From assembly GCA_030167145.1 (NCBI GenBank), contig CP126532.1:1500001-1532000 (forward strand): a stretch of DNA of 32,000 nt. The letters are read 5' to 3'. Positions 1 through 32,000 of this stretch are shown piece after piece. How positions within the stretch are numbered: position 1 is the stretch's first letter; every line of letters begins with the position of its first letter. Position numbers and translations under genes: made by a program. This DNA is from Ktedonobacterales bacterium (GTDB taxonomy: Bacteria; Chloroflexota; Ktedonobacteria; Ktedonobacterales; JADMIN01). The notes beneath the pieces are model-generated. The model made no database searches, was not told where the DNA came from, and saw only the letters and a program-made list of their open reading frames with translations.

Positions 1-477
1 GTGGCAGAGCACAAGGGCAAGCTCGGCGAAGATAGCGAAGAGACGCTGATCGCCGCCTACAACGGGTTGGCCGAATGCCAGAATCTGGCGGAGAAGTACG
101 ACGACGCCCTGGCCACGGCCAACGCCTGCCTGGAAAGCTTCCCGGAGCAATCCGAGGCGCTGTATGAGCGCGCGTCAGCCCTCGATGGGCTGGGGCGCCA
201 CGACGAGGCCATCGCCGCGTATGAGAGCGCCCTGCAAGGCGATCCACTGAACGCGGGCATCTGCAATGACCTCGCAGATACCTACCTTCAGGTGGGGCGC
301 GCGCAGGACGCCATCGAAATGGCGCAGACCGCCATCGCCCTGGAGCCAGGATTTGTGGTGGGCTACGAGACGCTCGCGCAGGCATTCGAGCGCGTGGGCC
401 GCGCCGCAGAAGCCCAGGAGGCCCGCCGCCAAGCCGAGGAAATCCGCCAGATTCTGGAGGAGGACGACGAGAGCTAG
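1..477 (+). CDS. TPR-repeat protein, C-terminal part (5' end probably outside the window)
   Basis: The ORF is open from the window edge to TAG at 475-477. The translation shows repeated TPR-like helices (AIAAYESALQGDP, AIEMAQTAIALEP, YETLAQAFERVG) and an acidic tail. Confidence 0.6.
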   Translation: MAEHKGKLGEDSEETLIAAYNGLAECQNLAEKYDDALATANACLESFPEQSEALYERASALDGLGRHDEAIAAYESALQGDPLNAGICNDLADTYLQVGRAQDAIEMAQTAIALEPGFVVGYETLAQAFERVGRAAEAQEARRQAEEIRQILEEDDES

Positions 478-572
478 CTCAGGCGAGCCAGTGGCATCGC
501 CTGTTGAGGCGCGTGGCGTGTGGTATGCGGATGGGAACGACAGACTGACCCGTGGTTGAAAGGAGACCGGGA

Positions 573-1592
573 ATGTTCTGTATGGGATGTGGGGCGGAGA
601 CACCGCCACGCGCTGCGGCCTGCCCCGTCTGCGGGCGCGAATTGGGCCGCCCGGTGAGCACGACGCACGCAACATCGGGGGAAGATACCCTGACCCCCCA
701 TCCCGAACAGATGCGGACGGTACACCCGCCCTCGGCATCCCCGCCCATGCCAAGCATCGCGACCGGCGATCTGGATATGCCCGGCTTTCCGCGCGATGGG
801 TTAGGCCGTGCCGTCTTATTCACGGCCATCGCGATGATCGTGGATTTCCTTGCGCCGTGGGTCAATGTGGATGGCGTGGCGCAGATCTCGCCATCGGTGC
901 TCGGCCTGCCGGTTTTGCTGCCCGCGCTGGCGCTGGGGCTAGCGGCGCTCCCGGTGTTCCGCGCGTCACTGCGTGCCCAGCCCCAGTATGCCGCGCTGCC
1001 GCTAGTGATCGGCGCAGTCAGCTTCGGCGCCGCGGCGGTCATCTGGCTGCGTACCTCTTTTGCCGCGCCGCTGCAAGCTGCCCTAGGCAACACCGCTGGC
1101 AATGGTCCGGCGTATGCGGCGCGCATCGGCCTGTATCTCTTCCTGCTGGGCGCCGCCGTTCTCACGATTACCGGGTATCAACTCTTCCTCAATGCCGCCA
1201 CCGCCAGCGCCGCCCAACAGCGCGCCACTACGCCCACGCTAGCACAGAAACCCGCCGTTGGTTCTGCATCTGTGCGATCAGCCACGAGCGTTGCCAGTAC
1301 CCCCGCTCTGCCAGTGAGCGCGCCGCTCGCGTTGGCCGGTACTCTGGCTGATCCCCCCACTGAAGCGGTGATGCTCCCCGTGCAGCCCGTTCCAATGAGC
1401 CAGCTCGCCGACATATCCCCCGCGCCCGTTGCCGCGCCTGCTGTGGATGTCGCGACCGCGCACGAGAATGGACATTCCGGCATTGCGCTACCAGGCAGCC
1501 CCGCTTGGAATCAGGCGCCAGCGCTTCCCTCGCACCAGCGCCCATCTCCGGCGGCTGGCTGGCCGCGCCACCCCAACATGCGCCGTCGCTAG
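573..1592 (+). CDS. Zinc-ribbon membrane protein with Ala/Pro-rich C-terminal tail (hypothetical)
   Basis: AGGAG at 561-565 lies upstream of ATG 573. The N-terminus has a CxxC...CxxC motif (CMGCG...CPVCG), followed by several hydrophobic segments and a low-complexity A/P/S tail. The track ORF begins at 552 (GTG), but the SD favours 573. Confidence 0.6.
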   Translation: MFCMGCGAETPPRAAACPVCGRELGRPVSTTHATSGEDTLTPHPEQMRTVHPPSASPPMPSIATGDLDMPGFPRDGLGRAVLFTAIAMIVDFLAPWVNVDGVAQISPSVLGLPVLLPALALGLAALPVFRASLRAQPQYAALPLVIGAVSFGAAAVIWLRTSFAAPLQAALGNTAGNGPAYAARIGLYLFLLGAAVLTITGYQLFLNAATASAAQQRATTPTLAQKPAVGSASVRSATSVASTPALPVSAPLALAGTLADPPTEAVMLPVQPVPMSQLADISPAPVAAPAVDVATAHENGHSGIALPGSPAWNQAPALPSHQRPSPAAGWPRHPNMRRR

Positions 1593-1615
1593 CCGCCAGC
1601 GAACACGCGAGCGTG

Positions 1616-2035
1616 TCACCCGGCCAGCGCAATATCGCTGCACAGGCTGATCCGCGTAACCTGGGCCACATGCGGCATCGTCATCAGCGAGCGAACGAGG
1701 CCCAGCAGACGCTCTAGCTCGAACGGCTTGCGAACCAGCGCGCTTGCTGGCGGTGGACATTCATCCTCGTGCGGCGGGCACGCCGTCATAATGACGATAC
1801 GGTGCCGTTCGAGCAATGTTGGCCGTTCCAGCAGCCATGCGCAGACTGTCAACCCGTCCACACGTGGCATCATCACATCCATCAGCACCAGGCACGGCTC
1901 TTCTTGCGCCTCGAGCGTCGCCACCACATCCGCGCCGTCGCTGAGCGTCGCCACCGTGTACCCCTCAAACTCCAGTGCAATCGTCAACAGTTCCCGGATT
2001 GCTTTGTCGTCGTCCACGACCAATACCTGTGTCAT
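1616..2035 (-). CDS. Single-domain response regulator (CheY-like receiver)
   Basis: MTQVLVVDDD...LMDVMMPRVDG...LVRKPF is a classic receiver pattern (acidic pocket DD, phospho-accepting D in LMDVMMP, conserved K in RKPF). This is the 139-aa C-terminal part of the 313-aa track ORF. The upstream extension overlaps the FHA gene and is Arg/Ala-rich shadow sequence. Confidence 0.85.
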   Translation of the reverse strand: MTQVLVVDDDKAIRELLTIALEFEGYTVATLSDGADVVATLEAQEEPCLVLMDVMMPRVDGLTVCAWLLERPTLLERHRIVIMTACPPHEDECPPPASALVRKPFELERLLGLVRSLMTMPHVAQVTRISLCSDIALAG

Positions 2036-2129
2036 CGCCGCTGCTCCCTTCCGCGCCACCGCCCCCGTGTGTGGCGCGTGCTCTCGCCTCGCCACCTTTC
2101 GCAAATAGAACATTAGTTCTAATATCACT

Positions 2130-2158
2130 ATTGTAACGCGCGCTGCCCCTTCTGACAA
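2130..2158 (-). promoter_or_regulatory. Sigma70-like promoter for the receiver gene (TTGTCA-17-TACAAT)
   Basis: On the minus strand, TTGTCA (2158-2153), a 17 nt spacer, then TACAAT (2135-2130). It sits in an AT-richer gap about 90 nt upstream of the ATG at 2035. Confidence 0.55.
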
Positions 2159-2220
2159 GGGGGAATGCGACGAATTTCCGGAGTATAGCCGTTCGTGGCT
2201 AGGGGCGGCGGCCAGATGGG

Positions 2221-3606
2221 CTACCAGGCATCGGGGTGCTGTTCGGTTTCCTGGGGTGGCTGTGGTTGTGGGCGCGGCTCTGGGGTGGGCGTCTGCCGCT
2301 GCTCTGGCGGTTGCGACGGCGTGAGGCGCGGTGGCCCCAGTCGCGCTCGTGGCTCCTTTGGTGGGCCAAGGCGTTGCAGCAGGTATGCGCCATCCTTCCC
2401 TGGCGGCAGCGTCGGCAGCGACGAGCCACGCGCATCCGGCGCGGTTGGGCGGCGCGTGCCCAATACTGCCTCGCAGCGTAGCTCGATCTCGCCGATCAGC
2501 AAGACGTCGCCCGGATGCAATTGCGCGGGCGCGGTCAGTTCCTCGCCGTTGAGCCATGTGCCGTTGATGCTCTGCCAGGCGTTAACGAAATAGCCCGTGC
2601 GCTGGCGCACGATCTGGGCATGCTGCCTGCTCACCGATTCGTCGGGCAGGCAAATCTGCTGCTCTGGGCCGCGACCGATGCCCACCATCTGCTGGTTCAG
2701 CAGCCAGCGCGCGCCAACTATGGGGCCATTGACCGCGACGAGCGCCAGCGCTGGCGTCTGCGTCGCGGGGCCAGATGACACGCCGCGCACCTTGCGGGTC
2801 TCGACCTCCGCCGGGAAGGTCGCGTCCATTGCTGTCGCGAGGATCTCGAAGCGGTAGACCAGATTGCCCACCTTGATCACGTCGCCCGTCTTGAGCGGCG
2901 CCATACCAATCACGGCCTGCCGATTGAGAAAGGTGCCATTGGTGCTGTGGCGGTCCACCAATTCCACGTTATTAGGATCCCAGCGAATTTCGGCGTGATA
3001 CCGCGAGGCAACGAGATCTTCCAACACAATATCGTTATCGTTCTCGCGACCCAACAGGGTAAGCTGGCGCGTGAGCAAGTTCACTTGCCCCGCGTATGGC
3101 TGCTCCATCGCGACCAACTGACCCCAGGGATGTCCTTTGCCAAGCGGTTCGATACGCCGCCCAGGGTCATTCAGCGCCCGCAGCACGGTGGATGATGACA
3201 GACGCTGGATAGGATGCCCCTGCTCAGCAGCGACCAGTGGCGCCGTGAGCAAGGTGTATCCGGCAACTACGGCCAGCGGCAAACACCAGCCAAGCACAAT
3301 GCTCCAGCACAGCCAGAATGTGATCTCATTCACATTGAGCGCCGGACCATAGAGGTCAAGCCGGTTGAGATTCCACCAGATCGGCGGCAGCGTGAGGAAG
3401 GAGGCGAGGATGCAGCAGAGCAGCGAGCGAACGAACTGGCGCGTCGTGCCACGCCTGCGCCGTGTCGCGTAGAGCACGATGTACGCTACCGAGGCAAGCG
3501 CGCAGGCAAGTCCGCCATAGCTGCCCATGCCAAACCACATAGGGAAGTCAACACTCACATCGCTGCTCCCGTTCCGAGTCCGCCGCTGATCTGCTTCGTG
3601 CTCCAC
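2221..3606 (-). CDS. Membrane-anchored protein with two FHA domains and a Pro-rich C-terminus
   Basis: GTG start at 3606. The N-terminal third has about four hydrophobic helices. Two FHA signatures follow (GRENDNDIVL..SRYHAEI..STNGTFLN, and GRGPEQQICL..SRQHAQI..SINGTWLNG), then a P/Q/E-rich tail. Confidence 0.85.
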   Translation of the reverse strand: MEHEADQRRTRNGSSDVSVDFPMWFGMGSYGGLACALASVAYIVLYATRRRRGTTRQFVRSLLCCILASFLTLPPIWWNLNRLDLYGPALNVNEITFWLCWSIVLGWCLPLAVVAGYTLLTAPLVAAEQGHPIQRLSSSTVLRALNDPGRRIEPLGKGHPWGQLVAMEQPYAGQVNLLTRQLTLLGRENDNDIVLEDLVASRYHAEIRWDPNNVELVDRHSTNGTFLNRQAVIGMAPLKTGDVIKVGNLVYRFEILATAMDATFPAEVETRKVRGVSSGPATQTPALALVAVNGPIVGARWLLNQQMVGIGRGPEQQICLPDESVSRQHAQIVRQRTGYFVNAWQSINGTWLNGEELTAPAQLHPGDVLLIGEIELRCEAVLGTRRPTAPDARGSSLPTLPPGKDGAYLLQRLGPPKEPRARLGPPRLTPSQPPEQRQTPTPEPRPQPQPPQETEQHPDAW

Positions 3607-3610
3607 GACA

Positions 3611-4729
3611 CTATTCGATAGGCTCGATACCCTGAGTGCGCTCGTACTGGATATCTATCACCTTCTGAATCTGACCCTGAGCCGCATAGGAAGTATACTC
3701 GTTATTACCATGTACATGGGCCTGATTCCCACTGACACCGCCATTCAGGTCGGAGGTTTCCCAATAGCCGATGGGCGCGTTAGTCCCCGCGCCGAGCGCG
3801 ACGCCAAGAAAGACGTGCCCTGGCACCAGCACGAAGAACGCCCGCATACCCAGCGCTTCCGCCGCCGAAGCCAGAATTGCCGTGGTTTCGACGCACATCC
3901 CCGTCGGATAGCGAGCGCTCAGAACATCCTGCGGCAGCTTGATGCGCTGCTCGGCGTCCAGGCTGTAGGGGATATTGTCCTGCGCGTAGCTGACGTGGTA
4001 GACCAATTGCAAGGTGTCGAAGATGGCGTTGATTTGATTCGTTACGTCTTGCGGGCTAGCATCGCCCGCGCCGTAGCCGAAGAGGCTGCTCGTGCCCGGA
4101 TAGCTGCCGCTATGCTGTTGCAGCCATTGCGCGCTGCGCCCGATGAGATCCGCGATGACCGGCGCATGCGGTGTGACCCAGCCCGCGAGATAGGGCGAGT
4201 TATCCGTGCCCGTTGCCGGGTCGTACCAGTGCATATATTGCCGCGACATCAGTTTCACGGGCACGGTCGTGTCGCACGGGGCGGCGCTATCGCTCTCCAC
4301 ATGCAGCTCGATCTGCGCGTCGCGCTGCCCCGGACTTACCAGCGCGTCCAGCACTGTATTATCCAGCAGTGGCGGCTTGAATGACAGATCTTGAAACGCG
4401 GGTGCGGCCTGTGCTTCGATCATCTGCACCTGGGTGAAATGCGGCACGCTGACGCTGATATGCAGTTCTTGAGGAGTGGAACTGCGGAACCGCAATGACA
4501 AGAGGCTCGGTTGGTTGACATACAGGCCAGTGTAGACAGTCTTCGGTGGACTCCAGGTAATCAGCGTGCCGCATGGCCCCAACGGCGCAATTTGGTAATT
4601 CGCGTTCGCTAGATGATACTTCTCGAAGAGGCGCATCCCCATCGTGACATATCCTGTGCCACCGGCCACCAACACGAGCATGATGATGCCCAGGCTCAGA
4701 TAGCGCCTGTGCGCTCCGCCCTTCTTCAC
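3611..4729 (-). CDS. Membrane-anchored transglutaminase-like (Cys-His-Asp/Glu) superfamily protein, putative
   Basis: GTG start followed by a basic N-terminus and one TM helix. The C-terminal region GMCVETTAILASAAEALGMRAFFVLVPGHVFLGV...WETSD matches the Cys...His...Asp/Glu core of transglutaminase-like cysteine peptidases. The gene ends 4 nt before the FHA gene start. Confidence 0.5.
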   Translation of the reverse strand: MKKGGAHRRYLSLGIIMLVLVAGGTGYVTMGMRLFEKYHLANANYQIAPLGPCGTLITWSPPKTVYTGLYVNQPSLLSLRFRSSTPQELHISVSVPHFTQVQMIEAQAAPAFQDLSFKPPLLDNTVLDALVSPGQRDAQIELHVESDSAAPCDTTVPVKLMSRQYMHWYDPATGTDNSPYLAGWVTPHAPVIADLIGRSAQWLQQHSGSYPGTSSLFGYGAGDASPQDVTNQINAIFDTLQLVYHVSYAQDNIPYSLDAEQRIKLPQDVLSARYPTGMCVETTAILASAAEALGMRAFFVLVPGHVFLGVALGAGTNAPIGYWETSDLNGGVSGNQAHVHGNNEYTSYAAQGQIQKVIDIQYERTQGIEPIE

Positions 4730-4900
4730 CTGTTTCCCCCAACGCTCACCTTGCCTGCCGCTTCACGCCGTTCGTCCCCATTCCCAGCGTGAGTGATTGT
4801 GTATCACAGACTAGCACCAGTACCGCTGTCTAGGCAACTCAAGCGGGACTTTCACCCATGCTACAAATGCAGCACAGTGATGCTGCTGAGGCGCTCCGCA

Positions 4901-5236
4901 TCAACCCGCGCGTCGTGTGCCGCGCTTCGTCGGCGTGACGGTGCCAGCGAAGAGCGCGTTGGCCCAGACCAACTTCGCATTGGCATCCAGTGTGCTGGCA
5001 AAGACGCGCCAGATGCGTTCCCAAACGCCACTTTCTTCCCATTCGGATAGCCGCCGCCAGCACGTGACGGGGCTGCCATATTCACTGGGCAGATCGTGCC
5101 AGCGGCAACCAGTCCGCAACACATAGAGGATGCCATCCAGCGTGCGCCGATCATCGGCACGGGGCCGTCCTTCTTTTTTCGCGCTCGGCATCAGCGGGCG
5201 GATCGCCTCCCACTGCGCGTCGCTGACGCGGATCTC
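4901..5236 (-). mobile_element. IS5-family transposase N-terminal remnant (no catalytic DDE part, no recognisable ends)
   Basis: The LRTGCxWxDLP / DxQWxxIxPLxP motifs are seen in translation. The ORF stops about 110 aa into the transposase-like region, and the downstream 170 bp is non-coding. Confidence 0.5.
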
Positions 5237-5596
5237 GCGCACCGCCGTCTGCTCACGTGTGCGCAGTGCGTCTTCGCTGCTGTTCCAGGCCGTGCCAATG
5301 CGCTGAAACGAGTCGTTGTAATGCTCGACCGTGACCGACTCTGAGAGATCAGCTTCACCGGGCATCACGACGACTTCATCCCAATGCTCGCCCGCGAACT
5401 GCGTGAGCGCGTCGAGATCCTTCCATACCGAAACCACGACAAAGACATCAGGCGCCGCCGCCATCGGCTTACCCACATGCAGCGCCACCAACCCCGGCGC
5501 AGTGCGCACCTGCGGGACGAACGTTTCCTGTACCAGCCGCTCATACGCCCCGCGCATACCTGGCTTCACCCGTGCGCGAAAGATGCGCAGAATCAT
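4901..5596 (-). CDS. ABM (antibiotic-biosynthesis-monooxygenase-like) domain fused in frame to an IS5-family transposase N-terminal (DUF4096-type) fragment
   Basis: AAGGAGG lies 8 nt upstream of ATG 5596 (MILRIFRARVKPG...). The first ~95 aa look like an ABM/Dabb ferredoxin-like fold. The C-terminal half carries the hallmark SDAQWEAIRPLMP...GRPRADDRRTLDGILYVLRTGCRWHDLP...W motif of IS5/IS427-type OrfA. No DDE region follows. Confidence 0.55.
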   Translation of the reverse strand: MILRIFRARVKPGMRGAYERLVQETFVPQVRTAPGLVALHVGKPMAAAPDVFVVVSVWKDLDALTQFAGEHWDEVVVMPGEADLSESVTVEHYNDSFQRIGTAWNSSEDALRTREQTAVREIRVSDAQWEAIRPLMPSAKKEGRPRADDRRTLDGILYVLRTGCRWHDLPSEYGSPVTCWRRLSEWEESGVWERIWRVFASTLDANAKLVWANALFAGTVTPTKRGTRRAG

Positions 5597-5617
5597 GCCT
5601 TTGTCCTCCTTCATGGC

Positions 5618-5626
5618 AGTATAGCA
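5618..5626 (-). promoter_or_regulatory. Extended -10 element (TGcTATACT) upstream of the ABM-fusion gene
   Basis: The minus strand reads TGCTATACT at 5626-5618, about 20 nt upstream of the SD-supported ATG 5596. I found no good -35. Confidence 0.3.
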
Positions 5627-5753
5627 CGAGTTTTGAAATAGCTCCTTGAACTTCTGCGGCTTCGCTGGCCAGCACGCAGATGGGCGTCGTCATTGTGCGT
5701 GATGCGTCGCTGCTCGGCCATGTGACGATACAGTAGCGCAGGGAGCTGCCGCT

Positions 5754-5786
5754 GATACGCGATACGCGATACGCGATACGCGATAT
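5754..5786. repeat. Tandem heptamer repeat (GATACGC) x4 plus a partial copy
   Basis: Perfect copies at 5754-5760, 5761-5767, 5768-5774 and 5775-5781, then GATAT. The repeat is intergenic, between a terminator-like hairpin and the ABM gene promoter region. Confidence 0.9.
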
Positions 5787-5787
5787 A

Positions 5788-5828
5788 TGCAAACATCCCC
5801 CACTGATCTCATGAACCAGCAGGGGATG
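5788..5828 (-). terminator. Putative intrinsic terminator after the 186-aa membrane protein gene
   Basis: CATCCCC (5794-5800) pairs with GGGGATG (5822-5828), plus an inner CTG/CAG pairing. On the minus strand the hairpin is followed by TTTGCATATAT. It lies 34 nt downstream of the stop at 5862-5864. Confidence 0.4.
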
Positions 5829-5861
5829 CGTTGCGTGCGAGCCAGCGTAGCGCGGAATGGG

Positions 5862-6422
5862 CTAGTGCTTGTCCGCCTCGGAATGGTGGTGTCCAGGAAG
5901 GTGTGAGGTGATGCCATGCTCCACACTGCCCACCTCGTGGCCGATGCCACCGGCGACCGCGCCAACGCCGCCCACAACCGCGCGCCCAAGACCGCCCGCG
6001 TCGCTGGCGATGGTGTGGCCGAGCGCACCCGCGTCGGTCACTGCCGTCTTGCCAAGATGAATCGCGCCCTCTTCGGCCTTCTGCGCCAGGATGGCAATCT
6101 CTTCAGCGGCCTTCTTCTCCAGCTTCTCTGCCTCTTCGACTATCAGTTCGACGGCCTTAATCATCGCGCGCAGAATCTCGCCAATCGCCACAGTGATCGC
6201 GGCGGCATAGCCAAAGGCGATGGCCAGTGCCGCCGCCGCCAGGTGGGTCGCGCCTGCTGGCGGAAATTGATGACTCAGCAAATAGCCAACGAATTCGGTT
6301 GCGACGGCAACCAACACCGCTACGATGAATCCGGTCGCCGCCACCGCGAAGAATGCTCGCCGCAGACCCGTCAGCATATGCTTCACGGTCGTCCCGAGCA
6401 ACCCAACAAGTCGCCTCTCCAT
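5862..6422 (-). CDS. 2-TM membrane protein with coiled-coil/Gly-rich region and His-rich tail (hypothetical; paralog of 8802-10199)
   Basis: GAGGAG SD upstream of ATG 6422. Two hydrophobic helices flank an H-x-FPP...TH motif, followed by a charged EEAEKLEKKAAEE helix, Gly/Ala repeats and HLPGHHHSEADKH at the C-terminus. Confidence 0.65.
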   Translation of the reverse strand: MERRLVGLLGTTVKHMLTGLRRAFFAVAATGFIVAVLVAVATEFVGYLLSHQFPPAGATHLAAAALAIAFGYAAAITVAIGEILRAMIKAVELIVEEAEKLEKKAAEEIAILAQKAEEGAIHLGKTAVTDAGALGHTIASDAGGLGRAVVGGVGAVAGGIGHEVGSVEHGITSHLPGHHHSEADKH

Positions 6423-6771
6423 TATCCACTCCTCTATCCCACTTCAGCGCGGGAGACCACAAGGCATTCACGGAATGGTTGCCACTCCGTCACTCGCACT
6501 AGTGTGCCAGATTTCGCGCACCCTGGCAAGTGTGCATCACCAGATGGCTCATCAGTGCGGCAATTTCGCGCCATACCCACATATGCATACGCACAGAGTG
6601 GTGAAATAGTTCGGTCGCTTAGAATGGCGAGCGCCCAGCCTGTGCTAAGGCATACTTCTTGCCACCAAGCCAAGCGATAGGCGCTACTAACGATAGTGTT
6701 ATTAGGACATGACGCTGGCGCTCACCCGACATGTATCTTAGGGAGTACGTCCATGCTCCGCGAGACCGGAA

Positions 6772-7566
6772 TTGATGATACCGATGCGGCAAGCAGCAAA
6801 AATGAGTGATCGTTTCGGGACCCTAATCGAACGACACGACACAGCGGACTTTCCATACTACAACTGCATTCCGGTGCGGATTTCAGGTCTCCAGTGGTGG
6901 TTTGTCATGCTTATGGTGGCGCTCGGCTTCACCGCGCTGATCACCTTGGGATCCATCTTCCTGGGGCCTCTCGCTGGCTTCATCCCAGCGATCCTGTTCG
7001 TCGCCTTTCCGCTCGCAGGTCTTATCCTCGTAGCGCGGGGGCATTGGCAAGCGATCTTCCGTAGAGTATCAGGTCGTGACATTCTCACCATGGTCGTCTT
7101 TGCGATCTTGAACATACTCGTCAGTTCCACCGTTGGCGCCATTGTCGCTCAGATATTCGGCGCGGGAGCGAACCCTGAAGTGAACGCGCTCGCGAAGGGA
7201 TCTGCGGTGGACTGGATCATGTTCTTTCCCAAAACCGCAATTCAGTTGTTTGGCGAGGAACTCTTGACCATCCTCCCATTCTTAGCGTTGATGTATCTCT
7301 TCGTCTCCATGATAACCCTCTCGCGCAAGGCGGCGATTCTCCTGGCGTGGGGCATCACCGCCTTGGTCTTCGGGCTGATTCACCTACCGACATATAACTG
7401 GAACGTGGCCCAGGCGGTCCTCATCATCGGCTCGGCGCGCATCGTTCTCACACTGGCATATATTCGAACCAAGAACATCTGGGTCTCCACCGGTGCTCAC
7501 ATCCTCAACGACTGGTTCTTGTTCACTAGCACTGCCTTCTTCGCAGCGTTAAACATCGCCAGGTAA
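6772..7566 (+). CDS. CPBP-family intramembrane glutamic endopeptidase (CAAX protease/Abi-like)
   Basis: Polytopic membrane protein carrying the family motifs FGEELLT (EExxxR-like), FGLIHL (FxxxH) and GAHILNDW (HxxxN/D). The start is uncertain (TTG 6772, ATG 6775 or ATG 6784), with no clear SD. Confidence 0.75.
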   Translation: MMIPMRQAAKMSDRFGTLIERHDTADFPYYNCIPVRISGLQWWFVMLMVALGFTALITLGSIFLGPLAGFIPAILFVAFPLAGLILVARGHWQAIFRRVSGRDILTMVVFAILNILVSSTVGAIVAQIFGAGANPEVNALAKGSAVDWIMFFPKTAIQLFGEELLTILPFLALMYLFVSMITLSRKAAILLAWGITALVFGLIHLPTYNWNVAQAVLIIGSARIVLTLAYIRTKNIWVSTGAHILNDWFLFTSTAFFAALNIAR

Positions 7567-7671
7567 CCGTCGCATTATTCCATTCCAGGGATCGGCACGG
7601 CGCTCAACGCCAGCGGCATGTTTGGCGAGGCGAGTAGGGACCAGTTCAGAAAGTGCGGGCATGCGCAGAGC

Positions 7672-7714
7672 AAAAAGAAAGCGCCAGTGGCAACGTCGTT
7701 GTTACCACAGGCGC
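7672..7714 (-). terminator. Intrinsic terminator downstream of the winged-helix gene
   Basis: A 12-bp stem (7681-7692 with 7703-7714; one mismatch, and one G-U that only works on the minus-strand RNA) with a 10-nt loop. On the minus strand it is followed by TTTCTTTTTG (7680-7671). It lies 38 nt after the stop at 7752-7754. Confidence 0.7.
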
Positions 7715-7751
7715 GGAGGGAACACGCTGATACAGCGGAATCCGCGAGGCG

Positions 7752-8129
7752 CTAGCCCCGCCAGAGCACATAGCCTAGCCCGGTGGCGCGGTGGGGCAGG
7801 CAAGTGACACCCGCCGCACGCAACGTGATCTTGAGCGTGGGAATGCGCTGCTCGATGTACTCCACCGTCGTGCCAAGCGTCGTCGCCAGCCGCTCCGCGC
7901 TGAGAATCTGGCCGCCCCGGCGCAGCAGCGCGCCGAGCAATTGTCGCTCATCCGTCGAAAGCACGAGCTTCTCACTCCGCCACCACGCAACACCCGTCGT
8001 CATGTCCATTGCCAGGCCACCAAAGCGCAGCATCGCGCGGCTTGTGTACCCTGCTGGTGGCGTCTCAACGTCCGCCACATGCCGTTGCTCAATCTCCGAG
8101 GGGGTACGATACGCTGGCGCGAATCCCAT
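7752..8129 (-). CDS. Standalone OmpR/PhoB-type winged-helix DNA-binding protein (no receiver domain)
   Basis: AGAGGAGAG SD upstream of ATG 8129. The pattern LRFGGLAMD...VLSTDERQLLGALLRRGGQILSAERL...IPTLKITLRAAG...GLGYVL matches the trans_reg_C domain. Confidence 0.7.
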   Translation of the reverse strand: MGFAPAYRTPSEIEQRHVADVETPPAGYTSRAMLRFGGLAMDMTTGVAWWRSEKLVLSTDERQLLGALLRRGGQILSAERLATTLGTTVEYIEQRIPTLKITLRAAGVTCLPHRATGLGYVLWRG

Positions 8130-8390
8130 GTTCTCTCTCCTCTTTCGCTATGAATCGTTCACACATCCGCAATCATCCACCGATCATTCCGGCGGAACCT
8201 TCCGCGCCTGCCCATACCGTGGATCCCCAGCGTGCGGGGAGGCCGATGATGGACACGCCGATTCATCCTTCCGCAGTGACTATACCCAGGTCATCTAAGC
8301 CAAGAGTGAACACAAGATAAGATAGGGTTAAGAAAATGCCGAGGTTGTCCAGAGTCGCATCAATGCGGCGGCACACTTTGTGATGACACA

Positions 8391-8442
8391 TGCCAGTGGG
8401 AAGGGAGCGCCGGTAATCGCGCACCGGCGCGACGCCCTGGCA
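8391..8442 (+). promoter_or_regulatory. Nested hairpin in the 5' leader of the 100-aa ORF (candidate cis-regulatory RNA)
   Basis: Outer stem TGCCAG (8391-8396) with CTGGCA (8437-8442). Inner perfect 8-bp stem GCGCCGGT (8407-8414) with ACCGGCGC (8423-8430). The element ends about 10 nt before the SD GGAAAGGGGA and ATG 8466. Confidence 0.3.
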
Positions 8443-8465
8443 GACCACGGAAAGGGGACGGTCCT

Positions 8466-8768
8466 ATGCTGCCCACAAATCATGACGCGCCCGACGTCGT
8501 AGTAGAAAGCGCCACCATCTATCTCGGTTGCACCCGCGACGATCTAGTCGAGGTCGAGATTGTCGCCTGGACCAGTGGGTGCGAGGCCGCCAAGAGCGCG
8601 GGCGCAACCACACTTCCTGATCTCGCCATACTTGACCGCCATGCCCAGGCCGCCGTCGAGGAAGCGCTCAGCCACTACATCCCGCTAGACCTCGCGCGTT
8701 TCCGCGATGTCTATGCGCTGGCGTGGCTCGCTGGCTATCGCGCACAGTGCCGCGCCGTCGCACATTAG
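8466..8768 (+). CDS. Hypothetical small protein (100 aa)
   Basis: SD-like AAAGGGGA upstream of ATG 8466. Amino-acid composition looks normal (not Arg/Ala shadow). I recognised no motif. Confidence 0.5.
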   Translation: MLPTNHDAPDVVVESATIYLGCTRDDLVEVEIVAWTSGCEAAKSAGATTLPDLAILDRHAQAAVEEALSHYIPLDLARFRDVYALAWLAGYRAQCRAVAH

Positions 8769-8801
8769 CAGAGCTATCCGGAGTGTGTTCGCTCGTAATG
8801 A

Positions 8802-10199
8802 TTACGGCTCGCCCGGTTCGTCCAGGCGCTCCGTCAGAGGTTGGGTATTGCCGACCAGCGCCTGACTGATGCGTGACCAGATGCCGCTATCAGCCAGCGG
8901 ACGCGACGGCGACGCGGGGCGCGGCTGGCTCGGCGTCGGCGCGGCGCGTCCTGGTAGCTCCTCTGGTGGCGTGAGGTCCGGCTCCGCGCGCTGCACGGGC
9001 GCTGGCATAGGCATAGAAGCGTGTGTCGCGCCAGGGTCATCTGTTGCTGGGGTCGTCACTGGAATCGTGCGGGTCGGGGCGCTCAGTCGGGGCGCGGGCC
9101 GCCCCACCACTGGCTCGCTCGTGCGCTGGGAATCTGTAGCGTCGGGGAGCGCGTCTGGCGCGGGCGCTGCTGGCGGGGGTGTCTTGACGGGAGTCTTAAG
9201 CGGTAGCGGTGGCATCTCCGGCAGTGCTGGCGGCGCGACCTGCCCACGCGGCCCGGCAGGCGCGTCTGCGCTATTGGCATCGGCGCTGGCGGAATCAGCG
9301 CTCCGCGAACGTCGTAGCGGCTCACTGGCTGCCGCTGGCATACGCGGCGAGGTCAGCGCCATATCGCTGTAGAATGGGCGGTCATACGTCCATTCGATGC
9401 GCGGCAGCCTGGCGGCGGGCACGGGCCGACTGGGGACACGCTGGCGCGGTAACGAGCTAACGAAGGCTTCGGTCGCAGCGATATTGGCCAGCGTTTCGCG
9501 GCGCTCTTCGTCGGTGAGCCGTGAGCGCGAGACCGGACCAGAGCGCGCCGCCGGTGGCAGCGTGTTGCCGGGCATGCTCGCGTTCGCTGTCTGCCCTCCC
9601 GGCTGTGGCGTACTACCCACAGGTGCATCCGCCGTCGCGACCGCTACTGGCCGTCGGGAGGAGAGAGGCCGGGAGGCAGAAGCACTTGCGCCCATAGCAG
9701 TGTTCCTGGCGGGCGGCGCGGTGAGCGTGCGCCGTGCTACAACGGCGGCGGTCGCGGCGGTTGCGGCCAGGGCGGTAGCCGCCAGCCGCACGCTGGAGGG
9801 CGCAGCGGAAGGATCGCGTTCCAGGCCGAACATGCGCCGGATGCCGCGCCCCACCTCGCTCACCTCGCGCTCCGCCAGAATCGCCGACGACCGCGCGGCT
9901 GCCTTCGCATCGCCCTCCACGAGTCGCACCGCCTCCAGCGCCCCTTCGATCAGTTCATCTATCACCGTCGTGAGCGCCGCGCAGTACGCCACGATCACCG
10001 CGAACACGCCAGCGAAGATATGCGTGGGCAGCGGCGGGAAACTATGTGCGATGAGACCGCCTACGATTTCGGCCAGAACGAACGCCGTCCCCCCAGCCAC
10101 GGCAAGTGCGCGCAACACTCGACGCCACGCCAGCAGCAGCACGCCCACGACGTGTTTCATGATATGCCCGGCCAGCCGGATTGCTTCGTAGGCTACCAC
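8802..10199 (-). CDS. 2-TM membrane protein with long Pro/Ala/Ser-rich C-terminal region (hypothetical; paralog of 5862-6422)
   Basis: GGGGAGG SD upstream of GTG 10199. The N-terminal ~110 aa align with the 186-aa protein (KH..., E-x-VG-x-L-x-x-H-x-FPP...TH, Y-x-AA-x-T-x-x-I-x-E). The remaining ~350 aa are low-complexity P/A/S/R. Confidence 0.65.
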   Translation of the reverse strand: MVAYEAIRLAGHIMKHVVGVLLLAWRRVLRALAVAGGTAFVLAEIVGGLIAHSFPPLPTHIFAGVFAVIVAYCAALTTVIDELIEGALEAVRLVEGDAKAAARSSAILAEREVSEVGRGIRRMFGLERDPSAAPSSVRLAATALAATAATAAVVARRTLTAPPARNTAMGASASASRPLSSRRPVAVATADAPVGSTPQPGGQTANASMPGNTLPPAARSGPVSRSRLTDEERRETLANIAATEAFVSSLPRQRVPSRPVPAARLPRIEWTYDRPFYSDMALTSPRMPAAASEPLRRSRSADSASADANSADAPAGPRGQVAPPALPEMPPLPLKTPVKTPPPAAPAPDALPDATDSQRTSEPVVGRPAPRLSAPTRTIPVTTPATDDPGATHASMPMPAPVQRAEPDLTPPEELPGRAAPTPSQPRPASPSRPLADSGIWSRISQALVGNTQPLTERLDEPGEP

Positions 10200-10247
10200 C
10201 CGCGCCTCCCCTCAGCCTCACATGCTCCCATGTTCGTATTCTCGCCC

Positions 10248-10275
10248 ATTGTACCATGCGCGCCCGCAAGGACAA
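10248..10275 (-). promoter_or_regulatory. Sigma70-like promoter (TTGTCC-16-TGgTACAAT) for the 465-aa membrane protein gene
   Basis: On the minus strand, TTGTCC (10275-10270), a 16-nt spacer ending in TGG, then TACAAT (10253-10248). It lies about 45 nt upstream of GTG 10199. Confidence 0.5.
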
Positions 10276-10345
10276 CGCCAACGAGACGGCCCCTGATTCT
10301 TGAACGAACGAGCCGCGGTGTATGGGTGTGAAGTGGGTATGTCGC

Positions 10346-11359
10346 TCAAGACAACTCCCGCGCGTACACCTCCATCACCTCGTCGGCGTCGCTGCCAAAT
10401 CCCGCCCCAGACATCGCATCGCGCAGTATCAGCAGATTCGGCAGCCACATGCCCACCCGCGCCAGGCCGCGCTGCCCGGCCTCTTCGCGCAGCACCAGCG
10501 CCAGCCGCCCGATTCCCTCGGATGCGCCATCCATGTAGCGCACGCGCAGTTCCCCTGGCTCATCCTCGCGCGCCGCCACTTCTTCGATGAGCGCCAGCGC
10601 CTGGATTGTCTGCCACTCCTCCAGCAGATGCACCTGCCCATTCGTCAACGCTCGCCGCAGCGACGGCTCACTCAGCGCCAGCGCCGACCAATCCTCGAAC
10701 TCCAGGCCGCCATTGAAGGGACGCAGATTCGAATGGATCAGCCACTCCCAGATGCGCTCGAAATCCTCTTCGCCCGCGATCATCAGCCGCGCGCCCAGCA
10801 GCATATCCTCGCGCTGCTCCACCGCCTCGGTAGCCTCCCGCACTGGCGATTCCGGCGCGTCTGGTTCCCCTGGATTACCTGCCGCATCGCCGGACAGTTC
10901 CTCTAATGCGGGCGCTTCATAGCGCAGCATCTCCGCCACCCGCGCGAAGCCGAACTTCGCGATCATCTGTTTCGAGGCGACATTCGTCTGCGCGGTAAAG
11001 AGCCGCGCCACCGCCGCGCCCCGCTCGTGCGCCGCCGCCAGCGCCCGCGAGGTCAGCACCCGCCCGATGCCCTGCTGGCGGACAGCGGGATCCACCCGTA
11101 TCCCCTCCAGCCATGCCTCGTCATCGGCGATCATGCGCGTATGCACCACCCCCACCGGGCGACCTGCCAGCACCGCCACCAGCAGCGCGCCGCGCGCATC
11201 TTGCAGCCACGCATCCCAGACGTAGGGAATATAATCGCCATCGCTCCACGTCTGCGCGCAGAATGCCAGCACCGCTTCGCGGTCCTCAGCGCGCGCGGGC
11301 CGCACCACAAGGTCATCTTCCGCCGCTGCGGATGTCCCCATCATATCCGAATCCTTCAT
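10346..11359 (-). CDS. GNAT-family N-acetyltransferase with a second, degenerate GNAT-like C-terminal half
   Basis: GGGAAGGG SD upstream of ATG 11359. The acetyl-CoA motif VDPAVRQQGIGRVLTSRAL is present in the N-terminal half. The C-terminal half (GIGRLALVLREEAGQRGL...) looks like a second GNAT-type fold. The track ORF extends to 11422. Confidence 0.75.
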   Translation of the reverse strand: MKDSDMMGTSAAAEDDLVVRPARAEDREAVLAFCAQTWSDGDYIPYVWDAWLQDARGALLVAVLAGRPVGVVHTRMIADDEAWLEGIRVDPAVRQQGIGRVLTSRALAAAHERGAAVARLFTAQTNVASKQMIAKFGFARVAEMLRYEAPALEELSGDAAGNPGEPDAPESPVREATEAVEQREDMLLGARLMIAGEEDFERIWEWLIHSNLRPFNGGLEFEDWSALALSEPSLRRALTNGQVHLLEEWQTIQALALIEEVAAREDEPGELRVRYMDGASEGIGRLALVLREEAGQRGLARVGMWLPNLLILRDAMSGAGFGSDADEVMEVYARELS

Positions 11360-11435
11360 CGCTACACCCTTCCCGCCTCGCGGCGCTCTGTCTACGCTGT
11401 GCTGCTCTCTCTGTTCTAGCATAGTGCAGCATATC

Positions 11436-11465
11436 TTGCCTTCACCACGCTGATGATGTTACAAT
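11436..11465 (+). promoter_or_regulatory. Sigma70-like promoter of the zur-ZIP operon (TTGCCT-18-TACAAT)
   Basis: TTGCCT at 11436-11441 and TACAAT at 11460-11465, immediately abutting the palindromic operator. Confidence 0.55.
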
Positions 11466-11479
11466 TGAGAACGTTCTCA
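11466..11479. promoter_or_regulatory. Fur-family (Zur-type) operator: perfect 14-bp palindrome TGAGAACGTTCTCA
   Basis: The sequence is identical to its own reverse complement. It directly follows the -10 hexamer and sits 33 nt before the Fur-family gene. A further half-site, TGTTCTCA, lies at 11488-11495. Confidence 0.7.
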
Positions 11480-11511
11480 TTGATACTGTTCTCAATACGG
11501 AGGTGTAACCG

Positions 11512-11949
11512 ATGTTTGACCGATTAACAGCCAACGGGCATAAGCTCACCACGCCTCGGCGGCGTGTGCTCGCCGTGCTGCGTGAGGCGCATGAGCCGTT
11601 GCCTGCGCAAGACATCGCGGCGCGCGCCTGTACCAGCGTCGCCTCTACGTATCGCGTGCTGGCGCTGCTGGTCGAACTGGGCATGGTCAGCGAGGTGGAG
11701 GAAGCAGCGGCAGCGAACAACGGAGCCGAGGGACGCCTACGCCGCTATGCCCTCTGCACGCACACGGGTCATCATCACCACTTCGTCTGTCGCTCCTGCC
11801 ACGCGACCTTGGAAGTCGAATCCGAAGCGCTGGAGCATGCGCTGGCGGATCTGGCAAGTTCCGCCGGGCTGCTCGTCGAACGCCACGACGTGACGCTGCT
11901 CGGTCAGTGCGCGCGCTGCCTCGCCAGCCAGGAAGGAGGCCGCGCATGA
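11512..11949 (+). CDS. zur: Fur-family transcriptional regulator, probably zinc uptake regulator
   Basis: GGAGG SD upstream of the start. An N-terminal winged helix (TTPRRRVLAVLRE...PLPAQDI) is followed by HHHHFVCRSCH...GQCARC metal sites. Its stop overlaps the start of a ZIP transporter gene (ATGA at 11946-11949). Confidence 0.8.
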   Translation: MFDRLTANGHKLTTPRRRVLAVLREAHEPLPAQDIAARACTSVASTYRVLALLVELGMVSEVEEAAAANNGAEGRLRRYALCTHTGHHHHFVCRSCHATLEVESEALEHALADLASSAGLLVERHDVTLLGQCARCLASQEGGRA

Positions 11950-12671
11950 TGCCCGTCTTGCTTTCTGTCGCCACCTTCTTCTCCACCAGCCTGGGCGGCC
12001 TCTTCGCACTGCGCCATCGCGACCGCCTGCATCTGATTCTCGGCTTCACCGCCGGCGTGCTGGTGGGGCTGGTCGCCTTCGACCTGCTCCCCGAAATCTT
12101 CGAGCGCACCGCAAATCTGCAACTCGATCCCGTCATCCCCATGCTGGCGCTGGTCTGTGGCTTCCTGGTCTTCCACATCGCCGAAAAACTGACGCTGATC
12201 CATTCCGCCCAGGAAGAAGCCTACGCCGCGCACAAGCATCCACGTGTCGGCGTGCTCTCGGCGCTGGCGCTCTCTGGCCACAGCTTTCTGGACGGCGTTG
12301 GCATTGGCCTGGGTTTCAAGGTCAGCACGGAAGTCGGCATCATCGTTGCGATTGCCGTCATCGCGCACGACTTCTCCGACGGCCTGAATACCGTCACGCT
12401 GATGTTGGTGAACCATAACACCAGTCGCCGTGCGCTGGCGCTGCTGCTGGTGGATGCGCTGGCCCCCGTCTTTGGCGCGCTCTCCACGCTATTCTTCACC
12501 ATCCCAGATCGCGGGCTGCCGCTCTATCTGGGTTTCTTCGCGGGCTTCCTGCTCTACATTGGCGCCAGCGACATCCTCCCCGAAGCCCATAGCCAGAAAA
12601 GCACCATCACGACGATCATCTTGACGGTGCTGGGCACGCTCTTTGCCTTTGTGGTCACGCGCTTCGCCTGA
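11946..12671 (+). CDS. ZIP-family divalent metal (zinc) transporter
   Basis: Polytopic membrane protein with ZIP-like HSFLDGVGIG and AHDFSDGLNT motifs. Its ATG overlaps the Fur-family gene stop. Confidence 0.8.
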   Translation: MMPVLLSVATFFSTSLGGLFALRHRDRLHLILGFTAGVLVGLVAFDLLPEIFERTANLQLDPVIPMLALVCGFLVFHIAEKLTLIHSAQEEAYAAHKHPRVGVLSALALSGHSFLDGVGIGLGFKVSTEVGIIVAIAVIAHDFSDGLNTVTLMLVNHNTSRRALALLLVDALAPVFGALSTLFFTIPDRGLPLYLGFFAGFLLYIGASDILPEAHSQKSTITTIILTVLGTLFAFVVTRFA

Positions 12672-12680
12672 GCGCAACCG

Positions 12681-13358
12681 CTACGCCGGAGGTGGGATGC
12701 TGCCCTGGATCGTCGGGTAGTCGTCACCGCGCGGCGCGGGCGCTGGGTTGTACGGCGTATAGGGGGTATAGGGGTCCGCCTGGGGCGGATATGCTGAAGG
12801 CGCTTGGGACATGGGCACGGACGCCGTGTATGGCTGATATGTCTGCCCCGACGCAGGTGTGGGTGGCGTCAAGGCATTCACGCGCCCGCCGCCACCGCTC
12901 CCTCGGCCCAGCAGCCCGCCAAGCGCGCCCATGCCCGCGCCTATCAGCAGCGAGACGAAGAGATTCCGTATGCCGTCAACGACACTCAGCCCCGCGAGCG
13001 CCTGAATCGCACGCGCATGCGCTGGATGTGCCGTCGCCACGTTTCGCGCCGCGCCCGCGAAGATCACCGCCAGCGCAAGCGCCGTTATCCCGGCCAGCGC
13101 GCCCGCGATCATCCCCGCGAACACACCAGACTCCAGCGCATCGGACCGCCGCGCCGCCAGATAGCCAGCAAGAAAGTAGATCACCAGCGCCACGACGAAA
13201 CCCACGACCGCCACGATCAGCGCGCCGCCGTTGCCGCGCGCCGCATGACGAATCGTGCTCGCCAGCCACAGCCGGTTCAGCACCACAAAGATTGCCAGGG
13301 CCAGGCCGAGGACCAGCCCCCACAGCAGAGCAGAGCCGCCGCGCGACCGCTGCGTCAT
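12681..13358 (-). CDS. Hypothetical polytopic membrane protein with Pro/Tyr-rich C-terminus
   Basis: GGAGGTGG SD upstream of ATG 13358 (the track ORF extends to 13394). There are four or more hydrophobic helices, then GSGGGG and a PYTPYTPYNPAPAP tail. Confidence 0.6.
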   Translation of the reverse strand: MTQRSRGGSALLWGLVLGLALAIFVVLNRLWLASTIRHAARGNGGALIVAVVGFVVALVIYFLAGYLAARRSDALESGVFAGMIAGALAGITALALAVIFAGAARNVATAHPAHARAIQALAGLSVVDGIRNLFVSLLIGAGMGALGGLLGRGSGGGGRVNALTPPTPASGQTYQPYTASVPMSQAPSAYPPQADPYTPYTPYNPAPAPRGDDYPTIQGSIPPPA

Positions 13359-13604
13359 AACCAACCACCTCCACAATATGATGATCTGCTTCATAATCCG
13401 TGTCGCGCCGCCAGCAACCAGTATATGGGACGGCGCCCACGCATCATGCTACACCCCCTCCCTTAACGTTTCCTGTGCGATAGATTTGGCTGCCTGGCGG
13501 TACCTGTCTCTCCGATCGCCGCTCTCGCCGTCACGAGACTTGCGCGCAATGGCACAGATGCGGTAGGCTGGCGGTACGATATCGAAACAGTTAGGAGGGA
13601 CGCA

Positions 13605-14798
13605 ATGCTCGTATCTTCCAGCACCATTCACGATGAAGCCGTTGGGCTGACCGACCAGGTGGTCGCTGACCGGCGACACTTTCACCGGCACCCTGAACTG
13701 GGCTTTCAGGAACACCAGACGGCAGCCTACGTCGCCGAACGCCTGCGGAAGCTGGGCGTGGATGAGGTGCAGACCGGCGTGGCCCAGACCGGTGTCGTCG
13801 GCATCATTCGCGGGCCAGCGTCCGGGCGCGTCGTCTTGCTGCGCGCGGATATGGACGCGCTGCCGCTTACCGAGGCCACTGGCGCGCCCTACGCCTCAGA
13901 GAATCCCGGCGTGCATCATGCCTGCGGACACGACGGCCACACCGCCATCCTGCTCTCTGTCGCGGAACTGCTGATGCGCCACCGCGATGAGCTGAGCGGC
14001 ACGGTCAAGCTGGTCTTCCAGCCCGCCGAAGAAGGCCCCGGCGGCGCCAAGCCGATGATCGAAGCTGGCGTCATGGACTCGCCGCGTGTGGATGCCTGTT
14101 TCGGGCTGCATCTCTCCAATAATCATCCCGTCGGCACGATGATCGCCCAGGGCGGCGCGATGCAGGCCAGCGCCGACGAATTCACCCTCATCGTCGAGGG
14201 CGTGGGCGGCCACGGTGCGGCCCCGCACCAGACTGTAGACCCCATCGCCGTCGGCTCCGCCATCGTCGCCGAGCTACAGCGGATCGTCAGCCGCGAGATA
14301 GACCCGCTCGACTCGGCGGTCATCACCGTCGGCGAGTTCCACTCCGGCACCCGCCTCAACATCATCCCCCAGCGCGCCGAACTGCGCGGCACGATTCGCA
14401 GCCTGCGCGACGAGACCCAGCAATTCCTGCATCAGCGCATCCGCGAAGTCGCCACCGGCGTCGCCTCAGCCGCCCGCGCGACCTGTGACGTGCGTATTGA
14501 CAGGCTCTACCCCGTCACCGTCAACGACGAGGAGATGGCCGCGTTCGCCCACTCCGTCGCCGAGACCATCGTGCCGCCGGAGCAGGTGATCTTCGTCAAG
14601 CCGATCATGGGCGCTGAGGACATGAGCTTCTTCCTGCGTGCGGCTCCTGGCTGCTTCGTCTTCCTTGGCTCAGCCAACAAAGAGCGCAACCTGCATCACC
14701 CGCACCACGGCCCGTACTTCGATTTCGACGAAGCCGCGCTGCCGTTGGGCATCGAACTGCTGACAAAGCTGGCGATGACCTACCTGGAACGTCCCTAA
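13605..14798 (+). CDS. M20/M20D-family amidohydrolase (N-acyl-L-amino acid amidohydrolase / hippurate hydrolase-like)
   Basis: AGGAGGG SD upstream of the start. Motifs FHRHPELGFQE, LRADMDALPL, HACGHDGH and QPAEEGPGGA are characteristic of this family. Confidence 0.85.
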   Translation: MLVSSSTIHDEAVGLTDQVVADRRHFHRHPELGFQEHQTAAYVAERLRKLGVDEVQTGVAQTGVVGIIRGPASGRVVLLRADMDALPLTEATGAPYASENPGVHHACGHDGHTAILLSVAELLMRHRDELSGTVKLVFQPAEEGPGGAKPMIEAGVMDSPRVDACFGLHLSNNHPVGTMIAQGGAMQASADEFTLIVEGVGGHGAAPHQTVDPIAVGSAIVAELQRIVSREIDPLDSAVITVGEFHSGTRLNIIPQRAELRGTIRSLRDETQQFLHQRIREVATGVASAARATCDVRIDRLYPVTVNDEEMAAFAHSVAETIVPPEQVIFVKPIMGAEDMSFFLRAAPGCFVFLGSANKERNLHHPHHGPYFDFDEAALPLGIELLTKLAMTYLERP

Positions 14799-15118
14799 TC
14801 CTCGTCCGCCGTTGCCCACCGTCGCACGCGAGAACGCCGGTAGGCAATCGCTGCGGCAATGGAGTACAATGCGGGCATGAGAAAGCAGCGACTCTCTCGC
14901 CTTGATCGTGTCTTCCCGAATACGCAGGCGGATATGTTCTTGCCCGGCGCTCGTGAGGTCTGGCGTCCGCCCTGGCGTCCGCGTGGACGCTGGTGGATGC
15001 GCGCCAGCAGCGGCGGGCCGCGTGATGCGTCGTATATGGTCACTCCGCACCGGCGGCGGCTGGCGCGGGTGGGCCGCGCGGCCTGACCGCACAGCCGGTA
15101 TCGCACGCTGCCGCCACT

Positions 15119-15901
15119 ATGGACGACACCGCCGCGCTCAAGGCGCTCGACATTCACTACGGTCTGGCCTTTGGCTGCCCAGCAGCGGATCTGCGTCGGG
15201 CTGGCTGGACGGTCGTAGCCGCCCGCGACGACTGCGACCCCATGGCCCTGCTCTTTGGCAAGCGCATGCTGCTCTCGCTGCTGCTGCCCGCACCCCTGCC
15301 CGATGTCGCTGCGGTCGCCGCACCACGCAGCGGCGTCGCGCTGGTCGCCTCGGAGCTACGTGCGCCAGTGGCCGCGCTGCTGCGCGAATCTACCCCTGAT
15401 GTGGGCCTTGGCGCCGCCGACATCGCCGCCCTCACTCACCTCATCACACAGCTTGCTCCCACTTCCTCCTTGGAGGCCGCTCACTCGCACATTCGCTACA
15501 CCACTTCCGCCACCTTCAGCCCCTATCGTGGCCCCTGGCAAGAGTGGATCGAGCCGCTCGACGAAGCGGGCGAGACCGATACCACAGCTCTGCGGTTGCT
15601 CGCCACCTATAGCAGCGGCGCCTATGTCGTGCGAAGCGAGGGCGCGATTGTCTCGTATGCCGGGGTGCGCGCGCAATCGCCGTACATCTCTGAGATCACT
15701 GTCCGCACCGATTCCATCGAGTTGCGCGGGCACGGACTAGCGCAAGCAGTCACATCCCGCGCCACCAAGGCCATTCTTGCTGCCGCGCGCCTGCCGCTCT
15801 ATCGCCACCCTGCCGCACACGTCCCCTCACATCGCGTGGCGCGTGCCCTCGGCTACCGCTTCTATGCCGATGCGCTAGAGTTCGTCGCCGCGACGCAGTG
15901 A
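15119..15901 (+). CDS. Putative GNAT-like acetyltransferase (C-terminal domain), otherwise hypothetical
   Basis: The C-terminal ~90 aa (IVSYAGVRAQSPYISEITVRTDSIELRGHGLAQAVTSRATKAIL...) resemble a GNAT acetyl-CoA-binding core. I did not recognise the N-terminal 160 aa. Confidence 0.45.
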   Translation: MDDTAALKALDIHYGLAFGCPAADLRRAGWTVVAARDDCDPMALLFGKRMLLSLLLPAPLPDVAAVAAPRSGVALVASELRAPVAALLRESTPDVGLGAADIAALTHLITQLAPTSSLEAAHSHIRYTTSATFSPYRGPWQEWIEPLDEAGETDTTALRLLATYSSGAYVVRSEGAIVSYAGVRAQSPYISEITVRTDSIELRGHGLAQAVTSRATKAILAAARLPLYRHPAAHVPSHRVARALGYRFYADALEFVAATQ

Positions 15902-15926
15902 ACCAATCACCCTTATGGAGTCGGCC

Positions 15927-16397
15927 TTATAGAGTCGGTGTGGGTGTCGGCGTATCCGTCGGCGTTGGGCTTGGAGTTGATGTCGCCGTCGGTGAGATAG
16001 TCGCAGTAGCAGTGGCCGTCTTTGTGGGCGTGGCGGTCGCCTTGGCTGGCGTGGCCGTGGCCGCTCTGGTAGCGGTGCCCTGCGGCGTCACGGTCAGCGT
16101 GGCTGTTGGCGCCAGCGTTGGACTGAAGGTTGGCGACGGAATCGGCGCCTGCGGCTCGCTCAGCGGCGGTCCATTCGATGCTCGCGCCAGCGATTGCCGG
16201 TATTGCATTCCGAAATATCCCGCCAGCGCCAGGCCGTAGAGCATAATCACCAGCGAGATTCGCAGCGCGTAACGCGCGCTGATCGTGGCATCACCCGGCT
16301 CCGGACGGCGATACCGTCGCACATAGCTCAAGACGCTAAACGCGCCCAGCAAGAACACAATCGCGCTCAACACCGCGGATGTGAGTGCGATGTTCAT
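15927..16397 (-). CDS. Hypothetical 2-TM membrane protein with Thr/Pro/Ala-rich tail
   Basis: GGGAGGGATGGGG SD upstream of ATG 16397. Two hydrophobic helices are followed by about 80 aa of PT/AT low complexity (TPTPTDTPTPTPTL). Confidence 0.6.
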   Translation of the reverse strand: MNIALTSAVLSAIVFLLGAFSVLSYVRRYRRPEPGDATISARYALRISLVIMLYGLALAGYFGMQYRQSLARASNGPPLSEPQAPIPSPTFSPTLAPTATLTVTPQGTATRAATATPAKATATPTKTATATATISPTATSTPSPTPTDTPTPTPTL

Positions 16398-16676
16398 CTA
16401 CCCCATCCCTCCCGGCCCAGTTCGTCCGCCACCGGCGCAGCTATGTGTAAACCCGCTGCTAGCGCCGCGCACCCCGGACACACCTATCATGCCGCGATAC
16501 TCTGCTTACCAGCTAACCGCCGTCAGTCTACACCCACGCACAAGACACGTCAACAACCCCGCCCCAAATATCCATCGGTTGTCTGCCACGAATCGGTGAA
16601 TCTCATCGCAGGGTTTGCCCCCGCTCGCGCGTTGTAGGGATAGAGCGGCCACCACCGCCGGGAGGAGTTTCACCAG

Positions 16677-17324
16677 TTGCCACACTCGCTTTCGCAGCCA
16701 CGCGCCAGCAACACTCCTGGCGACGATGCGCCCGATCTGCTGGACACGCTGGTAGCACGGGCGCGCACCGGCGACCGCGCGGCATTCACGCTGCTCTTCG
16801 AGCGCTATAACGCGCGCATCTGCGCCTATCTCGCCCGGCTGGTGGGCGATGACGACCTGGGCCACGATCTCGCGCAGGAAACGTTTCTCGCCGTCTGGCG
16901 CGCCCTGCCTCAGCTACGCGACGAACTGCGTTTCGAGCCGTGGCTCTATCGCATTGCCACCAACGCCGCACGCTCCCATCTCCGCCGCGGACGCACCCTT
17001 CAGTGGCTCCCATGGCAAGACGCCGAGAGCAGCGAAGCGCTCGCCACCCCCGGACCAGAGGAGCATATCGGCAATAGCGAAGCCGTCTCTCTGGCGCTCA
17101 AGCATCTCTCGCCACAGTGCCGCACCTGCCTGCTCTTGCAGATCGAAGGTGGCTTCTCTCAGCGTGAAATCGCTGATCTGCTGAGCATCTCCGAGAAGAG
17201 CGTCAGCGCCTATGTCAGCCGTGCGCGCGAGCAGTTTCGCGAGGTCTATCGGCGCCTCTCCGGCGAGCGTCAGCACTGCGCGGACCAGCCCCATACGCAA
17301 CAACCGGGAGGAACGGCGCGATGA
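16677..17324 (+). CDS. ECF-type RNA polymerase sigma-70 family factor
   Basis: GGAGGAG SD 9 nt upstream of TTG 16677. Region 2 (DLAQETFLAVWRAL...PWLYRIATNAA) and region 4 (REIADLLSISEKSVSAYVSRAREQF) are recognisable. Confidence 0.85.
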   Translation: MPHSLSQPRASNTPGDDAPDLLDTLVARARTGDRAAFTLLFERYNARICAYLARLVGDDDLGHDLAQETFLAVWRALPQLRDELRFEPWLYRIATNAARSHLRRGRTLQWLPWQDAESSEALATPGPEEHIGNSEAVSLALKHLSPQCRTCLLLQIEGGFSQREIADLLSISEKSVSAYVSRAREQFREVYRRLSGERQHCADQPHTQQPGGTAR

Positions 17325-19084
17325 ACATCCCCATGTTTTCCACAGCCACACCCTGCGCGCAGTGGGCGCATCTGCTCGCCGCGCAACCGGGCGACCTCAG
17401 CCCCGACCAGCGCGCCGCGCTCGATGACCATCTCGCCACCTGTGCCACCTGCGCCACCATCCGCGCAGAGTATCGTGCGATGGATAGTAGCATCCGCGCA
17501 CTTCCCGCGCCTCAGCCGTTGCCTGCCTTGCCGCCCGCGCTGCTGCGTCTCTGGGAGGACGAGGACCAACAGCGTAGCAAGCTACGCGAACGCGCCACCA
17601 CCGCCACCGCCGCTGCCACTGTTGAGCCACCCCTACCCGTATCACTGCACTCCAATGGTCCGCGCCCACTCACCCGTCGCCATCGCGTCGGGGCGATCTT
17701 CGGCTCGCTCGTCGCCACATTGCTCATCGGTGCGTTGCTGGGCGGCTACTTCTTGCTCGTCGCGGGGCACAGGCCTGCCGCGAAATCCACCGCCCCCTAT
17801 GGCCCGGTCGTTGATCCCGCTGGCCCACGCCCCCACCTCGGCGCATGGCGCACCATCATCCTGCCATCCGGCGTACCCGACCGCGCGGCGCAGCTTGCCA
17901 TGCCTGGCGCGCTAGGTGGCCAGCCCACCGGCGGCGCGACGATATTCCAACAGCCCGCCGTCTCTGGTCTGCTCTATCTCGTTGCGCCACCCATAGAGAC
18001 CACACCGCTACGCATCTGGCGCAGCCAGGACGCCGGAGCCACCTGGCAACCGCTGCCATTACCATCGAGTATCTCGGCGCTGCCCTCCGGCGCGAGTGCC
18101 TACCTCTATATGTCGGCGGGAGATCCCGATACCGTCTTTATGTGGGCCTATGCGGTCAGCCCCCAGCGTGTTGAGTTGCGCCTATACAGCAGTGATCGCG
18201 GTGCCCACTGGTCCACGTTCGCGCTACCCTCAGGCTCCGATACCTGGAACGTGGCCGCCCCCTCGGCGGCGCATGGCGTCTGGTATCTGCCGGTCTCCGT
18301 CGCCTCCCAGCCTGCCATCTGGATCAGCACGGACCACGGCGCGCACTGGTCGGCGCACGCCTATCCCGTCACCCTGCCCACTCATACCATCGGGCAACCC
18401 GCCACGCCATCAGGCATCTTCCTCGACCTGACCTATGCGCGTGGTGGCCTGCTCTGGGCTTACCAGCATACCCTCTGGTGGACCCCTGACTATGGCGCGC
18501 ACTGGCAGGCGCTCGGCGCGTGGGGCGAGCAGCCATGCGACGCGCTAATCCAGGGTACACCCGATCTCGCTGCGCTCTACTGCATGTTCTCGAATGGTCA
18601 GCAGTCGTGGCAATCTGGCACATCGCTCTCCAGTGTCGCGCTGTGGCGCAGCACCGACCACGGGCGCACCTGGCAGCCCATTCCCGCTGGGCCAGATGTC
18701 ACGCCGTCGGCGGACGACACTCACGCCTACAGCTATGTCACGTCGAAGTCCGTGCTCCGCGATGGTTCGCTGTTGACCCTAGCGTCCTCGCGCGAGAACG
18801 CCGCTCAGGTCGCGTTCTACACCCTCGCACCCGGCGCGAACGTCTGGCACGAGGCCTCCGCGCCACTCACACCGTCGCAAGGCTACTGCGCAGCTCCGCA
18901 GGGCGATCTGAGCACGCCCGGCGCGAATGGCAGTTCCTATCCGCCCGCGCCGCCCGAATGCGCCCAGCCACTGGACATCACCGTCACATCCGCCCCCAAC
19001 GGCGCACAGTACATCTACCTGACCCACGAACCCTATAACCAGATCACCACACCAACCTACGTCGCCGCGATTACGTGGAAGTGA
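17321..19084 (+). CDS. Anti-sigma factor (zf-HC2) with TM helix and extracytoplasmic BNR/Asp-box beta-propeller-like domain
   Basis: Its ATG overlaps the sigma gene stop (ATGA at 17321-17324). H-x3-C-x2-C motif HLATCATC. One TM helix (IFGSLVATLLIGALLGGYFLLVAG). Five S/T-x-D-x-G-x-x-W repeats (SQDAGATW, SSDRGAHW, STDHGAHW, TPDYGAHW, STDHGRTW). Confidence 0.8.
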   Translation: MNIPMFSTATPCAQWAHLLAAQPGDLSPDQRAALDDHLATCATCATIRAEYRAMDSSIRALPAPQPLPALPPALLRLWEDEDQQRSKLRERATTATAAATVEPPLPVSLHSNGPRPLTRRHRVGAIFGSLVATLLIGALLGGYFLLVAGHRPAAKSTAPYGPVVDPAGPRPHLGAWRTIILPSGVPDRAAQLAMPGALGGQPTGGATIFQQPAVSGLLYLVAPPIETTPLRIWRSQDAGATWQPLPLPSSISALPSGASAYLYMSAGDPDTVFMWAYAVSPQRVELRLYSSDRGAHWSTFALPSGSDTWNVAAPSAAHGVWYLPVSVASQPAIWISTDHGAHWSAHAYPVTLPTHTIGQPATPSGIFLDLTYARGGLLWAYQHTLWWTPDYGAHWQALGAWGEQPCDALIQGTPDLAALYCMFSNGQQSWQSGTSLSSVALWRSTDHGRTWQPIPAGPDVTPSADDTHAYSYVTSKSVLRDGSLLTLASSRENAAQVAFYTLAPGANVWHEASAPLTPSQGYCAAPQGDLSTPGANGSSYPPAPPECAQPLDITVTSAPNGAQYIYLTHEPYNQITTPTYVAAITWK

Positions 19085-19092
19085 GGACGAAG

Positions 19093-19863
19093 ATGATGCG
19101 CTACATTCTGCGACGGCTCCCATTCTTGTGTCTTGTGCTGGGGCTGCTTGCCCTGCCTGCGCTCGCGGGCTGTGGCGCGGCCACACCAGCGGTCAGCCAC
19201 GTCTCCACCAAACAACCGACAGCCACCGCCACTGCGCCAGTGGCACGCTGGAACCTCATCTGGCTCAATGCCGACTCCGACCGCAGCGACGCCCCGCAGG
19301 CCGCATATGCCTCCAGCGCGCTCGCGCAAAGCCCCGATGGCGCACTGCACACGCCGAGCGCCGCCTGGTGGCTCGCCATCGGCCCCAACTTCGGGCTGGT
19401 CGTGGTGCAGCTCGATCCTGGCGACCACTTCCTCACCTATCTGCCGCTGACCCGTGGTGGTCCGCTCGGCCCCAACTGGCTCCCCACCGCGTACAGTGTC
19501 TATCAGCGCCCGGCACCTGGACAAAGCGCGGCAGACGCGACCGTATCTGATACCAGCGCCATTTGCCAGGGCATAGACGCGCAGCAATCCCCATCCTTCG
19601 ATGCGATGTTCTGCCCATCGGCCACGCACTTCTACATGTACGGGCGCTTCAATCTCCAGGCCAAACCGCCCACCACCGGCGCTACCTTCGTCACGCTGGC
19701 TGGCTATCACGGCTGGCTTCAGCATGACGGCCCAGTCACCTCCGCCGTCGTCCCATTGCCCAACGGCGCCACCTTCGTCTACGGCGGCGACGACGACCCT
19801 GCGCAGATCCAGACGATGGCCGCCACGACCCTCAGCCGCAATCTCGCTGACCTGATGAACTGA
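19093..19863 (+). CDS. Putative lipoprotein (hypothetical)
   Basis: GAGGA SD upstream of ATG 19093. Signal peptide with lipobox LPALAGC. Located directly after the anti-sigma gene. Confidence 0.65.
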   Translation: MMRYILRRLPFLCLVLGLLALPALAGCGAATPAVSHVSTKQPTATATAPVARWNLIWLNADSDRSDAPQAAYASSALAQSPDGALHTPSAAWWLAIGPNFGLVVVQLDPGDHFLTYLPLTRGGPLGPNWLPTAYSVYQRPAPGQSAADATVSDTSAICQGIDAQQSPSFDAMFCPSATHFYMYGRFNLQAKPPTTGATFVTLAGYHGWLQHDGPVTSAVVPLPNGATFVYGGDDDPAQIQTMAATTLSRNLADLMN

Positions 19864-19899
19864 ACGCGATAGGCAGTCGTCTCTGCTTCAGCGCACTGC

Positions 19900-19928
19900 T
19901 TGCATCGCACCCGAAAAGCGCTTAGAAT
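19900..19928 (+). promoter_or_regulatory. Sigma70-like promoter (TTGCAT-17-TAGAAT) for the Crp/Fnr-family gene
   Basis: TTGCAT at 19900-19905, a 17-nt spacer, then TAGAAT at 19923-19928. It lies about 90 nt upstream of GTG 20022. Confidence 0.55.
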
Positions 19929-20021
19929 GGAGCCGAATAGACGCCCCGGCGATGCTACGACCGCCAGCGGCACAAAGCGCGATGGCGGCGATGAGCGCAA
20001 CAGGCGTAAGGGAGGCGGAGC

Positions 20022-20813
20022 GTGGCGGGCCACCATGCCAATGACAAGGACAAAGCAACCAACGACGCGCCTGCTAGCGTGAAGGTCAGCGCGCCCCCGC
20101 GCGACGAAGCGCCGCGCCCCGCGACCAACGCCGCCGACCAGGCCGCCACGCTCACCCAGGTCTCGTTCTTCGCCGGACTGGACGCCGAAAGCCTGCGTGA
20201 GCTGGCGGGCGCGGTGCGCCGCAAAATCTTCCGTGCGGGCGAGGTCATCTTCCACCGCGACGACCCCGGCCAGGTGCTCTACATCATCCGGTCTGGCCGC
20301 GTCAAAATCTTCATCACCAGCCCCGAAGGCCAGGAAGTCGTCCTCACCCTCCTGCGCCCCGGCGACTACTTCGGCGAGTTGGCCCTGCTCGACGGCCAAC
20401 CGCGCTCCGCCAGCGCCGTCGCCATGGAAGCCACCGACACCTTCGCGCTTCAGCGCAGCGACTTCATCCATGCCGTTGAGCGCCATCCGCGCATCGCCAT
20501 CCAGGTGATGAACGTGCTTTCGCGCCGCCTGCGCCAGACCGACGCCATGATCGAAGATCTGCTCTTCCTCGACGTGCATGGCCGCGTCGCCAAGAAACTC
20601 CTCGAACTTGCCGAGTCCCACGGCGTCCCCGCCGCCAACGGCATCCGCATCGAAATGCGGCTCACCCAGGGCGAGCTAGCCGCCATGGTTGGCTCCTCGC
20701 GCGAGAGCGTCAACAAAGTCATTGGCTACTTCACCGACAAACAATTCATCAGCACCGACCGCTATAAAATCACCGTCCTGCGGCTGGCCGACCTGCGCCG
20801 CCGTGTCTTCTAA
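20022..20813 (+). CDS. Crp/Fnr-family transcriptional regulator (cNMP-binding domain + HTH) with ~45-aa low-complexity N-terminal extension
   Basis: AGGGAGG SD upstream of GTG 20022. cNMP-binding core GDYFGELALLDGQPRSASAVA. C-terminal HTH LTQGELAAMVGSSRESVNKVI. Confidence 0.85.
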   Translation: MAGHHANDKDKATNDAPASVKVSAPPRDEAPRPATNAADQAATLTQVSFFAGLDAESLRELAGAVRRKIFRAGEVIFHRDDPGQVLYIIRSGRVKIFITSPEGQEVVLTLLRPGDYFGELALLDGQPRSASAVAMEATDTFALQRSDFIHAVERHPRIAIQVMNVLSRRLRQTDAMIEDLLFLDVHGRVAKKLLELAESHGVPAANGIRIEMRLTQGELAAMVGSSRESVNKVIGYFTDKQFISTDRYKITVLRLADLRRRVF

Positions 20814-20930
20814 CCCCTGGCAGCTTGCGCCGTCTACATGCTATGGCTCACATGATACGCGAGACGCCAATGCTGATACCATACGGAACTCGCGTGTTTT
20901 CGTCTCGCGTGGTACTCTTCGCGGTATCCA

Positions 20931-20959
20931 GTGACAACATACGCAAAGCTACGTACAAT
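20931..20959 (+). promoter_or_regulatory. Sigma70-like promoter (GTGACA-17-TACAAT) for the mannosyltransferase gene
   Basis: GTGACA at 20931-20936, a 17-nt spacer, then TACAAT at 20954-20959. The ~55-nt leader contains hairpin CGTGAG (20970-20975) / CTCACG (20986-20991). Confidence 0.5.
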
Positions 20960-21018
20960 GATGAGTATGCGTGAGATGTCTTCGACTCACGTAGCATTGC
21001 GGCACGGAAACGGCGTGG

Positions 21019-21834
21019 ATGGACGACAAGTGGAGCAGCGCATTGAGATCATTGATTGCCATACCAACCTATAACGAGCGGGAAAACATCTCCGAGCTGA
21101 TCGCGAACATCTTTCGCGTTGTTCTAACGACTGACCTGCTCGTCATTGACGACAACTCGCCCGACGGCACCGGGCAGATCGTAGACGACATCGCCGCGCG
21201 TGACCCGCGCGTCAAGGCGCTGCACCGCCCCGGCAAACTCGGCCTAGGCACCGCCTATGTGCGCGGCTTCCAATATGCCATCGAGAACGGCTATGATCTC
21301 GTCTTCGAGATGGATGCTGACTTCTCGCACGACCCGAAATACCTGCCTGCCATCCTCCAGATGTCCGAGCAAGCCGACCTCGTCATCGGCTCGCGCTACG
21401 TCCATGGCGGCGGCACGGCCAACTGGTCCTGGGTCCGCAAGTTCATCAGCGGCGGCGGCAACACCTTCGCCCGCACCCTGCTTGGCATCCCCACGCACGA
21501 CTGCACCGGCGGCTACCGCTGCTACCGCACCACCGCGCTTCGCACGATTGACCTCTCGCTGATCCGTGCGCAAGGCTACGCCTTCCAGGTCGAGATGGCC
21601 TACATTTTCTGGAAGCGCGGCTACCGCGTGCGCGAAGTCCCCATCATCTTCGAAGACCGCCGCGTCGGCAAATCCAAGATGTCGCGCAAGATCTTCATCG
21701 AAGCGTTCCGCTGGGTGCTCGCCACGCGCCTGCGCGGCGACCCCGCCGTTCGCGCTGTGCCGCCGAACAACCCACCCGCCAGTGGCCCTGTCTACCCGTC
21801 AGCCGAAGGCGCGCCCAGCCAGAGCCGCATCTAG
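21019..21834 (+). CDS. Polyprenol/dolichol-phosphate mannosyltransferase (GT2 family)
   Basis: IPTYNERENI...LLVIDDNSPDGTGQIV...GLGTAYVRGF...FEMDADFSHDP is the typical Dpm1/Ppm1-type GT2 signature. Confidence 0.85.
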   Translation: MDDKWSSALRSLIAIPTYNERENISELIANIFRVVLTTDLLVIDDNSPDGTGQIVDDIAARDPRVKALHRPGKLGLGTAYVRGFQYAIENGYDLVFEMDADFSHDPKYLPAILQMSEQADLVIGSRYVHGGGTANWSWVRKFISGGGNTFARTLLGIPTHDCTGGYRCYRTTALRTIDLSLIRAQGYAFQVEMAYIFWKRGYRVREVPIIFEDRRVGKSKMSRKIFIEAFRWVLATRLRGDPAVRAVPPNNPPASGPVYPSAEGAPSQSRI

Positions 21835-21861
21835 CGTCCCTCACCACGGCTCTTCACCGGA

Positions 21862-22677
21862 TCAGTCCGGCTGCCAGCGGTAGACGCGATAGCGGAACTG
21901 CTCCGTAAATCCCATCCGCGCATAGACGGGATACCCCATCTCGCTGGCTTGCAGCACGCCGGCGTAATAGCCACGATCTCGCGCGTCCAGCAGTGGCGCC
22001 AGCGTCACTGCTGCCCCGATGCCTCGCCCGCGCGCCGTTTCGACAGTTGTCACCGCGAAGATACCAGCCACGCCCGCAGCCAGCGTCACGGCGGAGGTTG
22101 CCACCGGTTTGCCGTGCAGTCGTGCCAGATAGTAGTGCGCCGCCGCCGCGTCGCCCAGGTCGTCGCGCAGCACTGCGGCGCGCAACTCCTCAACGATAGG
22201 GTCAGGTATCTCAAAACCCACACCGGAAGTGCGCACCCACTGCTCCAGCGACGTGCGATCCCTCACCCGCTCGATCGTGACGCCCTCCGGCAACGCCAGT
22301 GTCTCCGGCAGGCGCGAAAGCGCGACTCCCATCGCCGGTTCGTCCCCCTCATCAATGAAGCCATGGCGCACGAGATGCTCGCCCAAGTCCGCTGGCTGCA
22401 TCGAGGGGCCAACATGCCAGAGAAATGGCGCATGCAACGCCTGCGCCCGCGTCTTCACCCATTCAATACGAGCGCCCAGCGTCTCCGGCGCGAGTTGGGC
22501 GCGTGGGACACGGTTCCACCCCGCCCCGTGGATACCGGCCGCGCACCAGAGCAGATCCGGTTCATCATACACTTCCCCGCCATACGCGCGGATACACTTC
22601 GCCAGCCCCTCCGCCAGATTCGCCTCATTCGCCCGCGCCAGGGACTCCGGCGATACATCACGCACGATAATATCCAC
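21862..22677 (-). CDS. GNAT-family N-acetyltransferase (C-terminal GNAT domain)
   Basis: GGGAGGTGG SD 3-6 nt upstream of GTG 22677 (the track ORF extends to GTG 22728). The motif VETARGRGIGAAVTLAPLLDARDRG...YARMGF is the GNAT core. Confidence 0.7.
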   Translation of the reverse strand: MDIIVRDVSPESLARANEANLAEGLAKCIRAYGGEVYDEPDLLWCAAGIHGAGWNRVPRAQLAPETLGARIEWVKTRAQALHAPFLWHVGPSMQPADLGEHLVRHGFIDEGDEPAMGVALSRLPETLALPEGVTIERVRDRTSLEQWVRTSGVGFEIPDPIVEELRAAVLRDDLGDAAAAHYYLARLHGKPVATSAVTLAAGVAGIFAVTTVETARGRGIGAAVTLAPLLDARDRGYYAGVLQASEMGYPVYARMGFTEQFRYRVYRWQPD

Positions 22678-22769
22678 TTGCCACCTCCCTACCCCATCTT
22701 CGCTGTTGCCGCAATAGAGCGCGCTCACGCGGGGGGTGCTCCCCCATAGTGGCCGCCTTGTAGGCGCTG

Positions 22770-23912
22770 CTATTTTAGCAGTTGGTTTGCCACTACCAGC
22801 TTCTGAATCTGGTTCGTCCCCTCATAGATTTGCGTGATCTTGGCATCGCGGAAGAGCTTCTCCACTGGATACTCGCGGATGTAGCCATAGCCGCCATAGA
22901 TCTGCACCGCATCGGTCGTCACTTCCATCGCCACATCTGAGGCGAAGTTCTTGGCCATACTGCTCTCATAGAGAAATGGCCGTCCTGTCTCCGTCACCTT
23001 CGCCGACCACCACGTCATCAGCCGCGCCGCCTGCACCTTCGTCGCCATATCCGCCAGCAAAAACTGGATACCCTGATTCGCCGCGATCGGCTGACCAAAT
23101 TGCACCCGCTCCTTTGCGTAGTCGCGCGCATGTTCGTAGGCCGCCCGCGCGATGCCCAGCGCAATCGCCGCCACCATCGGACGCGAGCGATCCAGCATTG
23201 TCATCGCCAGCTTGAAGCCACTGCCCTCCTCGCCCAGTCGGTTCGCCACCGGCACGCGCACGTTATCCAGGTTCACCTCACCCGTATGCGAGCAGCGAAT
23301 GCCGAGTTTCTTTTCCTTCTTGCCGCCCGATAGCCCCAGCGCCTCCCCCGGCACGATAAACGCTGTCACGCCGCGATGCCCCAGCGTGCGATCCACCGTC
23401 GCGAACACCACATACAGGTCCGCGATACCGCCATTGGTGATGAAGCGCTTGCTGCCGTTGAGCACATACTCGTCGCCCTCGCGTCGCGCCGTCGTCGTCA
23501 TCGCCGCCACATCCGAGCCAGCCCCCGGCTCCGTCAGCGCCATCGCGCAGAGGCCATTGCGCTCCACGATGGGCTTCAGCAGCCTCAGCTTCTGCTCATC
23601 CGTGCCCGCGAGCAGAATCGGAATGCTCGCCAGATGTGTGCCGCCCAGCACCGTCGCCACGCCCGCGCAGCCCCAGGATAGCTCCTCGGTAATCAGGCAG
23701 TTGGTCAGCTCGTCGGTGATACCCAGCCCGCCCAACTCTTCGGGGAACGCGAAGGTCGTCAACCCCAGTTCCCCAGCCTTCTTCACCAGCTCCCACGGAA
23801 ACTCCTCGTGCTCGTCCAGTTCGGCGGCCACCGGGCGGATCTCCTGCTCGGCGAACGTATGCGCCAGCTCTTGCATGGCTTTCTGCTCATCGGTGAGGGT
23901 AAAATCAATCAT
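22770..23912 (-). CDS. Acyl-CoA dehydrogenase
   Basis: AGGAGC SD upstream of ATG 23912 (MIDFTLTDEQ...). Family-typical sequence throughout, including CAMALTEPGAGSD, FITNGG, and QIYGGYGY...YRDAKITQIYEGTNQIQ at the C-terminus. Confidence 0.9.
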   Translation of the reverse strand: MIDFTLTDEQKAMQELAHTFAEQEIRPVAAELDEHEEFPWELVKKAGELGLTTFAFPEELGGLGITDELTNCLITEELSWGCAGVATVLGGTHLASIPILLAGTDEQKLRLLKPIVERNGLCAMALTEPGAGSDVAAMTTTARREGDEYVLNGSKRFITNGGIADLYVVFATVDRTLGHRGVTAFIVPGEALGLSGGKKEKKLGIRCSHTGEVNLDNVRVPVANRLGEEGSGFKLAMTMLDRSRPMVAAIALGIARAAYEHARDYAKERVQFGQPIAANQGIQFLLADMATKVQAARLMTWWSAKVTETGRPFLYESSMAKNFASDVAMEVTTDAVQIYGGYGYIREYPVEKLFRDAKITQIYEGTNQIQKLVVANQLLK

Positions 23913-24112
23913 GCGTCTATCGCTCCTGACGGTGTGGTGTAGATGCTTTGGTGACACGTGCGCTCAGTGTAGCATGCGACGCTCGCGCATGGGTAGGCTT
24001 CATTGGCCCCCTCGAATGGGTGGCGCGCGCCTACCCGAATGACCGACGCGGGCGACGACGCGCTGCGGATACGATACCGAATACGGTGAATACCGAAGAG
24101 GGAGGGTAAATC

Positions 24113-24607
24113 GTGGCGCTCATGCGATTCTATTGGGTGATCGAAGACCAGCTTGCGGGCTGTTCGCTGCCGGGCCGAAGCGGGCCGGTGCAGGGGCTTG
24201 CCATCGCCGCCGCGCTCGAATCCGACCTTGCCGAACTGCGCGAGCGCGGCATCGGCGCGCTGCTCACTCTCACCGAAACGCCACTGCCCGAAGACGCCCT
24301 CCTCCGCTTTGCCCTCGCATCGCTGCACCTCCCCGTGCCCGACATGACCGCCCCTACGCCCCAGGACTTCGACCTTGCCCTCGGCTTCCTCGACCAGCAA
24401 CGCCTCGCTGGCCGCGCCGTCGCCGTCCATTGCCTGATGGGCCAGGGGCGCACCGGCACGGTGCTCGCGGCCTATCTCATCCGCGCGGGAGCCACGCCTG
24501 ACGCGGCAATGGCCCAGGTGCGCGCCATCTGCCCCGGCGCGATCTGCGCCGAAGAGCAAGAGCGCGCCCTCCATGCCTTCGCGCGCCGCCGCGACTGGAT
24601 TCTCTAG
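24113..24607 (+). CDS. Dual-specificity / protein-tyrosine phosphatase family protein
   Basis: GAGGGAGGG SD upstream of GTG 24113. Active-site P-loop VHCLMGQGRTG (HCxxGxxRT). Confidence 0.8.
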   Translation: MALMRFYWVIEDQLAGCSLPGRSGPVQGLAIAAALESDLAELRERGIGALLTLTETPLPEDALLRFALASLHLPVPDMTAPTPQDFDLALGFLDQQRLAGRAVAVHCLMGQGRTGTVLAAYLIRAGATPDAAMAQVRAICPGAICAEEQERALHAFARRRDWIL

Positions 24608-24612
24608 CCGCG

Positions 24613-25611
24613 CTAACTCGTCGCTAGCGCCCGCGCCAGCTTCGGCAGCGACACATCGTAGCGATACTGGATGCTCATGTGCCCGTCGTCGAATTCCTCG
24701 TACTCATAGGCGATGCCGCGCTCGCTCAGCCGCTTCGCCATCTGCCGCGCGCCGAAATGCAGGCTGAACTCGTCGCGCGTGCCGCAATCCATGTACAGCA
24801 GCCGCAGTTGCCGGAGGTTCTCGCCGTAGCGGTCCAGTAGCTCCACGGGGTCCCATTCCAGCCAGCGCGCCCATACCGCTGGGATGCGCTCGCACGTGTG
24901 CAGGTCCACTGGCAGCCCGATGCCCAGCGGCGCATCCGCGTCCGGCGAATAGCAGGCCGCCATCGCCAGAATGTTCAGCGCATCGTAGTCGCTGCTCTTC
25001 TTCTTCACCTGCGCCGCGAACTGTTGCCACCACGCCTCCACGCCGCCTTCTTTATTCACCGAGTTGCAGAACGCCGGAAAATCCTTGCCATAGCACAGAT
25101 CAAACGCCATATCGCCGCTGTGGCACGCCAGCGCGCCAAACACCTCCGGGTGCCGCATGCCCAGGATCATTGAGCCGTAGCCCCCGCTCGACTTCCCGAA
25201 GACGCCCCGCCCCTCCGGCGCGGCAATAGTGCGGTAGTGTGCATCCACCCACGGCACAATCTCGTCAATCACATAGTCTTCATAGCGCCCCGTCGCGGCG
25301 GAGTTCAGATACTGGCTGCCACCGTAGCGCGTGAAACAGTCCGGCAGCACGAAGATCGCATGCGGCATGCCCGCCGCGTAGAGCCGCTCCAGCCGCTCCA
25401 CCAGATTCGGCTGCCAAGCATCTTCATTCAGCAGCATGATGCCCTTGCCCGTGAAACCCGTCAGCCCAACGATGACTGGATAGCGCCGCTTCGCTCGCGC
25501 ATAGCCCGGCGGCAGCACCACCGGCAGCCTGCGTGCGGCGGGGTCGCCTAGGGGATTCTCCGCCAGCGCCTGGCTCTCGAAGACTGGCATCTCAATCGTG
25601 ATCGCGGTCAT
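24613..25611 (-). CDS. Alpha/beta-hydrolase esterase (putative esterase / esterase D-like family)
   Basis: AAGGGAGA SD upstream of ATG 25611 (MTAITIEMPVF...). The nucleophile elbow GKSSGGYG and the overall esterase-family pattern are present. The remaining 419 N-terminal codons of the 751-aa track ORF are non-protein-like. Confidence 0.8.
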   Translation of the reverse strand: MTAITIEMPVFESQALAENPLGDPAARRLPVVLPPGYARAKRRYPVIVGLTGFTGKGIMLLNEDAWQPNLVERLERLYAAGMPHAIFVLPDCFTRYGGSQYLNSAATGRYEDYVIDEIVPWVDAHYRTIAAPEGRGVFGKSSGGYGSMILGMRHPEVFGALACHSGDMAFDLCYGKDFPAFCNSVNKEGGVEAWWQQFAAQVKKKSSDYDALNILAMAACYSPDADAPLGIGLPVDLHTCERIPAVWARWLEWDPVELLDRYGENLRQLRLLYMDCGTRDEFSLHFGARQMAKRLSERGIAYEYEEFDDGHMSIQYRYDVSLPKLARALATS

Positions 25612-26407
25612 CGGTTCTCCCTTTCTCGTCGCACGTCGCCTTGCACATCGCCCATCCTCACGTCTAACCACAAGTCTAACAAAATTGTCAGAGACCGCGA
25701 CAGAGCCACTCCGCAAAACCCGCCACATAGATGACAATTTGCTCATTTGATGAACTCGTCTATTCATACATTCGCGGGCCAGACCTGCTAGACTTCTCTG
25801 CGGAACACAGCTTCGCCTGGAATGAAGGTGGAGTTGTGTTGGTGGGGAGGAAAAAACGCGATACGGGTGTGGCGCTGGTGTAGGGCAATGTGGTGTGGTG
25901 GCCAGTAACCCAAATCGCGCTGGTGGATTCATTCTTCCAGTCGGCGGTACGCGCGTAACGGCGGTGTTCGGGGGAGCAATGGGACGCGCGACTGTCCGGC
26001 AGGAAACTCTCGCTCCATTGTGGTGCTGTGTGGGGTAGTGGATGGGAGATACCAGTGCGCCCGCGTGCGTGGTATCCGGCGGGGAAACAAGGGTGTTCCT
26101 CGCGGACCATGCGCGCGTGGCGCGCGGGCGAGAGACGCGCCGCGCAACCGGGTGGGGGCATGTGTGGACAGCGTGTACCGGGCGCGGCGCGGATTCCCTG
26201 CCCCGAATACATCTACTCAACTTGACGCAGCATAGGTAGCCGCGATACCCTGAAGTCGGCACGAGGCACGTATGGATACGTATGCCATCTCGCCAGACGA
26301 CACACGAATGCGCAATGGCAGATGAGCAAGCCGGTCCACGTGCGGTAGAGCGCACAGTAGACAACACCAACAGCATTTCACTGACCTTTATCACCCTGGG
26401 AGGGACC

Positions 26408-27475
26408 ATGGCGAACGCGGCGGAAGCCGATACGCAGCGAACGGAGCGCGTTGAAGGACGAGTGGTCGCGATTGCTCCCGGCTTCTTTGAAGTCGTGACG
26501 AGTACCGAAGCGTATCTTTGCACCGCACGTGGTCGCCTACGTAAGCAGCGCCCAGCGCCTGCCTCGCGCAACCCCCACCGCCCAACATCCGGTGACGCAT
26601 CACGCGGCGCCGCCCGCTCGGCCCAGGCTGTCAAGTCGCGCGCTGAGCCAGCCGCGCCAGACGACGCCCCCGTCCGCATTGCCCCCGGAGATTGGGTGCA
26701 AATTACGCCGCTTGATGCCACCCACGGCATCATCGAAGACGTGCTCCCGCGCCGTACCGTGCTCTCGCGCGGGCGCAGCGAAGCGCGCGGCGAGCATATC
26801 ATGCTGGCAAACCTGGATTCCGCCGTGCTGGTCTTCGCGGTCCGCGAGCCTGCTCCCCACTTCGGCATGCTCGACCGTTATCTGGCGCTCTGCGAGCATG
26901 CAGGTGTAGAAGTCACCATCTGTCTGAACAAAACCGACCTGGGCGACCCGCCGGACGTAGCCGAAGCGCGGGCGCTCTACAGCGCGCTCGGCTATTCTGT
27001 GCTCGCCACCAGCACCCGCACCGGCGAAGGTCTCGATGCGCTACGCGAACGGCTGCGCGAACGTACATCGCTGCTCACGGGGCCATCCGGTGTCGGCAAA
27101 TCCTCGCTCATGAACCTGCTGATCCCCAGCGCCGCCCAGCGCACCACCGCGATCAGCCTCGCCACTGGCAAGGGCCAGCACACCACCACCGGCGTCCGTC
27201 TGCTGCCGCTGCCAGAGGGCGGTTGGCTGGCCGATTCCGCAGGCATTCGCGAGCTAGCGCTCTGGAATGTGCCGCCCGACGATCTGGCGCGCACGTTTGT
27301 TGAGTTGCGGCCCGTAGCCGAGGACTGCGAGTACGAGAATTGCGAACACTCCGCAGCCGATGCCGGCTGCGCGCTTCGCCAGGCGCAGACCGATGGGCGT
27401 ATCTCCCCGGCACGCTGGGCCAGCTTCGAGCGGCTGCTGGTCGAAGCCCGTGACGCACAGCCAGCCGTCCGGTGA
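26408..27475 (+). CDS. rsgA: Ribosome small-subunit-dependent GTPase A (circularly permuted GTPase)
   Basis: GGGAGGG SD upstream of ATG 26408. N-terminal OB-like region (EGRVVAI...ARGRLRK...GDWV). Permuted G motifs (NKTDL before GPSGVGKSSL). C-terminal Cys/His zinc knuckle (CEYENCEH...GC). Confidence 0.85.
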   Translation: MANAAEADTQRTERVEGRVVAIAPGFFEVVTSTEAYLCTARGRLRKQRPAPASRNPHRPTSGDASRGAARSAQAVKSRAEPAAPDDAPVRIAPGDWVQITPLDATHGIIEDVLPRRTVLSRGRSEARGEHIMLANLDSAVLVFAVREPAPHFGMLDRYLALCEHAGVEVTICLNKTDLGDPPDVAEARALYSALGYSVLATSTRTGEGLDALRERLRERTSLLTGPSGVGKSSLMNLLIPSAAQRTTAISLATGKGQHTTTGVRLLPLPEGGWLADSAGIRELALWNVPPDDLARTFVELRPVAEDCEYENCEHSAADAGCALRQAQTDGRISPARWASFERLLVEARDAQPAVR

Positions 27476-27501
27476 CGGCCTCCTGGTTACCGTGGCCCTG
27501 G

Positions 27502-30078
27502 CTAGCCTTTTTGCTTACTCGTTGCCGCCCGCGCACGCCCGGCAGCCGCATCCCTATGGGCCGTCCGCTTGCGCTCGACACTCAGCACGCTCGGCACCTG
27601 CTGCAGCTCACTCAGCGCCTTGGCCAGTTGCTCTGGGCGCTGAATCTCCAGAGTCGCGGTAATGATGGCGCGATGCTGCTTGGGGTACGTCGCCGTATTC
27701 ACCTTGAGCATGTTGATCTTCAACCCCGTGATCACGCCTGTCACGTCCGCGAGCAACCCCGTGCGGTCCAGCGCCTCGATCACAATCGGCGCGCGGAAAT
27801 TATGCTGGCCGTCCATCTTCGGCAGGCTCACCGCAATACCGCGCCCCGGCTCCTGCGCCAGCAAATGCGCCAGATTCGGACAATCCGCCCGGTGGATCAC
27901 CACCCCCTTCCCACGGGTGATAAATCCCATCAGCGCATCGCCCGGCAGCGGATCACAGCAGCCCGCCAGCCGCGTCAGCATGCCCTCCAGACCCGCCACG
28001 CTCGCCCCAGGGTCGGTCTCGCGCGCTGGCGACGTCACCACCTCCACGGCCTCTGGCTCACTGACAGGCGGAAACAAATGCTCGCGCAGCTTGGCGATAA
28101 CGACCGAAGCCTTCAGCTTCTCAGCGCCGATACTGACCAGCAGTGTCTCGATGTCGCGCTGCTCGAAGGTCTGCGTCAGCCACTCGATATCGTCGTCGCT
28201 CAGATCCTCGTAGCCCTTCCGCAGGCCCATCGCGCGCAGATCGCGGTCCAGCCGCTCGCGCCCCATCTGCAAGTCAATATCGCGCTCGTGCGCCTTCAGA
28301 TATTTCTGGATCCGATCACGGGCCGACTTGGTGCGCGCCACATTCAGCCAGTCGCGCGTGGGGTGGGCGTCTTTGCGCTTGATGATCTCGATCACATCGC
28401 CGTTTTTTAGCTCGTAATCCAGTGGCACCAGCTTCTTCACCAGGCGTCCATTGGCATCCTGCGACGAAACACGCGCGCCCGCGACATGATTGCCCACGTC
28501 GGTATGCACCAGATACGCGAAATCTATCGGCGTCGAGCCTGCCGGCAATTCTTTCACATCGCCAGCCGGCGTGAAGACGAAGATCTGCTCCTTGAGCACA
28601 TCCCCCTTGACGGCATTCAGCACGCGCTCCGTTCCGCCTGGTCCTGGCTCTTGCAGCTCAACCTGCCATTCCTTGAGTTGCCGTACCCAGCTTTGCAGCG
28701 AATTAGCCTGCGCCGACGCCGCATCCCCCGCCGACTTGTAATACCAGTGCATCGCCACGCCGTATTCCGCCAATTCATGCATCTGGCGCGTGCGAATTTG
28801 TATCTCCGCCAGGCGGTCATCCAGGCAAAACACCGTCGTATGCAGCGACTGATAGCCATTGGGCTTCGGATTGGCGATAAAGTCCTTGATGCGCCCATCT
28901 TTGGGCCGCCACAATTCATGCACATGCCCCAGCGCCAGATAGCAGTCCGCCACTGTTTCCACAATGACGCGAAACGCCAGCACGTCATACAACGTCGAAA
29001 GGTCGTGGCTTCCTGTGCGCTCCACCTTCTTATAGATGCTATACAGATGCTTGACCCGCCCCGACACATCCGCGTGCAGCCCAATCTTGCGCATCTCCGT
29101 CCGCAGGATATCGCAGACTCGCGCCACGTATTGACCACGCTGCTGGGTATACACCCGCACCGCATCGCTCAGCCAGCGGTACTCATCCGGCTCCAGGATC
29201 GCAAAGGCAAGGTCTTCTAACTCTCCTTCGACTCGCCCCATCCCCAGGCGGCCCGCCAGCGGCGCGAAAATCTCGCGCGTCTCCTGCGCCAGCGTCCGGC
29301 ACTCTGCTTCACTCAGCGCGGGCCGCGCCTGCCCATCCGCCGTGCGTTCCGCAACGACCGGGGCAGCACCCGCGTCCACTGCGCGCCTCGCATCTGCCGC
29401 TTGCCGTGCCAGCCGCATCTGCCGCAGTTGATCGGCAATCTTGAAGACGGCGACACGCGGATCCTCTGTCATCGCCACGAACATCTTGCGCAGACTCTCC
29501 GCACCCTGGCGTTGCTGTCGCTCGCGGCTTCGCCTGCGCTCGCGCGACTGTACTTCATCTTCGGCGCCCGTTTGCGCGGTGCGCCGCAACGCCGCGCGTG
29601 GGCGCTCAAGTGTATCGAAGCGCTCGATATTCTCAATCGTCTGCGCCACCGCCTCACCGAACGCGCCCCCCAACCGCTGGCGCACATCCTCCAGCGTCAC
29701 CAGATCGCTCTCCACCGTCTGATACAGCAGCACCGCCGCCAGGCTGATGACATCAATGTGGACCGATTCCGCCAGCGTTTGCGCCACCCCAATCACATAG
29801 TCCACATCCCACTCCGGCGCCTGCCCCTCCACCGCTGTAGGCATTCCTCCCGTTTCACGCCCGCTCGCTTTATTGGGGCGTGCAGCAGCAGCGGACGGTG
29901 TGGCATACAGCGCCGCGCGCAGTTCCCGCGCGAACGCCAGCACCTGCTGAACATGCGCGACATCGTCCGCATCGAGATAGTGCTTGACGGCACGCAGCAG
30001 CCGACCCTCATCAGCGAAGGTCGCGCCCATGCCGGTAGATGTTCCGGTGGATCCGGCGAACGACCTGTGCATCATCAT
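27502..30078 (-). CDS. Long RelA/SpoT homologue, RelA-like: synthetase motifs intact, hydrolase (HD) motifs degenerate
   Basis: ATG 30078 overlaps the upstream gene's stop. Synthetase motifs GRVKHLYSIYKK, YQSLHT, EIQIRT (28789-28806) and AMHWYYK are present, along with TGS, Cys-rich (CCDPLPGD...HRADCPNL) and ACT-like regions. At the HD position the sequence reads YQ (29719-29724), and ADRLHNMRTL reads ADQLRQMRLA. Confidence 0.9.
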   Translation of the reverse strand: MMMHRSFAGSTGTSTGMGATFADEGRLLRAVKHYLDADDVAHVQQVLAFARELRAALYATPSAAAARPNKASGRETGGMPTAVEGQAPEWDVDYVIGVAQTLAESVHIDVISLAAVLLYQTVESDLVTLEDVRQRLGGAFGEAVAQTIENIERFDTLERPRAALRRTAQTGAEDEVQSRERRRSRERQQRQGAESLRKMFVAMTEDPRVAVFKIADQLRQMRLARQAADARRAVDAGAAPVVAERTADGQARPALSEAECRTLAQETREIFAPLAGRLGMGRVEGELEDLAFAILEPDEYRWLSDAVRVYTQQRGQYVARVCDILRTEMRKIGLHADVSGRVKHLYSIYKKVERTGSHDLSTLYDVLAFRVIVETVADCYLALGHVHELWRPKDGRIKDFIANPKPNGYQSLHTTVFCLDDRLAEIQIRTRQMHELAEYGVAMHWYYKSAGDAASAQANSLQSWVRQLKEWQVELQEPGPGGTERVLNAVKGDVLKEQIFVFTPAGDVKELPAGSTPIDFAYLVHTDVGNHVAGARVSSQDANGRLVKKLVPLDYELKNGDVIEIIKRKDAHPTRDWLNVARTKSARDRIQKYLKAHERDIDLQMGRERLDRDLRAMGLRKGYEDLSDDDIEWLTQTFEQRDIETLLVSIGAEKLKASVVIAKLREHLFPPVSEPEAVEVVTSPARETDPGASVAGLEGMLTRLAGCCDPLPGDALMGFITRGKGVVIHRADCPNLAHLLAQEPGRGIAVSLPKMDGQHNFRAPIVIEALDRTGLLADVTGVITGLKINMLKVNTATYPKQHRAIITATLEIQRPEQLAKALSELQQVPSVLSVERKRTAHRDAAAGRARAATSKQKG

Positions 30079-32000
30079 CGCCTCTTCTCGTCGCAGCCCT
30101 TCATCATATCACGCTGGACATCCAGTACGCCGGGCACAGTATGCAAGCGGCGCAGCACAAAATCGAGCCGCAGATTCGGCGGCACATCCAGCGTGAGCGT
30201 CATCGCCGCCCGGTGGCGCGACTGATTCGCATAGGCCCGCCCACCAGAAACGTTGATGCCGATATTGGCAGCGCACCGCGCGACTTCGTTCATCAGTCCG
30301 GGGTGATCCTGCCCCGATATTTCCAGATGCACACGATAGGTAATCGGCTGAATCTCTGGCCATATCACCGCCAGCGGCTCAGTCGCGCTGGCGCCCACGT
30401 CGTAGCGGCGCGCCAGCGCGCCACGCAATGTCCGGCAGCACGCGCGATGAATCGTAACACGCTGCCCCGCGCCCGCTAGCCCAGCGATATGATCGCCCGG
30501 ACACGGAAAACAGCAACGCCCTAACTCGACCTGTGCCCGCTTACCAGAAGGATGCCGTAACGGCTCCACAATGCTCGACAAGGCGGTCGGCTCGCTCACA
30601 TGTCGCGTTCGTTCCGCGTCATCCAACGTCCGCCGCAGCGCCCGCCCGATCTTCTCCCGCGCGTAGCGGGTGCGCGCGATATCCAGCCACGACGCATCTG
30701 GCGCGGCGTCCGGTGACGTGAGCACTCGCACAATGTCGCTGCGGCGCAAAATGTAATCCACCTCCACCTCGCGCGCAATCAGGATGCCCTGGCTCGTATT
30801 CGTCTGCACATGCGCGCCCACCGCATGATTCCCAATCTCCGTGTGAATCAGGTACGCGAAATCGAGCACCGTAGATCCTTCCGGTAGCTCACGAATCTGT
30901 CCCTTCGGGGTGAACACATGAATCTGCTCTTCAAAAAGATCGCCTCGCACTGCCGCCATAAAGTCGCTGGCATTCAGGTCCAGTTCCCGCTGCCACGCCG
31001 CCAGATGTGTCACCCACCCCAGCACCTCCGCCACCCGCACCGGCGTCGCGCCATCCACCCGTTCTCCGTGCGCCGCGCGCTCCAGCCAGTACGTCGCCAC
31101 GCCATGCTGCGCGGCGCGGTGCATCCGGTGGGTGCGAATATGTATCTGGGCGAGGCGGCCATCCAGGGCAAATACTGCGGTGTGGAACGATTGATAACCA
31201 TTGATCTTCGGTGTAGCAATGTAATCACGAATACGGTCCGTGTGCGGATGCCACAAATGATGAATCACACGCAACGCCTGGTAACAATCGTCCTTGGTAT
31301 CCACCAGCACACGAAACGCAATCAGATCGTGTAGCCCCGCGATGTCCATGCCGCTATCCTCGGCCTCGCGATACGCGCGATACGTATGCTTCAGGCGGTA
31401 GTTCACCGCCGCCTGAATGCCTTGCGCCGCCAGTTCGCGCTGCACCCGGCGACACATCCGTTTGCCCCACTCCGCCCGCTTCATCATTTCATCATCCAGG
31501 CGGGCGCTCACATGCGCGAACGTCTCCGGCTCCAGATGGAGGAATCCCAGATCTTCCAACTCTGACTTGACGAGATACAGGCCGATGCGTCCCGCCAGCG
31601 GCGCATAGATGTCCAGAGTCTCCCGCGCGATAGCCTCGCGCTTCTCCGGCGGCATCGAGCCGAGCGTCCGCATATTATGCAGACGGTCGGCCAGCTTCAC
31701 CAACACCACGCGCGGATCTTCGCTCATCGCCAGAAAGAGCTTGCGCACCGTCTCGGACTGTTGCCGCGCCTTCTTCCGTTTGCGCGCATCCACCGAAACA
31801 ATATCGCCTTCGGGTTCCACCGGCTCCACGGCAACAAACTTGGTGACACCATCCACAATCGCCGCAATGCCCGCGCCAAAACGCTCGCGCACATCATCGA
31901 GGCTGAGCGTCGTATCTTCCACTGTGTCGTGCAACAGTGCGGCAGCGATCCCCGGCGCGTCAATCGCCAGCTCGCTCAGCAGTGTCGCCACCGCCACCGG
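30075..32000 (-). CDS. Long RelA/SpoT homologue, SpoT-like (5' end outside the window): hydrolase motifs intact, synthetase motifs degenerate
   Basis: The ORF is open to the window edge. Hydrolase motifs LLHDTVEDT (HD codons 31926-31931) and EDPRVVLVKLADRLHNMRTL are present. The synthetase signature reads QIHIRT (31131-31148) instead of ExQIRT, YRLKHTYRAYRE instead of GRxKHxYSIYxK, and ATYWLER instead of AAHWxYK. TGS, Cys-rich and ACT-like regions are present. Confidence 0.9.
   Translation of the reverse strand, partial: PVAVATLLSELAIDAPGIAAALLHDTVEDTTLSLDDVRERFGAGIAAIVDGVTKFVAVEPVEPEGDIVSVDARKRKKARQQSETVRKLFLAMSEDPRVVLVKLADRLHNMRTLGSMPPEKREAIARETLDIYAPLAGRIGLYLVKSELEDLGFLHLEPETFAHVSARLDDEMMKRAEWGKRMCRRVQRELAAQGIQAAVNYRLKHTYRAYREAEDSGMDIAGLHDLIAFRVLVDTKDDCYQALRVIHHLWHPHTDRIRDYIATPKINGYQSFHTAVFALDGRLAQIHIRTHRMHRAAQHGVATYWLERAAHGERVDGATPVRVAEVLGWVTHLAAWQRELDLNASDFMAAVRGDLFEEQIHVFTPKGQIRELPEGSTVLDFAYLIHTEIGNHAVGAHVQTNTSQGILIAREVEVDYILRRSDIVRVLTSPDAAPDASWLDIARTRYAREKIGRALRRTLDDAERTRHVSEPTALSSIVEPLRHPSGKRAQVELGRCCFPCPGDHIAGLAGAGQRVTIHRACCRTLRGALARRYDVGASATEPLAVIWPEIQPITYRVHLEISGQDHPGLMNEVARCAANIGINVSGGRAYANQSRHRAAMTLTLDVPPNLRLDFVLRRLHTVPGVLDVQRDMMKGCDEKRR

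Follow-up and report, generated by a model that had tools for sequence, protein, structure and literature searches.

A tandem pair of long RelA/SpoT homologues with reciprocally altered active sites in Ktedonobacteria: a predicted (p)ppGpp hydrolase and a predicted (p)ppGpp synthetase

The 32,000-nucleotide stretch of Ktedonobacterales DNA analysed here (referred to as the window) carries two long RelA/SpoT homologue (RSH) genes, A and B, which stand in tandem on the minus strand and display opposite active-site losses: the upstream gene, A, keeps the hydrolase residues and has lost catalytic residues of the synthetase, and the downstream gene, B, is its mirror image. We regard it as probable that a bifunctional rel gene underwent a tandem duplication in the ancestor of Ktedonobacteria and that its opposing activities were divided between the two copies. 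The observations underlying this reading concern the domain anatomy of the proteins, the state of their active-site residues, the conservation and synteny of the genes, and the monophyly of the paralogues in neighbor-joining (NJ) trees.

Domain anatomy and active-site residues of A and B

Both proteins carry the HD_4, RelA_SpoT (SYNTH), TGS and ACT order of the long RSH superfamily (Pfam, NCBIfam), and ORFs and Pfam domains agree with the initial annotation of the locus, made from the sequence alone, which had described tandem minus-strand long-RSH genes with an ATGA overlap. Gene A (positions 30075–32000, minus strand, as for all features below) runs past the window end; on the parent contig (JGI 3300045419 Ga0494333_323, 5.07 Mb), from which its full length was taken, it encodes 721 amino acids, the first 80 codons lying outside the window. 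Its Pfam matches are HD_4 (6.5e-42), RelA_SpoT (3.5e-26), TGS and ACT_4, and the window fragment scores 486 bits against TIGR00691, just below the cut-off of 499 because the fragment is truncated. Gene B (27502–30078; 858 amino acids) matches HD_4 (1.3e-20, weakly and in two pieces), RelA_SpoT (8.3e-39), TGS, RelA_AH_RIS and ACT_4, with a TIGR00691 score of 535 bits. Residue correspondence was established by HMMER alignments to solved Rel/RelA structures and by a MAFFT alignment to Bacillus subtilis Rel; the numbering is that of B. subtilis/RelSeq. Together with the Pfam HMMs, these alignments place the altered residues at the catalytic positions, as had been supposed, and the positions originally given for QIHIRT, EIQIRT, the YQ pair and the stop and start codons at the junction were all re-derived exactly.

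In A, the HD (hydrolase) domain (31578–31997) is intact, with all HD residues preserved, including those in the motifs LLHDTVEDT (31911–31937) and ADRLHNMRTL (31662–31691). The pseudo-synthetase domain (31086–31397, delimited by Pfam RelA_SpoT and alignment) displays the substitutions G240Y and K251E in the YRLKHTYRAYRE motif (31365–31400) and E324Q and Q326H in QIHIRT (31131–31148); ATYWLER is found at 31077–31097. Residues R241, K243, D264, R269, Y308 and H312 are kept. With its HD residues intact and the catalytic SYNTH residues E324, Q326 and G240 replaced, A is a long RSH of type [Hs], predicted to be a monofunctional (p)ppGpp hydrolase; since it keeps R241, K243, D264, R269 and the Y308 G-loop, it might still bind nucleotides and conceivably carry out residual or altered chemistry. 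The C-terminal half comprises a TGS domain (30717–30923; Pfam TGS 9.7e-17), a remnant of the helical (AH/HEL) domain of ~58 residues forming a single helix (30537–30710; without a PF19296 match), a Cys-rich zinc-finger/RIS domain (30366–30536, with RCCFPCPGD at 30492–30518) and an ACT/RRM domain (30111–30341; ACT_4 7.7e-12). The full-length architecture initially attributed to both copies thus holds for B, where AH and RIS are present, and not for A, where the AH/HEL domain between the TGS and Cys-rich domains measures ~58–64 residues versus ~130 in B, i.e. ~70 residues have been lost. The median length of this region is 64 residues in the upstream copies of clade 1 (the window's clade) and 131 residues in those of clade 2, with 132–137 residues in B-type proteins. 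The AlphaFold2 (AF2) model used for the A side is that of an orthologue with 68% identity, P0121: the HD domain has a pLDDT of ~90 and the helical domain is a single helix, whereas inter-domain confidence is low (pTM 0.53). The Foldseek superpositions onto 7qpr (TM 0.41–0.43, rmsd ~19 Å) and ribosome-bound RelA (rmsd 38 Å), made to distinguish a SpoT-like tau-state, compact with the CTD wrapped around the Core and activating HD, from an extended ribosome-bound state, are subject to this low confidence and favor neither.

In B, the alterations lie in the pseudo-HD domain (29383–30033) and involve (i) LLYQTVESD (29704–29730), with H77Y, D78Q and D82S, YQ standing in place of HD at 29719–29724; (ii) ADQLRQMRLA (29407–29436), with N148Q; (iii) the R44–H53 substrate/metal loop, replaced by an Ala/Pro-rich disordered insert (29809–29904; pLDDT below 50 for residues 61–88). 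This insert was originally thought to take the place of the N-terminal portion of the HD fold; the AF2 model retains helices 16–32 and 37–59, and it is the low-confidence loop 59–90 that corresponds to the Ala/Pro-rich insert. The B N-terminal domain matches Rel N-terminal domains with Foldseek TMt values of 0.70–0.79. The α6–α7 loop of the pseudo-HD is expanded (29284–29409; low pLDDT at residues 239–252): it spans 26–81 residues in clade-1 B proteins and 13–40 in clade-2 B proteins, as against 9 in A-type proteins and B. subtilis Rel. The synthetase domain (28729–29061) is intact, with all SYNTH residues conserved in GRVKHLYSIYKK (29026–29061), YDVLAFRV (28966–28989), GRIKDF (28879–28896), YQSLHT (28837–28854) and EIQIRT (28789–28806). 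It is followed by a TGS domain (28378–28584; Pfam TGS 1.1e-20), full helical (AH) and Cys-rich RIS/ZFD domains (27865–28344; PF19296 1.1e-06; GCCDPLPGD at 27937–27963), a region with five helices in the AF2 model, and an ACT/RRM domain (27571–27804; ACT_4 2.6e-17). B is therefore of type [hS], predicted to be a monofunctional, ribosome-type (p)ppGpp synthetase.

Substitutions at such positions have known consequences: RelSeq E323Q and Escherichia coli RelA G251E are synthetase-dead. In B. subtilis Rel, E324V by itself inactivates synthesis, and Ala at both 77 and 78 abolishes hydrolysis (PMC7098656).

Conservation of the reciprocal losses

The reciprocal catalytic decay proposed in the initial annotation is supported, as a prediction from sequence, across the class. 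In 80 out of 80 Ktedonobacteria loci, the downstream copy has lost the HD/ED residues and kept the SYNTH motifs, and the HD motifs of the upstream copy are intact in all the loci examined in this set. The decay of the upstream SYNTH domain is graded: Ktedonobacteraceae/Dictyobacter proteins display AWQKH (R241W) with an intact EIQIRT, and those of the window's clade AQxHIRT and the HEL truncation. Because the catalytic Glu and the Gln are kept in the former, the Ktedonobacteraceae upstream copy may still be weakly bifunctional. Among 32 A-type sequences of the window's clade, Gln324 is invariant and His326 is at least 90% conserved; the mean pairwise identity is 62% for the A pseudo-SYNTH, 66% for the A HD and 54% for the B pseudo-HD, and the folds of the pseudo-domains are retained in the AF2 models. 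The invariance of the Gln, the near invariance of the His and the maintenance of domain identity argue for the pseudo-domains being under selection rather than pseudogenes.

A constrained pseudo-SYNTH domain, the retention of R241, K243, D264, R269, Y308 and H312, and the persistence of EIQIRT in clade-2 upstream copies would also be expected if the split were asymmetric, with B a monofunctional synthetase and A still bifunctional, its synthetase being weak like that of E. coli SpoT. We consider this unlikely: in the window's clade, Gln always occupies the position of the catalytic Glu, with G240, K251 and Q326 replaced as well, when a single substitution of E324 suffices to inactivate synthesis by B. 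subtilis Rel. Besides, E. coli SpoT, though weakly active, retains the synthetase motifs that are replaced in A.

Gene order and the A/B junction

The tandem synteny recurs in related genomes, the pair being found in the same order at 72 of the 73 Ktedonobacteria loci with at least 2 kb of upstream sequence. In the window, the TGA stop codon of A (30075–30077) overlaps the first ATG of B (30076–30078) in an ATGA; the junction (30070–30088) reads cgATGATGATGcac, that is, AAGAGG followed by cgATGATGATG. Three in-frame ATGs, starting at 30078, 30075 and 30072 and preceded by AAGAGG, are available to B, so that the overlap amounts to 4 nt, 1 nt or, with the third ATG, none. The sequence features looked for as signs of operon coupling are present: the stop/start overlap, a Shine–Dalgarno-like AAGAGG within A, and no strong terminator between the genes. 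Within A, near its 3′ end, a 5-bp hairpin weakly resembles a terminator. Ahead of A, a promoter-hairpin leader is conserved; no leader RNA matched when the 1.1 kb preceding the gene was scanned against Rfam. With start codons picked by a nearest-start heuristic, 18 of 35 clade-1 loci were counted as having an ATGA-type overlap, often after GGAGG, and no clade-2 locus was; ~40% of the clade-1 loci, and every clade-2 locus, lack the overlap. Since the ATGA occurs in no more than about half of the window's clade and never in Ktedonobacteraceae, it is a derived feature of the pair, not a defining one; the coupling originally described thus holds, as a prediction, for the window and not for the class.

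The overlap, the conserved adjacency of the genes and the retention and conservation of both pseudo-domains could alternatively point to an obligate A/B heteromer, in which A contributes the working HD and B the working SYNTH of one regulated bifunctional unit, with the pseudo-domains as contact. This seems to us quite improbable, as many members of the class lack the overlap and the analogous RelA and SpoT proteins act separately, the Acinetobacter baumannii SpoT being a monomer (PMC9974481). Finally, the upstream copy is frameshifted at two loci (L021 and L040) and missing at one (L069), but that one copy is a functionless decaying duplicate, or an assembly or annotation artefact, is hardly credible given that both reading frames are intact in ~70 independent genomes, including those of cultured Dictyobacter species, with the motifs conserved at identities down to 43–55%, and that the window is part of a 5.07-Mb contig.

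Origin of the pair

In an NJ tree that included no SpoT sequence, both paralogues fell into one Ktedonobacteria-specific clade in 98 of 100 bootstraps; when E. coli RelA was added, this clade was recovered in 85 of 100. These trees, based on a simple distance, are vulnerable to long-branch attraction. Pairwise scores point the same way: the upstream and downstream copies carried by one Dictyobacter genome are each other's best match (601 bits), at a mutual distance of 0.76 versus at least 0.97 from any outside sequence. The monophyly of the upstream copies was recovered in only 18 of 100 NJ bootstraps, so that their orthology rests on synteny. In a search of 1.84 billion representatives, the nearest outgroups were only canonical Rel proteins (35–42% identity, ~340–412 bits).

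As the two paralogues share a Ktedonobacteria clade and never group with E. coli RelA, an independent duplication, separate from that of proteobacterial RelA/SpoT and already suggested by the initial annotation, is supported by the sequence comparisons. Two other origins were considered. That B might be an orthologue of proteobacterial RelA was rejected: B grouped with E. coli RelA in 0 of 100 bootstraps and carries the RxKD motif of bifunctional Rel (RIKD) rather than the ExDD of proteobacterial RelA (EFDD). A horizontal-transfer origin was not supported either, no obvious donor lineage being apparent among the 1.84 billion representatives.

A second tandem pair in Anaerolineae

Three Anaerolineae-type loci (L082, L085 and L086), out of 120 relatives, carry a second tandem [Hs]–[hS] pair. 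As in Ktedonobacteria, the hydrolase-only gene comes first and the synthetase-only gene second, with short spacers (16–75 nt) and reciprocal motif loss. The Anaerolineae pair differs, however, by the ExDD type of both copies, a full HEL domain, other substitutions (E324A/T/S and Q326K; HD to YT or HK) and a narrow spread. Its two copies still score 661 bits against each other and lie beside a SurA-like gene, and a canonical relative harbors just one rel, in the same gene neighbourhood; altogether, these sequence data indicate that the pair arose in situ and is younger and narrower than the Ktedonobacteria one.

Discussion

RelA/SpoT subfunctionalisation is a textbook example of an enzyme with opposing activities dividing after duplication. 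To our knowledge, the evidence for this split comes so far essentially from one proteobacterial event and its Moraxellaceae refinement. Proteobacterial relA and spoT genes are unlinked, whereas A and B are adjacent, co-oriented and often overlapping. In the E. coli-type split, synthesis falls to the copy with the degenerate HD, and the other copy chiefly hydrolyses (PMC3153485, PMC6606846). A and B resemble E. coli RelA[hS]/SpoT[HS] in being a duplicated Rel with one degenerate HD, but the synthetase site of E. coli SpoT is active, though weak, and A lacks the catalytic Glu. Complete reciprocal subfunctionalisation, with the pseudo-HD and pseudo-SYNTH domains retained, is known for RelA[hS] and SpoT[Hs] of Moraxellaceae such as A. 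baumannii, and proteobacterial trends include a long α6–α7 loop in RelA and a shortened linker/HEL in SpoT[Hs] (Tamman et al. 2022, PMC9974481). A and B display the same reciprocal split, with a longer α6–α7 loop in B and shortened linker/helical regions in A; yet their duplication appears to be a separate one, within Chloroflexota, A carries E324Q/Q326H and keeps D264 where A. baumannii SpoT has D272S/Q347T (RelTt numbering), and A lacks most of the HEL domain that A. baumannii SpoT possesses. Lineage-specific Rel duplicates, RshA–RshD, have also been reported, the HD of Bacteroidetes RshB being divergent like that of RelA; the same survey entered Chloroflexi with a single Rel[HS], Ktedonobacteria being outside its sampling (Atkinson et al. 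2011, PMC3153485). Like A and B, RshA–RshD go back to the duplication of a long RSH inside one phylum, but no tandem pair with reciprocal degeneration is described among them. An update distinguishes 13 long-RSH subfamilies, and Chloroflexi are absent from its text (Jimmy 2020). In the literature that we searched on Chloroflexi/Ktedonobacteria long RSHs, ppGpp and tandem or operon paralogues, we found neither the Ktedonobacteria nor the Anaerolineae pair described.

According to the duplication and division that we favor, A, first in the operon, would hydrolyse (p)ppGpp in a Mn-dependent manner, like SpoT[Hs], and its synthetase domain would have become a conserved, non-catalytic pseudo-SYNTH by the change of the catalytic Glu to Gln and of the neighbouring Gln to His and by the loss of G240; with its helical domain reduced to one helix, A has probably ceased to be controlled on the ribosome. 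B, second in the operon, would be a RelA-like synthetase that retains a dead pseudo-HD and a complete TGS–AH–ZFD–ACT sensor module, and presumably makes (p)ppGpp on ribosomes carrying deacylated tRNA. We infer these activities and the ribosome dependence of B, as well as co-transcription and translational coupling, from the sequences: the ATGA overlap makes it most likely that, in the window's clade, the synthetase shares a transcript with its antagonist hydrolase and is translated after it, which would link their production.

A bolder proposal, which we put forward tentatively and hold to be rather doubtful, is that bifunctional Rel enzymes split along a recurrent and predictable route, namely tandem duplication and then the loss of opposite active sites, taken at least twice in Chloroflexota with the hydrolase first, that the pair became a coupled module in the window's clade, and that the pseudo-active site of A, whose invariant Gln/His site keeps the G-loop and ATP-phosphate residues, serves as a nucleotide-sensing allosteric site tuning hydrolysis off the ribosome. 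If so, hydrolase-first coupling would ensure that the synthetase, which may be toxic, is always accompanied by its antagonist, as in antitoxin–toxin operons.

RelA/SpoT-type subfunctionalisation being already known, what is new here is the Chloroflexota origin and the adjacent, operon-form layout. The Ktedonobacteria pair would constitute a case of separate phylogenetic origin, and a second, younger one would come from the Anaerolineae loci. Living clades appear to preserve intermediates, with the ATP site of the synthetase lost first (Ktedonobacteraceae) and the loss of the catalytic Glu and the HEL truncation in the window's clade; they would allow one to test whether α6–α7 expansion in synthetase-only proteins and linker/HEL shrinkage in hydrolase-only proteins reflect convergent necessity or accident. 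The overlapping operon layout would fix the amount of hydrolase relative to that of the synthetase. The existing annotations of the two genes, as bifunctional or as GTP pyrophosphokinase, are probably wrong for both. Ktedonobacteria live in soil, grow as filaments, form spores and have a rich secondary metabolism, and the pair provides a first concrete lead on the wiring of their stringent response.

Two head-to-tail RSH genes with reciprocal catalytic alterations

The pair consists of gene A (30075 to beyond 32000, minus strand), a predicted (p)ppGpp hydrolase of type [Hs] whose ORF is cut by the window end, and, downstream and head to tail on the same strand, gene B (27502–30078, minus strand; 858 aa), a predicted synthetase of type [hS]. 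On the parent contig (JGI 3300045419 Ga0494333_323, 5.07 Mb), the A protein is 721 aa long and ends at the overlap with B. The junction reads AAGAGGcgATGATGATGcac, with the A stop codon TGA at 30075–30077 and possible B starts at 30078, 30075 and 30072 (minus strand). All motif coordinates of the initial annotation were re-derived with exact agreement. Both proteins match HD_4, RelA_SpoT, TGS and ACT_4 in Pfam, the HD_4 match of B being weak and split; RelA_AH_RIS is matched by B only, not A. NCBIfam assigns both to the RelA/SpoT subfamily model TIGR00691, the window-truncated A fragment narrowly missing its cut-off (486 vs 499 bits), and neither protein reaches the NCBIfam RelA/SpoT equivalog cut-offs.

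Residue correspondence was derived from HMMER alignments to M. smegmatis Rsh (8fr8), B. subtilis Rel (6yxa), S. aureus Rel (7oiw) and E. coli RelA (5kps), and from a MAFFT alignment with B. subtilis Rel, whose numbering, used here, equals that of RelSeq in the hydrolase (HD) domain and is one off at the catalytic Glu. These alignments to solved structures place the residues initially flagged as altered at catalytic positions. In A, the HD domain is intact at R44, H53, H77, D78, E81, D82, D144 and N148, and the synthetase (SYNTH) domain carries G240Y, K251E, E324Q, Q326H and a His-to-Tyr change in the AAHW motif, with R241, K243, D264, R269, Y308 and H312 still present. Synthetase activity is lost in RelSeq E323Q and in E. 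coli RelA G251E. In B, the HD substitutions are H77Y, D78Q, D82S and N148Q, a 32-residue Ala/Pro-rich segment occupies the expected site of the R44–H53 loop, and the SYNTH motifs are canonical (GRVKH, D264, RIKD, YQSLHT, EIQIRT and HW). In B. subtilis Rel, E324V inactivates the synthetase and a 77/78 double alanine mutation the hydrolase (PMC7098656).

The AF2 model of B, built with 30 orthologues (mean pLDDT 70.6), retains a helical pseudo-HD domain in which disorder is restricted to residues 61–88 and the α6–α7 loop (239–252); the stretch from TGS to the zinc finger forms five helices. Its NTD matches Rel NTDs in Foldseek with TMt 0.70–0.79. The proposal that the N-terminal part of the HD fold of B is replaced was overstated, because helices 16–32 and 37–59 are kept; it holds for the disordered segment 61–88. 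For A, we modeled the orthologue P0121 (68% identity) as a stand-in (pLDDT 76; HD ~90). The P0121 NTD matches S. aureus Rel with TMt 0.92, its helical domain is a single helix, and comparison of the model with A. baumannii SpoT in its compact tau-state gives TM 0.41–0.43.

Conservation of the pair in Ktedonobacteria

Homologues of A and B all belong to Ktedonobacterales/Ktedonobacteria (Chloroflexota), many lying on common contigs. Using one genome per GTDB species, we surveyed 80 loci, including those of cultured Dictyobacter alpinus, D. vulcani and D. arantiisoli and of a Ktedonobacter MAG. Where at least 2 kb of upstream sequence was available, a same-strand upstream long RSH was found in 72 of 73 loci (frameshifted in two of the 72) and was absent from one. 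Without exception, downstream copies are HD-degenerate and SYNTH-intact and upstream copies HD-intact.

Two grades of SYNTH decay are seen in the upstream copies, one in each clade. Ktedonobacteraceae/Dictyobacter copies (clade 2, L038–L081) keep EIQIRT and D264 and show changes from GRxKH to AWQKH (R241W), YSIY to ASIN and AAHW to ASYW. The window's clade (clade 1, L001–L037) has AQxHIRT with NWRxK and YRAYxE, and a helical region of ~64 aa, down from ~131 aa. Across 32 A-type sequences (mean identity 57%), the Gln substitution never varies and the His is conserved to at least 90%. Altogether, the pseudo-domains are conserved nearly to the level of the active ones (62% for pseudo-SYNTH vs 66% for active HD in A; 54% for pseudo-HD vs 78% for active SYNTH in B). 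The α6–α7 loop measures 9 aa in upstream copies and B. subtilis Rel and 13–81 aa in B-type copies. Trends in the Ktedonobacteria pair agree with those distinguishing RelA from SpoT[Hs] in Tamman et al. (PMC9974481).

Junction and flanking regions

Taking the nearest in-frame start codon as the B start, a heuristic choice, we found an ATGA/GTGA overlap in 18/35 clade-1 loci, often 6 nt past GGAGG, overlaps of 7–14 nt in three more, and spacers of 3–850 nt in the other clade-1 loci and every clade-2 locus. Since clade-2 loci have only spacers, the overlap is a derived feature of the clade with the most degenerate A. We infer that A and B are coupled and co-transcribed.

Outside the window, 7618–7725 of the parent-contig locus (L001), ~110–220 nt upstream of the A start, carries a promoter-like TTGACG-18-GATAAT and, after it, a strong GC hairpin with a T-run (RNA MFE −56 kcal/mol, z −4.96). 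Five other clade-1 loci retain both hexamers and the stem, with compensatory changes, and no Rfam family matches; we regard the element as a candidate attenuator in the leader of the rsh operon. The non-coding gap between A and the divergent upstream gene is unusually long (~1.06 kb, L001 6775–7838), and relatives conserve only its last ~110 nt. Directly after B lies the convergent rsgA (26282–27475, plus strand), encoding the ribosome small-subunit GTPase, an arrangement found in 19 clade-1 loci and in no Ktedonobacteraceae locus. In other bacteria, GTPases of the RsgA type have been reported as targets of (p)ppGpp.

Origin of the pair and related paralogues

A and B share only 33% identity and score ~340–412 bits against diverse canonical Rel, neither being clearly nearer any outside lineage. 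The less derived Dictyobacter upstream and downstream copies are mutually closest (601 bits vs 334–480 to outside sequences). In a first NJ tree (160 sequences, 701 columns), all Ktedonobacteria copies and the divergent pair L084 formed one clade (98/100), with downstream copies grouped at 100/100. In a second, built on SYNTH-to-ACT columns and extended by E. coli RelA and mycobacterial Rel, all Ktedonobacteria copies grouped at 85/100, and a grouping of B-type copies with E. coli RelA appeared in 0/100 bootstraps. The NJ analysis gave no firm support for a single clade of upstream copies. The root position shifts with branch length and, because NJ with Kimura distance is crude, the trees are support, not proof; they favor the independent duplication initially proposed, which would have occurred inside the Ktedonobacteria lineage. 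Note that L084 (ENA contig k141_424787, 8.3 kb) is a very divergent tandem pair with a 5-nt spacer, its first protein (695 aa) carrying DIHIRT and VPHVKH and its second (816 aa) LQHVAIDP.

A further putative [Hs]–[hS] pair is formed by P0272, a protein from an Anaerolineae MAG with AIKVRT and FARPNH motifs, and another long RSH, encoded 16 nt downstream on its contig, that carries LYTFFN and AARLHTMRV. SYNTH degeneration is rare among the relatives (3/120), all three such Anaerolineae-type copies being in tandem pairs; in a canonical relative, one rel stands alone in this gene context (SurA-like gene, S18, SSB, S6), and the pair members are each other's best matches (661 bits). On these grounds, the Anaerolineae pair stems from a separate and younger duplication, and its polarity matches that of the Ktedonobacteria pair.

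Other RSH variants were encountered. P0263/P0408, from Ktedonobacteraceae and Chloroflexota MAGs, is a 1303-aa protein with a long-RSH-like N-terminal part and a further region annotated in one cluster member as an ATPase of the AAA family. It has degenerate HD motifs (LYPLTAGV, ADSLHKMRS) and a partly altered SYNTH domain (YFRPKH, EIQVRT), and would represent a third type of RSH paralogue in the class. Ktedonobacter robiniae has, beside the tandem pair, an extra 609-aa RSH (P0268, WP_201375448.1) whose HD is intact and whose SYNTH domain is degenerate (QAQQKH, EIHIYT). Finally, ExDD (GEFDDY), usually associated with monofunctional RelA, occurs in many HD- and SYNTH-intact Chloroflexota Rel (P0250, P0252 from Thermomicrobiales, P0257 and Anaerolineae Rel), which cluster near E. 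coli RelA in the SYNTH-to-ACT tree.

Comparison with known RSH systems

Reviews and the RSH classification describe one bifunctional Rel as the state of most bacteria and place the RelA/SpoT origin in beta/gamma-proteobacteria; full reciprocal subfunctionalisation is placed in Moraxellaceae only (PMC9974481). The classification treats RshA-D as lineage-specific duplicates and lists Chloroflexi with a single Rel[HS], Ktedonobacteria being unsampled (PMC3153485). The searchable literature yielded no description of the Ktedonobacteria or Anaerolineae pairs, which is not proof of absence. The initial annotation holds, and sequence comparison supports its core interpretation: the pair probably consists of one dedicated hydrolase and one dedicated synthetase, the products of a tandem duplication within the lineage. 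A and B are predicted to work like RelA/SpoT[Hs], yet fall outside those subfamilies, and the pair is relevant to the stringent-response and enzyme-evolution fields.
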